This document shows positions 1 to 64,000 of a stretch of DNA of 64,000 bases, in pieces; within the stretch, counting starts at the first letter, position 1, and every line of letters begins with the position of its first letter. A program made the position numbers and the translations under genes. This DNA is from Gemmatimonadota bacterium (GTDB lineage Bacteria > Gemmatimonadota > Gemmatimonadetes > Gemmatimonadales > GWC2-71-9). The notes under the pieces were generated by a model that saw nothing but the letters and a program-made list of their open reading frames with translations, was not told the origin of the DNA and did not search any database. The stretch lies in contig JAZDCY010000012.1 in assembly GCA_036679645.1 (NCBI GenBank), forward strand, positions 97,206 through 161,205, read 5' to 3'.

Positions 1-168
1 ATAGTCGAGGACCTCACCCAGGCGGGCGTCGGGGGTCCGGGCATGTGGGACCCGATGCCGGTCCCACAGCCGATCAAACACGAGCCGGCGGAGCGTTCCT
101 CACCCGCAAGACCAGCCGCCCGCAAGCGCGCGACGAAGTCCTCTAGCAGCCGGATCACGAAACGCTAG
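1..168 (+). CDS. 3' end of a gene starting before the window (hypothetical)
   Basis: Frame 1 is open from base 1 (IVEDLTQAGVGG...RITKR) to TAG at 166-168, 5 nt before the next ATG. Confidence 0.5.
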   Translation: MVEDLTQAGVGGPGMWDPMPVPQPIKHEPAERSSPARPAARKRATKSSSSRITKR

Positions 169-173
169 GTCAC

Positions 174-1523
174 ATGGACAAGGCTTTCAGTACTCAGGTC
201 GCGGTTGCACTCGTGCTCACGGCGTGTGCCGGACCTGGCACGGGGAAGACCGCCTACGTGGGCGCGCAAGTCTTCGATGGAACGGGCGCAGCACTCATTC
301 AAGACGCCGTGCTCATCGTGGCGGATGGTCACATCGAAGCCGTGGGTCCCGCGGAGCAGGTATCCGTGCCACGGGGCGCCGACGTGATTGACGTCTCCGG
401 GCGGTGGATCATCCCCGGTCTGATCGACGCGTACGCCCGCGCCGAACGCTGGGCGCTCGGGCCCATGCTCTCCTATGGCGTGACGAGTATTCGGGCGGTC
501 GGCGGCATCCAAGACAGCGCAATTTTCCTCCGAACCGACGTACAGGCTGGAGCCACGGCCGGACCGCGTCTATACGTCACCGGCGCGCTGATAGACGGGA
601 CACCATCGCCGCTCCCCGGGGCAACAGCGGTTCGTACGACGAGCGACGCGCGGCGTGCGGTCGACAATCGCGTCCTGATCGACGCGTCGTTCGTTGCCAT
701 CGGCCCGAAGCTGAGTCGGGCGCTGCTGATCGCACTGATCGATGAGGCGCGCACGCTCGAGACGCCCGTCTCGGCGGAGTTAGGGCGCGTGGACGCCGTT
801 ACGGCGGCGCGCGTCGGGATCACCGCCGTCGACCGTCTGACGGGAATCGTCGAGGCCACACTCGGGAATAGCAATTCGCTGGCGCGGGCGCATCGTGACT
901 ACAACCGCGGTCGGATTGCCGCCGCCGTGGCGTGGGGACGCCTCGACTCGGCAGCCCTGCACCGGACAGCGCGAGCGCTCGCCGCCGAAGGCGCATGGCT
1001 CATCCCGGCCTTGGTTTCCTACGAGACCCTGAGCCGCCTCACCGACCGCGCGTTCATCGATTCGCTGGACACGAAGGGCGTTCCCGACTCTGTCCGTGCT
1101 TCGTGGGACCCGGCGGGTTTCATGCGGCGGATTGGCTTGCTGCGGTCAGACGTGACTGCCATTCGCCGATCGCGCCGCGCCCAGGATCTGTTCGTCCGCC
1201 TCTTCCGGCGCGAGGGTGGGCGCGTGGTAACCGGTACGACGGCACCTTATGAGTTGATCCCGCCCGGCGCGGCGCTCCATAGCGAACTCGCACTCCTGGT
1301 CGCGGCCGGCCTCACGCCGCGCGAGACCTTACTCGCCGCGACTCGCCAGGGAGCGGCTCTGCTCAGGGCAGATACCATCGGCGTGCTCGCCCCCGGTGCG
1401 GTCGCCGACTTCGTCGTGCTGACGGGTGACCCACTCACCGACATTCGGAACACACGACGCATCACCATGGTGGTAACGTACGGTGTTGCATATTCTCCCA
1501 GAGACCTGCGCCCAGCTCAATGA
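174..1523 (+). CDS. Amidohydrolase-family lipoprotein with degenerate metal ligands
   Basis: Lipobox-like LVLTAC; DVSGRWIIPGLID start and G.LAPGAVADFVVL.GDPL end; usual HxH reads YAR and GTD reads GTT. Confidence 0.8.
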   Translation: MDKAFSTQVAVALVLTACAGPGTGKTAYVGAQVFDGTGAALIQDAVLIVADGHIEAVGPAEQVSVPRGADVIDVSGRWIIPGLIDAYARAERWALGPMLSYGVTSIRAVGGIQDSAIFLRTDVQAGATAGPRLYVTGALIDGTPSPLPGATAVRTTSDARRAVDNRVLIDASFVAIGPKLSRALLIALIDEARTLETPVSAELGRVDAVTAARVGITAVDRLTGIVEATLGNSNSLARAHRDYNRGRIAAAVAWGRLDSAALHRTARALAAEGAWLIPALVSYETLSRLTDRAFIDSLDTKGVPDSVRASWDPAGFMRRIGLLRSDVTAIRRSRRAQDLFVRLFRREGGRVVTGTTAPYELIPPGAALHSELALLVAAGLTPRETLLAATRQGAALLRADTIGVLAPGAVADFVVLTGDPLTDIRNTRRITMVVTYGVAYSPRDLRPAQ

Positions 1524-1551
1524 CCCAACGCTCTAGCCGCCTCATTCGCTC

Positions 1552-2487
1552 GTGACCCGACAGGCTCCTCCCCGTAGCGGGCCGGCCGGCTCCGGTTCCA
1601 CAGACCGCCGGACGCGCACGTCTAGCGGATCCGGATCGAGCAACCGCTCGGAGTTGATGTTCCCCGTCGTGCTCGAGGGCGCGAAGGCCTTCTTCCGTGA
1701 CCGGGAAACCGTCGAAGGCGTGGTGGCGCGGCGGGTGCTGAGTGCGCGGGGCAAAGATGACGAAGAGCTAGCCGACCATCTCATTCGGGAACGACGGCGG
1801 CGCACCCGCATGGATGGCAGCCTCGGCGGGTCACTCATACTCACCGCCCAGGCGGCCTGGGATCTGATGGAACTTGGCGCACCGGCGGATCACGCGGGCG
1901 TGGTCCGCATGGCCGGTTACCTCCTCACACAGCAGAATCTCCCCGGCCGGTGGAGCGAGGACGGTGTCGCTGGTGATGGGTTTTTCTCGCCGGGACCGCG
2001 CCCCGAACCCATCGCGCCGCTCGAGTTGCCCTCCGGCACTGTCTTTCAGGACGAAAACGATGCCCGGTTCGTCGCGAGCGGCCTCGCCCTGCGAACCGTG
2101 CTGCGCGCGGGCCACGAGCAACGGGCCCCGGTAAGGACCCACCTGGACGGCCTGCTCTCGATTCGCGCCTTCGACCCCCACCTGGCGTTCGTGGTGCTGG
2201 GGGCGCTGGGAATGGCACCACCCCGGTATCAGGAACGGATCGGTACGTTGATCGAGGAGACCGCGAGCCGACAGGCCGCTGACGGGACCTGGCCGGATGT
2301 CACTATTTTCCACGCCGTCGACATGTTGTTTGGCGTTCCCAGCGCCGCTGCTCGCGCCGCCATCCGTACCGCGGCGCCACTCATCGCGAGTCTTCAGCGC
2401 GAAAGCGGTGCATTTGACACTCGAGAGAGTGAAGCGATCGCGCTGATCGCTGTCCGTGCGCTGGATGTCGCGCGGACACGCGTCTAG
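1552..2487 (+). CDS. Hypothetical protein with prenyltransferase/terpene-cyclase-like QW repeats (alternative start 1657)
   Basis: Repeats QNLPGRW, QAADGTW, QRESGAF follow amphipathic helices. Confidence 0.55.
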   Translation: MTRQAPPRSGPAGSGSTDRRTRTSSGSGSSNRSELMFPVVLEGAKAFFRDRETVEGVVARRVLSARGKDDEELADHLIRERRRRTRMDGSLGGSLILTAQAAWDLMELGAPADHAGVVRMAGYLLTQQNLPGRWSEDGVAGDGFFSPGPRPEPIAPLELPSGTVFQDENDARFVASGLALRTVLRAGHEQRAPVRTHLDGLLSIRAFDPHLAFVVLGALGMAPPRYQERIGTLIEETASRQAADGTWPDVTIFHAVDMLFGVPSAAARAAIRTAAPLIASLQRESGAFDTRESEAIALIAVRALDVARTRV

Positions 2488-2496
2488 ACGGGTTGG

Positions 2497-3204
2497 TCAC
2501 GGTGCGGCAACGCCGCGCACGATCCACCACACCCCAACGCCGAAACTGGCAACGGCCGTCGCCCGGCCGATGAGGCGCAGCGTGGCGACGGTGTTAGCTC
2601 GTCCCAAGGCGAATGCAGCCAGCCCCGAGTACGTCGTCATGGCCAGCACGGTACCAATCCCGAACATCGACAGGTATCCTACGGCGGCCCCGACATCGTC
2701 GATCAGGGTTACGGGGACCAGTACGATGACCGCCGTGGAGCCGGCCAGTCCATGAACTGCACCAATCAGCGTGGGCAGATGCCGGTGCCGGCTGCCCGCC
2801 TGGGCGTGTGAATGATCGTGGGGGTGTACCGACGGATGATGGGAATGGAGATGCGCATGAGGATGCGGTCCATTGGCGGCGTGCGTCTGGGGATCGTGGA
2901 GGTGGAGACGCGAGGCACCGCGAAGCGCCCAGATTCCAATCGCGATCATCATCGCGCCTACGGCGAGCTCGAGCTTTCCGGCAAGATAGGACGGCACGGA
3001 GAGTCCGGTCGCCGCGAGACCAGTTCCCACGGCCAGTACGGCGACCGCGTGTCCCAGTCCCCATCTAAGCCCAAACTGCAGCGCCGCACGCAGGTGTGGC
3101 CTGCTGCCGACCACAGCCGTCATCGCAACCATGTGATCGACCTCGAGCGCGTGTGTGGCGCCGAGCACGAAGGCGGCCGCGTATGCGGCCCACAGATCCG
3201 TCAT
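2497..3204 (-). CDS. Nickel/cobalt permease, UreH/NiCoT-like, with His-rich loop
   Basis: HALEVDH, WGLGH, GAVHGLAGS; His-rich linker HPHAHLHSHHPSVHPHDHSH; several TM segments. Confidence 0.8.
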   Translation of the reverse strand: MTDLWAAYAAAFVLGATHALEVDHMVAMTAVVGSRPHLRAALQFGLRWGLGHAVAVLAVGTGLAATGLSVPSYLAGKLELAVGAMMIAIGIWALRGASRLHLHDPQTHAANGPHPHAHLHSHHPSVHPHDHSHAQAGSRHRHLPTLIGAVHGLAGSTAVIVLVPVTLIDDVGAAVGYLSMFGIGTVLAMTTYSGLAAFALGRANTVATLRLIGRATAVASFGVGVWWIVRGVAAP

Positions 3205-3227
3205 GACACCTCACCACAGGGAGGAAG

Positions 3228-4292
3228 ATGGCCGACAGTCCGCGCGACGAGCGACCACGCATCCGGCTGACCGCGCTTTCGCACGGCGCCGGTTGAGCCT
3301 GCAAGCTCGCCGCTGACGAGTTAGCGCAGGTCCTGCGCTACGTACCCGAAATAGACGATGCTCGCGTGTTGGCGGACGCCGCCACGCGCGACGACGCCGC
3401 CGTGTTTCAATTGGCGGACGATCGCGCGCTCGTGGCTACCGTAGATTTTTTCACGCCAATCGTCGATGACCCGTATGCATTTGGCGCAATCGCGGCCGCC
3501 AATGCGTTCAGCGACGTGTATGCGATGGGTGCAACCCCGTTCCTGGCGCTGAACTTAGTAGCGTGGCCCCGCGACCCCGAGATCCTCGAGTTACTGACGG
3601 AGACCGTGCGTGGTGCGGCCGACGTGGCGCGTGAGGCCGGAGCGTTGATCCTGGGTGGACACTCGATCGACGATCAAGAACCGAAGTTCGGCATGGTCGC
3701 GCTGGGTGAAATCCACCCAGCGAAGATAATCACGGTGGGCGGAGCACAACCCGGCGACCGTATCGTGCTGACCAAACCCATCGGAACCGGTATCCTGAGT
3801 ACTGCCCTCAAGCGGGACGCCTTGGATGAGCGCGACCTGCAACCGGCGGTGGACAGCATGACGCGTCTGAACCGCGACGCACGCGACGCGATGGTGGAGT
3901 TGGGGCCAGCAGTGCACGCCTGTACGGACGTGACCGGCTTTGGACTCCTCGGTCACCTCCACAATGTGCTCGTGGCGAGCGCATGCGGTGCGCGCATCGA
4001 GAACGCGGCCGTCCCCCTGCTGCCGCGCGCGCGGGAACTGGCCGCAGCCGGCAACGTCCCCGGGGGGACCACGCGCAACCTCTCGGCAGCCGAGGAGTTC
4101 ACTCGCTGGACACGTGAGATCGACGCGACCATGAAGGCGCTGCTTGTCGACGCGCAAACGTCGGGTGGACTCCTGATCGTCGTGTCACCAGAAAGCGTCG
4201 ATCAGCTGACCGCGGGTCTCCAAGCACGCGGCGTCACCGCGGCCGTCATAGGCACGATGACCGACGAACCCGGTCAAATCGAGGTCGCGTGA
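3228..4292 (+). CDS. selD: Selenide, water dikinase (selenophosphate synthetase), Sec-containing
   Basis: SD GGAGG then ATG 3228; RLTALSHGAG-UGA(3294-3296)-ACKL is in frame with the 3366 ORF (DDAAV, TVDFFTP, GGHS, TDVTGFGL.GH, DAQTSGGLL). Confidence 0.95.
3322..3340 (+). promoter_or_regulatory. Bacterial SECIS-like hairpin in selD
   Basis: TAGCGCA-GGTCC-TGCGCTA perfect stem; loop starts with G about 33 nt after the UGA; GCAGGUC resembles the E. coli fdhF SECIS apex. Confidence 0.75.
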
Positions 4293-4885
4293 CGCAGATC
4301 GCCGTGGTGCACGCCGACGAGAGTTGCCTCGGCAACGGGCGTGAGGGTAGCAATCCCGGCGGAGCGGGTGGGCTCATCGAAGTCGCGGCGCAGGCGGGCG
4401 TTACCCGCCGCGACGTGTATATCTCATCTCCAGGAACGACCAACAACCGCATGGCACTCAGCGGGGCGATCGCCGCGTTCGCGCTGCTCTCACAGAAGGG
4501 AAAGCACTTGCGAGTGGCCTACGTGTCCGACTCCAACTATCTCATCCGAGGCATGAACGAGTGGGTCCCCACGTGGCGCGCCCGGGGCTGGCGGCGCAAG
4601 GGCGGCGCGGTCGAGAACCTATCGCTGTGGAAGAAGCTTGTTGATGTCGCCCGTGCGCACGACGTCACGTGGCAGTGGGTGCGGGGCCACGCGGGTCACC
4701 CAAAGAACGAATACGCCGACGCACTCGCCGTGCGCGCGGCGCGCGAGCTGATCCACTCCGAGGGGGCGGAGTCCTCGGGGTTTGACGCTTGGCTGGACCG
4801 CGAACGCCAGCGGGGACACTTTGCGGATTACGACCCCGACGAAGCGTTCGCCTGCGTCACCGCGCAACTCGAGTCCGCGCGGTGA
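4289..4885 (+). CDS. rnhA: Ribonuclease HI
   Basis: ADESCLGN, TTNNRM, SDSNY, WVRGHAGHPKNEYAD; GTGA overlap with selD. Confidence 0.92.
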   Translation: MTQIAVVHADESCLGNGREGSNPGGAGGLIEVAAQAGVTRRDVYISSPGTTNNRMALSGAIAAFALLSQKGKHLRVAYVSDSNYLIRGMNEWVPTWRARGWRRKGGAVENLSLWKKLVDVARAHDVTWQWVRGHAGHPKNEYADALAVRAARELIHSEGAESSGFDAWLDRERQRGHFADYDPDEAFACVTAQLESAR

Positions 4886-5391
4886 TCGGTTTCAAGGACG
4901 GCGTCGCAGCCAACACGCACCCACTCAACGTGCGGACGGATCCCCCCGAGGTACCCAACGGCGTCCCCGACCGCATTCCCCTCTTCGAGGTCTACATGCG
5001 GATGGCCGAGGAGTTGGCAAAACGATCCACGTGCACGCGCCTCCAAGTGGGTACCGTCGTGACGGATGCACGCCTAGAGAACGTGCTGGCGATCGGCTAC
5101 AACGGGAATGCGAAAGGTCTGCCGAACCGGTGCGACTCCACGGTGCCCGGTCAGTGCGGCTGCATTCACTCCGAAGTGAACGCTCTCGTGAAAGCACCTG
5201 GTGCGATCATCGACAAGGTGCTGTTCGTCACGAACAGTCCCTGCGTCATGTGTGCCAAGATGATCATCAATTCGGGCGTTACGCACGTCTATTTCCGTCG
5301 CGCTTATCGCGATCCGACAGGCGTTGAACTCCTCACAACCGCCAGTGTGACGCCGGTGTTGTACGATCGATGGGCGCGTGAGTGGCGGTGA
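4882..5391 (+). CDS. dCMP deaminase (ComEB-like) family protein
   Basis: RSTC.RLQVG, GYNG, HSEVNA, SPCVMCAK; GTG start overlaps the rnhA stop. Confidence 0.88.
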   Translation: MIGFKDGVAANTHPLNVRTDPPEVPNGVPDRIPLFEVYMRMAEELAKRSTCTRLQVGTVVTDARLENVLAIGYNGNAKGLPNRCDSTVPGQCGCIHSEVNALVKAPGAIIDKVLFVTNSPCVMCAKMIINSGVTHVYFRRAYRDPTGVELLTTASVTPVLYDRWAREWR

Positions 5392-6164
5392 TGCACGACG
5401 ACCAACAGGACGTACACCGCCTGTTTCGCTGCCTGATCGAGACGCTGTCCGACCAAGACCAGCAGCGCCTCCGCTCTGCATTCCAGGTGGCGGAGCTGTA
5501 CCAGACCATCATTCCCTATCGGACGCATCGTTCGCGCCTCGGATTCGACAGTAGTGAAGACTACGAGATGGCGGTGCTCCGTCTCCTGGCGGGAGAGGGG
5601 AGCTACGCATCGGTCAGTCCGCCAGAGGCACAAGACGCCATCGCAGCGGAGGCGGCGGCGGTAAATCCCAATCCCGGGGTCGTGCGCGAGTACGCCGGTG
5701 CAATGGTGCAACTCGCCCGGGCCGCGGTGGACGACGCCCTGGACGCGGAGCGCTCGTACGCGCCACCCGAGGCGGCGGAGCCAGAGGCACCCACGGCCGA
5801 GCCGGATATTGAGACAGCGTCTCCGGACGCAGAGCCTACCGCCACTACCCAAGCGCCGGTTTTCTCGCTGGACGACGGCTCGCGCCCGCGTGCGGACGCC
5901 GTCGATCCCCCGGACCCACCGGATCCTGAACCAGACATCTCGGCTCCCGCAGCCGCCCCGCCTCGTACGATGAGACCGTCAGACGGCGGAGCCACGACCT
6001 GCCGGAATTGTGGCCGCGGTTTGCCGCTGCAACGCCAGGTGACTTATTGCCCCTTTTGTGGGCAACCCGCGCACGCACTGATCTGCCCGGCCTGCGGCGC
6101 CGAATTGGAAACCGGATGGCGGTTCTGCGTCGACTGTGGCGCGGGACCCGGTCACAAATCCTGA
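5391..6164 (+). CDS. Double zinc-ribbon domain protein
   Basis: C-terminal CRNC, CPFC, CPAC, CVDC after a Pro/Ala/Glu-rich linker. Confidence 0.75.
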   Translation: MHDDQQDVHRLFRCLIETLSDQDQQRLRSAFQVAELYQTIIPYRTHRSRLGFDSSEDYEMAVLRLLAGEGSYASVSPPEAQDAIAAEAAAVNPNPGVVREYAGAMVQLARAAVDDALDAERSYAPPEAAEPEAPTAEPDIETASPDAEPTATTQAPVFSLDDGSRPRADAVDPPDPPDPEPDISAPAAAPPRTMRPSDGGATTCRNCGRGLPLQRQVTYCPFCGQPAHALICPACGAELETGWRFCVDCGAGPGHKS

Positions 6165-7252
6165 CGCGCGCGCATCGTATTGCGGTGATCGCCGGGGACG
6201 GAATCGGTCCCGAAGTCGTCGCAGCTGCCATCCCATCCATTGAGCGCGCCGCCGCCCACGACGGGGCAACACTGACCTGGGAGCATCTTCCCTTGGGTGC
6301 GGAGCACTATCTCGAGACGGGGGAGACGCTTCCTGACGCCACGTTCGACCACTTGCAGCACCACGTCGACGCCATTATGCTCGGCGCCCTCGGCGATCCC
6401 CGGGTGCCCGATAACGCACATGCGCGCGACATCCTCCTGGGCCTGCGCCGCCGACTCGACCTCTACATCAATTTCCGACCCATCCGACTGTTGCATCCGA
6501 GGTTGTGCGCGTTGACGTCCGCTCCATGCGCAGCGCCGCAACCCGGCGCGGATGGAGACGGACGCCACATCGACTTCGTCATCTTCCGGGAAAACACCGA
6601 AGGTGCGTATTTGGGCCGCGGGACTGCACGGGACGTGGGGACGCCGCACGAGGAGCAGATCGCAGAGGAAGTCCACACGGCACCCAACGTCACGCGCATC
6701 CTGACGGCAGCGTTCGGGTGGGCGCGCGCCCACGGGTGCACGCGAGTCACGATGGCCGACAAGGCGAACGCGATACCCATGCATCGCCTCTGGCAGCGGA
6801 TGTTCGATCAGGTGGGGAAAGACTTCACGGACATCGAGCACGAGCATCGTTATGTCGATGCCTTGGCGATGGAACTGGTGCGCTCACCCGAGCGGTTTCA
6901 GGTGATCGTGACGAACAACCTCTTTGGAGATATCCTCTCCGATCTGGGCGCCGGGTTGGTCGGCGGGCTCGGAGTCGCACCGAGCGCCAACCTGCACCCC
7001 GGACGCCCCGGTCTCTTCGAACCGGTGCATGGATCCGCCCCAACCTTGGTCGGCACCGGCACCGCCAATCCGATGGCCGCGATACTGACCGGTGCGTTGA
7101 TGCTGGAGCAACTCGGTCTCCCCACCGCTCCAAAACTCCTGGACGATGCCGTCGAGCAGGCCGTCGCCGCCGGCGTGACGACACCCGATATCGGTGGGAC
7201 AGCATCCACCGCGGCTGTGGCCGAGTGGATCAAGGGGCACCTGCCCGGCTAG
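6161..7252 (+). CDS. 3-isopropylmalate/tartrate dehydrogenase family
   Basis: IAVIAGDGIGPEV, RENTEG.Y, DKAN, NLFGDILSD, EPVHGSAP; start uncertain (CTG at 6161 overlaps the upstream TGA). Confidence 0.88.
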   Translation: MTRAHRIAVIAGDGIGPEVVAAAIPSIERAAAHDGATLTWEHLPLGAEHYLETGETLPDATFDHLQHHVDAIMLGALGDPRVPDNAHARDILLGLRRRLDLYINFRPIRLLHPRLCALTSAPCAAPQPGADGDGRHIDFVIFRENTEGAYLGRGTARDVGTPHEEQIAEEVHTAPNVTRILTAAFGWARAHGCTRVTMADKANAIPMHRLWQRMFDQVGKDFTDIEHEHRYVDALAMELVRSPERFQVIVTNNLFGDILSDLGAGLVGGLGVAPSANLHPGRPGLFEPVHGSAPTLVGTGTANPMAAILTGALMLEQLGLPTAPKLLDDAVEQAVAAGVTTPDIGGTASTAAVAEWIKGHLPG

Positions 7253-7339
7253 CCAACCCCGCCGTGTCCCCTGCCGCGGGAAAGGCCCGCTGGCCATATT
7301 TCAATTCTATCTCTCAACTCGATCCTCTCGGAGTGCAGC

Positions 7340-8542
7340 ATGACCCAGGGTCATGATACAGATGTCGTTTTCCTGTCGGGCGTGCGTACCGGGTTCGGGA
7401 AGTTCGGCGGTACGCTCAAGAGTTTTTCGGCGACACAGCTTGGTGCCATTGCCGCCCGACACGCTGTCGAGCGCTCGGGACTAGAGCATGGCGCTATCGA
7501 CCACGTCGTCTTCGGCAACGCGCAACAGACGTCGGCGGATGCGATCTACCTTGCACGCCATGTCGGCCTGCAGGCGGGACTCCCCATCGAAGTTCCCGCC
7601 GTGACCGTAAATCGGCTGTGCGGGTCCGGATTCGAGGCGATCATTCAAGGGGCACAGCAGATCATGCTGGGCGACTCCGCGGTGGTCCTTGCCGGTGGCG
7701 CCGAATCGATGAGCCAGGCCCCGCATGTGGTGCGCGGCGCGCGGTGGGGGCTGCGGCTCGGGCCCACGCCGGGCCTCGAGGATTCACTCTGGGAAGCACT
7801 CACCGATTCCCAGTGCGGTCTCTCGATGGCAGAGACGGCCGAGAACCTCGCTGACAAGTACGGGCTTACCCGCGAAGACGTCGATGCGTACGCTCTCTTG
7901 AGCCAGCAGCGCGCCCAAAAAGCCTGGGATGACCGTGTCTTCGAGGATGAGGTCATTCCGGTGCCCGTCAAGAATCGAAAGACGAAGAAGATTGACGAGT
8001 GGCGTGCCGACGAACACATGCGCCCCGACACGACGGCAGAGGCGCTGGCCGCGCTGAAGCCCTACTTCAAGAAGGACGGCTTCGTCACTGCGGGTAACGC
8101 GTCCGGTATCTGTGACGGCGCGGCGGCGACGGTCATCGCCGGTGCCGCGTTCGCCGAAGAAAAAGGCTTGAAGCCCATGGGCCGCCTCGTTGCCTGGGGC
8201 ATCGCCGGTGTCGAGCCAAAGTACATGGGCATCGGACCGGCGCCCGCCGCGCGAAAGGCGCTGGACCGGGCAGGACTCACGCTCGACGACATGGACCTCG
8301 TCGAGGTGAACGAGGCGTTCTCTCCCCAGTATGTCGCTGTCGAAAAGGAACTGGGGCTGGACCGCGAGAAGACCAACATTCACGGCGGCGCCATTGCGAT
8401 CGGCCACCCGCTGGCGGCGAGTGGCACGCGCATTACGATTCATCTCCTCCACGCGTTGCATCAGGCGAAGAGACGCTACGGCCTCGGCTCGGCGTGCATC
8501 GGGGGCGGGCAGGGCGCCGCGGTCATCGTAGAGGCCTTCTAG
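7340..8542 (+). CDS. Acetyl-CoA C-acyltransferase (thiolase)
   Basis: [26 protein letters not shown]. Confidence 0.95.
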
Positions 8543-9441
8543 TGGAAATCCTCCTCGCCGTCGCCGGTGGGATGGTGGCGTACACCTTCGCCAGCCTGCG
8601 CGTTCTGAAGCAGTACGAGCGGGGTGTCACATTCCTGCTCGGGAAGTATTGGGGAACCAAGGGACCCGGACTCGTCTTCGTGCCGGCCGGATTCGCAAAG
8701 ATGAACCGTGTGTCGCTGCGCATCATCGCGATGGACATCCAGCCACAGGACGTGATCACCCGCGATAACGTCTCGATCAAGGTGAACGCCGTTCTCTACA
8801 TGCGGGTCAGGACACCCGACCTGGCTATCATCGAAATCGAGGACTACCTGTTCGCGACGAGCCAACTCGCGCAGACGACGCTTCGCAGTGTGCTAGGTGA
8901 AGTGGAACTGGACGAGTTGCTCGCGGACCGGGAGAAGATCAACGCGATCTTGAAGAACATCGTCGATGAACGGACCGAGCCGTGGGGTATCGAGGTATCG
9001 GCGGTCGAGGTCAAGGACGTCGACTTGCCAGTCGAGATGAAACGCGCGATGGCGCGGCAGGCGGAGGCGGAACGAGAACGTCGCGCCAAGGTCATCGCGG
9101 CCGAAGGCGAATTCCAGGCAGCCGGGCGCCTGCGCGAGGCGGCCGCGGAGATGTCACAACAACCACAGGCGTTGCAGTTGCGGTACTTGCAGACGCTCGT
9201 CGAGATCGCAACCGAGAACAACTCGACGACGGTATTCCCTATCCCACTCGACCTGTTCACGCCGTTCATGGATGCTGCGAAGCAGGTCATGCAGAGCCGA
9301 GCGACGGAACCACGCGCGGCGCAGCTAACCCGGGTCTATGACCGATACCGTTCCGCCTGGCAGTCGGATCGACCGTCCGGCGCTCGAGCGCATCATTCAA
9401 CGCGCCGCCGAGCTGCAGGCCCGGGAGCGCGAGATTGGTGA
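8542..9441 (+). CDS. SPFH/band-7 (slipin/stomatin-like) protein; C-terminus possibly extended by an indel
   Basis: [44 protein letters not shown]; frame runs 104 nt into the next gene. Confidence 0.88.
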
Positions 9442-10156
9442 GGGGCTCACTGAAGAGGAAGTGCTCGCGCTGGGGACCGAGGTGGGCATCTTGTCCGTCC
9501 ATCTCCAACAGGCGTTGCTCGAAGAACAGACACGGGCGGTGGCCGTGCCCCAGAAAGGATTCGGGACCTGGCTGGCCGGCCCACAACGCGTCGCCGCCGA
9601 GCGCGTTATTTCTGGCGCCGCCGGTGTCCACGATGAGGCACTCACCTACTGGATGGAAGACGGCGAACTGCTGACCATCAAGCGGCGCTACCCGGACAGC
9701 ACCGCGTGGGAGGCTCGGCGCGGCGCCATGGCGTCGCTGCGACGGTCGATCGGGGCCGGTGGAAAGCGGTACACGCTGGCGCGCGCGCGGGAGATAGTCA
9801 CCCGGGTAGTCCCAGTCGATACCGATCGTGCCCACGTACGAATCGTGGCAGATCTCAGCAATACGCGCCGCGAGCATTTGGCTGGGGCCGCCGGCATGGC
9901 GGTGACCGGGAGTGGGTTTACGGCCGTGGCGATCACCCTCGGCATCGCCATCCCTTTTGCCCTCGTTCCCATCCCGCTCGGACTCGCGCTAGGCTTCTCG
10001 TTGGCGCGCGCCCGACGCAGGGGCGTTGAGCGGATGCAAACCGCGCTGGAACAGATCCTGGACCGGCTCGAGCACGGTGAGATCGAGATCCCACCCACGT
10101 TGGAACCGCCACAGAACCCGCTGGCGCTCCAATCACCACGTACAACGGGAACACCG
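9338..10156 (+). CDS. Hypothetical membrane protein, read in frame into the downstream hbd (no stop)
   Basis: [14 protein letters not shown]-terminus and two TM helices; no stop before ATG 10157. Confidence 0.6.
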
Positions 10157-11044
10157 ATGAGCGATATCAACCGCGTAGGAGTCCTCGGCTGCGGTCTTAT
10201 GGGCAGTGGCATCGCCCAGGTCGCCGCGGCGGCGGGATATCAGACTGTCGTTCGAGATGTGAGCGACGCACTGAACGAGAAGGGCAGAGGCCGCATCATC
10301 AAATCGCTCGACAAGGCGGTGGAAAAAGGCAAGCTCGAGCCCGCGGCGCGCGACTTGACGCTGGATCGGCTCACGTTCACCACCGCCGTCGCCGATCTCG
10401 AGCAGAGCGACGTCATCATCGAGGCCGTGACCGAAGACCTCGATGCGAAGAACACGTTGTGGCAGGAACTCGACTCGCTCTCTGGTGCCGACACGATCTT
10501 TGCGTCCAACACGTCGAGCCTCACGATCGCCGCGATGGCTGCCGTCACGCAGCGGGCGGACCGCTTCGTCGGGCTGCATTTCTTCAATCCGGTTCCCATC
10601 ATGAAGCTGGTAGAGGTCGTGAGGACGGTCACGACCTCGCCCGCGACGTTCGACCGAGCTATGGCCTTCGCGGCGTCGCTGGGCAAAAAACCGATCGCGG
10701 CCAAGGACACCTCGGGCTTTATCGTAAACCTGCTGCTCGTTCCCTATCTCCTCGACGCCATCCGCGCGGTGGAGGGAGGGGTCGGGTCCATACCGGACAT
10801 CGACCAAGGGATGGTGCTCGGAACCGGGTATCCCATGGGCCCGTTCACGCTGCTCGATTTCGTCGGCCTCGACACGACGTTCAAAATTGCGGAGATCATG
10901 TTCGACGAATACCGGGAAAAGCGCTACGCGCCGCCGCCGCTCCTCAAACGGATGGTGCTTGCCGGGATGTACGGCAAGAAGTCGGGAAAGGGGTTCTACG
11001 ACTACTCGTCGACTCCGCCAGCGGTATCGGATCTTGGGCTCTAG
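10157..11044 (+). CDS. hbd: 3-hydroxybutyryl-CoA dehydrogenase
   Basis: GVLGCGLMGSGIAQ, IEAVTE, ASNTSS, GLHFFNP, PMGPF.LLD.VGLD. Confidence 0.9.
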   Translation: MSDINRVGVLGCGLMGSGIAQVAAAAGYQTVVRDVSDALNEKGRGRIIKSLDKAVEKGKLEPAARDLTLDRLTFTTAVADLEQSDVIIEAVTEDLDAKNTLWQELDSLSGADTIFASNTSSLTIAAMAAVTQRADRFVGLHFFNPVPIMKLVEVVRTVTTSPATFDRAMAFAASLGKKPIAAKDTSGFIVNLLLVPYLLDAIRAVEGGVGSIPDIDQGMVLGTGYPMGPFTLLDFVGLDTTFKIAEIMFDEYREKRYAPPPLLKRMVLAGMYGKKSGKGFYDYSSTPPAVSDLGL

Positions 11045-11096
11045 CCGCCGAGTGCCGAGGGACGACATGATCCACTCGGAACCGGAGGTTGACGCC

Positions 11097-11120
11097 GCTG
11101 CGTTCGTGACGCAGCCTTTC
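11097..11120 (+). terminator. Possible intrinsic terminator
   Basis: GCTGCGT-TCGTG-ACGCAGC followed by only a short CTTTC tail. Confidence 0.35.
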
Positions 11121-11185
11121 GGGGGATAGGGGTACAATTGCTTCTGCTCACACCTTCTTACCAGCGCTGAGGGAGGACCTCCATC

Positions 11186-11656
11186 ATGCGACGTGTGACC
11201 GTTTTTGCGTTCGCCGCGGTTCTCGTAGGGTCTGCAGCATGCGGCGGCGGCATCCGACCCGCGTACAGTCCCTTTGTAAACGCTCGTATCGACACCGTAA
11301 ACGCCGAGCCCGCCGACGTCGTCCAGGAGATCGCGTCCCGTGTCGTGGCGGAGGGCATGCGCATCAACTGGAACAGCCCGGAAGAGGGGTTTGTCGAGAC
11401 CCAGTGGTACGATCTGGTCACACGGCAATCGGGTCAGACCTCTCGCTCGAATCCGGACCGCGTGATCCTGCTTCGGTTCTGGGCAGACCCCATCGGGCCG
11501 GGCCGGTCCAAGCTGACCGCCGAGGCCGTTCTCAAGCGAACGACCGATCCGTCCGTTCTGCCGCGAGAACAAGAGATGATGGTCCCGCCCGGACACGGTG
11601 GGATGCGGCTGCTCGATCGCGTGATCGTAGGTCTGCACGAACGCTTCGGTCGGTGA
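11186..11656 (+). CDS. Hypothetical lipoprotein (BamC-like fold possible)
   Basis: SD GGAGG; signal ending GSAAC; GFVETQWYD segment. Confidence 0.65.
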   Translation: MRRVTVFAFAAVLVGSAACGGGIRPAYSPFVNARIDTVNAEPADVVQEIASRVVAEGMRINWNSPEEGFVETQWYDLVTRQSGQTSRSNPDRVILLRFWADPIGPGRSKLTAEAVLKRTTDPSVLPREQEMMVPPGHGGMRLLDRVIVGLHERFGR

Positions 11657-12114
11657 CGCGGCGCGGGCTCGTCATTCTCCTCGCGGCCGGGACGGTCGCG
11701 TGCGTCTCCTCGCGACAGCGGCCATTGAGGCCTGCGGCCGAAGAGGTGGTCGACGCCTCGGTGCGGCTGGCCTGGACGGCCGCGTTGCAGGCGGTCACCG
11801 ATCAGGGACTCCCGCTTCGGCTGAGTGATCCCGAGACGCGGACCATCGAGACGGACCTGGTCGACATCGCCGAGTACCGACCGGAAGCCACGCAGTATCC
11901 CTACGCCGAGCGGCTGGTACGATTTCGCGTCCTCGTCATCGTCGATCCCGAGAGTGATGGCGCGCGCGTCCTGTTCTTCGCGATGTACAGCCCCTTTCAG
12001 ACGGGGCTCTCAAACACCCGGCGGAACGAGCGGGAGATTCCTCGCGATCACCCCGCCATGCGCCTGATTCGGGAGATGGCGTCCAAGGTGCGAAAGACCA
12101 TAGAAGGAGAATGA
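11653..12114 (+). CDS. Hypothetical lipoprotein
   Basis: GTGA overlap; signal MTRRGLVILLAAGTVAC; RTIETDLVD segment resembles the upstream gene. Confidence 0.65.
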   Translation: MTRRGLVILLAAGTVACVSSRQRPLRPAAEEVVDASVRLAWTAALQAVTDQGLPLRLSDPETRTIETDLVDIAEYRPEATQYPYAERLVRFRVLVIVDPESDGARVLFFAMYSPFQTGLSNTRRNEREIPRDHPAMRLIREMASKVRKTIEGE

Positions 12115-13130
12115 CCGCCGGCCCCGGCCCGGATCGCGCATTCTGCGCCGAGATGTTGCCAAAGGTGTCCAGGACCTTCGCGCTCGCCATCCGCCTCCTC
12201 CCGCCCGACCTGCGCCATGCCGTGCGGACCGCATACCTCATGTGCCGGGTGGCTGACACCATTGAAGATGCGCTACAGATCGCGCCCGGCACAAAAGAGG
12301 GGCTGCTCCGAGAATTCAGCGCCTGCCTCGAGCCGGGAGGACCCGACGCGTCGGCGCTGCGGGAGGCCTTTGCCCACCCTCGTACCGACGAGGAGGAACT
12401 TGCCTTCGAGGCTGATCGTGTCCTGAGCGAGTTCCGTGCACTCTCGAACCCGGAACAAGCGGCGATACGCCCGTGGGTCCAGGAGATGGCAGCGGGCATG
12501 GGAGAATTCGCAACCCGGCACGCGGATGACGGGACGCTGCATACGCTCGAGAGCGTCGCGGAACTGGATCGCTACTGCTACTACGTCGCGGGGACCGTGG
12601 GCCACCTGCTCACCGAGCTGTTCAGGCACCACGAGACCGGTATCACCAAAGACCGGCATCGGCAACTGGACAGCCTAGCCACGAGTTTTGGCCTGGGGCT
12701 GCAACTCACGAACATCATCAAGGACGTGGCCGACGATCGGCACCGGGGATGGAGCTTTGTGCCCGGCGACCTCTGCGCGGTCGCCGGTGTGCGGCCGGAG
12801 GACCTGCAGCTGCCCGCCCACACCGATCAAGCCCGCGACGTGATGCGTGCGCTCATCGACAAGGCAAGGCGACATCTCGACGATGCGCTCGAGTACTGTG
12901 TGACGCTGCCGGGAGGAGCGTACCGCGTGCGCATCTTCTGCCTCACATCGCTCTACTTTGCCGTGCGGACCCTGCGTCGCGCCGAGCGCGACCCACGACT
13001 GCTAGACCCCGACCACAAGGTCAAGATCTCGCGTTCGGATGTCTACCGCACGGTGGTCACGACCTATCTGGTCGCGCCGTTCGACGCCCTGGTGCGCCGG
13101 TACTACCGTATACTCGCCGCGACGGGGTAG
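12111..13130 (+). CDS. Squalene/phytoene synthase family, squalene-synthase-like
   Basis: LPKVSRTFAL, DTIED, YCYYVAGTVG, GLGLQLTNIIKD. Confidence 0.88.
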   Translation: MTAGPGPDRAFCAEMLPKVSRTFALAIRLLPPDLRHAVRTAYLMCRVADTIEDALQIAPGTKEGLLREFSACLEPGGPDASALREAFAHPRTDEEELAFEADRVLSEFRALSNPEQAAIRPWVQEMAAGMGEFATRHADDGTLHTLESVAELDRYCYYVAGTVGHLLTELFRHHETGITKDRHRQLDSLATSFGLGLQLTNIIKDVADDRHRGWSFVPGDLCAVAGVRPEDLQLPAHTDQARDVMRALIDKARRHLDDALEYCVTLPGGAYRVRIFCLTSLYFAVRTLRRAERDPRLLDPDHKVKISRSDVYRTVVTTYLVAPFDALVRRYYRILAATG

Positions 13131-13173
13131 CCGCCCGCGCATCCGCAATCGACCAAGCAGTACATTAGTCCGC

Positions 13174-14841
13174 ATGCCAGCCCTCGGTCCGCCACCCCGC
13201 TTCGACGGTCGCTTCTTCACCGACCAGGCGGTACGCAGCGCGTACAGTGAGGGAGCCGGGCCCTACCGGATAGTGCCGGCAGCCGTTGCCATGCCGGAAC
13301 ACCGGGCAGACCTTCGGCGACTGTTGCTGCACGCGGCGGACACCGACACACCGATACACCCCCGGGGTGCCGGTAGTGGGATTCCGGGCGGTAATCTCGG
13401 CACCGGCATCGTCGTCGATCTTGCGCGGTTTGACCGCCCCGCGCGGGTGGCGCTCACGGAGACAGCTAACATGGGCTCTGCGGTGACCTGGGCGACCGTT
13501 ACTCAGGTGGCGTCACACTTCGGATTGCGGCTCCCGCCGGATCCCTCATCGGGCGCATTCTGTACGATTGGTGGAATGGTCGCGACAAACGCCGCGGGTG
13601 CCCGAAGCCTCAGCGTCGGCAGCATCCGCCGCTGGGTCCGCGGCGTCGAATTCGTCACGACAGATGGCGAGGCGGGTTGGCTGACACGCGGGCACGCGGC
13701 CCGCACGCAAAAATACCGCACGCCGACCGACAGACGCACCCTCGTCGAACGCCTAGCCGCGGAGGAACGGTTCGCTCCGGTGGAAGCCGCCGTGCAAGCG
13801 GCGGCGCCGCTCATAGCAGATCGGTTCCCCCGAACCAACAAGAACGCCTCGGGCTACGCACTCGATGAGTTCCTCGCTTCGGGTGATCTCGTCGATCTCA
13901 TTGTGGGGTCCGAGGGCACGCTCGGCATCGTGACCCGTGTAGAGCTCCAGTTGCAACGCTCGCCGGAGTTCGCTGGGACGCTGCTCCTCGGACTGGCATC
14001 CATCGACACGCTCGGCGATGTCGTCACGACGTTACGAGCGAGCGACCCCGCAATGATCGAGCTACTCGACCGGTCATTCCTCGAGTTCGTTCCTCCCAAC
14101 GCACTCCTCGGAACGTGTGACCTCGATGCGGTGCTCCTCGTCGAGTTCGAAAAACGAGATGAGGTGACTCTCACCACCACCCTATCCGCCGCACGCGAGA
14201 GCGTGCGCGACGCATGCCCCCTCAGTCGCAGCGCGACATCGCACGATGAGCGCGAAGCGCTCTGGGCGCTGCGGCACGCAGCGAGCTCTACGCTCGCCGC
14301 ACTTCCTCCAAACCGACGTTCGTTGCAGGTCATCGAGGATGGCTGCGTGCCGCCCGAGGCACTCGATTCGTACCTACGGGGCGTACGTCAACTCGCTGCC
14401 GAGAGCGGAGTTCAGGTCGTAGCATTCGGGCATGCCGGCGACGGACATCTCCACGTCAACGCCCTCGTGGACACCACCGAATCGAACTTTGCCGCGCGAC
14501 TCGAGCAACTGCTCGACGGGGTCACAGCTCTCGTGATCGACTTGGGGGGAACACCGAGCGGAGAGCACGGAGACGGGCTGCTTCGTGCCCATGTGCTTGA
14601 CCGGCTCTACGGGCGCGAAATCACCGACCTGTTTGCCCGTGTCAAACAGTCGTTCGATCCAGCTGGCGTGTTGAATCCGGGTGTCATCGTACCGACGACC
14701 GGAGCCAGTCCACTCGACCGGCTGAAAGTTGGAGACGGTGCCGATGCCATCCCGCACGACGTCGCCGAGAGGCTCCGCCACATGGAACGGACGGGCGGCT
14801 GGGGTACGTCGCCGCTCAGTCTGGTAGACGCGCCGTCATGA
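13174..14841 (+). CDS. FAD-linked oxidase (GlcD/D-lactate dehydrogenase-like)
   Basis: [54 protein letters not shown]. Confidence 0.88.
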
Positions 14842-15632
14842 AACCCTATCTCGATGTGCTACAGCACGTGCTCGAGCACGGTGTAGCAAAAGCAGATCGA
14901 ACGGGCACCGGTACGCTGAGCGTCTTCGGCTATCAGACGCGCTATGACCTCAGCGCGGGATTCCCGCTCGTCACTACGAAGAAGGTCCATCTCAAATCCA
15001 TCATTCACGAGTTGCTGTGGTTTCTGCGCGGTGAGACGAACGTGTCGTCGCTGCGAGAACACGGCGTGCGGATCTGGGACGAATGGGCCGACGACGCTGG
15101 CGAACTCGGCCCGATCTACGGGTACCAGTGGCGTTCGTGGCCATCACCCGACGGCCGCCACATCGACCAGATCGCTGACGTCGTCGATCGAATCCGGACC
15201 GAGCCAGACTCACGTCGTCTCATCGTGTCTGCCTGGAACGTCACGGATATCCCCGCGATGGCGCTTGCCCCGTGCCATACGTTGTTCCAGTTCTACGTTG
15301 CCCAGGGCCGGCTGTCATGTCAGCTCTATCAACGCAGTGCCGACCTGTTTCTGGGTGTCCCGTTCAATATCGCGTCTTACTCGCTCCTGACCATGATGAT
15401 GGCGCACGTCACACATCTCAGGCTCGGCGAGTTCGTCCACACGTTGGGAGACGCGCACATCTACACGAACCACGTTGACCAGGTCCGTCTGCAACTCTCC
15501 CGCGCCCCACGCGATCTGCCCACCATGACGCTGAACCCGGATATCGATTCGGTTCTCGGCTTCGCCTACGGCGACTTCACGATTACGGGGTACGACCCTC
15601 ATCCCCGCATCCCCGCGCCGATCGCCGTGTGA
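14838..15632 (+). CDS. thyA: Thymidylate synthase
   Basis: DRTGTGT, ELLWFL.G, ALAPCH, YQRSAD.FLGVPFN; 264 aa. Confidence 0.97.
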
Positions 15633-16135
15633 CCGTATCCTTGATCGTGGCCGTCGCGGAGAACGGCGTCATAGGTAGGGACGGGCAGCTTCCCTGGGTG
15701 CTGCCGGACGACCTGAGGCACTTCAGACGCGTGACCATGGGACACACGCTCATCATGGGACGCAAGACGTTCGAGTCGATCGGGAGGGCCCTCCCGGGCC
15801 GTCGCTCCATCGTGTTGTCGCGCGATCCGTCGTTTACGGCCGTGGACGTTACTCCCGCAGGCGATCTTCCGACTGCAATCGCCGCCGCCGCAGACGACGA
15901 CGCCTTTGTAATCGGCGGCGCGTCCCTATATCGGGAGGCGCTCTTCGTTGCCGACCAGCTGTACGTCACGCGCGTCCACGCTACCGTAGATGGTGATGTC
16001 CGCTTTCCGCCGGTCGACTGTGCGGTGTGGCACCTCATCGAACACACGGAACACCCCCAGGACGATCAACACGCCCACGCGTTCACGATTGAGCTATACG
16101 TACGCCACAACACCGCGCCTCCCTCGCCGACCTAG
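15629..16135 (+). CDS. folA: Dihydrofolate reductase
   Basis: [27 protein letters not shown]; coupled to thyA. Confidence 0.95.
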
Positions 16136-16196
16136 GAAAACGTAAGCATTCGGCATTTCGTATCGTGTGCGCAACTCGACTCCGCTCGGGAGTGCA

Positions 16197-17282
16197 ATGC
16201 GGCTCGGGCTTGCATTCAACCAAAAACCAACCACCGGTGATCACGACCGGGCCGTTGTTCTTCCAGTAGACCTCACATCCACGCATCCGTCCGACGCCTT
16301 CGTCGAGTGGGATGACCCCATGACGATCGACGCCGTCGTACATGCACTCAGCGCATTCGGCCAGGTCGTTCGGCTGGAAGCGATCGGAGGTTTCCCGGAA
16401 CGGCTGGCGCGGGCCAATGTCGATCTGCTCTTCAACATGGCCGAGGGCGGTCGTGGGCCGAGCCGCGAGTCCCACGTTCCGGCGATCGCGGAGTTCCTAG
16501 GCATACGTTACACGGCATCGGACCCACTCACGTTGGCGTTGGCGCTTCACAAGGGACGTGCCAAGGAAATCTTCCAGTCACGTGGGATCCCAACGGCGCC
16601 CTTTGTGATGGTCACTTCGCCAACAGACGCCGAGCGCCTTCGTGCAGCGTTACACTTTCCGCTCTTCCTCAAGCCCGTGTGGGAGGGTTCCTCGATGGGC
16701 ATCACGGGTGCGAACCGCGTCGATACCCCAGATGAGGCCATCGAACGCGCGCGAGAGATCCTCGCGACCTACCGGCAACCGGTGTTGGCGGAAACCTATC
16801 TGCCGGGCGACGAGTTCACGGTCGCCGTTCTGGGCAATGGGGCGGACGCTCACGCCTTGCCCCTCATCCGCTACCGCTTCGACGCCCTCTCAGCCGACGC
16901 GTTGCCGATCATGGGACACGAGGCAAAATGGGTGTGGGACGATCCAACGGTACCATTGGACTTGCTCGAGTGCCCCGCCCTCGTGTCGAACGACTTACGG
17001 GATCGCATTTTCGGTGTTGCTGTTGCCGCGTACGGCGCGCTCGGGTGTCGCGACTGGGGCCGCGTGGACGTGCGGCTCGACGGAGACGGGACGCCGCACG
17101 TGATCGAGGTCAATCCACTTCCGGGCATCATCCCAGATGCCGCGGAGAACAGTTGCTTCCCGCGTGCCGCGGCGACCGCTGGAATCACGTATGACGAACT
17201 GATCCAGCGCGTCGTGCGCATCGCATGGCGACGCACGGCGGGCGCAGACCTTCCCGCGCACCTGCTGGCGGAAGCGTCGTGA
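16197..17282 (+). CDS. D-Ala-D-Ala ligase-like ATP-grasp protein 1
   Basis: FNMAEG, KPVWEGSSMGI, EFTVAVLG, GRVDVR, EVNPLPG. Confidence 0.85.
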   Translation: MRLGLAFNQKPTTGDHDRAVVLPVDLTSTHPSDAFVEWDDPMTIDAVVHALSAFGQVVRLEAIGGFPERLARANVDLLFNMAEGGRGPSRESHVPAIAEFLGIRYTASDPLTLALALHKGRAKEIFQSRGIPTAPFVMVTSPTDAERLRAALHFPLFLKPVWEGSSMGITGANRVDTPDEAIERAREILATYRQPVLAETYLPGDEFTVAVLGNGADAHALPLIRYRFDALSADALPIMGHEAKWVWDDPTVPLDLLECPALVSNDLRDRIFGVAVAAYGALGCRDWGRVDVRLDGDGTPHVIEVNPLPGIIPDAAENSCFPRAAATAGITYDELIQRVVRIAWRRTAGADLPAHLLAEAS

Positions 17283-18280
17283 AAGCCGCCATCCCATACG
17301 ACGGCCATGCGGACGGCTGGTCGCCCCAAGATGTGCAACAGGTGCTGGACGTCGTCCGCGACGTCGAGAAGAGTCTCTCCGGCATCGGATACGAGACGGT
17401 GCGCGTACCGGTCCGCCCCGGCGTTTGCTGGCTCGAGGACTGTGCGGCGGCGGACATCATCTTCAACCTGTGTGAGGGCCTGGGCGGGGTAAGCCGATTC
17501 GAGAGCCAGATTGCCGGCGCGCTGGAACTCACCGGGGTCCCGGTCACCGGCGCGTCCGCGCGCACGATTGCCCTATGCCATGACAAGCCGCTGGTGAACG
17601 CACTGCTCGCGTCCCATCACCTTCCCGTGCCTCGCTGGACAACGCCAAAGCACGGTTCACTCGACACGTTTCCCCTTCCCGCTCTCGTCAAACCCGCTGC
17701 GGAAGATGCTAGTGTGGGTATCGACCAGCAGTCGGTAGTCACGACGCGCACCGCGCTCGACGCGCGCGTGTTGGCGGTGGCACGCGAGTATGGAGAGGTG
17801 ATTATCCAGCAGTACGTCCACGGTCGGGAGATCGCAGTTGGGTTCCTCGGTGCGGATATCCTGCCGGTTTCGGAGATCGACTTCAGCCAGATGCCCGAAG
17901 GCGCGTGGCCCATCCTTTCATTCGATGCCAAGTGGTTGGCCGACAGTGCGGAGGACCGGGGCAGCCAGCCAGTCTGTCCGGCGGCCCTGTCACCAACTAT
18001 CGCGGATGAACTGACCACCGCCGCACGGCGCGTCTGGAACGCGGTCGGCGGGTCGGGATACGGGCGCGTAGACCTTCGCGTCGATGATGCTGGTAAGCCG
18101 TGGGTGATCGAGGTCAATCCCAATTCGGATATTTCGACCGACGCAGGTCTTGCCCGCATGGCTCGCGCGGCGGGCTACGGCTACGCGGATCTCGTGGGTC
18201 GGATCGTAGAAATCACACGAGATGCCCACGCGGCGGGATGGAGCGGGGCGTTGAGCACGCCGGTCGAGGTATCGCCGTGA
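17279..18280 (+). CDS. D-Ala-D-Ala ligase-like ATP-grasp protein 2
   Basis: FNLCEG, KPAAEDASVGI, GREI, YGRVDLR, EVNPN; GTGA overlap. Confidence 0.85.
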   Translation: MKAAIPYDGHADGWSPQDVQQVLDVVRDVEKSLSGIGYETVRVPVRPGVCWLEDCAAADIIFNLCEGLGGVSRFESQIAGALELTGVPVTGASARTIALCHDKPLVNALLASHHLPVPRWTTPKHGSLDTFPLPALVKPAAEDASVGIDQQSVVTTRTALDARVLAVAREYGEVIIQQYVHGREIAVGFLGADILPVSEIDFSQMPEGAWPILSFDAKWLADSAEDRGSQPVCPAALSPTIADELTTAARRVWNAVGGSGYGRVDLRVDDAGKPWVIEVNPNSDISTDAGLARMARAAGYGYADLVGRIVEITRDAHAAGWSGALSTPVEVSP

Positions 18281-18786
18281 CCGCGACCATCACGCTGCGC
18301 CCGCTCGAGACAGACGATCTGCTCCAAATACCCGCGATGGTGGAGGCAACGGGCGTCTTTCGGCCGGACGAGGTGCTGGTGGCGTTGGAGGTCGCCAGTG
18401 GAGCTGTCGAGGCGCCCCGAGACGATTACTGGTCGATCGCTGCACTCGAGGACGATTCACTTCTCGGGTACGTGACGTTCGGTCATGTGCCCTGCACGCT
18501 CGCAACCTGGGACCTGTACTGGATCGTCGTTGACCCTGCGGCGCACCATCGCGGGATCGGTCGGATGCTGCTGGCACAGTGCGAGCAGACCGTCCGCGCC
18601 GAGGGCGGCCGCCTGCTCGTGGTCGAGACTTCATCGCGCCCCGAGTACGGCACCGCCCGGTCGTTCTACGAGCACTTGGGCTACGAGCGGCGTGCCACGA
18701 TCCCCGAGTACTATGGACCGGGAGATGATCTCGTCGTCTATGCCAACTATCTCCGGCCCTCCAACCAGGGGGCATTCAATGGCTGA
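18277..18786 (+). CDS. GNAT N-acetyltransferase
   Basis: DLYWIVVDP..HHRGIGR, ETSS, ARSFYE.LGY; GTGA overlap. Confidence 0.88.
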   Translation: MTATITLRPLETDDLLQIPAMVEATGVFRPDEVLVALEVASGAVEAPRDDYWSIAALEDDSLLGYVTFGHVPCTLATWDLYWIVVDPAAHHRGIGRMLLAQCEQTVRAEGGRLLVVETSSRPEYGTARSFYEHLGYERRATIPEYYGPGDDLVVYANYLRPSNQGAFNG

Positions 18787-19936
18787 TTGGCGACGGCTCC
18801 TGCGCGAACGCAGCCTCGCATCGCTCGAACAGCTCCTGGACCGGTTTGGGGAAGAGCATTTCGCCGATCTCCACCGTCTCCGGGAGGCGGTGGAGAACTT
18901 CGAATTCAGGATATCCCCCGCGATGGTCGACCTCATCGAGGAACCGGGCGATCCGATCTGGCGCCAATACGTTCCCGATCTCGCGGAACTCGACATCATC
19001 GATGGCGTGCCGGACCCGCTCAACGAAGAGGCCGACAGTCCGGTACCCAACATTACGCACCGTTACCCGGACCGCGCGCTCTTCCTCGTGAGCCCGGTCT
19101 GCGCATCCTACTGCCGCTTCTGCACGCGCCGGCGAAAGGTTGGCGACCCCGAAAAAATCCCGATGTCGCAGTTTGAAAGCGCGTTCGCTTATCTAGCCGA
19201 GCACACCCAGATCCGTGACGTGATCCTCTCGGGCGGCGACCCGCTCATGTTGTCCGACCGGCGACTGGACATGATTCTTGCGCGGTTGCGCACCATCCCT
19301 CACATCCAGATTGTCCGGATCGGCACACGTATTCCTTGTCATCTGCCCGAGCGGATCACGCCGGAGCTCTGCGCAGTCCTTGCCAGACATCACCCCATAT
19401 ACATCAACACACACTTCAACCACCCGGACGAACTCACACCGGCAGCCGTCGCGGGGCTTGCCCGCCTCGCGAACGCGGGTGTGCCACTTGGGTGTCAGAC
19501 AGTACTCCTTCGCGGGGTCAACGACGATGTAGCCGTGATGCGCGAGCTCATGCAGCGCCTGCTCGTAGCGCGCGTCCGGCCCTACTACATATTCATGTGC
19601 GACAACATTGCCGGCGTCGAGCACTTCAAGACAAACGTCGAGAAGGGCCTCGAAATCGTCGAGGGGCTGCGTGGGTGGACCAGCGGTCTTGCGGTGCCGC
19701 ACTTCGTGATCGACGCCCCCGGCGGCGGTGGCAAGATCCCCCTCCTGCCTGAGTACATCGAAGAAATCACCGATGAGCAGGTGGTCATGCGCAACTACCG
19801 CGGGGAACGATTTGTCTGGAAACAGCCTCGTGAGGGAGCGTTCGTGGGAGCGGCTACCGGTACAGACGATTTCTCGCCCATTCCCATTCAGCGGCGAGCC
19901 ACCAAGAGACCTGCGCTCGAGAGACGGGGCGGCTAG
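18779..19936 (+). CDS. kamA: KamA-family radical SAM aminomutase (lysine 2,3-aminomutase-like)
   Basis: THRYPDR, CASYCRFCTR (CxxxCxxC), SGGDPL, HFNHPDE, DAPGGGGK. Confidence 0.9.
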   Translation: MADWRRLLRERSLASLEQLLDRFGEEHFADLHRLREAVENFEFRISPAMVDLIEEPGDPIWRQYVPDLAELDIIDGVPDPLNEEADSPVPNITHRYPDRALFLVSPVCASYCRFCTRRRKVGDPEKIPMSQFESAFAYLAEHTQIRDVILSGGDPLMLSDRRLDMILARLRTIPHIQIVRIGTRIPCHLPERITPELCAVLARHHPIYINTHFNHPDELTPAAVAGLARLANAGVPLGCQTVLLRGVNDDVAVMRELMQRLLVARVRPYYIFMCDNIAGVEHFKTNVEKGLEIVEGLRGWTSGLAVPHFVIDAPGGGGKIPLLPEYIEEITDEQVVMRNYRGERFVWKQPREGAFVGAATGTDDFSPIPIQRRATKRPALERRGG

Positions 19937-19965
19937 GCTGCCCCGTCCTGGCGTGCCGCATTGGG

Positions 19966-22068
19966 CTACTTGCCCGACTTCGCCTCTTCCTCCTCGCGAC
20001 GCTTCTCTTCTGCGACCTTCTGCGCGACATCACCCGGGACTTCCTGATAGCTCGCGAAGGTCCACGAAAAGGTACCGCGCCCGTGCGTGATCGAATGGAG
20101 TTGCGTGGAGTACTTGTACATCTCCGCTTCCGGTACATACGCCTTGACTTTCGTGAGACGTCCGTCCGGCTCGCTGCCCAGGATCTGCGCTCGACGTGAC
20201 GAGAGATCACCCATCACATCCCCGAGGTTGTCTCCCGGCGCTTTGACCTCGACCTCCAGCACCGGCTCGAGCAGTACCGGTCTACACGTCTTTGCCACGC
20301 TCCGAAAGGCCAGAATCCCCGCCATCTTGAACGCCTGCTCCGAGCTGTCGACGTTGTGGTAGCTCCCGTCGTAGCACTCGACCTTGAAATCCACGACTGG
20401 ATAGCCGGCGATGGCACCCCGTGTGGCCGCCTCCTGCACGCCCTTACCAACCGCAGGGACGTATTTGCTCGGGATGACCCCACCGACGATCTGGCTTTCG
20501 AATTCGTAGCCGCTGCCACGCGGCCCCGGCACGATGCGGATCCAGCAGTCGCCGTATTGCCCTCTCCCACCACTCTGCTTCTTGTGCTTCCCTTGTCCCT
20601 CACCCTTCCCACGAAACGTCTCGCGGTACGCGACTCTTGGGCGGAGCAATTCGGCGTGCACGCCGAACTTGCGCTCCAGCCGACCCACGACCACCTGAAG
20701 ATGCCGCTCGCCACGCCCGCGGATCAGCGTCTGGCCGAGTTCTGGATTGAACTCGTGATGGAATGTCGGGTCTTCGTCGTGGAGCCGCTGGAGTCCCGTG
20801 GAGAGCTTGTCCTCCTCACCCCGTTGCTTCACACCCACGGCCAAGACGATGAGGGGATCGGGGAACGGGATCTTGGGCAAGACGACGGGACCATCCTGAG
20901 TCGAGAGCGTGTCGTTGGTGTGGGTATCTTTGAGTTTCGCGACGGTGCCGATATCACCCGCGTGCAGAATTGGGATCTCTTCACGGTCTCGCCCCTGGGT
21001 GATCGAGAGGTGGGCTAGTTTCTCGGTCAAACTGCGGGGCGCGTTGTATACCTCGTCCGCATTCTTGACAGATCCAGCGTGGATCCGGAAGAACGTGACG
21101 TCACCGACGTGCGGCTCCGAAACCGTCTTGAAGACCTGCGCCACGAACGGCGCGTCGTCTCTTACCTCCACTGCCAGGGTCTCGGTTGATTCCCATTTCG
21201 TAACCTCAGCCGGTGTCACGTCCGCGGGCGACGGCACGAGCTCGACGATCTTTGTCAACAGCGCACGGGTTCCGTAGGTCAGCGTGGCTGAACCGCAGAG
21301 CAATGGGAACAGGTCGCCACGTGCCATGCCGGTGCGCATGGCGGCGATCGTGTCTTCCCGCGAGATCTCCTCGCCGTTGAGGTAGCGCTCGATCAGTGCA
21401 TCATCCGTTTCCGCAACCCGCTCGATCAGGTCCTGCGAATACTGCTCAAACCGCTCGCGATACTCATCTGGGATGTCCGTCTCTTCGTACTCGCCCGTCT
21501 TCGTCCCATCCTTGAACAGATGACACTTCCGACTGAAGAGGTTGATGATGCCGTGGAAGTCCGCGCCTTCGCCAACGGGAATTTCGATCGGGATCACCTT
21601 GTTGGTGAGATGTTCTTTGATGTCGGTGTACACCCGCTCGAAGTTCGCATGCTCCTTATCCATGGTCGAGACGAAAAACATGCGCGGCATGCCACGTTTG
21701 TCCGCGTATTCCCACACGAGCTCGGTCCCGACCTCCACCCCGGCGGTGCCGCTTACGACAATGACCGCTGCATCGGCAGCGTGGATACCCGCCACCGCGT
21801 CGCCAATGAAGTCGAGGTATCCGGGCGTGTCGAGGAAGTTGATCTTCGCATCCTGCCACTCGGCGTGCGCGAGTGCCAGGTTGATGGAGTACTTGCGTTC
21901 GATCTCGTCAGGGGTGTAATCGGTGAGGGCGGTTCCGTCATCTACGGATCCGTGCCGTCGGCTGGAGCCGGCCACGAACGCGAGGGCATCGACGAGCGAC
22001 GTCTTACCGCTCGCGCCGTGGCCAACGACCGCGACGTTGCGAATCTTCTCAGTTGTGTAGTCCCGCAT
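19966..22068 (-). CDS. fusA: Elongation factor G paralog (EF-G2-like)
   Basis: GHGASGKT, DTPGY.DF, GERHL, KQSGGRGQYG, DGSYH.VDSS; non-canonical switch I (RKYSI) and G4 (STMD). Confidence 0.88.
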   Translation of the reverse strand: MRDYTTEKIRNVAVVGHGASGKTSLVDALAFVAGSSRRHGSVDDGTALTDYTPDEIERKYSINLALAHAEWQDAKINFLDTPGYLDFIGDAVAGIHAADAAVIVVSGTAGVEVGTELVWEYADKRGMPRMFFVSTMDKEHANFERVYTDIKEHLTNKVIPIEIPVGEGADFHGIINLFSRKCHLFKDGTKTGEYEETDIPDEYRERFEQYSQDLIERVAETDDALIERYLNGEEISREDTIAAMRTGMARGDLFPLLCGSATLTYGTRALLTKIVELVPSPADVTPAEVTKWESTETLAVEVRDDAPFVAQVFKTVSEPHVGDVTFFRIHAGSVKNADEVYNAPRSLTEKLAHLSITQGRDREEIPILHAGDIGTVAKLKDTHTNDTLSTQDGPVVLPKIPFPDPLIVLAVGVKQRGEEDKLSTGLQRLHDEDPTFHHEFNPELGQTLIRGRGERHLQVVVGRLERKFGVHAELLRPRVAYRETFRGKGEGQGKHKKQSGGRGQYGDCWIRIVPGPRGSGYEFESQIVGGVIPSKYVPAVGKGVQEAATRGAIAGYPVVDFKVECYDGSYHNVDSSEQAFKMAGILAFRSVAKTCRPVLLEPVLEVEVKAPGDNLGDVMGDLSSRRAQILGSEPDGRLTKVKAYVPEAEMYKYSTQLHSITHGRGTFSWTFASYQEVPGDVAQKVAEEKRREEEEAKSGK

Positions 22069-22228
22069 CGGGAGAAACCTCCTCTTGGGGGGACCCGGAA
22101 ATTGGACGCCGACCCCCAGAGTGTCAATTGGAGACCCGGAAGAGGCGGGAAGCACCCCAGGAGGCCGCGCGGGGCCTTAACAAGCGGCCGCCGAAAGCGT
22201 CCACAGGAGTGCTTATGGACCGAGAATC

Positions 22229-23890
22229 ATGAGACGTCATTACGCCGCGGCCGTGCTGCTCACCCTCGCCGGGGCGACGCCGGCGGCGGGGCAGGGACAG
22301 CCCGCCCACCGCCACGTCGTGTGGAGCCGTGCGGACGTCGTCCACCTGCTGAATCGGACAGCGTACGGCCCGCGGCCTGGTGATGTCGAGCGCGTACTGA
22401 TTCTAGGGCTCGACGGCTATCTGGATGCGCAGCTTCATCCCAACCGGCTCGCGGATAGCGACGCCAACCTGTACCTCCGCCGACTCCACGTGCTCGAGAT
22501 GTCCACAGCGGATCTCCGCGAGACCTACCAAGCCGGCGTCCGGGCGCGGCGGGAACGTCAACGCCGTGGGGCAGGCGACTCCGCGGCAACGCGCCCCGAA
22601 GTACCGGAGATGCGGCCGACGGGAATGAGACGCTACCTCGCAGAGTTTCAGCAGGCCGCGTTGGCGCGGGCCATTCTCTCGAAGCGGCAACTTTATGAAG
22701 TCCTCGTCGATTTCTGGACAAACCACTTCAATGTGTTCGTGCTCAAGGGTCCCGTGCGTTTCCTGATGCCCTCGTATATCGAGGACGTCATTCGCCGGCA
22801 CGCACTCGGGAGCTTCGAGGATCTCCTCATCGCCACCGCACAGAGCCCGGCCATGTTGGTGTACCTCGATAACGCGCAGTCCGTCGCCCCCAACGCCGAA
22901 CCGCCGCAGTTGGAACGGATGCGCCGGCGTGCCGAACGCATGACACCGCGACGTGCTGCACAGCGGGCGCGACTCGATTCCGCCATGCGGCGGCTCGAGC
23001 TGCGGATGCCGCGGGGAATCAACGAGAACTACGCCCGTGAGTTGCTGGAGCTACATACGTTGGGCGTCGACGGGGGATACACGCAGGACGATGTGATGCA
23101 CGTCGCCCGCATCCTCACCGGGTGGGGCGTGCAGCAGCGTCCCGGCACCGTGCGCTTCGTCTTCAACGACTGGGCACACGACCGCGGAGAAAAGCTCGTG
23201 CTGGGTCATGTGTTCCCCCCGGGGCGGGGAGAGCGTGAAGGCCTCGAGTTGCTTCGCATGCTGGCGCGGCACCCGTCCACAATGCGCTTTGTGAGCACCA
23301 AGCTCTGTCGCCGTTTCGTAGCCGACGATCCGCCAGCGGCGTGCATCGATACCGCGGTGCAAGCTTGGGTGGGTAGCGGTGGCGATATCGGTGAGGTCAT
23401 ACGCGCAATCCTCACGTCGCCCAGCTTCTGGGCGCCGGAATACCGAACGAATAAGGTGAAAACTCCACTCGAGTTCGTCGCCTCGGCTGCTCGGGTCACA
23501 GGCTCGGTACCCGATACCACACTCGCGCTTGTGCGGGTCGTCGCGCGACTGGGACAGCCACTCTTCCAGGAGTCTGCTCCGACGGGATACCCAGACCGTC
23601 GCGAGTCGTGGGTGAATGCCGGAGCGTTACTCCAGCGCTTCCATGTGGCGCTCGCAATAGCGGGCGGTCGCGCGCCGGGTCTCCAGGCGCCGCGCGAGCC
23701 GCCTCTCGGCAGTGCGGGGACGGCAGACGAGATTCTCGCCGGCGTGCGGCACGTGTTCTTCCACGACGTGGCCGGCGCGGCCACTCTGCAGAGCATACGG
23801 AACCAGATCTCCGATCTACCCGACCCGCGGGCCCGCCGGACGCTGGCGATGGGCATGGCCATCGGCAGTCCCGAGTTCCAGCGACGGTAG
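22229..23890 (+). CDS. DUF1800 family exported protein
   Basis: HLLNR.AYGP, FWTNHFNV, YLDN, NENYARELLELHTLGV, K.KTPLE, SPEFQ. Confidence 0.9.
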   Translation: MRRHYAAAVLLTLAGATPAAGQGQPAHRHVVWSRADVVHLLNRTAYGPRPGDVERVLILGLDGYLDAQLHPNRLADSDANLYLRRLHVLEMSTADLRETYQAGVRARRERQRRGAGDSAATRPEVPEMRPTGMRRYLAEFQQAALARAILSKRQLYEVLVDFWTNHFNVFVLKGPVRFLMPSYIEDVIRRHALGSFEDLLIATAQSPAMLVYLDNAQSVAPNAEPPQLERMRRRAERMTPRRAAQRARLDSAMRRLELRMPRGINENYARELLELHTLGVDGGYTQDDVMHVARILTGWGVQQRPGTVRFVFNDWAHDRGEKLVLGHVFPPGRGEREGLELLRMLARHPSTMRFVSTKLCRRFVADDPPAACIDTAVQAWVGSGGDIGEVIRAILTSPSFWAPEYRTNKVKTPLEFVASAARVTGSVPDTTLALVRVVARLGQPLFQESAPTGYPDRRESWVNAGALLQRFHVALAIAGGRAPGLQAPREPPLGSAGTADEILAGVRHVFFHDVAGAATLQSIRNQISDLPDPRARRTLAMGMAIGSPEFQRR

Positions 23891-23900
23891 GAGTGTTTGG

Positions 23901-25175
23901 ATGACGACCGAGAAGTTACGTCGACGCGTCTTCGTCAAGACCGGTGGGCTGGCACTTCTGAGCCTTGGGCTCGACCCGATCTTTCTGACCCGAGCCGCGT
24001 ACGCCGTGCGTCGCAGCGGGGCCACCGGCACACGCACCAAGACGCTCGTCTGCGTGTTCCAACGCGGCGCCGTAGATGGGCTCAACATGATCGTGCCGCA
24101 CGGTGAGCGGCGTTACTACGACGAACGCCCGCGCATCGCCGTGCCGCCGCCCGGTCACGCCGGTGGCGCGCTGGACCTCGACGGGATGTTCGGATTGCAC
24201 CCCGCGCTGGCTCCACTGCTCCCGCTGTACCACGCGGGCACGTTGGCCCTGGTTCATGCGGTGGGCTCTCCAGATGCCACGCGCAGCCACTTCGATGCGC
24301 AAGATTACATGGAATCGGGAACACCCGGTCGCAAGACCACTCAGGACGGATGGCTGAACCGGCAGCTGGCGCACGCTGCCGATCACGGCACAACACCGTT
24401 TCGCGGCGTCGCGATCGGACCACATCTGCCCCGCGCTTTGCGCGGCGCCGCGCCCGCCTTGGCAATCGACAACCTCCAGAACTTCGGTATGCCCGGACGC
24501 GGGGCACTGCGCGAGCGCATCACGTCGGCCTTCGAGGAGATGTACGGTGGTACCTCATCCGGTCTCGTTGCCAGCTCGGCCGGAGAAGCGTTCGACGCCG
24601 CCCGTCGGCTCGAGGCAGCTCATCCGGAGCGCGTGCGTCCGGCAAACGGCGCCGCATACCCCTCCAGCCCGTTCGGGCGCGCCATGCGGCAGATCGCCCA
24701 ACTCATTAGGTCCGATCTCGGGCTCGAGATTGCGTTCACAGACGTGGGTGGTTGGGACACCCACGTCAATCAAGGTGCGGGCGAGGGACAGCTTGCCGGC
24801 CGCCTTGCCGATTTCGGACGCGCCCTCGCAGCCTTTGCCACCGACCTCGGCGAGCGACTAGCTGATGTCACCATCCTGACAATGAGCGAGTTCGGCCGCA
24901 CGGTGGCAGAGAACGGCGCGAGCGGGACCGACCATGGCCACGCCACAGCCATGATGGTCATGGGTGGATCGACGAGGGGCGGTCGTGTCTACGGACGATG
25001 GCCGACGCTCGACCCCGCCAGGCGCTTCAAGGGGCGCGATCTGGCGGTGACGACCGATTTCCGAGACCTCTTTGCTGAAGTGCTGGTCCGGCACCTTGGT
25101 TCCACGGACCTCGGTGCCGTCTTCCCCGGCTACCAGACGAATGCTGCCCGCTGGCTGGATCTCATGCCTGCCTGA
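23901..25175 (+). CDS. DUF1501 family protein with Tat signal
   Basis: RRRVFVK; FQRGAVDGL, RSHFDAQ, GGWDTH, SEFGRT, GTDHG. Confidence 0.9.
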   Translation: MTTEKLRRRVFVKTGGLALLSLGLDPIFLTRAAYAVRRSGATGTRTKTLVCVFQRGAVDGLNMIVPHGERRYYDERPRIAVPPPGHAGGALDLDGMFGLHPALAPLLPLYHAGTLALVHAVGSPDATRSHFDAQDYMESGTPGRKTTQDGWLNRQLAHAADHGTTPFRGVAIGPHLPRALRGAAPALAIDNLQNFGMPGRGALRERITSAFEEMYGGTSSGLVASSAGEAFDAARRLEAAHPERVRPANGAAYPSSPFGRAMRQIAQLIRSDLGLEIAFTDVGGWDTHVNQGAGEGQLAGRLADFGRALAAFATDLGERLADVTILTMSEFGRTVAENGASGTDHGHATAMMVMGGSTRGGRVYGRWPTLDPARRFKGRDLAVTTDFRDLFAEVLVRHLGSTDLGAVFPGYQTNAARWLDLMPA

Positions 25176-25327
25176 AACCACGGTCGCTCCCATGGTGGGC
25201 CTCCTCGGCCGGCGGGCTGCTCAACTCCTTGCGGCGATCACCCGAACATTGCATCAGATAGCGGCTGACGAGACAGGGTCTCGTCGGGACACACGCGCCG
25301 GTGAAGGGGGCGAGGATTCTTAACCTC

Positions 25328-27238
25328 ATGTCGGACATACAACTAACCGCATACGCAGATCCCGCACTCCGCATGGTCGTTTCGGCCGGATCGGCACCCG
25401 ACCCGCGGCAATTCTGGGCCATCGCTGCCGATATCATCATACGCGAGCACGGTGCAGACCGCGTTGTGATCGAGTATTCCGACGGCTACGCCGCCGGCAC
25501 CTCGATTGCCGGCGACGCGCAGGAGGGCACCAAGTCGCATCAGATGGAGTGGACCGGCAGCAACGATCGGTTCGCACGCATCACGATTTGGCCTCCACCG
25601 GATCAGAGCGCGGTGCTGACACGTCACCTCGCGATGGCGGCCGAGCTGGCGGGTCTGGTCGGTCGCCGCGCGACCCTCGAGCACGAGCGCCGTCTCGGGA
25701 CATTTCTCGTCGAGTTGTCCCGATGGATGAGCACGGCCGCAACCGATCCGCGCACGCTACTGGAGTACGCGGTGCACAGCGTGATGTCGCTGGTGGATGC
25801 GAGTGGCGCGTTGGTGGTCGAGCGCAACGGCGACGGTGCGCTGGCCCTCGGAATCTCGGTCGGCCAGACCGACATCTTCGAACAGACCACCGGCAACCTC
25901 GGAGACAGCATCTTCGGACGCGTCATGCTGTCCGAGGAACCGCTCCTCGTCCAGCGTCTGGGAGACGAGCCGGACATCCCACTCGCCGCGGATGGGCGCG
26001 ACCGACTGCGCGGGGCGATCATCGTCCCGCTCGTGACGAGCGGTGGTGCTATCGGGTCGCTGTGCGCGTTCCGCACGGCCGACACGTCGGCGGGCGACGT
26101 CCCTTTTACCCTGCACGACCTAAACTACCTGCAGGCGGTGGCATCACACATCGGTGGGGCGCTGGACCTTGCCGCGGCCCTCGAGGCCGCTCACGAAGCC
26201 GCCCGCCGTCTGAGCGCGATGGTCAACGGCAGCCCCTTGCCACTGGCACTTGTCAACCGCTCCGGCCTGATTCTCGAAGCCAATCCGGCGTGGGCCGCGC
26301 TCTTCGGGCTACCGCACGCCGATGCCCTGCGCGGACGAACCCTCGAGACCTTCCCCATGGAACTCGACCGGTCCACCCCGGCCGAGTCGATCGACCTGTC
26401 CGCATCCGGCGTTCCATGGCGGGGACGAGCCCGAGTGACACGCGGTGACGAGCATCGCAAGTGCGACGCGATCTTCACCGCGCTCGACGGGACTGAGGGT
26501 GATTTTCTGGTCGCGCTCCATGATCGCACTGATGAGATCCGTGCGCAGCGAGAGTTGATCGCCAGCGAGAAGCTCGCGACGGTTGGCAGTATTGCGGGCG
26601 GGGTGGCGCATGAAGTCAACAACCCGCTTGCCGCCATCCGGATGGAAGCGGAGTTGCTGCTCGTAGGCGATGCACCAACGGAGACCGCGGAAGCCGTCAA
26701 GGTGATCATCAACGAGGTCGACCGGGCCGCTCGCATCGCCAAAGGGCTCTTGCGTCTGTCCCGGCAATCCGACGGTCGGATGGAAGAGATCGCGCCCACG
26801 GAGTTGCTGGACGACATCGCTGAGGTCCGTACACAGGTGCTGGCCGGAGAGGGAACGACGCTGAGCGCCGACGTGGCGCGAGATCTCCCCACGGTGTTCG
26901 CGCGGGCGGGTGACCTGGAGCAGGTACTTCTTCACATCGTCTCGAACGCGGAGCACGCGGTGCGGTCCCGGTCGAACGCGACCATTCACGTGCTGGCGCG
27001 TCCCTCCGACAAAGGCGTGCGCATCACGGTGGACGACTCCGGCCCGGGAGTGGAAGCCAGCCTGCGCACACGCATCTTCGATCCCTTCTTCACGACGCGC
27101 GCGCCGGACAAGGGTCGTGGACTAGGTCTCGCCATGTGCCAGCGGATCGCAACGGAGCTGGGCGGCCGGATCTGGATCGAGGACAGTCCCCTGGGCGGCG
27201 CGCGATTCGTATTCGAGCTCCCACGCGCGAGCACCTGA
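25328..27238 (+). CDS. GAF/PAS sensor histidine kinase (NtrB-like)
   Basis: EKLATVG..AGGVAHEVNNPL, DSGPG, FDPFFTT, GRGLGL. Confidence 0.88.
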   Translation: MSDIQLTAYADPALRMVVSAGSAPDPRQFWAIAADIIIREHGADRVVIEYSDGYAAGTSIAGDAQEGTKSHQMEWTGSNDRFARITIWPPPDQSAVLTRHLAMAAELAGLVGRRATLEHERRLGTFLVELSRWMSTAATDPRTLLEYAVHSVMSLVDASGALVVERNGDGALALGISVGQTDIFEQTTGNLGDSIFGRVMLSEEPLLVQRLGDEPDIPLAADGRDRLRGAIIVPLVTSGGAIGSLCAFRTADTSAGDVPFTLHDLNYLQAVASHIGGALDLAAALEAAHEAARRLSAMVNGSPLPLALVNRSGLILEANPAWAALFGLPHADALRGRTLETFPMELDRSTPAESIDLSASGVPWRGRARVTRGDEHRKCDAIFTALDGTEGDFLVALHDRTDEIRAQRELIASEKLATVGSIAGGVAHEVNNPLAAIRMEAELLLVGDAPTETAEAVKVIINEVDRAARIAKGLLRLSRQSDGRMEEIAPTELLDDIAEVRTQVLAGEGTTLSADVARDLPTVFARAGDLEQVLLHIVSNAEHAVRSRSNATIHVLARPSDKGVRITVDDSGPGVEASLRTRIFDPFFTTRAPDKGRGLGLAMCQRIATELGGRIWIEDSPLGGARFVFELPRAST

Positions 27239-27501
27239 CCACACGACGTAGAAAATTTCACGCTCACCAACTCGCGCAGACCAAACCGACCCAGTTGGCG
27301 ACGTCACGGAACGGATCTTGAGTGCCATGCCCACTTCGGTACTCATCGTGCCCGTGCTGGGACCCGCGGACCGGCGGTCTCGCCGATCGGGGCACGGCGC
27401 GGGTGGCCGGTCGGGGTTCACGCTCGAGGCCTAGCCATGTGACATCGCGCGCGTTGCCAGCTACGTGGCACAACGACGGTGTTGCAGGTAGGTTCGGCGA
27501 T

Positions 27502-28740
27502 ATGGTGCCGCCAAGACCGCAAGCCCCGTCCTCCGAAGAGCGTTTGCGACGCCTCATCGCAGCCGGCGTCGCGATCACCGCGGAACACGCCCTCGACAGC
27601 GTTCTCCAAGCGGTCGTGAACGCTGCCCAGGAGGTGATCGGCGCGAAGTACGTCGCCCTGGGCATCCTGGATTCCACCGGAACCGAGATCGACCGCTTCG
27701 TGACGGGCGGCATGCCGCGAGAGGCCATCGACCGGATTGGCCGCTACCCGACAGGGAAAGGGATTCTCGGGATCCTCATCTCCGATCCGCGCCCCCTGCG
27801 AGTGGCCGATGTCGGGAATCACCCAAGGGCGCACGGGTTTCCGGAGCATCACCCGCCCATGCACTCGTTCTTGGGGGTGCCAATCGTTGGCCGACTGGGG
27901 CCGGTCGGGAACCTCTACCTGACCGAGAAGATCGGGGCGGGGGAGTTCTCCGAGGAGGACGAGTCCATCGCGATGATGCTTGCGGCACAAGCCGCGGTCG
28001 CGGTCGAGAACGCCACGCTCTATGAGGACAGCCAGCGCCTGATCCACGAGATCAAGTCGATGCAGGCATCGCGTGACCGCTTCTACGCGATGATCAACCA
28101 CGAACTGCGTAACGCCCTGACCGCGGTCTACGGGTGGGCTGATCTGCTGATGCGCAAGATGGGCCCCGACGGCCCGCGCGCCGCCCGGGAGGTGCACGAG
28201 TCGGCCGAGCGCACGCTCGAGCTCCTCAACGACCTGCTGGACCTGAGCCGGATCGAGGCCGAACGCCTGCGTCCGAGTGTTCGGGAAGCGGACATCGGCG
28301 ATCTCGTGGACGACGCCATCGCATCGGTCGAGCCGGCCGCGGCTGAGCGGAGCGTAGAGCTGGCACTGGAGGGTGTCAACGGCACCGCGCCCTGCGAGAC
28401 CGACCCTCAACGCGTGCGGCAGATCCTAATAAATCTGCTCTCGAACGCCGTTCGCCACAGCCCGGAGGGTGGTCGGGTGATGACCCGGACGGTGGCAGAC
28501 GAGCAGCGGATTCGTTTCGACGTTATCGACCGCGGGCCGGGCATCCCGGCGTCAGAGCAAGGCCATATCTTCGAGGCGTTTACGCGCGCCGGTGAGAGCG
28601 AGGAGCGCGGGACGGGACTGGGGCTCACGCTCTCGAAACAGCTGGCCCTCCTGTTGGGAGGCGACTTGACATTGCGCAGCACGCCGGGAAAGGGAGCGAC
28701 TTTCACGCTCGAAATCCCCCGGTGGTTCGGAAAATCGTGA
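27502..28740 (+). CDS. GAF sensor histidine kinase with a DosS/DevS-like GAF
   Basis: GFPEHHPPMHSFLGVPI...NLYLTEK; NHELRNAL, NLLSNA, DRGPGI, GTGLGL. Confidence 0.88.
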   Translation: MVPPRPQAPSSEERLRRLIAAGVAITAEHALDSVLQAVVNAAQEVIGAKYVALGILDSTGTEIDRFVTGGMPREAIDRIGRYPTGKGILGILISDPRPLRVADVGNHPRAHGFPEHHPPMHSFLGVPIVGRLGPVGNLYLTEKIGAGEFSEEDESIAMMLAAQAAVAVENATLYEDSQRLIHEIKSMQASRDRFYAMINHELRNALTAVYGWADLLMRKMGPDGPRAAREVHESAERTLELLNDLLDLSRIEAERLRPSVREADIGDLVDDAIASVEPAAAERSVELALEGVNGTAPCETDPQRVRQILINLLSNAVRHSPEGGRVMTRTVADEQRIRFDVIDRGPGIPASEQGHIFEAFTRAGESEERGTGLGLTLSKQLALLLGGDLTLRSTPGKGATFTLEIPRWFGKS

Positions 28741-28797
28741 AGACCCATTCACAGAGCGTTCAACGTCAGATTACGAGGACAACTTCAGGTTCGAATC

Positions 28798-29496
28798 ATG
28801 CGGATACTGGCAGTCGAGGACGACCGTAAGGTCGCCGGTTTCATTGAGATGGGACTCCGCGAGGAGGGGTACGCCGTCGATATCGCGCGCGACGGAGACG
28901 AGGCCATTGTGCTCGCGCACGTGAACGATTACGACGCCATTCTCCTCGACCTGATGCTCCCAAAAAAGAACGGGCTCCAGGTGGCGGCCGAGTTGCGGCG
29001 CGAAGGTCGCACGACACCGATCCTCATGCTCACGGCTCGCGACGCGACCGAGGACGTGGTCCGTGGGCTCGATGCGGGCGCCGACGACTACCTGGCCAAA
29101 CCGTTCAAGTTCGACGAACTCCTTGCCCGGCTCAGGGCGCTCGTACGTCGTGGCGGCGCCACGCGACTCGAGCGCCTGAACGCGGGGCCACTCGAGCTCG
29201 ATCGGTTGAAACATCAGGCGTTTGCTGGCGGTACGCAGCTCGATCTCACCCCGCGCGAGTTCCAGTTGCTCGAACACTTCATGATGCACAAGGACGATGT
29301 CGTCCGGCGGACGGAGCTGCTCGAGAAGGTCTGGGACATGCACTTTGATCCCGAGAGCAATGTCGTGGATGTGCATGTGGGGAACCTTCGACGGAAGTTG
29401 CGCGAGGCGGGGTTTGACGGACTCATCAATACGGTGCGCGGCGTCGGTTTCCGGTTGAACGGATCGACCGAGGACGCCGACCAGAAGACGAACTAG
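28798..29496 (+). CDS. OmpR/PhoB-family response regulator
   Basis: VEDD, LLDLMLP, LTARD, GADDYL.KPF, NVVDVHV, TVRGVGF. Confidence 0.93.
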   Translation: MRILAVEDDRKVAGFIEMGLREEGYAVDIARDGDEAIVLAHVNDYDAILLDLMLPKKNGLQVAAELRREGRTTPILMLTARDATEDVVRGLDAGADDYLAKPFKFDELLARLRALVRRGGATRLERLNAGPLELDRLKHQAFAGGTQLDLTPREFQLLEHFMMHKDDVVRRTELLEKVWDMHFDPESNVVDVHVGNLRRKLREAGFDGLINTVRGVGFRLNGSTEDADQKTN

Positions 29497-29500
29497 GCGC

Positions 29501-30898
29501 ATGGTTTCGCTTCGCCGCACGCTGTCCGTGCGGTTCTCGATCACCATGTTCGTTGCCCTGCTGGTGATCGCGTTGTGGGCGTTTCTCGGGGCCCAGCGGG
29601 TTCTTCGAGACGAGCTGGACCGCGGCCTCGCGGCGGCCGCACATCTAGAAGCCGCGGTCGTTCTCTCGGGATTGTCCATTCCCGCACAATCGGGATTTGC
29701 GGAACGCGACGCCTTCGTCGCGGCGGTGAACCGGTTCGTCGTCGTGCGCGACGCCGACGCGGCGGTCCTGGCGAGCAACACACCCCTCGGTGCCGACCTG
29801 CCCAACGAACCTGGCGCCTTTGCACGCGCGATGGACGGCGAAGCGAGCTGGGCCACGATCAAATGGAACGGTGAAGCAATTCGCACGTACCTCCTGCCAC
29901 TCGACAGTCGTGGAGAGCGCGACGCCCGCGTGATACAGGTCGCCGCCCTCCTGGGCCCAATGCACGCCGTGAGCCGAACGGTACTCTTCCTCATGCTCGG
30001 CACCGTCCTGCTCGGGATGGTCGCGACGATGTTCGGGGCGGGATGGCTGGCGCGCGCCGCGGTCGAGCCCGTATCCGAGATCGCCGCGCAGGCGGAGTCC
30101 GTTAGACCGGGTGAGGTGAACCAGCGTATCACGGCCCACGCGGGAGTTTCTGAGTTCAACGGGCTCGTGCGCGTGCTCAACCAGATGCTCGAACGCCTCG
30201 ATCGCGGCGTTCTGGCCCAACGTCGCATCATTGCCGACGTGAGTCACGACCTGCGCACGCCCATCACCGCAATGCTGGGAGAATTGGAAGTCGCGCTGAG
30301 GCGGCGGCGCTCGCCAGACCAGTACCAAGCCATCCTGCAGAGTCTGCTCGAGGAGGTCAACCACCTCTCGAGCATCAACGAGACGCTCGTGACCTTGGCC
30401 CGCATTGAAGCGGGTGAGCTCGCACCCGAACGCGTGCCGACTGACGTCGACGGCCTGCTGCGCCGCGCCGCGGAGCGCATACGGCCGCGAGCCGGAAAGC
30501 GGACCATCTCCATACACGCGCGCATGAACGGCGACGATGAGATCACGATCGATCAGCACCTCATCGGTCTGGTGCTCGATCAGTTGCTCGACAACGCCGT
30601 GCGGCATACGCCCGATGCCGCAAACATCCAGGTTCGCGCCGCCCCATCCGATGACGCACTCGCGGTCACCGTGGAAGACGACGGCGACGGCGTTCCCAAC
30701 GACGCGTTGCCACATCTCTTCGAGCGATTCTATCGCGGCGACGCCGCCCGGGGGCGCTCGGCGGGCGCTGGTCTTGGATTGACGGTGGTAGCCGCGATCA
30801 TCGCCGCCCACGGCGGGGTGATCCGGGCCGCCGCCAGCGACACCGGGGGTCTTCTAATCACCTTTTCGCTGCCGCGACAGGCAGGAACCGCCTCCTAG
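29501..30898 (+). CDS. HAMP-domain membrane sensor histidine kinase
   Basis: Two TM segments; SHDLRTP, LLDNA, LFERFYR, GAGLGL. Confidence 0.9.
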   Translation: MVSLRRTLSVRFSITMFVALLVIALWAFLGAQRVLRDELDRGLAAAAHLEAAVVLSGLSIPAQSGFAERDAFVAAVNRFVVVRDADAAVLASNTPLGADLPNEPGAFARAMDGEASWATIKWNGEAIRTYLLPLDSRGERDARVIQVAALLGPMHAVSRTVLFLMLGTVLLGMVATMFGAGWLARAAVEPVSEIAAQAESVRPGEVNQRITAHAGVSEFNGLVRVLNQMLERLDRGVLAQRRIIADVSHDLRTPITAMLGELEVALRRRRSPDQYQAILQSLLEEVNHLSSINETLVTLARIEAGELAPERVPTDVDGLLRRAAERIRPRAGKRTISIHARMNGDDEITIDQHLIGLVLDQLLDNAVRHTPDAANIQVRAAPSDDALAVTVEDDGDGVPNDALPHLFERFYRGDAARGRSAGAGLGLTVVAAIIAAHGGVIRAAASDTGGLLITFSLPRQAGTAS

Positions 30899-31246
30899 CA
30901 GGGATTCACGTCGACTTCAGGCGCGGTTCATTCACCTGGCTGATGATGAAGCTGATATTCGTGAAGGCTCGGCTAGGTTTCTTGCTACATCGACCCCGGC
31001 AGCGTCGTTCGTCATGATCCTCGGATCGATAATCCTGCTCGGGACGGGCGTGACCGGATCTTGTCCCGTTTACGAGGTTCACCGGAGCCTGCGCCGCCGC
31101 CATCACTGACTATTCAGGGCCGTTACACAGTCCACATCCTGTTGTTACAATTCGGACGTTACCTCACGCGGCTGTGAGGGTTCGGCGGGTTCTCCGTCGT
31201 GCCGTAATCGGCCGATCATTCGCGTACTCTGCCGTCTGGAGGCCCA

Positions 31247-31630
31247 ATGCGCTCACATGTCGCTGCCATCATCGCGCTCGTACTGCCGGTCGCTGCCGTG
31301 GCACAGGTTCCGGATTCCCTGCCCGACGGGGTGACCCCGGAGATGATTCAGGAAGGTGCCCAGCTCTTCAACGGTCTCGGCATCTGCATGGCCTGCCATG
31401 GACCGGATGCCAAGGGCACGGCCATCGGTCCGGACCTCACGGACGACGAATGGCTGCACATCGATGGGTCGTTCGAGGCCATCGTGAGCCAGATCCTCGC
31501 CGGCGTACTGGCAGATCAATCGAAGTCTGGACAGGTCATGCCGCCCAAGGGCGGGAGCAGTCTGACGGACGAGCAGGTCCGAGCGGTAGCAGCCTACGTA
31601 TGGAGCCGTCGATTCGCCTCCGATAGCTGA
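31247..31630 (+). CDS. Monoheme c-type cytochrome
   Basis: Signal peptide; CMACH; GPDLTD; MPPKG (axial Met). Confidence 0.88.
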   Translation: MRSHVAAIIALVLPVAAVAQVPDSLPDGVTPEMIQEGAQLFNGLGICMACHGPDAKGTAIGPDLTDDEWLHIDGSFEAIVSQILAGVLADQSKSGQVMPPKGGSSLTDEQVRAVAAYVWSRRFASDS

Positions 31631-31653
31631 TTCCTTCAAGAAGGACAGTCACG

Positions 31654-32724
31654 ATGCCACGTTGCCGGAACACCGTCGTCGTCGGATTCGCATTCCTTAC
31701 GCTGGCTGCGGCACCGGCCGCGGCGCAGGCTCAGTTGGCTGACGGTGTCTCCGTGCGTTTCTCGGGCAGAGTGCAGACGCAGTTCAACACTACGTCGGTT
31801 ACCGGCGCCTCGAGTACCGAGTTCCTCATTCGCCGCGCCCGGTTGAGTGCAACGGTGACCGTGAATGATCTCGTGAGCGGGAAGGTGGATCCCGACTTCA
31901 GCGGCGGGAAGATCACGCTCAAGGACGCATACATGAGGCTCAGTTTCGACCCGCGGTTTCGCCTGACGCTGGGACAGTTCAAGCGTCCGTTCGACCTCTT
32001 CGAGTTGACGTCATCGACGCGGATGCTCGTCGTTGAGCGTTCCGGCGGCATCCGCGGCATCGACACCTGCGCCGGCCCGGGCGGCATCTGTACACTGAGT
32101 CACATGACCGAAAAGCTCCAGTACGCGGACCGCGACATCGGCGTCCTGGCCGACGGACGTCTCGCCGACGGTATGGTCTCATACGCCGTGTCTGTCACGA
32201 ACGGCACCGGAGCGAACAGGGAAGACGAGAACGGGAACAAGTCGTTCACCGGACGACTCACCGTCGAGGTTGCGCCGAACATCACGATCGGTGGCAACGC
32301 CGGTGTGCACGATTATGTGCACCCGACGAGCGGCACCAATCGATACGCCACCGCGTTCGGGGCGGACGTGGAGATCGGGAGTTTCTCAGAGGGCGTGCAC
32401 GTGCAGGTCGGGGCAATCGCCGGCGAAAACTGGCAGGTCCCCGTGGGTTCCCAGGACGCTGCCAATTTCCTGACCGCTCAGGGGATTCTGAGTTACCGCG
32501 TCCCCGTCGTCCACCCTTACGTTACCGGCGTCGAGCCTGTCTTTCGTGTGAGTTGGGGAGATCCGGACACCGACACCGACGGCGACCACGGCCTTCTCTT
32601 TACGCCCGGACTGATGCTCCATTTCGAGGGGCGCAACAGGATCGCCGTCAACATGGACATCTGGTCTCCCGACAGCGGGGACACCGAGTTCTCGATCAAG
32701 GCACAGTCGTTCTTCTTTTTTTGA
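31654..32724 (+). CDS. Outer-membrane porin, OprO/OprP-like
   Basis: Signal peptide; FLIRRARL, DAY, GQFKRPF, RDIG; C-terminal Phe. Confidence 0.75.
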   Translation: MPRCRNTVVVGFAFLTLAAAPAAAQAQLADGVSVRFSGRVQTQFNTTSVTGASSTEFLIRRARLSATVTVNDLVSGKVDPDFSGGKITLKDAYMRLSFDPRFRLTLGQFKRPFDLFELTSSTRMLVVERSGGIRGIDTCAGPGGICTLSHMTEKLQYADRDIGVLADGRLADGMVSYAVSVTNGTGANREDENGNKSFTGRLTVEVAPNITIGGNAGVHDYVHPTSGTNRYATAFGADVEIGSFSEGVHVQVGAIAGENWQVPVGSQDAANFLTAQGILSYRVPVVHPYVTGVEPVFRVSWGDPDTDTDGDHGLLFTPGLMLHFEGRNRIAVNMDIWSPDSGDTEFSIKAQSFFFF

Positions 32725-32734
32725 AATCGCCGGC

Positions 32735-33562
32735 CTACCGCGGAACCCTCACGGAGACACCCGCTCCGACAAACCAATCCTCCGCAGCGGCGTTGAGTCC
32801 GACCCCTCCCAAGACATCGAATTGCACAGCCGCAGCTTGCAGGAACGTGATACCGGCATCGAGCGAGTGCGCCGTGGCTCTCCCGCCGTTTGCCGGAAGG
32901 GTGCCGAACGCTTCGAGGAACGCGCCGACACGATCGGAAAGCCCCGCACCGATAACCGCCGTGTAGAGAACATCGGCATCCGTCGAGATACCGCCGGCCC
33001 CGTCCACCATACCGGTCAGCACGACACCGACGTTTGCGCCCAGTGACACCCGCTCGGAGAGCGAGTGCGCGGCTGCGAATCTTATCTCGGGAATGACGCG
33101 CTCGGCGCGGAACTCCGGCGACCCCGTCGGAATCGTCGCGGTGCCTATGACCGCGACCTCCGATTGCGAACTCCCGCCCCCCAGCAGTCGGAGCTTCGCC
33201 CCCAAGTTGGTGTCTCCGAACCCGGTCTGGTCGCGGTCCACCCCATCGCTCGTCACCGACCTCCGCATCCAGCCGCTGACCCCGACGCGGGCCTCGAGCC
33301 CGGGCGCCAAACCAACCCTGAACAGTATCTGCGGGACGGCGATCGAGTTCTCCCGCGTTCCCCCTTGCCGCTCCCCGGCTACGGTGAAACCAGCCTCGAA
33401 CTGAAAGAACCCTGGCCGTACGACGGTGGGAGACTCCGTCTGGTCCGGACGATCCGTCACCAAGGGATCCGGTCGGCCCTGACCCCAGAGAACGGTCATC
33501 GGGAGAAAAAGGCTCAGAATTGACCCGATCGTACCGCAAAAAGGTCGCACGTCGCGCTCCAT
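32735..33562 (-). CDS. Outer-membrane beta-barrel transporter (MetA-pathway phenol degradation family-like)
   Basis: LVTDRPDQTES, G.FQFEAG, GFGD..LGAK, amphipathic strands. Confidence 0.7.
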   Translation of the reverse strand: MERDVRPFCGTIGSILSLFLPMTVLWGQGRPDPLVTDRPDQTESPTVVRPGFFQFEAGFTVAGERQGGTRENSIAVPQILFRVGLAPGLEARVGVSGWMRRSVTSDGVDRDQTGFGDTNLGAKLRLLGGGSSQSEVAVIGTATIPTGSPEFRAERVIPEIRFAAAHSLSERVSLGANVGVVLTGMVDGAGGISTDADVLYTAVIGAGLSDRVGAFLEAFGTLPANGGRATAHSLDAGITFLQAAAVQFDVLGGVGLNAAAEDWFVGAGVSVRVPR

Positions 33563-33612
33563 AGTTAGATATCGCGAATTATAAAATTAGGTGAGACGTA
33601 ATATCAACATGG

Positions 33613-35145
33613 TCAATCGGTTGTCAAGCCGGAGCGCCTCAGTTTGCCCCGGTCCACCTTCCCCAGGTGCGTGCGCGGAAGTGTGGCAAGAAGAACGAAC
33701 CGACGCGGCACCTTGAAGCGCGCGAGACGCTCACGGACGAAGTTCGCGAGTTCGGCGTCGAGGTCTGGATGCGCCTCGCCAACGATGAAGGCGTGCGGCC
33801 TGATGAGTCCGTGCTCATCCTCGATTCCCACGACCGCTACCTCGTGTACCGCGGGATGTCGACGCAGGCAGCTCTCGACCTCCTGCGGTGACAACCACTT
33901 CCCTGACACCTTCAACATGTCGTCCGCGCGCCCGCAATAGGTCACGTAGCCCTCCGCGTCGCGGCTGATCATGTCGCCGGACACATACCACTCTCCGCGG
34001 AAGGCGGCTCGCGTCTTCTCCATCTGCTGCCAATAGCCAATCGCACGAGAGTCCCCCCGCACCCAGAGTGCACCGATCTCGCCCGCAAGCACCTCGGTGC
34101 CATCGTCGTCACAGACCTTGACGTCGAACCCGGGCACGACCGTACCGAGCGTTCCCGGTCGCACCTGCCCGGGACGATTGGAGATAAAGATGTGCCACAT
34201 CTCCGCCGTGCCGAGTCCGTCGAGCAATTCCACTCCGAAAGCCTGCATCCAGCGTTCGTGCAAGTCAGCAGGCAGCGCCTCACCAGCCGACGTAACGAGG
34301 CGCAGCGAGGAAAGGTCGCGCTGGTTTGCGTCCGGCTCGCTCAGCATCTGGTTGATCATTGTCGGTACGTTGACCAAGATCGTGGGTCTGAACTCTTCGA
34401 TTTTCTCGAACAGGCCCGCCGGCGTGCATCGGTCCGGAAAGAGGACCGCTGCCGCGCCTACGGAAAAGGGGAAGAACAGGTTCGAGCCGGTGGCATATCC
34501 GAAGAAGAGCTTCGGCACGGAGATGGTGATATCCCGCTCCGTGAGGCCGAGCACGCCCTTTCCATATAGTTCGGTCGTGTTCGCAAATGCGGCGTGGGTC
34601 TGTACCACGGCCTTCGGCTGCCCAGTTGTCCCGCCGGAGAAGAGCCAGATTACCGCATCATCCCGGTGAGAGGGGAAGGTCTCGAGGTGATCCGACTGTG
34701 CCGCCACCCGGTCGTCCCATGCCGGGTCGCCCACTACGACGAGATCGTGGAGATGCCGGGCGTCACCTGTGGCGGCCGCAAACGTCTTCCGTTGCTCGGT
34801 ATGTACGATTGCAATCTTGGCGCGCGTGTACTCGAGGAAATAGCCGATCTCTTCCGGCCGCAGGTACGGGTTGACCATCACCACCACCGCACCAATCTTC
34901 ACCGTACCGAAGAGCGCGGCGACGAACTCGGGTCCGTCCGGCAGCGCCACGATCACGCGTTGCTCCGGCTCGACTCCGGTATCACGCAACATGTTGCCCC
35001 AACGATTCGCGAGCGAGCGCATGTCGCGGAACGTGAATGTGCCGCGATCGGTGAGCAGTGCCGGGCGATCGCCTCGACCCTCGCCTATGCGTGCGTCAAG
35101 GAAATACTCGGCGATGTTGAACGCTTCCGGTGGCTGGAATGTCAT
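33613..35145 (-). CDS. Benzoate/anthranilate-CoA ligase family (AbmG-like)
   Basis: FSGGTTGQPK, KLFFGYA, SAGEAL, DGLGTAE..HIF, GRADDMLK, GKVDR. Confidence 0.88.
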   Translation of the reverse strand: MTFQPPEAFNIAEYFLDARIGEGRGDRPALLTDRGTFTFRDMRSLANRWGNMLRDTGVEPEQRVIVALPDGPEFVAALFGTVKIGAVVVMVNPYLRPEEIGYFLEYTRAKIAIVHTEQRKTFAAATGDARHLHDLVVVGDPAWDDRVAAQSDHLETFPSHRDDAVIWLFSGGTTGQPKAVVQTHAAFANTTELYGKGVLGLTERDITISVPKLFFGYATGSNLFFPFSVGAAAVLFPDRCTPAGLFEKIEEFRPTILVNVPTMINQMLSEPDANQRDLSSLRLVTSAGEALPADLHERWMQAFGVELLDGLGTAEMWHIFISNRPGQVRPGTLGTVVPGFDVKVCDDDGTEVLAGEIGALWVRGDSRAIGYWQQMEKTRAAFRGEWYVSGDMISRDAEGYVTYCGRADDMLKVSGKWLSPQEVESCLRRHPAVHEVAVVGIEDEHGLIRPHAFIVGEAHPDLDAELANFVRERLARFKVPRRFVLLATLPRTHLGKVDRGKLRRSGLTTD

Positions 35146-35180
35146 GCGAAGATGATGCGGTCTGGGGAGACCGGGGGTCA

Positions 35181-35945
35181 ATGCCTGTCCATCACTTGAG
35201 TGAGATCACATGGGAAGAGATGCGTGACCTGCCAACGGGCGGGGGCCGCGCGGTCGCGGTATTGCCCATCGGCGCCCTTGAAGCACACGGACCGCATCTG
35301 CCGCTCGGCACCGACGTGATCATTGCCGAGGCAATGGCCCGAGCCGGCGCGGCGCGTTTGGCCGAGCGGGGCTACACCGTGCTGGTGCTCCCTGCGCTCG
35401 CCTATGTGCCCGCCCCCTTTGCTCGCGATTTCCCGGGCACACTGTCGGTTCGGGCTGCGACGATGGGCGCTCTGCTCGGTGACATCGCAGAAAGTGTATC
35501 GATACACGGGATCACCGTGCTCGCCATCGCGAACGCTCACTTCGATCCCGCCAACGTCGCTGCAATCAAGCGGGCCATTCACGATGTCGGTTCCCGATGC
35601 GATCTCGTCATCGTGTTCCCCGATCTGACATGCCGGAAGCTCGCGGAGCGGCTCACCCCGGAATTCCAGAGTGGTGCCTGTCACGCCGGCCAATACGAGA
35701 CCTCCATCGTCCTGGCCGAGCGTCCCGAGACGGTGCGCACGGCAATGTCGAGCCTGCCCGCTGTGGACATCTCGCTCTCCCGAGCAATCCGTTCGGGGCA
35801 CACGACATTCGAGGAAGCTGGAGGCGATCGCGCATATTTCGGCGCGCCCGCTGCTGCCACGCGTGCAGAGGGAGAGAAGACGGTCCTCGTGCTGGGCGCG
35901 ATCCTCGAGGAAGCGGTGCAAGCGGAGTTCCCCGATGCGTCTTGA
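35181..35945 (+). CDS. Creatininase-family amidohydrolase
   Basis: LPIGALEAHGPHLPLGTD, ANAH, HAGQYETS. Confidence 0.88.
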   Translation: MPVHHLSEITWEEMRDLPTGGGRAVAVLPIGALEAHGPHLPLGTDVIIAEAMARAGAARLAERGYTVLVLPALAYVPAPFARDFPGTLSVRAATMGALLGDIAESVSIHGITVLAIANAHFDPANVAAIKRAIHDVGSRCDLVIVFPDLTCRKLAERLTPEFQSGACHAGQYETSIVLAERPETVRTAMSSLPAVDISLSRAIRSGHTTFEEAGGDRAYFGAPAAATRAEGEKTVLVLGAILEEAVQAEFPDAS

Positions 35946-36702
35946 GGGTCACACCGCCCTGATCACGGGCGGCGGCCGGGGAATTGGCGCCGCGACCGCT
36001 CGCACGCTGGCGGAGGCGGGTGCCACGATCGTCGTGTCGGCGCGTTCCACGGACGAGATCGAGCACGTGGCCGACACGATTCGGAACGGCGGGGGACAGG
36101 CGCACGCCATCACCTGCGACGTGACCGATGCGAGCGCCGTGCACGCACTCGCGCGGGAGGCTGCATCTCGAGTGGGGAGCGTGGACATTCTGGTCAATAA
36201 CGCCGGGATCGCCAGTTCGTCGCCGTTCGAGCAGCAGACGCTCGACGAGTTCAATCGCATCATGGCCGTCAACGCGACCGGCAGCTTTCTCTGCATGCAG
36301 GCATTTCTACCGGCCATGCGCGAGGGTGGCTGGGGACGTGTGGTTAACATCGCCTCTGTCGCGGGGCTCCACGGTGCTCGCTATATCGCGGCGTATGCGG
36401 CATCGAAGCACGCGCTGGTGGGTCTCACTCGCGCCGTCGCGGCAGAGTATGCGCAGAGCGGCGTTACGGTCAACGCCGTCTGTCCCAGCTATGTGGATAC
36501 GCCGATGACAGATGATAGCATCCTGCGGATCACCGAAAAAACCGGACGCTCTCGCGAGGAGGTGCTGGCGGCCATCCTGGCGCAAACCGCGCAGGGCCGT
36601 CTGATTCAGCCAGACGAAGTCGCGCACGCCGTACTCACGTTGTGTGACGACCGCGCGCGCGGCATCAACGGCCAGACCATCGTCATCGACGGAGGCGGGT
36701 GA
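35935..36702 (+). CDS. SDR oxidoreductase (AbmB-like)
   Basis: TGGGRGIG, NNAG, YAASK. Confidence 0.88.
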   Translation: MRLEGHTALITGGGRGIGAATARTLAEAGATIVVSARSTDEIEHVADTIRNGGGQAHAITCDVTDASAVHALAREAASRVGSVDILVNNAGIASSSPFEQQTLDEFNRIMAVNATGSFLCMQAFLPAMREGGWGRVVNIASVAGLHGARYIAAYAASKHALVGLTRAVAAEYAQSGVTVNAVCPSYVDTPMTDDSILRITEKTGRSREEVLAAILAQTAQGRLIQPDEVAHAVLTLCDDRARGINGQTIVIDGGG

Positions 36703-36706
36703 CCGA

Positions 36707-37120
36707 GTGAGTTTCGAGATCGTCAACCCAAAACTGCTTGGGGTGCCGCGTGGCTGGAACAACGGAATGCTCGCGCCCGCGGGCGGGCGTGTCCTCTTCG
36801 TCGCGGGACAGACCGCGGGGCACGGGTTGCACGACACACCCGACATCGGGTTCGAGGAGCAATTCGCGCGCGCCCTCGAGCATGTCATGCACGTGGTCCG
36901 CGAGGCAGGCGGCGGCCCGGAGGACATCGGCCGGTTCACCATTTACGTGACCGACATGGAGGAGTACCGTGCCAGCCTGAAGGCCCTCGGCAGCGTGTAC
37001 CGGAACATCATGGGGACGCACTACCCGGCCATGGCGTTGGTCGCCGTCACGGCACTCGTCGATCCGCAGGCACGGGTCGAGATCGAGGCAACCGCGGTCA
37101 TCTCGGAAAGCCAGTCATGA
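36707..37120 (+). CDS. RidA/YjgF family protein (AbmF-like)
   Basis: LFVAGQ, HYPAMALV.V..L, VEIEATA. Confidence 0.88.
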   Translation: MSFEIVNPKLLGVPRGWNNGMLAPAGGRVLFVAGQTAGHGLHDTPDIGFEEQFARALEHVMHVVREAGGGPEDIGRFTIYVTDMEEYRASLKALGSVYRNIMGTHYPAMALVAVTALVDPQARVEIEATAVISESQS

Positions 37121-37917
37121 CGATTCAAGCCAAATCGTTCCGCTACGAGCACGACACCAGCACCGGTATTGCCACTATCACGCTCGATCGGCCCGATCGG
37201 CTGAATGCCCTGACCTTCCAGGTCTATGAGGAACTCCGCGATACGTTTCGCGCGCTGGATACGGAACGCGACGTCCGTGCGATAATCATCACCGGATCCG
37301 GGAAGGGGTTCTGTTCCGGCGGCGACGTCGAGGATATCATCGGCGCCCTGTTTGAGCGGGATTTCGAGGGCCTGTTGGACTTCGCACGGCTGACGTGCGA
37401 TCTCGTTGCGGCCATTCGTCAGTGCCGGCGTTCGGTCGTGGCCGCGTTGAACGGCACGGTTGCCGGTGCCGGTGCCGTGATCGCCACGGCGTGCGATATC
37501 CGGATTGCGAGCGAGTCGGCCAAGATCGCTTATCTGTTCACCAAGGTGGGGCTATCGGGCGCCGACATGGGGTCCGCGTGGATGCTTCCCCGAATCGTCG
37601 GTCTCGGCGTCGCCACGGAGTTGCTCATGACCGGAGATTTCATCGACGCGAACGAGGCCCATCGTATTGGCCTCTACAACCGCGTCGTCACGCGTGCCGA
37701 TCTCATGGCGACCGCAACCGATGTTGCGAACAAACTCGCACGGGGCCCGTCGTTCGCACTTGCCATCACCAAGGACTCGCTGAATCGTGAAGCCTCCATG
37801 GACCTGGTCGGGGCGCTCGAGGCCGAGGCGCAGGCGCAGGCGGGATGCATGAATCACCCGAATTTCCGCGAAGCGTACGATGCCTTTGTCGCGAAACGGC
37901 CCCCACGGTTCACCTGA
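37117..37917 (+). CDS. Enoyl-CoA hydratase family (AbmC-like)
   Basis: RP.RLNAL, FCSGGDV, NG.VAGAG, GLSGADMG. Confidence 0.9.
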   Translation: MTIQAKSFRYEHDTSTGIATITLDRPDRLNALTFQVYEELRDTFRALDTERDVRAIIITGSGKGFCSGGDVEDIIGALFERDFEGLLDFARLTCDLVAAIRQCRRSVVAALNGTVAGAGAVIATACDIRIASESAKIAYLFTKVGLSGADMGSAWMLPRIVGLGVATELLMTGDFIDANEAHRIGLYNRVVTRADLMATATDVANKLARGPSFALAITKDSLNREASMDLVGALEAEAQAQAGCMNHPNFREAYDAFVAKRPPRFT

Positions 37918-37920
37918 CGC

Positions 37921-39069
37921 GTGGTAGCCGACGTCCGTACCGTTCGCGCGTTCCTCGACGAATCACATCTTGCGCTCGCCGACGAGCTGGCCAGCTTTTG
38001 CGCGAGCGCGTTCGGCAATCGCACGCCACCCCACGACGACGCGTCCGCCCGCGATGAGGCACGCGAGGCGCTCGAGGTCATTGGACGTGCCGGGTTCTTC
38101 CAACCGATCGCAACACAGGATCTCCGGGGTTGTGTATTGAGCCGCGAGGCCCTTGCGGCGGTCTCTCCTCTGGCCGATGCCGTATTCGCCCTGCAGGCGC
38201 TAGGTACCACGCCCATCGTCGTCGCCGGTTCCGACGCGCAGCGCGAACGGTGGCTCGCGGACATGTTCGCCGGCCGGACAATGGCCGCGTTTGCCATGAC
38301 GGAATCCGAGGCCGGATCCGACGTGGGCGCCATGACCACGACGGCGACACGCGACGGAGACACATACGTCCTCGAAGGAGCGAAGACGTTGATCTCCAAC
38401 GCCGGGATCGCAGATGTATATACTGTCTTCGCTAGTACGGATCCCTCGCGCGGCCGGAAGGGAATCAGCTGTTTTCTGGTGCCCGCCGACACACCGGGGT
38501 TCAGGTTCGTCGGCCCACAGGTGATGAGCGCGCCGCACCCTCTGGGGGAAATCGCCTTTGAGGCATGCCGCATCCCCGAGGAAGCGCGTTTGGGCGCCGA
38601 GGGCGACGGATTCGGGCTGGGCATGGAGACGCTCGACCGACTCCGTGCGACCGTAGCGGCGGCAGCCTGCGGGATGGCCGCGCATGCCCTCGACCAGGCA
38701 TCGCGTCACGCCGCTCGCCGCGAGCAATTTGGAAAGCCACTCGCGGAGTTTCAACTCATCCAGGACAAGCTGGCACGCATGGCGATCGATCTCGACGCCG
38801 CCCGGCTTCTCACCTACCGGGCCGCGTGGGAAAAAGACGGCGGAGCAGAGCGTGTGACGCTCGAGTCGGCAATGGCCAAGGCATTCGCAACCGAGGCCGC
38901 ACAACGCATCATCGACGCCGCCGTTCAGATCTTCGGCGGCCGCGGCGTACTCGCCGATCACCCCATCGATCACCTGTATCGTGCCGTTCGAGCACTGCGC
39001 ATCTATGAGGGGACGACCGAGATCCAACATCTCGTCATCGCCAAACAGATGCTCCGTCGTGCGACGTGA
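37921..39069 (+). CDS. Acyl-CoA dehydrogenase (AbmD-like)
   Basis: [34 protein letters not shown]. Confidence 0.92.
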
Positions 39070-41321
39070 AGGTCGCGATTGTAGGCGGGGGACCGGCGGG
39101 GCTCTACTTCGCGATCCTGCGCAAGAAGACGCATCCACGCGACGAGATCGTCGTCTACGAGCGGAACCGTCTCGACGACACGTTCGGGTTTGGCGTCGTG
39201 TTCTCCGGCGCCACCGAGGAGGCACTCGCGGGTGCCGATCCCGAGACAGTGGCAGAGATGGCCCGGTACGCGGCCCGCTGGGATGACATCGACATTCACT
39301 TTCAAGGCGAGTTGTTGAGATCCACCGGGCACGGCTTCAGCGGTCTCTCGCGCCAACGGCTTCTCGCGATCCTCGCCGCACGATGCGAGCGCTTAGGCGT
39401 CGATCTGCGGTTTCAGTGCGACGTATCCGACATCGACACGCTGCGCGACGCCGATCTGCTGATCGCGGCGGACGGGGTCAACAGCGCCATCCGGGATCGT
39501 TTCGCCACGTCTTTCCAGCCCACGATCGATTGGCGTCCCAATCGGTTCGTCTGGTTGGGGACGACCCGTCACTTCCCCGCATTCACCTTCTATTTCAAGC
39601 ACAACGACGCCGGACTGTGGCGTGTCCACGCGTATCAGTACGAAGCAGGACACTCCACGTTCATCGTGGAGACAACGCACGAGACACTCACCGCCACGGA
39701 ACTCGCCGAGGATGACGAGGCTGCTACTCTGGCTTTCTGCGAACAGCTCTTTGCAGAGGAACTGGAGGGCCATCCACTGTTGGCCAATCGATCGGTGTGG
39801 CGACAGTTCCCTACCGTGCGTAACGCCTGCTGGCATCACGAGAACATCGTGCTCATGGGCGACGCCGCTCACACCGCACATTTCTCTGTCGGGTCTGGTA
39901 CGAAGCTCGCCATGGAAGACGGGATCGCGCTCGCACAGGCCCTCGACGCACATGACGATGTCGCCACGGCCCTGGGCGCGTACGAAACCCAGCGGCGGCC
40001 CGCAGTCGAGAGCCTACAGCGTGCCGCGCAGGTCAGCCTCGAATGGTTCGAGGACACTGAACGCTACATGAACATGGAGCCAATACAATTCGGATTCAAT
40101 CTCCTGACCCGTAGCTTCCGCATCACGCACGACAATCTGAAGGTGCGCGACCCCGAGTACATCGACTGCGTCAACACGTGGTTTGCCGCGAAAGCGTCCG
40201 ACCAATCCGGAGTTGATAGCGCGATGGCGCAGCCGGCACCTCCTCCATTATTCACGCCCTTTCGTCTGCGCGACATGCTGCTCGACAATCGGGTGGTTGT
40301 ATCCCCAATGTGTCAGTACTGCGCCGAGGATGGAACGCCAAACGATTGGCATCTCGTCCACCTGGGCAGCCGGGCCATCGGGGGCGCAGGCCTCGTCATC
40401 ACGGAGATGACCGATGTCAGCCGGGAGGGCCGGATTTCTCCCGGCTGCGCCGGGATGTACAAGCCGGAGCACGTTCCGGCATGGGCGCGTATAGTGGACT
40501 TCGTGCATGCGAACAGCAACGCCAAGATCGGCATACAGCTCGGGCATGCGGGCCGCAAGGGGGCCACGCGGCTCGCCTGGGACGGAATGGATGAGCCACT
40601 CGACGACGCCGCATGGCAGATCATCTCCGCATCTCCGCTCCCATATCTCCCTCGGAGCCAGGTTCCCAGGGAGATGACGCGAGCGGACATGGACATCGTA
40701 CGCGACGACTTCGTTCGCGCGGCGGAGATGGCCAATGAGGCGGGGTTCGACATGCTCGAAATCCACTTCGCCCACGGGTACCTGCTGGCAACTTTCGTGT
40801 CACCGCTCACCAACCGGCGCACGGACGAGTACGGCGGGACGCTCGAGAATCGTCTCCGATTCCCGCTCGAGGTATTCGACGCCGCGCGCGCCGCCTGGCC
40901 GCAACACAAACCCATGTCCGTCCGCATCTCGGCGGTGGACTGGGCGCCCGGGGGTATGGAGGAAGGGGACGCGGTCGAGGTAGCGAGTTTTCTCAAGGCA
41001 CACGACTGCGATATTGTCGACGTGTCCGCCGGACAAACCGTCGCCGATCAGCAACCCGTCTTTGGCCGTCAATTCCAGACACCGTTCAGCAATCGTATCC
41101 GTCACGAAGCTCAGATCGCCACACTAGCTGTCGGGAACATTTCATCGTACATGGACGTGAACACGATTCTCGCAGCTGGGCGTGCGGACCTGTGCGTGCT
41201 CGCCCGCGCACACCTGTGGGATCCCTACTGGACCCGCCACTCCGCGTACACGCTCGGGTACGGTTTGCCGTGGCCAAATCAGTACGAGTCACTAAACACG
41301 TACACCCCACGCTTCGAGTGA
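39066..41321 (+). CDS. abmA: Anthraniloyl-CoA monooxygenase/reductase (salicylyl-CoA 5-hydroxylase family)
   Basis: FAD monooxygenase ([34 protein letters not shown]) fused to an old-yellow-enzyme domain (SPMCQY, HAGRK, H.AHGYL, RTDEYGG). Confidence 0.9.
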
Positions 41322-41330
41322 GGGGATGAT

Positions 41331-42113
41331 ATGACGCAGACGTACTGGAGTTATCTCAAGGTCGACGAACTGCTCTCGCTGCAGGAACCCGTGTCGGATG
41401 GACCCGAACACGATGAGATGCTCTTCATCATCATCCATCAGGTCTACGAGCTTTGGTTCAAGGAGGTGCTGCACGAGATCGACTACCTCAAGCAGCGCTT
41501 GATTCACAACGAGACACCTCGCGCGCTTCACACGCTCAAGCGAGTGCTCACGATCTTCAAGACGCTCGTTGCGCAGATAGATATCCTCGAGACGATGACT
41601 CCCCTCGAGTTCATATCGTTCCGCGACCGCCTGGACACGGGTAGCGGCTTTCAGTCGTTCCAGTTCCGCGAACTCGAATTCGTGCTGGGCAACAAGAACG
41701 CGCAGGCCATCGAGCGCTATCCGGCGGGTCACGCCGGCCGTGTTCGCCTGGAACGGCGCCTGCGGGAGCCGACGCTGTGGGACGCGTTTCTCCGCTACCT
41801 CGACGCGAACGGCTACCGAGCGGAAGAGGACGTGACGGAGCGTGATGTTACGCTCCCAATTCAACCGTCTCCTTCCACGCAGCGAATCCTCATCGACATC
41901 TACCGGAACGATCCCAGCGTGGCTGCCCTGTGCGAGCGATTGCTCGATCTCGATGAGGGGCTGCAGGAATGGCGCTATCGCCACGTGAAGATGGTGCAGC
42001 GCACGATTGGCACCAGAAAAGGCACGGGTGGCTCGGCGGGCGCAGATTATCTGAAGAGCACTCTGTTCACCCCCACCTTCCCGGATCTGTGGGAGATCCG
42101 TACCGAGCTGTGA
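41331..42113 (+). CDS. kynA: Tryptophan 2,3-dioxygenase
   Basis: HDEMLFIIIHQ.YELWFK, SGFQS.QFR, WRYRH, GTGGS.G. Confidence 0.95.
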   Translation: MTQTYWSYLKVDELLSLQEPVSDGPEHDEMLFIIIHQVYELWFKEVLHEIDYLKQRLIHNETPRALHTLKRVLTIFKTLVAQIDILETMTPLEFISFRDRLDTGSGFQSFQFRELEFVLGNKNAQAIERYPAGHAGRVRLERRLREPTLWDAFLRYLDANGYRAEEDVTERDVTLPIQPSPSTQRILIDIYRNDPSVAALCERLLDLDEGLQEWRYRHVKMVQRTIGTRKGTGGSAGADYLKSTLFTPTFPDLWEIRTEL

Positions 42114-42156
42114 TGCCTGCGTACCAACGCGGCTCGGTTCTCGCCCGCACGCTAGG

Positions 42157-43362
42157 ATGAGTATTAGACCGAACAAACTGTACGGTAGCCCGAACACGCT
42201 CGCACCCCACTACTCCCGCTTCCGCGTGAGCGAGCGGCTTCTACTGACCGGTCACTCACATCAGGCGTGGCCCGACGCCGGCTTTGCCGGCCAGGTAGAG
42301 GCATGGGAGGACGCCGCGCACCTGGTGGACGACAAGTGGGAGCGCGCTTTCGCAAAAGCCGAGCGGGTCCGCACCGGTTGGAGACAGTTGCTCGGCGACG
42401 ACGACGGCGACATCACGCTCGGTACCAGCACGCACGAACTGGTCGCGCGTTTCCTCTCGGCGCTGCCGCTGCGCACGCGCCCGCGCATCGTGACGACGGA
42501 CGGTGAGTTCCACACCATTCGCCGTCTGGTAGACCGACTGGCGGAAGAGGGCATCGAGATCGTCAAGGTAGCCAGCGACTCGGCCGCACAGTTATCTGAA
42601 CGGCTCACCGCCGCCATCGATGATCGCACGGCGGTCGCAATCGTATCTGCCGTGTTGTTCCGCAATGCGCACATCGTGCCCGGCCTCGCGGCCGTTCAGC
42701 AAACGTGCACACGGCACGGCGTAGAGCTTCTCGTCGATGCGTACCATGCGCTCGACGCGATTCCCTTCGATCTGCACGACGAGCGGCTCACCGGGGCCTT
42801 TGTGGTCGGCGGGGGATACAAGTACTGCCAGTTGGGCGAGGGCAATTGCTTCCTGCGGGTTCCCGCCGCGTGCTCATTGCGCCCCGTCATCACCGGATGG
42901 TTCAGCGAGTTCAGCGCTCTCGATGAGGCAGAGGCCAATGGCCACGTGGCGTACGGTACCGGAGCAGACCGCTTCGCAGGCGCGACCTACGATCCCACGA
43001 GCCACTACCGCGCAGCAGCCGTCTTCGAGTTCTTCGCCACCCACGGTCTCAGCCCTGCGTTGCTACGGGAGGTGAGTCGGCATCAGATTGGTGTGTTGGC
43101 TGAAGCTTTCGACGCGTTGGACCTCCCACCGACGGTGATGTCCCGCGATTCCGAGACGCCGCTCGACCGGGTTGCCGGATTCATGGCGCTGCGCGGCGCG
43201 CAGGCCGGGGAGATCTCGCGCGCCCTGCGTGCCCGGGACGTGTACACCGACTCTCGTGGCGATGTCCTCCGCCTAGGGCCGGCCCCCTATCTGACCGATC
43301 GGCAACTCCGCGATGCCGTCGGCGCGCTGGGCGAGGTGGCTGCACCACCTCGCGTGCCTTGA
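42157..43362 (+). CDS. kynU: Kynureninase
   Basis: Class V PLP enzyme: HSHQAWPD, DAYH, GGYKY, GWF, LRLGPAPY; directly after kynA. Confidence 0.88.
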   Translation: MSIRPNKLYGSPNTLAPHYSRFRVSERLLLTGHSHQAWPDAGFAGQVEAWEDAAHLVDDKWERAFAKAERVRTGWRQLLGDDDGDITLGTSTHELVARFLSALPLRTRPRIVTTDGEFHTIRRLVDRLAEEGIEIVKVASDSAAQLSERLTAAIDDRTAVAIVSAVLFRNAHIVPGLAAVQQTCTRHGVELLVDAYHALDAIPFDLHDERLTGAFVVGGGYKYCQLGEGNCFLRVPAACSLRPVITGWFSEFSALDEAEANGHVAYGTGADRFAGATYDPTSHYRAAAVFEFFATHGLSPALLREVSRHQIGVLAEAFDALDLPPTVMSRDSETPLDRVAGFMALRGAQAGEISRALRARDVYTDSRGDVLRLGPAPYLTDRQLRDAVGALGEVAAPPRVP

Positions 43363-43453
43363 ACACCACACCCATTCCGCCGCTCGCCAGTTCGTGCTCC
43401 ACGACATATTCGCCGGCGAGCGCGTCACGAATCCGATCGATCAGGAAAGGCAC
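43345..43453 (-). pseudogene. N-terminal remnant of a Ser/Thr protein kinase
   Basis: MPFLIDRIRDALAGEYVVEHELASGGMGVVFKAREV is subdomain I only; frame then becomes antisense kynU. Confidence 0.75.
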
Positions 43454-43463
43454 GGCGGCTATC

Positions 43464-44282
43464 TCACCGGGATTCCAGGGACGCCCGTACGGTAACTTGC
43501 ATCGTCATTGGCCCGGGAAGCATGGCACCCACGGAGATCATCGACATGGCGAACTCGTTGCGAACCCAGCGACCCGCATCGAGATCGATATCCATCTCGC
43601 CCTGCACGGTCCCCGACGACTCCATCGCCACGCCGCCTACTTGCGTCGATCGCATCGTCTGTGAAACCGTGCCCGCCACCGAGATGATCGCGTGCCGCGC
43701 GCCATCTTGGATCTCCACGCGGACGAGGCCATAGCGGAGGTTCCGTACCATCTCCATCTCCATCGAGGCGCCCTCGAGGGACATGGTCACGGTGCTCGTG
43801 TCCACCCAGCTGGCGCCGGGCTCGACAGGATCTTCCGGTAGGTGCACCGCCGCCGGCATCGACTGTTCCATGCTACTCTTCATCTGCTCGAGCAACGGGT
43901 TGTCCCCCCCATCGGGGAAGGTCGTCTCGAGCACACGCCCGCGCGTGTCCATGCGCATCCGCGAGCGGAGGCCACGCAGCAGGTCGGCGGCCGCTCCCAT
44001 TGCCTGCGCTGCCGGTCCATCTCCATCGAGGCCGATCGAATCGACCACCACGTCCACGACGCGCGTATCGCCCTCGACTGACACCACCGTCTGCGACACC
44101 AGCATGAGCTGCACGCTCGAGAACTGGCCCGCCCCGGCCGCATCTACCGATGTCTCTGTTTCGATTCTGTAGTGCGAGACCTGGCCCGCCGGAGGCAGCA
44201 GCCGCAAGAGAATGATCTGCTCCTGCGCCACCGCGGACGAGCATACGAGCAACGTCAGGACTGTGACAAGACGACTTGGCAT
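43464..44282 (-). CDS. Hypothetical exported beta-rich protein
   Basis: Signal peptide; LP.DPV.PG.SW; 272 aa. Confidence 0.65.
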   Translation of the reverse strand: MPSRLVTVLTLLVCSSAVAQEQIILLRLLPPAGQVSHYRIETETSVDAAGAGQFSSVQLMLVSQTVVSVEGDTRVVDVVVDSIGLDGDGPAAQAMGAAADLLRGLRSRMRMDTRGRVLETTFPDGGDNPLLEQMKSSMEQSMPAAVHLPEDPVEPGASWVDTSTVTMSLEGASMEMEMVRNLRYGLVRVEIQDGARHAIISVAGTVSQTMRSTQVGGVAMESSGTVQGEMDIDLDAGRWVRNEFAMSMISVGAMLPGPMTMQVTVRASLESR

Positions 44283-44388
44283 TCACCCTCCGCGATCGGG
44301 CGATAGAATCTGCCCCATTTCAACCTCCGACGCCAACGCGCTAGCTTTCCCGGCTTCTGCCAGATCCACCTCGTCACGTGAGGACTCC

Positions 44389-45225
44389 ATGAGCGACTTC
44401 GACATTGCGAGATTGCTGCAGACCGTCACCGACCTGACAGCCGCCTGGGGCCTCAAGGCCCTCGGGGCGCTGGTCGTGCTGTTCGTCGGCCGCAGCGCCG
44501 CCCGTTGGGCACGCCGTATCACACGGACGGCGTTGCAGCGCGGGAACACCGACCCCACGCTCGTGCCGTTCATCTCATCGCTCGTGTACTACCTGCTACT
44601 GGTGTTCGTCGCCGTGGCCGTCCTCGGCATGGTGGGGATACAGACCGCGTCGATCATCGCCGTACTCGGGGCAGCCGGTCTCGCCGTCGGATTCGCTCTG
44701 CAGGGTACCCTCTCCAACCTCGCCGCCGGCGTCATGCTGCTCATCTTCCGGCCCTTCAAAAACGGTGACTTCATCAAGGCCGCGGGTACCTCCGGCACCG
44801 TCGAAGCCATCGGGATTTTCACGACCCTGCTCAAGACACCGGACAACGTCGCGATCATCGTGCCCAACGCGAACGTCTGGGGCGACACGATCAAGAACTA
44901 CGCTGTGAACGACACACGCCGCATCGACCTCGTCATGGGAATCGGCTACGGGGACGACATCCAACGCGCGATCAACACGATCCAGGGCGTCCTGAACGCG
45001 GACGACCGCGTGTTGCAGGATCCGGAAGCGGTCGTCGCCGTCAACGAGCTGGCCGATTCTTCGGTGAATTTGGTAGTGCGCCCGTGGTGCAGACGTGAGG
45101 ACTATGGAGCACTCCGCTGGGATCTCATCCGCGCGCTCAAAGAGCAGCTCGAGGCAGCCGGCTGCAATATCCCTTTCCCTCAGCGAGACGTGCACCTCCA
45201 TCAAGCCTCCACGTCGGCGGCCTAG
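44389..45225 (+). CDS. mscS: Small-conductance mechanosensitive channel
   Basis: GAAGLAVGFALQGTLSNLAAG, RPFK.GD, IPFPQRDVH. Confidence 0.93.
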   Translation: MSDFDIARLLQTVTDLTAAWGLKALGALVVLFVGRSAARWARRITRTALQRGNTDPTLVPFISSLVYYLLLVFVAVAVLGMVGIQTASIIAVLGAAGLAVGFALQGTLSNLAAGVMLLIFRPFKNGDFIKAAGTSGTVEAIGIFTTLLKTPDNVAIIVPNANVWGDTIKNYAVNDTRRIDLVMGIGYGDDIQRAINTIQGVLNADDRVLQDPEAVVAVNELADSSVNLVVRPWCRREDYGALRWDLIRALKEQLEAAGCNIPFPQRDVHLHQASTSAA

Positions 45226-45236
45226 GAGATTGTCAG

Positions 45237-45902
45237 ATGCGTATCACATTCTTCGGCCACGCCGCCTTTGCGCTCGACGATGGAACGCATACGCTCGTGA
45301 TCGACCCGTTTCTCTCCGGGAACCCGGTTGCGACCACCAAGCCGGGCGACGTGCGTTGTACCCACATAGCGCTCACGCATGGACACGAAGACCATATCGG
45401 AGATACCGTGACGATCGCCAAGGCCAACGATGCCACCGTCATCGCCGCCTTTGAGATCTGCAACTTCGTGAGTCAAGAGGGCGTTGCACACACGGAGCCC
45501 GGGAATCCTGGTGGGAAGATCGACACACCCTTCGGCTGGGTCGCCTTCACGCAGGCCTTTCACTCATCCTCGTATCAGGGCCGGTACATGGGCATGCCGT
45601 GCGGGTTGGTCGCCCGGATTGGTGGGAAGACCATCTACCACTGCGGAGATACCGCCCTCTTTGGTGACATGCGGCTGTTGGGCGAGATCTACCAACCGGA
45701 CGTCGCCTGCATTCCGATCGGTGATCGGTTCACGATGGGACCCGCTCTTGCGACGCGGGCAGCGGAGCTGATCGGCGCACCGGTGGCGATACCGATTCAC
45801 TACAACACGTGGCCCCCGATCGAGCAGGATCCCGCACAGTTCAGGCCCAAGGGTGTCGAGGTCAAGGTAATGGAGCCGGGAGACGTGTGGCAGTTGAACT
45901 AG
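45237..45902 (+). CDS. Metal-dependent hydrolase, MBL fold (UPF0173-like)
   Basis: IDPFL, THGHEDH, YHCGDT, PIGDRFTMG, PIHYNT. Confidence 0.9.
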   Translation: MRITFFGHAAFALDDGTHTLVIDPFLSGNPVATTKPGDVRCTHIALTHGHEDHIGDTVTIAKANDATVIAAFEICNFVSQEGVAHTEPGNPGGKIDTPFGWVAFTQAFHSSSYQGRYMGMPCGLVARIGGKTIYHCGDTALFGDMRLLGEIYQPDVACIPIGDRFTMGPALATRAAELIGAPVAIPIHYNTWPPIEQDPAQFRPKGVEVKVMEPGDVWQLN

Positions 45903-45933
45903 CGCACCGTACCGCACCACACATAGCGGTCGT

Positions 45934-46914
45934 GTGCGCTCGCTGACGGTCAGCGCCGAGTCGTGGCCGCTGCACTCGCCCTTCACCATCTCGCGCGGAT
46001 CCCGCACCGCGGCCGACGTGGTCACCGTCACCCTCGAAGAAGCCAACGACATCGGTCGAGGGGAGTGCGTTCCCTACCGCCGGTACGGTGAGACCATCGA
46101 GGGAGTCGTCACGTCGATCCAGCGACTCGAGGCGGAGGTAGCCGCCGGTCTCGACCATGAGGCGCTCGCAAACGTCCTACCTCCCGGCGCCGCGCGCAAC
46201 GCGCTCGACTGTGCCCTGTGGGATCTCGAGGCAAAGCGAACCGGCCGGCGCGTGTGGGACCTCGCCGGCCTCGAGACGCCGCGACACATCACGACGGCAT
46301 TCACGATCAGTCTCGAAACGCCAGATGCCATGGAGACCGCCGCGCGTGCCGAGGCCGCGCGTCCGCTCCTCAAGCTGAAGCTGGGTGGCACGGACGACGT
46401 CGAGCGCGTCCGGCATGTTCGGACCGCAGCACCGGGTGCCCGGCTCATCGTCGATGCGAACGAGGCGTGGCGGCCGGACGACGTGGCCGCACGGCTGCAG
46501 GCATTGGCAGGTCTGGGAGTGGAGTTGGTCGAGCAACCACTCCCCGCCAGCGAAGATGAAGTGCTCGACCGCGTTCCGCATGCCGTCCCGATCTGTGCGG
46601 ACGAGTCTTGCCACACGAGCGCAGACGTTGCGTCGCTCGCGGGCCGGTACGACTACGTGAACATCAAGCTCGACAAGACCGGCGGGTTGACCGAGGCGCT
46701 GCGCCTGGTCGGTGCCGCGCACACACACAACATGGGGATCATGGTTGGTTGCATGATGGGAACGTCACTGGGAATCGCACCCGCGCTACTCGTGGCCGCG
46801 GCCGCAGAATACGTCGACCTCGATGCACCATTGTGGCTTGCCGAGGACCGCACGCAATCACTCCAGTACGCGGGCAGCGTGGTCGCGCCGGCCGGTCCGG
46901 CAGTCTGGGGGTGA
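45934..46914 (+). CDS. L-Ala-D/L-Glu (dipeptide) epimerase, enolase superfamily
   Basis: FTISRG, KLKL, DANE, EQP, ADES, IKLDKTGG, DLD. Confidence 0.9.
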   Translation: MRSLTVSAESWPLHSPFTISRGSRTAADVVTVTLEEANDIGRGECVPYRRYGETIEGVVTSIQRLEAEVAAGLDHEALANVLPPGAARNALDCALWDLEAKRTGRRVWDLAGLETPRHITTAFTISLETPDAMETAARAEAARPLLKLKLGGTDDVERVRHVRTAAPGARLIVDANEAWRPDDVAARLQALAGLGVELVEQPLPASEDEVLDRVPHAVPICADESCHTSADVASLAGRYDYVNIKLDKTGGLTEALRLVGAAHTHNMGIMVGCMMGTSLGIAPALLVAAAAEYVDLDAPLWLAEDRTQSLQYAGSVVAPAGPAVWG

Positions 46915-47939
46915 GGGCGAGCTGAGAACCTTTCGCTCGAGCTCCAACAACAGCCGCTTGCGCCAGACACCACCGCCGTATCCCGCGAGCTGACCGTTGC
47001 TCCGCACGACACGGTGACACGGAATCACGATCGCAAGGCGATTATCGCCGTTCGCGCGGCCTACCGCGCGCATCGCTCCCGGGCGCCCAACCGCGGTGGC
47101 CTCGTCGGCGTAGCATCGCGTTTCTCCGTATGGCACGGTCCGCAAGTAATCCCAGCACTGCTCCTGGAACGGCGTCCCCGGTGCGACCATGGGAACCGTG
47201 AACTGCCTGCGCGCCCCGGTGAAGTACTCCGCCAGCTCGCGGTCGAGATGTGACAGGTGTTCGTGCTCGCCCGGGACCGGTGTGAGCGCAAACCGTCGGC
47301 GGATTTGGACGATCTGCCGTTCCAACATTCGCCGATCCGCAAACTCGAGGAGGCACACTCCATCATCCGTGGCGCCTGCGACCATGGGTCCCAGCGGTGT
47401 CAAGAAACGCGTTACCGCGATCGTCTCGGACCCGCGTGCCCGACCCGGCGTGTCGCCAAACAACTTGGCAAAGGCATCGCGAAACCCGCTCAGCGATTCA
47501 TACCCATGGTCGTACGCCGCGCGCGTAAGGTCGTCGCCGACGCGCAGGCGTCCCATCGCCTGCCCCAATCGCCGCGCTCGCAGGTACCCGTGGAAGGTCA
47601 TGCCGTGATGCCGTCGAAACCAGCGTCTGACACGTCCCGGATCGACACCGACCGCTCGCACGGACGCGTCGGTCCAGCGGCGCGCGGGCTCGTCATCCAC
47701 GGCACGCAGAAGATCGGTCAGCCATATCGGGGCCTGGCCTCCTGGATCTAGCGGCGCGCGCTAACGGTCGGGAAATACTCGACGTTCTCTTCACGCGGTT
47801 TCTTGGCCGGACAACCCGGCCGGCAGAATATCCCGGTGGTACGAATAGCAGCGACGAAGACACCTTCGTACGCCTCATCCCGTTCGACGAGCGCCCGGTA
47901 CATTTCAGTAGGGGCCGGTAGCAATTGGATCTGTTGCAT
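46858..47939 (-). pseudogene. ada: Bifunctional Ada regulator / O6-methylguanine methyltransferase, frameshifted
   Basis: Zn domain start (TTGIFCRPGC) stops at 47748; AraC HTH and PCHRV continue in another frame; the second Cys pair segment is missing. Confidence 0.85.
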
Positions 47940-48039
47940 CGGCCGGAATCTAGCCGCTCAGCCAGGCGGGCTCTACCGATTAATGGGCATCGAATTCGAG
48001 CTTCCTTGCCCCTCACCAATGGGACACGGATACTCCAGC

Positions 48040-48453
48040 ATGTCCGACCGATTGCCGCTGCTGCTCTACGACGGTACCTGCGGGTTCTGCAACGCCACGG
48101 TGCAGCTCATCCTGCGGTACGATCGAAAGGGAATCCTGCGGTTCGCTGCGCTGGAGAGCACGCGGGGTCGCGGTATTCTCGCCGAGCATCCGGAACTCGA
48201 AGGGGTCGATTCCGTCGTCTGGGTCGAGAAAGAAGGCGCCCGGACCGGTGTGGTCACTCGTTCCGCAGCGACACTACGGGTTGCCGCTTACCTCGGAGGG
48301 GTCTGGCGCCTGGCACTGGTCGGGGAGGTGATTCCCGCTCCCGTCCGCGATTGGCTATACGACCTCATCGCGCGACACAGGCATCGCTTGATCTCCGGCG
48401 CAGCTCGATGCGTCATCCCTCCTGCGGAGGCGCGCCATCGGTTTGAGGAGTAG
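48040..48453 (+). CDS. DCC1-like thiol-disulfide oxidoreductase
   Basis: YDGTCGFCN, FAAL, RD.LYD.IARHR. Confidence 0.88.
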   Translation: MSDRLPLLLYDGTCGFCNATVQLILRYDRKGILRFAALESTRGRGILAEHPELEGVDSVVWVEKEGARTGVVTRSAATLRVAAYLGGVWRLALVGEVIPAPVRDWLYDLIARHRHRLISGAARCVIPPAEARHRFEE

Positions 48454-48691
48454 GCGCGGGTTACTCGGGCGGATTCGGCGATCGTCGCTATCGCACAAGC
48501 TCTTGCAAATCAATGAATTACCGTGGGTCACAAGAGCCCGCGACTGCACGGAAGCGTCACCGCAGCAGCAAACGAATTGGAGATTCCGGATAACAGGTGG
48601 CAGGTTGGCGGTGTCGCCGAGGAGGTTATGACCGCTCCGACCGCCCACTTGGAGAGCCACCGCGTCGTGCGAGGCGGCATGTAGAAAGACG

Positions 48692-48949
48692 TCAGCGGTC
48701 GGAGATGTCCTTCGCGCGCGTCAGCAACCGTTCGGCAAAGTCGAGGCGTTCCTCGAGCATCTGATAATCGGCGTCGTGCTTGTTGGCGATCGTGTCGAGA
48801 TCCTCCTGCACGCGAGCGACGGCATCAGCCAAATCCTCGATTTGGCGCTCGAGACGCGGATCACGCCCGCGGCGCCGACTGCCCGTGAGCGCCTGCGTGA
48901 CCGAGACGACCGCCCAGCACATGAATGCAATGGCGAAGATGGACATCAT
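48692..48949 (-). CDS. Small membrane-anchored coiled-coil protein
   Basis: N-terminal TM; LEERLDFAERLL. Confidence 0.65.
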   Translation of the reverse strand: MMSIFAIAFMCWAVVSVTQALTGSRRRGRDPRLERQIEDLADAVARVQEDLDTIANKHDADYQMLEERLDFAERLLTRAKDISDR

Positions 48950-48995
48950 TCATGAACGATGAGCACCAGTCCGGGTTTCCGAAAGGCTGCCGGTA

Positions 48996-49637
48996 ATGTT
49001 GGACCACCTTGTCTACGCGGTGCCCAATCTCGAAGGCGGAGTGCGTGATATCGCCGAACGCCTGGGTGTGCAGCCCACGATGGGCGGCCGGCATCCGGAC
49101 TGGGGGACCGCCAACGCGCTCGTGGGACTCGGTGGTCAGCGCTACCTGGAGATCATCGGCCCGGATTCCAGGACGACGCATAGCGGGTCCCGCCCCCGCC
49201 CCCACCCCCGCCCCTTTGGCATTGACGATCTCGACGCAGCGCGACTCGTCACGTGGGCCGCGCACGTGACCGATCTGGACTCGTGCGTACAGACGGCACG
49301 CGTTGCCGGTTACAATCCCGGTGACATCGTGGAAATGAGCAGAACCCGCCCGACGGGCGAGCGCCTCGCGTGGCGACTGACCGTGAGCGCGTCCGACCCC
49401 GGGCTTCCCGGTGACGGCGTGATTCCGTTCCTGATCGAGTGGGGGATGTCTGCGCACCCGACCGAGTCACTCACCCCGGCGTGCACGCTCGTAAACCTTA
49501 GTGCGACACACCCTCATCCCCACCACGTGCGCGCCGCCCTGCAGGCGCTCGGCATCGCACTTGTCGTGGAAGAGGGCGCCACCCCAGGACTGCAAGCGGA
49601 GTTGGAAACGCCGGTCGGACGAGTCGTTCTGACGTGA
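48996..49637 (+). CDS. VOC/glyoxalase-like protein
   Basis: LDHLV, GGRHP.WGT.NAL, YLEII, PFLIEW. Confidence 0.88.
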   Translation: MLDHLVYAVPNLEGGVRDIAERLGVQPTMGGRHPDWGTANALVGLGGQRYLEIIGPDSRTTHSGSRPRPHPRPFGIDDLDAARLVTWAAHVTDLDSCVQTARVAGYNPGDIVEMSRTRPTGERLAWRLTVSASDPGLPGDGVIPFLIEWGMSAHPTESLTPACTLVNLSATHPHPHHVRAALQALGIALVVEEGATPGLQAELETPVGRVVLT

Positions 49638-49654
49638 TAGAGCGCCTACCCCTA

Positions 49655-50602
49655 CTACAGCGAATCGATGAACTCCTCCATGCGCCGACGCAAGCCTGCG
49701 TCGGGTAGGCGTCCCCTGATAGCACCGATGTTGTCCACCACGTGCCTCAGTTGCCGCGTGCCCGGAATGGGGCAGGTGACCGCCGGATGCGCAATCAGGT
49801 ACTTCAGGAAGAACTGACCCCAACTCGCGCAATCGAACTCGGCCGCCCACTCGGGCAGTGGCCGGTCTCCCACCGCTCGAAACAGCCGGCCGCGCCCGAA
49901 CGGCAGGTTGATGAGCACCGCCACGCCGCGGTCGCGTGCGGCAGGCAGGATACGCTCTGCGGCACCGCGGTTCAACAGTGAGTAATCCACCTGCACGAAG
50001 TCCATTTGCTCATTGGCGAGCGCGTTCTCCACCCGCTCGTACTGCCGGTCGCTCGAGGTCGTGACGCCGACATACCGAACGCGACCGGCCTGCTTCCATT
50101 CGCGTAACGTCGCAAGCTGTGTTGCGGTGTCGCGCATGTTGTGCACCTGCATGAGATCTACGGTATCGGTCTCGAGCGCCTCGTATGACGCCTCCATCCG
50201 CTCGATCCCGGCTTCACGCCCCTCGCGGTCCACCTTGCCGGCAAGAAAAATGTCGTTGCGCGCGCCGAGCGTGCTCATGATATCGCCCAGCACGTGCTCG
50301 GAATTCTGGAACGACCCGGTCTCGCGGTCGATCCTGTTCCCGTATGAAGGGGCCGTGTCGATCACCTTGCCGCCCAACTCGAGAAAACGCCGCACGGTCT
50401 CCTGCAATGGCGCCAGCGCCTCCGCGTTGGGAATCCCGTAGTTCCTCGTCCCTATCCCAACGGCCGGGATCATCTCTCCGGTCGAGGGAATCGGCCTCGT
50501 GATCAGATCGTCCTGCCGGCCGAGTGCCGGCCGCCATCCCGCGGCAAGCGCCGCACCGGCGCTCGCCCCGACTTTGAGGAGTTCTCGGCGCGTGAGGGTC
50601 AT
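49655..50602 (-). CDS. Aldo/keto reductase with Tat signal
   Basis: TRRELLK; IDTAPSYG, DLMQVH, G.VRYVGV, IPGT. Confidence 0.9.
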   Translation of the reverse strand: MTLTRRELLKVGASAGAALAAGWRPALGRQDDLITRPIPSTGEMIPAVGIGTRNYGIPNAEALAPLQETVRRFLELGGKVIDTAPSYGNRIDRETGSFQNSEHVLGDIMSTLGARNDIFLAGKVDREGREAGIERMEASYEALETDTVDLMQVHNMRDTATQLATLREWKQAGRVRYVGVTTSSDRQYERVENALANEQMDFVQVDYSLLNRGAAERILPAARDRGVAVLINLPFGRGRLFRAVGDRPLPEWAAEFDCASWGQFFLKYLIAHPAVTCPIPGTRQLRHVVDNIGAIRGRLPDAGLRRRMEEFIDSL

Positions 50603-50698
50603 TGCGATGTCCTCCGAGTTTTCTTGTCGTATGTGGGGTCTCGCCTACCGATCCATCGACCGCTTGCGGAGCGCCCGTCAGGGCTCTTCTTATACTAC

Positions 50699-51820
50699 AT
50701 GACTCCCATTCCTCTGCGGCTCCGGTCTCTGCGCCCTCTCGGGTTCGCCATCATGTTCGCCGCTGTCGATGCAACCTCCGGTTGCGATGCTCCCGACGAC
50801 GTTCTCTTCGTCCCCCCGGTGGTCGAGCCGCTCGAAATCCGACCGGGCGTATTTCGCATCACCTACAACCGGGACGTCGATGTCGTCCGTGGTTTCACGC
50901 CCGACGGGACGCGCATCGTCTACCGCAGCCGCGGGCTAGCGGGGTTCGGCGAGGGCTGGCGGATACTCAGCGTGCCCGTGGACGGCGGGCAGGTTCACGA
51001 GGAGGCCGCCATCTACCGACAGGCACTCAGGTCACCTGTGGGGCATCTTCTCATCCAGGGAGACCGCCGTGTGCTGGTGGTCTGGCGCCGGGAGGCCGCC
51101 GGCGCGGAGACCTGCAAAGGCTGCCCCGGCCTCCCGGTCATCGGGTTGTCGATACTGCGACTCAATGCGGCGGACGGCGCGCCGCTCTCCGCGTTTCCCA
51201 CGCGTTCTCTGTTCCTGCCCAATCACGCGAGCACGTCGCCCTGCGATCACCGCGTGCGACTGACCCCGACGGAGCGGGAGGTGGTGGACCGCGGAGTCGA
51301 TCCATACGGACCCGTAATCGCTCCGAACACCAGCGTCGGCGTGTACTCGGATGGCGATGTGTTGTGGCGCTTCGACCTCGACGACCCGACGGTGCCACGT
51401 GATTCCATTGGAACGGGCGCCTTTCCGGCGCTCTCGCCAGACGGCACGTTGCTCGCAGCCGCGATTCCTCTGGGTGCTGACAGCGTATCCGATTTCTGTT
51501 CGTTTGGTCTCTGTCCGTGCATACAGGAAACCGTCACCATCACGGCGTCCGCCTGGAGCGTTGTCGTTCACGATCTGACGGGCGGCACCGTAGATACCGT
51601 CGCGTCCGGTATGGAGCCGCAGTTCGCGCCGGATGGATCCCGCCTGCTCGTGCGCCGCATCGACGCGCTGTACTGGATTGACCTGTCCAGCGGTAGTGAG
51701 GAACTCATCGCCGGAACGTCGGGAGCGTACGCGCCGCGCATTGCACCCGACGGATCGGTGCTGGCTTTCTCGACAAGCCTCGACGGCAACCCCGACGTGT
51801 TTTTCGTGCGGGTGCAGTAG
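50699..51820 (+). CDS. TolB-like/PD40 beta-propeller exported protein
   Basis: Repeats FTPDG, LSPDG, FAPDG, IAPDG. Confidence 0.7.
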   Translation: MTPIPLRLRSLRPLGFAIMFAAVDATSGCDAPDDVLFVPPVVEPLEIRPGVFRITYNRDVDVVRGFTPDGTRIVYRSRGLAGFGEGWRILSVPVDGGQVHEEAAIYRQALRSPVGHLLIQGDRRVLVVWRREAAGAETCKGCPGLPVIGLSILRLNAADGAPLSAFPTRSLFLPNHASTSPCDHRVRLTPTEREVVDRGVDPYGPVIAPNTSVGVYSDGDVLWRFDLDDPTVPRDSIGTGAFPALSPDGTLLAAAIPLGADSVSDFCSFGLCPCIQETVTITASAWSVVVHDLTGGTVDTVASGMEPQFAPDGSRLLVRRIDALYWIDLSSGSEELIAGTSGAYAPRIAPDGSVLAFSTSLDGNPDVFFVRVQ

Positions 51821-52002
51821 TCAGGCGCTCAGGAGAAGGCATAGGATCATACCGAACCCAACGCACGTCCCGAGGCGTGTGTGCCGCGATCAGCGCGCCG
51901 AGCCGGGACTTCACCCAGGACACGAGAACGGGGGCGGGCAACCTTTGACACGATTTCACTTGGCACGCACATTATGCATAGAAGCTGGAGGGAGAATCCC
52001 CT

Positions 52003-52674
52003 ATGCGGTTCTCGGGATTACCACCGATTGCATTGTTGTGTCTTACCGAACTCGGTTGTGGCGCTCAGCCGTCCGCACCGACACCGGGCCCCCCGGCCGC
52101 GATCCGCGCCGAGGCCGGAAACAACCAGACCGTCGATCCCCGAACATCGCAGCGTCTCACGACCCGTGTCACCGATGCACTGGGAACACCCGTTCCCGGT
52201 ATCGCGATCTCGTGGGATCTCTTGACCGGTACCGGCACGCTGGAACCGCGCACCGGCACCACCGACATTGGGGGCAAGACGTCCACGACGCTGTTCCTCA
52301 CCACCAAGCCATCGAATCGGGAGGTACGCGCAGCCGTCGTGGCCGACTCGACGCTCCGGGTCACGTTCACCGTGCTGGTCACAGGCCCGTCAGGCGCAGA
52401 GGAGCCCGATGTTGTAATCGCGGTGGGGGACAACTTCTTCCGGCCAAACTCTGTGTCCGCCGGTGTGGGGCAACTGGTGGAGTGGCGCTGGATAGGTACG
52501 ACGTTACACAACCTCGTCTTCGACGACACGACTCTGTGCGTGAGCCCTCGTGGTACCCGGCCGTGCCGGTTCTCCGTGGACGGGACGTGGAGGCATCGTT
52601 TTCAGCAGGCAGGCACTTTCGCGTACCGTTGCACATTGCATCTGGAGCAACGCGGGACCATCATCGCGCACTAG
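52003..52674 (+). CDS. Ig-like + cupredoxin (plastocyanin-like) putative lipoprotein
   Basis: ELGC after signal; VTDA.G.PVPG Ig-like; F.P, V.W, HN, AGTF.YRCTLH. Confidence 0.72.
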   Translation: MRFSGLPPIALLCLTELGCGAQPSAPTPGPPAAIRAEAGNNQTVDPRTSQRLTTRVTDALGTPVPGIAISWDLLTGTGTLEPRTGTTDIGGKTSTTLFLTTKPSNREVRAAVVADSTLRVTFTVLVTGPSGAEEPDVVIAVGDNFFRPNSVSAGVGQLVEWRWIGTTLHNLVFDDTTLCVSPRGTRPCRFSVDGTWRHRFQQAGTFAYRCTLHLEQRGTIIAH

Positions 52675-52723
52675 GAAATAAGGATTAATCGCCGCATCCA
52701 GGCGCCGAGGCAACGCTGGGACC

Positions 52724-53100
52724 TCAGCGTGATGGCACAGCCACGCGCAGCCGTCGCGCCTGCGTTGCCAGTGCCTTGTCCAGCGTCCAGAGCGATGCGC
52801 CCGCGATGAGTGCCGATGCGAGAAGGTGCGCATCGATCCATCCGATCCCCGTGCCCGCCAACGCGCGGCGCTCGACGAGCGCGAGCACCTCATGGTGTTC
52901 AGCGACGGGCGCTCCCGGGAGATTCTGCAGGTAGCCAAGGATCGTAGCTCGTGCCCGGAGGTTGCCGCACGCCAACTCCCCGAACACGAACGGGTGCACG
53001 ACCACCCGCCCGTGCTCCAGGAGATGAACCAGCTCGCCCTTTCCTTGCCGAAAGTGCTCAACCCAGACTGAGGTGTCGGCGAGGTGTCGGCGAGGATCAC
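52724..53100 (-). pseudogene. vapC: VapC PIN-domain toxin, frameshifted by an 11-bp tandem duplication
   Basis: MILADTS then shift; LADTSVWVEHF, GELACG, GIGWIDAHLLASA, LWTLD in the other frame. Confidence 0.88.
53070..53095. repeat. 11-bp tandem duplication
   Basis: GAGGTGTCGGC GAGGTGTCGGC GAGG. Confidence 0.95.
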
Positions 53101-53306
53101 CTGGGCGTACCGCGCCTGCCCGAACGACGACGCGGCACACTCCGCAGCGACCGCTCCGTCCCTCCCAGGGCCGCGAGCCGCCGCGCGCTTTCGCGAGCGA
53201 TGAGCGCCTCCAGTCCCGCGTGCACCAAGGCCGTCTTCTCGCTGATACGCGTGAGCTTGCGAGCGCGAGCAAGCAACTCGTCATCGATGTTGATGGTCGT
53301 TCGCAT
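53097..53306 (-). CDS. vapB: VapB antitoxin
   Basis: MRTTINIDDELL...KTALVHAGLEALIARE.ARRLAALGG; GTGA overlap with vapC. Confidence 0.9.
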   Translation of the reverse strand: MRTTINIDDELLARARKLTRISEKTALVHAGLEALIARESARRLAALGGTERSLRSVPRRRSGRRGTPR

Positions 53307-53335
53307 ATGTATCAGCATGCACATTTGATACATAT
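53305..53335. promoter_or_regulatory. Palindromic operator at the vapBC start
   Basis: ATATGTATCA-N11-TGATACATAT perfect 10-bp inverted repeat. Confidence 0.75.
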
Positions 53336-53454
53336 TGATCAAGGTTCCTGTCGCGGCTGCAAGAGACGATACCACAGCGCCCCGGCGCGAATGTCATCAC
53401 TTCGATGCACAAGAGGCGCATGCGCGTGCGTCAGTTACTCTCTACGAGACAGGT

Positions 53455-53946
53455 CTACGGCACCACACGGAATGCGTTGGACGCCCGCTCGTTGAGCGGC
53501 AACGGCATGGGGGGATCCGCGCTTGAGTACAGGTCCATCGTGATGCGATATATTCCGCCCACATCCAGCGGCGGGCTCCCGGGCCAAGCCCCGAAGTCTA
53601 TCCCGCCTGCGATGGTGTCTCGCCACACGGCGTCGAGCAACTGGTATCCGCACTCGGCGAACAGATTGTCCGGCTCCCACACCGCGTCCCGCCAGGCAGA
53701 TCCGTCCCACGACTGTACGCCAAATCCGAACGATGGGGGACAGTTGTACCAATAGAGGGGCGCCGACTGGAGCGCCACCGCCCGGAAGTTGACCGGCCGG
53801 TCGCCCGAGGCAGAGTAGACCGAGTCGGCGGTCTCAATGCGCACGATGACTGGCGCCGCCCTTTGTGGCAGCGGCTCGAGCGGCTCGCCGCACGCCGAGA
53901 ACAGCGCGACGACCAACACCCCGATTGCCATGTGCTGCAGCGTCAT
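53455..53946 (-). CDS. Hypothetical lipoprotein
   Basis: Signal ending LFSAC. Confidence 0.6.
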   Translation of the reverse strand: MTLQHMAIGVLVVALFSACGEPLEPLPQRAAPVIVRIETADSVYSASGDRPVNFRAVALQSAPLYWYNCPPSFGFGVQSWDGSAWRDAVWEPDNLFAECGYQLLDAVWRDTIAGGIDFGAWPGSPPLDVGGIYRITMDLYSSADPPMPLPLNERASNAFRVVP

Positions 53947-54099
53947 AGGAATCCCCCACCACTCTGCCGCGGGCAGTACGAGCCCGATCAGCTAAGTCCG
54001 ACACTTGCAACCATACCCGCGGGCCCACGCGTCGTGCCCTGCGGTCTCTTCAGGACCGCCTGCGTGACGAGTCCCGTCCCGCGCGGTAAGCTACTACCC

Positions 54100-54840
54100 A
54101 TGAAGCTCGACTTTCGCGGTAAGACGGCGCTCGTCACCGGAGCATCCCGGGGAATCGGACACCGCATCGCGACGGACCTCGCGGCGTGCGGGGCAAAGCT
54201 GATCGTCACGTCGACCACACCGGAACCGGGAGCAGAACTGGTTCAGGAGTTTGGGCCGGACACGCAACACGTCGCGGTGGATTTCGCCGACCGCGCGAGC
54301 ACTTCAGACTTCCTTGTATTCGTCCGCGCGCTCCCAGACCTCCACGTGTGCATCAACAACGCCGGAGCCACTCGGCACGGCCCGCTAGAGGAAGCGTCGG
54401 AGGAGGATTGGGACCTGACCAACGACGTGAACCTCAAGGCGCCGTTCTTCGTGAGCCAGGCGGCGGCCGAGGTAATGAAACGGGGTGGCTACGGTCGCAT
54501 CGTGAACGTGGCCTCCATCTGGGCTCACATCACTATGGCCGGCCGGTCCATCTACACGGCCACCAAGTTCGGCCTGCGCGGTCTGACGCTGAGCTACGCG
54601 CTCGAGTTGGCACGAGCGAACGTGTTGGTAAACGTGGTTTCACCAGGATTCACGCTGACGGACATGGTGCAGCGTAACTACTCCAAGGAACAACTGGCCG
54701 AGTTGGAGTCAAGCATCCCAATGGGACGCCTGGGGACCGTCGACGACATCTCGCGCGCCGTGTTGTTCCTGACGAGCGATCTCAACTCGTACATCACCGG
54801 ACAGAGCCTGGTGGTAGATGGGGGCTACAGCATCACATGA
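54100..54840 (+). CDS. SDR oxidoreductase (FabG-like)
   Basis: TGASRGIG, NNAG, YTATK, VDGG. Confidence 0.9.
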   Translation: MKLDFRGKTALVTGASRGIGHRIATDLAACGAKLIVTSTTPEPGAELVQEFGPDTQHVAVDFADRASTSDFLVFVRALPDLHVCINNAGATRHGPLEEASEEDWDLTNDVNLKAPFFVSQAAAEVMKRGGYGRIVNVASIWAHITMAGRSIYTATKFGLRGLTLSYALELARANVLVNVVSPGFTLTDMVQRNYSKEQLAELESSIPMGRLGTVDDISRAVLFLTSDLNSYITGQSLVVDGGYSIT

Positions 54841-54945
54841 GCCCGAACGACACGCTCCGCGTTTCACGCGACTCACTGTCCACGTGGAACCTCTACACCA
54901 CGCCGCAAGATGTGCACGTCGAGACGGGCCGCGGGTGCCTCGTTT
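54837..54945 (+). pseudogene. Truncated gene coupled to the SDR
   Basis: ATGA overlap; about 36 GC-rich codons (...VHVETGRGCL), then an abrupt AT-richer promoter region. Confidence 0.45.
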
Positions 54946-54962
54946 CTCGTCGACTAGAATTC

Positions 54963-54991
54963 TTGACCTACCACATTTTGCGTTGTACATT
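54963..54991 (+). promoter_or_regulatory. Sigma70-like promoter upstream of the pyrE leader
   Basis: TTGACC-17 bp-TACATT. Confidence 0.6.
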
Positions 54992-55084
54992 GGTAACCCA
55001 ATGCTGCACATTGGTTTAGGGTCTTGCCCCAACACGCACCAGCTCCCACTGGAACAACCGATTCGCGTTATCGTAGTTTCTTGT

Positions 55085-55129
55085 AGAGGCGCATGACGCC
55101 TCTCTCATCAAGATGTCGGCGTTTTTTTT
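55085..55129 (+). terminator. Attenuator-like alternative hairpins with T8 tail upstream of pyrE
   Basis: AGAGGCG-CATGA-CGCCTCT competes with ACGCC(55096-100)/GGCGT(55118-122) + T8. Confidence 0.6.
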
Positions 55130-55145
55130 GTAGCTAGGAGAGAAC

Positions 55146-55733
55146 GTGAGCCCCAGAAATCAAGAGCTCTTGCAGCTGCTGAGGTCCCTCGCATACCAAG
55201 AGGGTAAGTTCGAGCTCTCTTCCGGCGGCGAGAGCGATTACTACATAGATGCAAAGACCGTAACACAGCACCCAAGAGGTGCGGAACTCGTTGCTGAATC
55301 GATTCTAGAGCTCCTGCAACGGTACAAAGTGGAAGCCGTCGGCGGACCAATCCTTGGAGCAGTTCCAATCGCCACAGCGGTTGCGATGTTGTCCGGGCAG
55401 AAGGGGTCACCGCTTCCGGCATTCTTCGTACGCAAGGACGTTAAGCCTCACGGACTTCACAAGTGGATCGAGGGTCGTGTTCCGAACGGTGCCACGGTGG
55501 CGCTTGTCGACGACGTTATCACGTCCGGCCAATCGGTAATCGAGGCGGTGAACCGCGCACAGCAAGCGGGCTACAACGTAGCAGTAGTGATCGGCCTGGT
55601 CGATCGTGAATCGGGTGGACGTGAGGCAATCGAGTCTCTGGGTATCAAATACGAGAGTGTGTTCTCCATCGCCGATTTGCGCTCGCGCAGCATTGGGACA
55701 GCCAGCAATCCGCAGATGCCTGCACATGCGTGA
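55146..55733 (+). CDS. pyrE: Orotate phosphoribosyltransferase
   Basis: F.LSSG..S.YYID, GGP.LGAVP, VRK..K.HG, VDDVITSG, VDR; SD AGGAG. Confidence 0.92.
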   Translation: MSPRNQELLQLLRSLAYQEGKFELSSGGESDYYIDAKTVTQHPRGAELVAESILELLQRYKVEAVGGPILGAVPIATAVAMLSGQKGSPLPAFFVRKDVKPHGLHKWIEGRVPNGATVALVDDVITSGQSVIEAVNRAQQAGYNVAVVIGLVDRESGGREAIESLGIKYESVFSIADLRSRSIGTASNPQMPAHA

Positions 55734-56046
55734 TGCCGTCAACCCGTCCAATCCTTGACGGAGGGTTCTCCGCCGATACCCTCGAGCGGATCAGCACCCA
55801 ATGCTACGATGACGACGAATCGGCCGCCTTTCCGGTGGCCGTCGTCGTTTTGGCTCACGTCACGGGATCCATCGCCAACGACCTACGCGACCGGCCCGTA
55901 GACACTGACGAGTCGAGGCAGTTAGGACACCCATCGAGCCACCAGTCTGATCGCGCTTGGAGGCAGTGCCGGCGAGGCGCAGCTGCGACGTGGCGGAGCG
56001 AATGTCGATCCTGTCGCATGCGTTCTTGGTATGGCGGGAGAGTTGA
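55730..56046 (+). pseudogene. Small hypothetical gene coupled to pyrE, probably frameshifted
   Basis: Overlapping start; protein-like for about 65 codons; a plausible C-terminus (...ILSHAFLVWRES*) lies in another frame. Confidence 0.3.
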
Positions 56047-56212
56047 CCAATCCGGGCTGGTATCTCTGTTAGAAGACAACTTGCTCCGGGATGAAGGATG
56101 CTCAAATCGGAGACACCTAAGTGGTTGGTACGAAAGAGGCGCCGGGCAGACTCGGATCCGGCGTCGCGAGCCGCCAGGCGAGCGACAAGGACGAGGACGC
56201 GCGGCGCCAACG

Positions 56213-56241
56213 CAAACGGGCCCGCATGCGCGGCCCGTTTG
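56213..56241. terminator. Strong hairpin, likely terminator next to the tRNA remnant
   Basis: CAAACGGGCC-N9-GGCCCGTTTG. Confidence 0.7.
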
Positions 56242-56264
56242 AGAGGCGAATAGAGGTTTTGCAG
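56241..56264 (-). other. tRNA-Cys(GCA) 3' fragment, putative att site
   Basis: Minus strand CTGCAAA-ACCTC-TATT-CGCCTC: anticodon loop, 3' anticodon stem, variable loop and acceptor end; T-arm absent. Confidence 0.6.
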
Positions 56265-56508
56265 TTCTGTCCGACCCTTGCATTATTGTCCCGCCGTTTC
56301 GTAAACCGCTGTCGCTCCAAGACCTTTGAGGAAGCGTCCCTTGCGCCGGTTTGCGCCTCGTTGCATCCCTTGACGACACAACCTTCCCAGAATCTTCCCA
56401 CCCGACCGATCCACAACGCGGTGGATCGCCGGGCCGCAGACGTGTGCGAGGCGGATGATGACCCGCCGTCAGTAGGGTGGGTAGCTACCTGAGGAGAACT
56501 CCCCCAAG

Positions 56509-58584
56509 ATGTCCTCGAGAAGGCACAACGACACACCAGCTCCAGGCAGCCCGCACGGTCCGGGAAACCCGCACCCACTCTCGACGCTCAAGACGGAGTT
56601 GGTGTGGGAGGGAAAGTACGACGAGTTCGGCAACCGCCGGGAGGTTGACGCGGCCGGGCTTGCCATGCCTCTCCAACGCATTGAGACGGTGGATGAGCCC
56701 CGCGCCCGCACAGAAGCGCAAGGAGGTCTGTTCGATACCAAGAAGGCACACCTCGATGACTTTCGGAACATGCTCATCTGGGGCGATAACAAGCTCGTGC
56801 TCGCGTCGCTTCTGAAGAGCTTCCGCGGCAGCGTGGATCTCATCTATATCGACCCACCTTTCGATGTGGGCGCCGACTTCAGTATGAGCGTCGGCATTGG
56901 TGACGGACGTGAACTGACCGTCAAAGAACAGTCGGTGCTGGAGATGGTGGCGTACAGGGATACGTGGGGGAAAGGAACCGACTCCTACCTCCATATGCTC
57001 TTTGAGCGACTAGCATTGATGCGTGACTTATTGAGCGAACGGGGAACCATTTTCGTCCATGTCGGTTGGGAAGTATCACACTACGTGAAGGGCGTCCTGG
57101 ATGATGTGTTTGGATCGAACCACTTCCTGAACCAGGTAATCTGGAAGCGCCAGACTGCTCACAGCGACATTGGCCAGGGCTCCCGGCACTTCGGCCGCAT
57201 ACACGATGTGATCTTCCTCTACATGAAGGGCGATGAATACACTTGGAACATGCAGTACACACCCTATTCGGAGGAGTATATCGACTCGTTCTATAAACAC
57301 GTTGAGCCCGAGACGGGACGCCGCTATCAACTCGGCGATACGACCGGACCAGGTGGCGCTGCGAAAGGGAACCCGCACTACGAGTTCCTCGGAGTCACCC
57401 GCTACTGGCGATTCAGAAAGGAGCGGATGGAGGAGCTGTACAGGCAGGGACGAATTGTACAAACATCACCCGGAGCGGTTCCCAGACAGAAACGCTACCT
57501 TGACGAGATGCAGGGTGTTCCACTCCAGGATCTTTGGCTGGACATCAACACCGTTCAACCGCAATCGACCGAACGCGTGGGCTATGAGACGCAGAAGCCC
57601 GAAGCCCTGCTGGAACGGGTCATCGAATTGAGTTCTAATCCCGGTGATCTGGTGGCGGATTTTTTCTGTGGTTCTGGAACTACAGGGGCGGTCGCCGAGG
57701 CTCTCGGCCGTCGTTGGATAATGGCCGATCTCGGTCGCTTCGCTGTTCATACGTCCCGCAAGCGGATGATCGAAATCCAGCGCAAGCTCCATGGCGGGGA
57801 AAAGCCGTACCGAGCTTTTGATGTGTTGAATCTCGGGCGCTACGAACGCCAGTGGTGGCAGCGCGAGCACCTGAAAGGCGCGGATGAAGAGCACCGACGT
57901 GTAGTGTTGGAGTTCTACAAGGCTGAGCGCCTGCCGCAATCACCTTCTCCGCTGATCCATGGACGCAAGGGATCCGCGCTTTGTCATGTGGACGGCATCG
58001 ACAGCATCTTCACGCGAGAGGAAGCGAAGGCGGTCGCGCGCGCCGCGAAGGGGGCCGGTGGCAAGGAGGTCGCCTGCCTCGCGTGGGAGTTTGAGATGGG
58101 TCTACGGATGGTTTGCGACGCGCTGGAGCGGGAACTAGGCGTCCGCATCAAACTCATCCAGATCCCACGAGAGATCATGGAGAGGAACCGGAAGGAACCT
58201 CCACCGTTCCTTGAAGTCGCCACCCTAGAAGCAGAGCCCGTCTACAGGACCGTGGATGGGAAGCGCACGGTAGACATCAAGCTCGAACGGTTCATCCCAT
58301 CCCTCGCTGAGGTCCCCACAAAGGAACTCGAGGCACTCCAGGAACGTGCCGTCAAGAGCGGTTTCGACTTCATCGACTTCTGGGCGGTGGACTTCGACTA
58401 CCAGAACGGGGGCCCCTTCAATCACCACTGGCAAGACTACCGCACACGGAAGGACCGATCACTCAAGACGGTCTCTGAGCAGGCTTACACCTATCCCAAG
58501 AAGGGACACTACTCAGCCTGCGTGAAAGTGGTGGACATTTTCGGGTGCGACACATCCATCTCCGTCCCAGTGGTCTGTGCCTGA
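56509..58584 (+). CDS. mod: Type III R-M methyltransferase (Mod)
   Basis: LIYIDPPF (motif IV) before TQKPE and DFFCGSGTT (motif I), beta-class; long C-terminal extension. Confidence 0.9.
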
Positions 58585-61500
58585 CACAATCGTCAACCCC
58601 GCGGCCCTCGAACCGCTCTTCGGTCCATCGGACGTCCCTAACCAGCATCGCGTTCGTGCGGAAGTCGCGGGCGCTCAGGCGAAAGCGGTGAACGGGCGGC
58701 GGCCGACAACGATCGCGATCGCCCAGAGCTTGAGACGCCACGTCGCCGAGTGGCGCGAGGCGCAGTACGGTGGCGCCTCGGATACGACGATCGAGCTTCT
58801 GCACCACTGGTTCCGAACCGATCACGACGTCCAGGGCCCAGACGGGATTCAGATTCCCTTCAGCTACTACTTCTGCCAGCGCGAGGCGATAGAGACACTC
58901 GTCTATCTGTATGAAGTGCGGGGCGTTCGTACCCTCTCCGGCCTTACCGCGGAATTCGGCGGGCCCGATAGCGAGATCGCGGCGCTCGGGACCAGCCCGG
59001 ATGAAGACCTGTGGTCACGCTATGCATTCAAGGTGGCGACCGGCGCCGGCAAGACAAAGATCATGAGCCTCGCGATCGTGTGGAGCTACTTCCATGCGCT
59101 GCGCGAATCAGACTCGCCGATGGCGCGCCACTTTGTGATCATCGCGCCTGGCATCACCGTTTTTGAACGGCTCAAGGAAGATTTCGGCCACGGCCGAATT
59201 TTCGATCGGGACCCACTCATCCCGAGCGCCTGGCGCGGAGACTGGAACGTCTCGGTGGTTCTCCAAGACGAGGCGGGTGGGGCAGCGACCGGGGGGGTAG
59301 TCTACCTCACGAACATCCACCGGCTCCGCGACCCGAAGGCGCGACGGGGCAAAAACGCCGAAACTTACGACTTCATGGGCCCGGCAGTCTCCAAGGCGAA
59401 GGCGTTAGACACCGCAAAGGCGCTGCGGGACCGGATCACGTCGCACCCCCACCTGATGGTGTTGAACGACGAGGCACACCACGTCTGGGATCCCGAGTCC
59501 GCGTGGAACGAGGCCATATCCTTCCTGCACGAGACTAGCCGCAAGCGCGGCGGGGGGCTTGTCGCCCAGCTCGACCTCTCAGCTACACCGAAGGACAGCA
59601 AGGGAAACGTTTTCCGTCACGTCGTGTGTGATACCCCGCTCGGCGAGGCCGTAGATGCGGGCATCGTGAAGACGCCAGTCATCGGACATGGGGACCAGTT
59701 GGTCGAACGCGCCCACGCGGACGCTGCCTACAGGTACGAGAACCACCTCACGCTCGGCTACCGTCGGTGGCTCGCCTCGATGAAGGAGTGGGAGAGAAGC
59801 GGGAAGAAGGCGTTGCTCTTCGTCATGACCGAGAGCACAGCGGCGGCCGACCAGATTGCCCATCGGTTGAATACCGATCCCTTCTTCAGGGAGCTGAACG
59901 GGAAGACTGTCAATCTCCATACGAATCTGAAGGGAAAGCTCAAGAAGCGCGGTCGCGGAGCGACAGCCTACTACGAGTTCATCGAGAACGAGAAGAGCAT
60001 CAGCGACGACGACCTGCGCGAGTTGCGCAAGCTTTCGCGAGAACTGGACGACAGCACCAGTCCCTACCGCTGTATCGTCTCAGTGTTGATGCTGCGTGAA
60101 GGGTGGGACGTGAGGAACGTCACGACGATCGTTCCGCTGCGCCCGCTTTCAGCTCAAGCCAAGATCCTTCCGGAACAGACACTCGGACGTGGCCTGCGCC
60201 GCATGATCCCTGCCGGTACCGGACAGGTAGCCGAAGTCGTTACGGTGGTCGAGCATAGAGCCTTCCTGGATTTGTACAAGGGGGAGTTGAGCCAGGAGGG
60301 GCTACCGATCGAGGTCGTGGACATCGACAAGGTCCCCCGCACGACCGTCACGATCTACCCCGACACCCAGAACAAGGACCTCGAGAAGCTCGACATCCTC
60401 ATCCCTCGGCTCTCACCTGGCTACCGGATCGATTCCTCGCTGGATGCGCTCTCGTTCGACGAGGTAGCGGAGTCTTTCTCCAAACAGTTCAAGCCGCTAC
60501 CACTCGGCACGCGGTCCAAGGACGAGATCAAGTACGAAGGCCGGCACATGATTACCCCACCTGCTCACCGACGGCATGGGGGCCATCTCGTTCTTTCGGG
60601 AAGAGCTTGAGCGAGCCGCCCGAATCCGGGGACAGCACGCGACCCTGGCGCCGCATATTCAACGATTCCTAGAAGAGGTCCTGTTCGGCCAACGTGTGGA
60701 TCTGTACGACCCTCGGGTCGTCGGCCGTCTTTCGGACCCCGACGTACGGGAGCACATCCGCGCCACCTTCCTGCCATTGATCCTCAAGAGCATCACGCGC
60801 CGCAAGGATCGCCTGCCCGAGGAAGCGCCGCGATCGGTGACGGCGTGGGCTCCGTTCCAGGCAACCCACTCCGAGCGACGACCGACGGAAAGCTCGGCTA
60901 GAACCGCGTTCAACCTCGTGCCATGCGACAACCAACTCGAAGTCGCGATGACACAGTTCCTTTCGTTCGCCGGCGACGTCGATGTCGCCGCGTTCGCAAA
61001 GAACTCCGGACCCCAGGCGCTTCGTATTGACTATCTCAACGCCGAAGGAAGGCGCGCGACCTACACGCCGGACTTTCTTATCCGGAAGACTGACGGTCAG
61101 TACCTGCTGTCCGAGACGAAGGGACGCGCGGACCGGGACGTGGCTGCCAAGGCACGTGCGGCCGTTGAGTGGTGCAAGGCAGCCTCTTCCAAGAAGGTGA
61201 AGTGGGAGTACCTGTACGTTCCCGAAAAGGTATTCGAGCAGGTGCGGGGGAACTCGGTGGAGGAACTCGCGCGGGCCTGCGCACCTGCCCTGGTTCAGCT
61301 ACTCAAGGATGCCGCTACGCCACAGCTCGCCCTCAACTTCGAGGCGGGTTCAGAGGAGCGCCTTGCCGAGCAGACCCAGGAGTTCATCGACGCGAAGGTG
61401 CTCGCCTCCCTTCCGTCTCGCTACCGAAAGGCAATCGAGCACGCTGTCGCCCTCTTCCACTTTCACAAGCAGAAAGAGAAAGTCTCGTTCGGCCCAATCT

Positions 61501-61967
61501 TCCAGCCGTTGCTGGGACCGATCGACCACGCCGCGGAGGCGCTGATGTTGAAGCGGCTCGGGGAGGAGGTACCGTCGGAGGCCGAGGCACAGAAGCACTT
61601 CTTTGAACCCGACATGGCCCGGACCAAGAAGTCGAGTATCAAGTACCTGACGGAGAGAGCAAACACCCTTAAGAAGCTCCTAGTCTATCGAAGCCCTCTT
61701 ATGCCCACGGGCGCCCTGTCATTCTGCTTCGACTATGCCGCTAAGGTCGCCGAGGAGCCATTGCCGGGTATTTATGCTGCGGTCCGGGGACGGTTCGCGG
61801 CAATGTCGGGCACAGGCCTACCGAAACGCGTTAGAGAAGTCTACGACTTCCGGAATACCTACATCGCACATGAGAAGGTGGTGCTCAAGGACGCGGCGAC
61901 GACCCGGGAGGCGCTCGGTCAGTGGATTGATACCCTCGTCGCCCTTCACGAAGCGGCCGCCAGTTGA
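58577..61967 (+). pseudogene. res: Type III R-M Res (SF2 ATPase + PD-(D/E)xK + C-terminal HEPN-like domain), split by a frameshift near 60555
   Basis: ATGAGKT, DEAHH, SATP, LREGWDV, QTLGRGLR in ORF 58577-60610; YTPDF...ETKG and FRNTYIAH in ORF 60576-61967. Confidence 0.85.
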
Positions 61968-62098
61968 GTGTGGGCAACGTCTCAGCTAGCGGACGGCCTC
62001 GAACGTCCTTAGGCGGCACGGGCTGTCGCCCCTTCAACCATGAGTGCAGATTCATCACGTAGCTGAGATACAAGGCGGCGCCCAACCTGCTTCATCGT

Positions 62099-62956
62099 GT
62101 GATGTCTCAGATCCCAAGGCAGGTATTGTTTGGCAGGCGAGGGGAACGTCTCATAGACGTAACCGAGGCCGTTCGTGGCCTCTGTTGCGACTGTACCTGT
62201 CCGGCGTGCGGTGAGCAACTCGTGGCCCGGAAAGGGCCGATCATGGCCCATCACTTTGCTCACTACGGATCCACGAGCTGCCACGAGCCACCGGAACTCG
62301 CCATTCTTCGAGCCGCCGCTGAGGCAGTCGGGAGCGCTGGGTCGATTCGCCTTCCCTCGGTGTCTCTCGAATTCGAGAGCTACAAAGACCGCTGGACTAT
62401 TTCGCCGGCCGTTGAGGTACCTGTCTCGGCGGTAGAGGTAACGTCGCTCTTCGAGACCGCCGAGCAAGGTCTGGCCCTAACGGTTCGGGGCAAGACTCTC
62501 TTTGTTCACCTCCGCTTTCAGGGTGAGGTTGGATGTCCGTTTTGGCAGCACGCTCACGGGTTCGACTCCTCACTCCTCGATGTGGCGGTTGAGCCTGTTG
62601 CGGCAGAACCCACCATCGCCAGAATCAGTCAAGTACTGGTGCATGACGTCGACTCGAAAACCTGGGTGTTCAATTCACGTGCTGCACGCGCCTTCCGGCA
62701 GGTGACACGGACGGCAAGTCGCCTCCGACATGTGAAGCGAGGCCTGGCCGTACACGTTGATGGCTGCCCAAGGTCCGTCCGCAGTTGGCACGGCAAGCCG
62801 TACGCAAATGTCTTGGATGATTGCACCCACTGCCAATCCTGCGTGTCGGTGGGCTTCGTTTCTGGAAAGGATGAGGTCCTCTGTCTGGGGACCACTGCCT
62901 TCCCAACATTCGATAGCTGGAAGGCGCGTGAAGGAATGCCGCCCGACACGCGTTAG
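62099..62956 (+). CDS. CoiA-like zinc-finger protein
   Basis: CTCPACGEQLVARKG...HHFAH...C; C-terminal Cys cluster. Confidence 0.6.
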   Translation: MMSQIPRQVLFGRRGERLIDVTEAVRGLCCDCTCPACGEQLVARKGPIMAHHFAHYGSTSCHEPPELAILRAAAEAVGSAGSIRLPSVSLEFESYKDRWTISPAVEVPVSAVEVTSLFETAEQGLALTVRGKTLFVHLRFQGEVGCPFWQHAHGFDSSLLDVAVEPVAAEPTIARISQVLVHDVDSKTWVFNSRAARAFRQVTRTASRLRHVKRGLAVHVDGCPRSVRSWHGKPYANVLDDCTHCQSCVSVGFVSGKDEVLCLGTTAFPTFDSWKAREGMPPDTR

Positions 62957-63125
62957 GAGCTGGACGAGCACGAACATTTACAAAGGAAGCCTGAGAATTG
63001 TGCGCCGGGTGGGGATAGTAGACGTTCTACCGAGTATCGCTTGTGCAAGGCGAGCTTCGGCTTACTCGTACTTCGGCGAGTCACCGGTAGCTCAAACACA
63101 CGTCCGTTAGGCGGCCACCAGCCGG

Positions 63126-63704
63126 ATGACGTTGTCAACACCGAACACGATTCTCTGGCACTACAGCCAGACCCTGCGCCGTTGCGTAGCTCGCGTGCAT
63201 GCTACCGAGGACGGCACTCAGCAACGGCAGGAGATTGTCGTCTGCATTCTGCTCGCGGTCACGCTCGTCGAAGCTTTCTTGAATGTTTACTTCCGAATCC
63301 TCGTCTCAAATGAGGAGTTTACGTCCCACTGCGGATGGCTCCTTGAGGACCTGCGACGCCGACGGTCTCTCGACCACAAGATCGAAGTATGGCCGGAATT
63401 GATCCTTCGCAAGCGCCTGGACTTCAGCACGGGTGCAGCACGCGACTTCAAGGTCCTCAAAGAGAGACGCAACGCGTTGATGCACTTCACGAGTAGCCAT
63501 ATAACTCTGGATGCGCTGGGCGATCTCACTTTCCATGGATTGGCGGACACGAGCGCATTCGACGAACTCACGGCCGCTCATGCGGCGGACGCGCTGGAGG
63601 CCGCCGAAGGGATCATTTGTGAAATCTGGCGGCTCCGAGGCATACCGGAGGAGTCATTGCCGCACATGCTCCATCAGTGGACCGGCAGAATGGCGGCCAC
63701 ATAG
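63126..63704 (+). CDS. Stand-alone HEPN-like protein
   Basis: Helical; VEAFLN helix; RNALMH (Rx4H). Confidence 0.6.
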   Translation: MTLSTPNTILWHYSQTLRRCVARVHATEDGTQQRQEIVVCILLAVTLVEAFLNVYFRILVSNEEFTSHCGWLLEDLRRRRSLDHKIEVWPELILRKRLDFSTGAARDFKVLKERRNALMHFTSSHITLDALGDLTFHGLADTSAFDELTAAHAADALEAAEGIICEIWRLRGIPEESLPHMLHQWTGRMAAT

Positions 63705-63813
63705 TGAATCGCCCCGGGATTGCCGGAGACTCCATTTCTTGAGAGGACGGAGTCACGGGAAAGCCAAAAGCCCATATTCGCCGGAGGTTCGTGAGCCGGC
63801 GGTGCGGATGGTC
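63705..63813 (+). mobile_element. IS3-family (IS6110-like) left end with degenerate orfA start
   Basis: TGAATCGCCCCGGGATTGCCGGAGACTCC IRL; YSPEVRE.AVRMV orfA-like codons; ATG position reads ACG; truncated. Confidence 0.8.
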
Positions 63814-64000
63814 CGGTAGCCACGGTCGTGCCAGACATCGAATCCCGCCCAGTCCCAATGAATGAACGCGCTCGACAAGTCGGTTTGCGGAGTTATTATC
63901 GAAAGTTGTGGATTGGAGGAATGAGAAAGGCGGCGTATCCTTTCGTGTAGTCAGTTGAAACTCACACGAAATCCGGTTGTGACGACCGGAGAAAGGACAC

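Follow-up and report, generated by a model that had tools for sequence, protein, structure and literature searches.

A conserved four-gene operon of Gemmatimonadales as a candidate pathway to an N-acetylated beta-lysine amide, with two divergent Ddl-fold ligases

The window, a 64,000-nucleotide stretch of a Gemmatimonadales genome, carries at positions 16197–19936 four open reading frames in the order LigA–LigB–GNAT–KamA, all on the plus strand and preceded by a likely promoter:

16161–16191, plus strand: likely promoter and ribosome-binding site of the operon's own (−10-like hexamer TATCGT at 16161–16166; GGAG at 16188–16191)
16197–17282, plus strand: LigA, 361 aa, ATG start, predicted Ddl-fold ATP-grasp ligase
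17279–18280, plus strand: LigB, 333 aa, GTG start, second predicted Ddl-fold ligase
18277–18786, plus strand: GNAT, 169 aa, GTG start, small GNAT N-acetyltransferase (PF00583 and PF13508)
18779–19936, plus strand: KamA, 385 aa, ATG start, KamA-family radical-SAM/PLP 2,3-aminomutase

Stops and starts overlap, as originally predicted, by 4 nt (GTGA) at the LigA/LigB (17279–82) and LigB/GNAT (18277–80) junctions and by 8 nt (18779–86) between GNAT and KamA. Upstream lie thyA and folA, and downstream a convergent EF-G-like gene. The absence of mur and fts genes from the flanks, to which the original prediction drew attention, is real but proves little, because the canonical ddl gene of this genome, located on contig C4, also lacks mur and fts neighbors. 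In 13 of 13 relatives compared by eye, a −35-like word, TATTG(C/T), stands before the −10-like hexamer, which reads TATCGT in seven of the 13. The −35 word is absent from the upstream region of the present copy, a consensus scan found no promoter, and an Rfam search returned a single match at chance level.

The four-gene operon is not a chance arrangement, because 70 of the best 80 KamA loci in related genomes keep all four genes in order; in the remaining 10, no more than about 1.1 kb of contig lies upstream of KamA. Among metagenome loci anchored on the GNAT gene, 42 of the 44 with room for four genes contain all of them, and identical gene order is found in Ignavibacteria, Bacteroidota, and Aminicenantes. 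The neighborhood survey proposed with the original prediction thus shows the genes to be conserved together in several phyla. In 251 genomes of the phylum, GNAT accompanies LigA in 117 of 118 LigA-bearing cases, and LigA is present in 91 of 113 genomes of one large Gemmatimonadales family from soils and sediments. Plasmid homologs (three of seven examined for GNAT, two of 13 for LigA) lie outside such operons. The literature searched, mostly abstracts and listings with subscription journals and supplements outside it, contained no description of the operon and, in line with the earlier expectation, no assigned product; the 2009 ATP-grasp neighborhood survey by Iyer and colleagues may mention it.

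KamA scores 290 bits against TIGR00238 (cut-off 199) and matches the C. subterminale LAM (2A5H) at E 2e-110. Its lysine-type signature (CxxxCxxC at 108–115, R117, D275, D312, and K319) is found in 85 of 85 close and seven of seven distant orthologs, and alignment shows R134, D293, D330, and K337 of 2A5H to be kept. We take K337 to be the PLP lysine and the other three to be substrate residues, D293 and D330 being presumably the aspartates in contact with the side chain of lysine; this pair would be compatible with arginine or ornithine as substrate, too. The best-scoring subfamily is AblA (TIGR03820), at 437 bits against a cut-off of 525, where distant orthologs reach 463 and 479 and a control AblA 766. 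Scores also fall below the cut-offs for EpmB (235 versus 369) and for the glutamate and arginine 2,3-aminomutases (391 versus 650 and 326 versus 600). Assignment as a glutamate 2,3-aminomutase, an enzyme presumed to have a basic residue in place of D293, was rejected on this score and on the retention of both presumed lysine-binding aspartates, which makes the previously considered beta-glutamate unlikely. A search for lysine 5,6-aminomutase (PF09043), which as KamDE would accompany KamA in lysine fermentation, found no match in this genome, nor did it in the control genomes.

The pattern of KamA loss points to the fate of its product. The operon copy is missing in 17 of the 118 LigA-bearing genomes, and 16 of these contain a Streptomyces-type KamA, whereas none of the 101 genomes with an intact operon KamA does; in the seventeenth, a contig end truncates the operon. 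The genomes being kin, this split amounts to about four events, the starred branches forcing four changes on a LigA+LigB tree built with FastTree. The replacing enzyme is 27% identical to the operon copy and 60% identical to a Streptomyces protein annotated as lysine 2,3-aminomutase, and in one genome (G143) it lies directly behind GNAT; lysine is its putative substrate, judged by annotation, signature, and neighbors. Because operon KamA is lost only where the Streptomyces-type enzyme is present, beta-lysine is likely to reach the ligases as a free metabolite. Beta-lysine as the building block, proposed at the outset, is thus supported by both the KamA residues and the displacement pattern.

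LigA and LigB, 31% identical to each other, are automatically annotated as D-alanine-D-alanine ligases and share with DdlA, DdlB, and the Van ligases a three-domain ATP-grasp fold. The LigA model (pLDDT 88.6) best matches DdlA (8EVV; Z 30.7, rmsd 2.6 Å over 297 residues), and the top Foldseek match of the LigB model (pLDDT 93.6) is 4C5A (TM 0.77). Catalytic ATP, metal, and oxyanion residues are likewise shared: in a sequence alignment of 82 orthologs, equivalents of K97, K144, K215, R255, D257, and N272 occur in all 82 for both ligases, and that of E270 in 82 and 80 of 82. In contrast, both proteins fall well below the Ddl family cut-off (TIGR01205, 245.65 bits), at 127 bits for LigA and 118 for LigB, and neither has PF01820, which occurs only in the separate canonical Ddl on contig C4; LigA scores 114 bits against PF07478. 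Both also replace His63, presumably a D-Ala subsite residue, with Glu, and Tyr216 with Trp. The automatic annotation, and retention of S150, G276, and S281 in LigA, would suit extra D-Ala-D-Ala or Van-type D-Ala-D-X ligases with KamA as a mere neighbor, but scores far under all Ddl and Van cut-offs compared, the missing PF01820, the two shared substitutions, and the loss of KamA only where another is present make this reading highly improbable. The divergence from Ddl formerly read from the motifs EVNPLPG and EVNPNSD is genuine and both motifs are present, but EVNPLPG in LigA retains Ddl Glu270, Asn272, and Gly276, and the true departures lie elsewhere.

A study of Ddl (PMC5717164) assigns Tyr216, Ser281, and Gly276 to the D-Ala subsites, with Ser281 of DdlB binding the carboxylate of the acceptor and the Gly276 NH forming the oxyanion pocket. 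LigA keeps the equivalents of Ser150, Gly276, and Ser281 (S165, G310, and S319), the last two in 82 of 82 orthologs, and has an acidic donor pocket of E37, D39, E83 (for His63), and E91. LigB, aligned to E. coli DdlB 1IOV, has Ala144 for Ser150, Asp284 for Gly276, and Ala289 for Ser281, with Glu66 and Trp219 at the His63 and Tyr216 positions. Both D284 and A289 occur in all 82 orthologs; of 108 LigB-GNAT fusion proteins, 98 carry D284 and 97 carry A289. The exchange of Ser281 for Ala together with Asp at Gly276 suggests that the LigB acceptor is an amine without a carboxylate, although LigB keeps the Leu282 backbone position (Gly290) and, in 73 of 82 orthologs, a nearby Arg293, through which a carboxylate could still be bound differently. 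The substrate pockets of the two ligases differ, and each is separately invariant.

The GNAT is a close homolog of 2R7H (E 3e-31; next match 8e-5), presumably a Desulfovibrio protein solved by structural genomics, whose depositors' name, "putative D-alanine N-acetyltransferase of GNAT family," is by its own wording putative. The sole paper mentioning 2R7H in the literature searched deals with a Salmonella tRNA-acetylating toxin. The GNAT gives no match to AblB (TIGR03827, about 270 aa) at E 1e-5, and AblB was not found in this 92.7% complete genome; a control, true AblA/AblB locus passes both cut-offs. The connection to AblB drawn in the original prediction is therefore not supported. Among 120 long homologs, the GNAT is fused to LigB in 118, to LigA in none, and in the other two to an acetylpolyamine-amidohydrolase-like domain (6PHR, E 8e-73). 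The GNAT thus appears to work as a partner of LigB.

The reading preferred here, with a probability of about 0.55, is that the four genes build a small N-acetylated, beta-lysine-containing amide, ligated in two ATP-dependent steps. KamA would convert L-lysine to free beta-lysine. The acyl donor activated by LigA would be rich in amines, with beta-lysine as the likely candidate, and the acceptor to which LigA joins it would retain a carboxylate, as a second beta-lysine or a different amino acid does. LigB would activate a carboxylate in turn and couple it to a carboxylate-free acceptor, for which a diamine or polyamine is the likeliest candidate, and Asp284 would be in position to bind an additional amine. 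GNAT, beside LigB, would either mono-acetylate that amine first or cap the product, which is expected to reside in the cytoplasm as a cation resembling polyamines or as a compatible solute. KamA displacement and the LigB-GNAT pairing narrow the candidate substrates to beta-lysine donors and to amino-acid (LigA) and diamine (LigB) acceptors. The residue-based acceptor assignments derive from alignment, and the pointer to polyamines from two of 120 GNAT fusions. As to polyamine synthesis in this genome, PF01564 has one match, inside an 889-residue frame.

A product made of amino acids throughout, such as N-acetyl-beta-lysyl-beta-lysine or a tripeptide, would be a compatible solute extending the AblA/AblB theme. 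LigB could then use the epsilon-amine of beta-lysine as acceptor, with the carboxylate far from the Ser281 site, and the genes that recur across the 80 loci included none seen to make diamines; however, the GNAT is not AblB and, apart from LigB, is seen fused only to the acetylpolyamine-amidohydrolase-like domain, which leaves such an oligopeptide unlikely, if still a serious contender. Attachment of beta-lysine and an acetyl cap to a macromolecule (peptidoglycan, lipid, or protein) is distinctly less probable. The ligases' closest fold is Ddl; RimK and LysX, ATP-grasp ligases that modify proteins, are among their structural matches; protein lysines or lipid amines could serve as carboxylate-free acceptors; and the depositors' name for 2R7H points to D-alanine. 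On the other hand, wall synthesis has its canonical Ddl, the loci compared contain no recurring target, wall, lipid, or export gene, and EpmA was not found in the genome, where the best genX match, under its cut-off, is a 500-aa lysyl-tRNA synthetase. Wall modification, once listed as an equal option, loses that standing given the separate Ddl and a LigB without the acceptor-carboxylate site.

It is also improbable, slightly more so than attachment to a macromolecule, that LigA and LigB form an obligate heterodimer making a single amide bond with one subunit partly structural, a pairing raised in the original prediction. Their genes overlap by 4 nt or 1 nt at 54 of 61 loci, and complex prediction gives 0.41 versus 0.02 for the best control, with at least 68% of contacts agreeing between runs and partner pLDDT of at least 84. 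Of 157 solved pairs, 116 reach the mark applied, as do two of 215 mismatched pairs; 18 of the 157 and both mismatches do so at 0.60 or under, so that 0.41 lends the idea slight support. Ddl is a homodimer, and the pass may therefore reflect likeness to it. Against a partly structural subunit stand the full catalytic set in both ligases and their different, separately invariant pockets. Apparent LigA-LigB fusions (nine of 15 long matches examined) mostly contain out-of-frame stretches and are treated as frameshift or chimera artefacts; in one long match, P0019, a LigB-like domain is joined to a methyltransferase. The two-step ligation model would itself be compatible with a heterodimer that has two active sites.

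The module resembles AblA/AblB (yodP-kamA, N-epsilon-acetyl-beta-lysine) in setting a lysine-type KamA beside a GNAT, but departs from it in the sub-threshold AblA score, the 169-aa 2R7H-type GNAT, and the two additional ligases. RizA, BacD, DcsG, LysX/ArgX, and PylC, which we take to form amide bonds without the ribosome and sometimes in pairs, are also ATP-grasp enzymes but more distant in fold (Z 17–23), and unlike such small-peptide ligases this module keeps a stable location on the chromosome, flanked by housekeeping genes, without a transporter or resistance gene. EpmA/EpmB beta-lysylation of EF-P likewise has a KamA-family enzyme supply beta-lysine for ligation to an amine; the operon KamA, however, falls short of EpmB, and the operon ligases are ATP-grasp rather than synthetase-like.

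More tentatively, the product could represent a class of bacterial polycation that is widespread but so far undescribed, an N-acetylated beta-lysyl-polyamine conjugate made by two specialized Ddl-fold ligases, one of which would be the first Ddl-type enzyme with a polyamine acceptor; reversible acetylation, by GNAT and an acetylpolyamine amidohydrolase, would act as a charge switch. The four proteins are small and soluble and one has a homolog of solved structure, which makes the question directly testable. Of 7,998 scored candidates, 5,268 match LigA with E values up to 1e-30, true Ddl-like relatives included; if the preferred reading is true, a subfamily with a different function would be hidden among the thousands of proteins annotated as D-alanine-D-alanine ligase. 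Within one large Gemmatimonadales family the operon is a near-core trait, and its product may therefore be an abundant, unrecognized metabolite.

The four genes of the operon lie on the forward strand, and a frame check bears out the same-strand reading frames with overlapping junctions described in the original prediction:

16197-17282, + strand: LigA, a Ddl-fold ATP-grasp ligase; reading frame overlapping LigB
17279-18280, + strand: LigB, a second Ddl-fold ATP-grasp ligase; reading frame overlapping both neighbours
18277-18786, + strand: GNAT, a small N-acetyltransferase; reading frame overlapping both neighbours
18779-19936, + strand: KamA, an aminomutase; reading frame overlapping GNAT
5' of LigA: thyA and folA, flanking genes
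3' of KamA, opposite strand: EF-G-like gene, flanking

The operon is very probably (about 0.85) a biosynthetic unit that uses beta-lysine. The order LigA-LigB-GNAT-KamA is found in 70 of the 80 best KamA loci of the genome collection, the other 10 being cut short by contig ends at most about 1.1 kb upstream of KamA; these loci were picked by closeness and are evidence of inheritance, not of breadth. Among 80 GNAT-anchored metagenome loci, 44 have room for four genes; 42 of these carry all four and 2 lack KamA. Distant metagenome loci keep the gene order with different flanks; one distant operon KamA is recorded from Ignavibacteria, and others group with Bacteroidota and Aminicenantes proteins. 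The nearest relatives are Gemmatimonadales. Across 251 genomes of the phylum, own genome included (counts that take in the unpublished G155, on which alone no claim rests), LigA occurs in 118, GNAT in 119 and both in 117; LigA is present in 91/113 genomes of the own family, and several genera gave no LigA match in this survey. The one other genome of the own genus, G068 (96% complete), yielded no LigA, GNAT or operon-KamA match.

Many operon loci have thyX in place of thyA-folA, and relatives show a promoter-like motif, read by eye, immediately 5' of LigA; the four genes are therefore regarded as a unit of their own. The run 5' of the operon in the window (12111-16135: a squalene-synthase-like gene, an FAD-linked oxidase, thyA and folA) is probably inherited synteny, the oxidase lying near the operon in most relatives. 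In 5 of the 13 relatives displayed (loci L010, L024, L057, L060 and L072), a GC-rich hairpin and T run, a possible attenuator, separate the promoter from the LigA start. Hairpin and T run are missing from the window's own copy, which also lacks, within 16135-16197, the relatives' -35-like word and sits on a long tree branch (0.49).

KamA aligns with Clostridium subterminale lysine 2,3-aminomutase (2A5H, E 2e-110) and falls short of the AblA, EpmB, Glu-aminomutase and Arg-aminomutase cut-offs. Residues C125, C129, C132, R134, H230, D293, D330 and K337 (2A5H numbering), to which roles are assigned in that enzyme, are retained in 85/85 close and 7/7 distant orthologs. A second KamA-family gene of the own genome (G000:C60:14455-15834) carries Arg in place of D293 and Thr in place of D330, and its substrate is therefore likely an acidic amino acid rather than lysine. 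Elsewhere, L086:3397-7951 (G012:C13) shows another layout, in which KamA is joined by an M20-like peptidase and a 725-aa protein that begins with a Ddl-like ligase domain, and the Rhizobium plasmid NZ_CP125646.1 (H1, H18) carries a LigA-like ATP-grasp gene and a KamA-family gene separated by about 8 kb that span the origin of this circular record.

Operon-type KamA (matches at about 60% identity or more, two AblA-type genes in G011 and G114 excluded) is present in 101 of the 118 LigA genomes and missing from 17. A distant, replacing KamA, which shares 27% identity with the operon copy and 60% with a Streptomyces protein that carries the annotation lysine 2,3-aminomutase, was found in 16/251 genomes, plus a copy in G127 cut by a contig end. 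It occurs in 16 of the 17 genomes without operon KamA, in none of the 101 with it and in 1 of the 133 without LigA; the exception among the 17 is G033, whose operon is cut 115 bp beyond GNAT. LigA, LigB and GNAT are all retained in the 10/10 KamA-less operons fetched. Starred branches of a LigA+LigB FastTree tree (82 rows, 72 with operon KamA and 10 without) force four changes of KamA state, and both states occur within each of three genera. The replacing KamA has both aspartates, with the PLP lysine one position earlier; in G143 it lies directly 3' of GNAT. At four other loci scanned (L183, G043:C3; L185, G025:C18; L190, G031:C314; L193, G170:C47) its neighbours are a GntR regulator together with one or two class III aminotransferases, and in most cases it is close to an aldehyde dehydrogenase or a two-subunit CoA-transferase; L193 adds an amino-acid permease. 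Such clusters suggest lysine breakdown via beta-lysine, 3-aminoadipate semialdehyde, 3-aminoadipate and 3-oxoadipate. The displacement points to free beta-lysine as a requirement of the ligases and to loss of operon KamA once another source exists, a pattern that argues against an obligate KamA-ligase complex.

Both ligases are Ddl-like in fold (predicted models, structure matches) and are likely active, since their ATP, metal and oxyanion residues are kept. That they are not Ddl stands, but the argument from absent mur/fts neighbours is weak, because the canonical Ddl on contig C4, the sole gene with a Ddl N-terminal domain in the own genome (92.7% complete), likewise lacks them. In DdlB (PMC5717164), Glu15 holds the donor amine and the oxyanion pocket is made up of Arg255 and the Gly276 NH; on the acceptor, the carboxylate is bound by Ser281 and the amine is contacted by Tyr216. 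By alignment to 1IOV, LigA keeps Ser150, Gly276 and Ser281 in 82/82 orthologs, and its donor region has E37, D39, E83 and E91 (81/82 each), an acidic pocket that would suit a diamino-acid donor. The own LigA has Met167, against Lys in 81/82 orthologs, a Met shared by 3/120 close homologs. Across 82 LigB orthologs, Ser150 becomes Ala (81), Gly276 Asp (82) and Ser281 Ala (82); in both ligases His63 is Glu and Tyr216 Trp. The simplest reading would be two different reactions, with a LigB acceptor lacking an alpha-carboxylate, but the residues are mapped by sequence and Arg293 (73/82) could bind a carboxylate. The suggested heterodimer is weakly favoured by a complex prediction scoring 0.41 against 0.02 for the best control; that range, however, is reached by 18/157 solved pairs and by both passing mismatches of 215, and the score may reflect likeness to the Ddl homodimer. 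A third Ddl-like, LigB-type ligase (G000:C53:about 85380-87394; EDASAG, NCAEG, KW) forms a separate pair with a following zinc-ribbon protein bearing an HExxH metallopeptidase motif, and P0019 (660 aa) fuses a class I methyltransferase with a LigB-like domain.

GNAT is not AblB: it gave no AblB match while the control was recognised, and the structure closest to it, 2R7H, is labelled as a putative D-alanine N-acetyltransferase. Among the best 120 of 264 long GNAT homologs, 118 are LigB-GNAT fusions (a few of them fragments or frameshifted records) and none is a LigA-GNAT fusion; the other 2 carry a deacetylase domain nearest acetylpolyamine amidohydrolases. The LigB-GNAT fusions bear names from Longimicrobiales, Phycisphaerae, Kiritimatiellae, Lentisphaeria and Planctomycetaceae, and full-length ones have Asp284 in 98/108 (Cys in 10) and Ala289 in 97/108. 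Both kinds of fusion make it likely that GNAT works beside LigB on an aliphatic amine.

No description of the operon was found in the literature searched. It is not a member of the AblA/AblB system, nor are its ligases members of Ddl; it resembles an ATP-grasp small-peptide pathway grafted onto AblA. A small-molecule model, somewhat better than an even bet, would have KamA convert lysine to beta-lysine, LigA form a first amide bond with an amino acid as acceptor, LigB a second with a diamine or polyamine, and GNAT add an N-acetyl group either before or after the LigB step.

Follow-up and report, generated by a model that had tools for sequence, protein, structure and literature searches.

A Predicted HEPN-Fold Domain at the C-Terminus of a Type III Restriction Subunit Is a Candidate Back-Up RNase

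Results

A Type III Mod–Res Pair with an Extended Restriction Subunit

The window, a stretch of 64,000 nucleotides, contains a two-gene type III Mod–Res pair at positions 56509..61967. The features discussed below are as follows.

56509..58584, + strand: mod, a type III modification subunit of 691 aa, a beta-class amino-methyltransferase with DPPF followed by FFCGSGT
58577..60556, + strand: 5' part of res, an SF2 helicase/ATPase motor with ATGAGKT and DEAHH
60556..60557, + strand: frame break, where 32 bases are absent relative to a contig of public run X1
60557..61319, + strand: helical spacer and PD-(D/E)xK endonuclease domain of res, assigned by sequence, PADLOC, and homolog comparison
61062..61124, + strand: nuclease motif YTPDF...ETKG, from sequence and conservation
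61323..61340, + strand: linker hexapeptide QLALNF, which resembles a sliding-clamp-binding motif; a lead only, in a region of low pLDDT
61341..61967, + strand: all-helical tail of Res (about 210 aa), predicted to be a HEPN-fold domain from a structure model and structural matches, with RnlA/LsoA as the closest structures
61524..61526, + strand: D69 of the tail, an invariant acidic residue in helix 2 (230/230)
61851..61871, + strand: R178-N179-x3-A-H184 (Rx5H), a predicted RNase active-site motif, from conservation of R, N, and H

The modification subunit matches PADLOC MTase_III (E 4.9e-226) and Pfam N6_N4_Mtase (E 4e-44). The res gene begins at a GTG that shares 8 bases with the 3' end of mod; its 5' part matches Pfam ResIII (E 1.3e-11) and PADLOC REase_III (E 1.7e-18) and is 84% identical to residues 3–660 of an intact homolog, P0006. 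The ATPase and DNA-nuclease motifs of Res read as intact. Among 97 full-length homologs, the D, E, and K of the nuclease motif are retained in all, as is ExKG, while Walker A is found in 95 and DEAH in 96. The mod gene lies upstream of res in 37 of the 38 loci that have at least 4.5 kb of upstream sequence.

The Frame Break Is Probably an Assembly Error

In the window, res is interrupted by the frame break at 60556/60557. A contig from run X1 (depth 97.6) carries 32 extra letters at this junction that restore the res frame and read as they do in homologs; it is otherwise identical over 14 kb, and no other difference occurs between 56247 and 63734. On the strength of this deep and otherwise identical contig, the frameshift probably arose during assembly and is present in the window but not in the organism. 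Repair of the frameshift, which the sequence-only reading had called for before any assay, is thus probably unneeded.

If the 32-base deletion were instead real, res would be broken in the source organism and only a methylase-only relic would be left there, regardless of how the family functions elsewhere. The break does stand in the window sequence itself, and contigs drop rare variants, so that a minority deletion allele could exist. Against this reading, the dominant X1 contig holds the 32 letters, none of the matches listed is a contig bearing the deletion, and every catalytic motif is intact; we regard a genuinely broken res as improbable.

A Conserved Helical Tail Follows the Nuclease Domain

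Counted from the E of ETKG, Res extends for 284 residues before its stop at 61967, and the last 215 of these are all helical in the predicted model, as had been anticipated from the sequence (over 200 helical residues after the PD-(D/E)xK motif). In contrast, of 21 relatives of Res that are more distant, 20 end 53–86 residues after ExK and lack the tail. Tail and nuclease share one reading frame in 64 of 67 loci, as do tail and helicase in 44 of 47, and the tail reaches at least 150 residues in 113 of 119 proteins found with the core.

The motif FRNTYIAH lies at 61848–61871, in the frame shared with YTPDF...ETKG, and the sequence R-N-T-Y-I-A-H bears out its description as Rx5H. It had been taken for the end of Res; it is present and in frame as described, but 31 residues follow H184 and form one more long helix, so that the motif closes the penultimate helix and precedes the last long one. 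By itself the Rx5H is not above chance, given that Rx4-6H occurs seven times in this Res when one match created at the junction of the two pieces is omitted, and conservation is what counts. A count of 83/85 loci with the motif was set aside as evidence, because the scan pattern itself contained the motif.

Conservation was assessed in 230 tails, comprising 117 close homologs (set 1) and 113 found by the helicase–nuclease core alone (set 2). R178, N179, and H184 are each present in 229/230 and D69 in all, which answers the question of Rx5H conservation in homologs raised by the sequence-only reading. In set 2, where the query contained only the helicase and nuclease and the median identity to this tail is 33%, D69 is found in 113/113 and R, N, and H each in 112/113. 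These four are the most conserved polar residues of the tail and persist despite its faster drift relative to the core (38% versus 67% and 52% identity to P0124). The residue four positions after D69 is K or R in all 113 members of set 2 and mostly E (96/117) in set 1. The conserved upstream acid of HEPN domains is often found in an Ex3[KR] pattern.

Ahead of the tail, the linker pattern Q-phi-x-L-x-[LF] is present in 74/117 close homologs and in 0/112 of the second set.

The Tail Is Predicted to Adopt a HEPN Fold

The sequence-only reading had suggested predicting the structure of the C-terminus. An AlphaFold model of the tail (112 sequences) has a pLDDT of 95 and a pTM of 0.90, and HEPN RNases take the first four ranks when it is compared by VIA-align with 48,161 PDB representatives. 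Rank 1 is RnlA (7aex; rmsd 3.2, 141 aligned), at a Z of 9.7 that falls below the safe level of about 13 for helical bundles; an RnlA mutant (6y2r, Z 8.8), LsoA (5hy3, Z 7.7), and Csm6 (6tug, Z 7.3) follow. Thirteen of the best 50 matches belong to the HEPN superfamily (by title or Table 1 of PMC3710099), and the best non-HEPN match among these 50 reaches Z 7.0.

HEPN RNases have metal-independent endoribonuclease activity and act as a canonical homodimer that joins two motifs. The tail agrees with the HEPN definition in its Rx4-6H, its polar residue after the R, and its upstream acid. Based on the model and these residues, the tail very probably adopts a HEPN fold.

Other comparisons gave weaker signals. 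Foldseek of the model against the PDB returned no match at E ≤0.001; Csm6, at rank 11, had an E of 0.61. The tail matched no family of Pfam, NCBIfam, or PADLOC at E ≤1, and searches of PDB sequences with one sequence and two profiles gave no match at E 0.001. Among 61 members, the commonest weak Pfam hints were HEPN_AbiU2 (11/61, best E 0.004) and HEPN_Apea (4/61). An Atlas cluster with 11% RnlA-toxin_DBD scored 0.90, a weak match given its recognition value of 2226, under the 2300 line. That the tail is some other helical bundle with a look-alike motif would agree with the lack of a curated family match or a significant Foldseek match and with a Z that is modest for a helical protein. Such a bundle would leave unaccounted for the four HEPN RNases heading 48,161 chains, their superfamily's share of the best 50, and a motif that closes the penultimate helix, with a long last helix after it and an invariant acid upstream; we consider it highly improbable.

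Relation to RnlA and LsoA

The sequence-only reading had named PrrC for comparison; by structure, the tail is closest to RnlA and LsoA. The tail resembles these in combining Rx4-6H with an upstream acid, and the helix-2 pattern is similar by eye. It differs in having Rx5H where they have Rx4H, in a domain about 45 residues longer, and in its context: RnlA and LsoA have N-terminal TBP-like domains and an adjacent rnlB antitoxin gene, whereas the tail lacks both, follows a PD-(D/E)xK domain, and is fused to a DNA restriction motor. Aligned by eye, D69 is in register with RnlA E258 and G66 with R255, a register that no significant alignment fixes; the site opposite R255 thus appears to be a near-invariant Gly in the tails. 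In RnlA, R255 is essential and the canonical HEPN dimer is required (PMC8266594).

Sequence comparison gave no tie to this family. The RnlA profiles PF19034 and PF18869 matched 0/61 members. Profile–profile comparison was not significant with RnlA alone (probability 0.19) or, by hhalign, with a 16-sequence RnlA family (probability 0.24), where the score of 13.9 lies inside the range of shuffled controls (mean 13.3, maximum 16.5). Membership of the tail in the RnlA/LsoA family was rejected on these two comparisons. In 301 genomes of the phylum, PF19034 had no hit over its cut-off, a result made uninformative by a control that was detected in 0/14 genomes.

Distribution and Genomic Neighborhood

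More than 200 listed proteins carry the tail, with no annotation beyond helicase or type III enzyme. Cultured cyanobacteria are among the hosts of intact members (Synechococcus sp. C9, Parathermosynechococcus lividus PCC 6715, and Thermoleptolyngbya). The tail is also found on two viral contigs, one of which has enough flank to show the usual mod–res layout; a search on plasmids gave no match, and no RNA holder of the tail was among the matches listed. The pair has no conserved third gene or antitoxin, since no neighbor family recurs in more than 4 of the 48 loci with at least 1.5 kb downstream. The downstream ORF at 63126–63704 gave a predicted model of pLDDT 53, too poor for use. A stand-alone tail was not established among the loci examined: 32 short matches lie mostly on short contigs, and short tail ORFs in loci are contig-cut, split from the helicase, or fragments.

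Discussion

A Model for a Back-Up RNase

Given the modeled fold and the conserved residues, the tail is likely to be an active RNase. Of the proposal that a type III Res carries a HEPN-like RNase domain, the HEPN-fold fusion thus stands as modeled and the R/H motif as conserved, with activity itself predicted. By analogy, we lean toward a back-up or abortive-infection role for it. On balance, the favored model is a back-up RNase that would be inactive in monomeric Res and become active once two Res meet or escape Mod control.

Type III enzymes are Mod2Res1 complexes, two of which meet for an ATP-dependent cleavage at inverted unmethylated sites, according to PMC8259958. Extrapolating from known families, Mod would methylate host sites, Mod2Res1 would cut unmethylated DNA when two complexes meet, and the HEPN active site would require dimerization to bring two Rx4-6H motifs together. 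Because the site requires a dimer, the tail is proposed to be silent while each complex holds one Res copy. Activation would occur when two Res are held together abnormally, whether because their meeting on foreign DNA stalls or because Res has been released from Mod by an anti-restriction protein or host shut-off. The resulting dimer would cleave RNA of both cell and phage, and the infected cell would be stopped. An RNase formed at ordinary cleavage meetings would harm the cell at each restriction, so the model needs an extra control.

That the tail is fixed across the clade is as compatible with a structural role as with a toxin. As a structural handshake, the HEPN-fold tail would serve Res dimerization or nucleic-acid binding for double-strand cutting, its conserved residues would be interface, and RNA cutting would be absent or incidental. 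HEPN domains do dimerize, with the motif at the dimer face (PMC8266594), type III cleavage requires two complexes (PMC8259958), and the tail has no accompanying antitoxin. A purely structural domain fits poorly with the lack of any tail in 20 of the 21 more distant relatives; moreover, non-catalytic HEPNs usually lose Rx4-6H, whereas no polar residues of this tail are better conserved than R, N, H, and D. We judge this role unlikely.

A further possibility is that the tail is an RNase working alongside restriction, which would cut phage transcripts near the recognized DNA so that the cell survives. In structure it comes closest to RnlA and LsoA, which PMC3710099 describes as mRNases aimed mainly at viral mRNA, and the fusion would bring an RNase to unmethylated DNA, at the place where two Res come together. 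The TBP-like domains and RnlB of RnlA are missing, however, as is any sequence-level tie, and other HEPNs linked to restriction–modification (R-M), such as PrrC, target host RNA as a second line (PMC3710099); this survival role seems distinctly unlikely.

The back-up model can be carried further: in one polypeptide, Res–Res pairing would switch the fused HEPN RNase across a widespread clade, with no antitoxin or second messenger, and the clamp-binding-like linker may tie it to replicating DNA. This extended form is conceivable, if doubtful. If true, the state of a restriction motor on foreign DNA (meeting or stalling) would be turned directly into RNA destruction.

Comparison with Known Systems

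The locus shares with type III R-M (EcoP15I and kin) the mod–res pair, the beta-class methyltransferase, and the SF2 ATPase plus PD-(D/E)xK Res. Relative to these kin, Res (about 1,130–1,150 aa) has about 220 extra C-terminal residues. The nearest curated model is NCBIfam NF046055 (BPTD_3080), against which the two Res pieces score 208 and 49 bits (cut-off 800).

HEPN coupling to R-M is not new. According to Makarova et al. 2012 (PMC3506569), HEPN domains are part of many Type I and Type III R-M systems, and Anantharaman et al. 2013 (PMC3710099) describe recurrent fusions of HEPN domains to nucleases and helicases of R-M systems, with the same back-up hypothesis. The family itself, in which a type III Res ends in an RnlA-like HEPN domain, was not encountered in the literature consulted, and may figure in the figures or supplement of PMC3710099 or in paywalled work. 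The suggestion of an under-described architecture may apply to this fusion family, and is overstated for the coupling, which was proposed in 2012–13 with type III included.

Known HEPN fusions (DUF4145–REase/SF-II helicase, Swt1-like–DUF499 ATPase, and CoCoNuTs) resemble the tail in joining the restriction side only, never the methylase, and in prompting the same back-up hypothesis, but the tail matches no Pfam HEPN model of those fusions at cut-off. It would add a predicted HEPN family missed by Pfam, NCBIfam, and PADLOC.

Suicide back-up in R-M has been argued since 2012; the worked example in the parts of this literature consulted is PrrC, which has a gene of its own within a type I locus. 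The present family offers a compact two-gene test of that idea in type III enzymes, in which DNA cutting and predicted RNA cutting lie in one chain and are separable by single substitutions, and the need for a HEPN dimer, set against one Res per type III complex, leads to a specific activation model. PrrC and RloC are alike in that a HEPN RNase is tied to DNA-level defense as a proposed second line (PMC3710099), but unlike them the locus contains no ABC-ATPase. PrrC is a separate ABC-ATPase–HEPN gene in a type Ic locus, whereas here the predicted HEPN domain is fused to the type III Res.

The mod–res Locus and Its Frame Break

The window encodes a type III mod–res pair with the following features:

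56509-58584, mod, 691 aa, overlapping res
start 58577, res, in two frames split near 60556
61062-61124, nuclease motif YTPDF...ETKG in Res
61323-61340, linker QLALNF, resembling a hexapeptide sliding-clamp-binding motif
61848-61871, FRNTYIAH in Res

Mod matches the PADLOC type III methyltransferase model (E 4.9e-226), and both res pieces match type III Res models. The sequence-only reading had noted a Res tail beyond the nuclease motif that contains FRNTYIAH, and both motifs were confirmed. The Rx5H motif (R178-N179-x3-A-H184 in tail numbering) is present but, contrary to what had been claimed, does not end the protein: 31 residues follow the His. Because the Rx4-6H pattern occurs seven times in the window Res, the motif by itself is no proof. 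The last 215 residues of Res (P0003) returned no match at E ≤1 in Pfam, PADLOC, or NCBIfam.

The frameshift described earlier exists in the window sequence but is most likely an assembly error rather than genuine. The region is present in one public sequencing run (run X1), whose operon contig, at a depth of 97.6, carries 32 additional letters at the 60556/60557 junction. A translation by hand shows that with these letters the frame is restored and encodes the residues that P0007, a homologous Res, has across the break (...YEGRHLITDEVVERMNIKLHLL...). Contigs of run X1 cover 50000-64000 with no further letter difference or gap among the pieces listed, a comparison of contigs that can hide rare alleles and beyond which 40 more pieces exist. 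Since run X1 is possibly the source sample of the window, it counts as a second assembly, not a second sample.

Past 55000, G+C drops from about 0.65 to 0.56-0.62; run X1 contigs break directly upstream of mod (56164-56247), and multi-copy sequence (depth about 480 in run X1) starts near 63900 (63890-64000). Together these are possible edges of an acquired island. A small gene pair at 52724-53375 (-) resembles, by its sequence, a VapBC (PIN) toxin–antitoxin module and is a candidate for one.

Conservation and Acquisition of the Tail

A search with the tail found 131 proteins, the best 120 of which are mostly intact ResIII proteins of 1,130-1,165 aa. To avoid circularity, a second search was restricted to core residues 90-915 of a cyanobacterial protein, the weakest of the listed tail matches. 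Among the best 120 of its 7,595 matches, 119 were new, and 113 of these carry a tail of at least 150 residues; the six left out comprise five with tails cut to 31-142 residues and one without the nuclease. At a median identity of 33% to the window tail, these tails retain D69 in 113/113 and R178, N179, and H184 each in 112/113. Pooled with the first set (117 of 119 proteins, two having no full tail), D69 is kept in 230/230 and R, N, and H in 229/230, so the Arg and His singled out by the sequence-only reading are conserved in homologs; among the remaining polar positions of the 230 tails, just four are at least 90% conserved. Sequence divergence is quicker in the tail than in the core (38% identity to the homolog P0124, versus 67% and 52%).

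Carriers named among the listed matches include cyanobacteria, Planctomycetota, Actinomycetota, Anaerolineae, Zixiibacteriota, Acidobacteriota, and Eiseniibacteriota. Within Gemmatimonadota, the tail occurs in 2 of 401 genomes (the window genome and one fragment) and nuclease-region relatives in 31. At L006 (genome G142), an isolated tail fragment including RNxxxAH, with res and mod absent from the surrounding 3 kb, is probably a remnant.

The tail is an addition to Res. From 29 loci of those Gemmatimonadota genomes, 21 usable distant Res proteins were obtained; 53-86 residues follow ExK in 20 of them, compared to 279-313 in the tailed group, and the remaining one has an S24 peptidase-like domain in place of the tail. 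In a midpoint-rooted tree of 439 columns, the 24 tailed proteins, picked by mutual similarity, form one clade (support 0.915). In single members another domain lies beyond the HEPN tail (TIR_2 in P0040, E 8.8e-20; peptidase S24 in P0140, E 6.5e-7), so the end of Res gathers accessory modules. A related type III Res (L098:1930-3347) ends in an S24 peptidase-like domain in place of HEPN, and the next gene belongs to AbiJ_NTD4.

The linker fits the hexapeptide clamp-binding pattern, as defined in sections of bioRxiv 10.64898/2026.05.27.728225, in 74/117 close homologs versus 0/112 in the second set, where L-P-L-F-like words occur in 92 and the pentapeptide form of the motif in 6; cyanobacterial linkers have QDLPLF-like words in place of QLALNF. 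QLALNF could be a clamp-binding motif or, equally, a hydrophobic latch.

Fold of the Tail

An AlphaFold model built from 112 sequences is all-helical (pLDDT 95, pTM 0.90) and places the Rx5H motif where the last helix but one ends. Foldseek gave no match to this model at E 0.001. In a VIA-align comparison with 48,161 chains, the top match was RnlA (7aex; Z 9.7, rmsd 3.2, 141 residues), followed by RnlA 6y2r (Z 8.8), LsoA (Z 7.7), and Csm6 (Z 7.3); unrelated rows reach at most Z 7.0, and 13 of the 50 rows listed are HEPN-superfamily proteins (by title or Table 1 of PMC3710099). As the program warns that Z below about 13 can reflect an arrangement common in helical proteins, weight is placed on ranking and enrichment, not on Z. 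Weak Pfam matches in the tail family are to HEPN_AbiU2 (11/61 members) and HEPN_Apea (4/61), and a weak hint in the same direction comes from an Atlas cluster in which RnlA-DBD makes up 11% (score 0.90, recognition value sub-threshold). The model thus points to a likely HEPN fold, and the top ranks and the 13 rows support the original HEPN reading of the Res C terminus. That the tail is instead a non-HEPN helical bundle, as the warning about helical proteins might suggest, appears highly improbable given this ranking.

The shape is RnlA-like. Membership in the RnlA family was rejected, because a profile–profile comparison with 16 RnlA-family sequences scored within shuffled controls. Aligned by eye, tail helix 2 (SFGPIFQPLLGPID) and RnlA (DYCMLLYPELRTIE) place D69 on RnlA E258 and a Gly on RnlA R255, a residue that PMC8266594 describes as essential, though not shared by HEPNs in general, and as likely to contact the substrate or the dimer partner.

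Genomic Context

Eighty-five loci were surveyed, 80 of them the best 80 of 215 metagenome matches. Tail and nuclease share one reading frame in 64 of the 67 loci with sufficient upstream DNA, the helicase is likewise in frame in 44/47, and mod lies upstream of res in 37/38. No recurrent neighbor family was found in more than four of the 48 loci with at least 1.5 kb downstream, antisense mod frames aside. Mod and res thus make up the whole unit, and no antitoxin gene is conserved with them.

One 78-kb contig holds two mod–res–HEPN units on opposite strands (L043 and L045). The tail also occurs on two viral contigs, L087 and L088, the former with a full mod–res unit; L002 and L087 each have a related large gene directly behind res. 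Two ORFs lie downstream of res in the window:

62099-62956 (+), 285-aa ORF with a CoiA N-terminal zinc-ribbon domain (E 1.9e-7) and a weak DruB match (E 0.026), a possible defence-island nuclease
63126-63704 (+), 192-aa helical ORF with RNALMH (Rx4H) and a weak PADLOC RTasHEPN match (E 0.022)

The second is possibly a stand-alone, second HEPN within the window's island; equivalents beside res are not conserved in the other surveyed loci.

Proposed Mechanism and Known Systems

HEPN RNase active sites form at a dimer face (PMC8266594, in part), and type III enzymes are Mod2Res1 complexes in which a sliding complex must touch a second one (PMC8259958, in part). The tail would be a latent RNase, silent while monomeric in the complex and switched on by abnormal Res–Res pairing or by escape of Res from Mod; by analogy, we lean modestly toward this model. 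The contact between complexes would also accommodate a tail that is a structural Res–Res handshake, which seems unlikely, and the HEPN assignment a tail that acts alongside restriction as an RNase against phage mRNA, which seems about as unlikely.

The concept of R-M-linked HEPNs is already known and is not new here: HEPN domains are said to be part of many R-M systems of Type I and Type III (passages of PMC3506569), and fusions to REases and R-M helicases are catalogued in PMC3710099, which in the text covered here and one short supplement does not name a type III Res carrying a HEPN at its C terminus. A search of mainly open literature found nothing on this family, which, with its fused architecture, appears undescribed and unannotated. 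Parallel cases or background are found in portions of PMC3632139, PMC12839542, PMC11090510, PMC4490356, and bioRxiv 2024.10.26.620412. According to a proposal in PMC3710099, the R-M complex keeps HEPNs linked to it inactive and frees them when it fails, as for PrrC.
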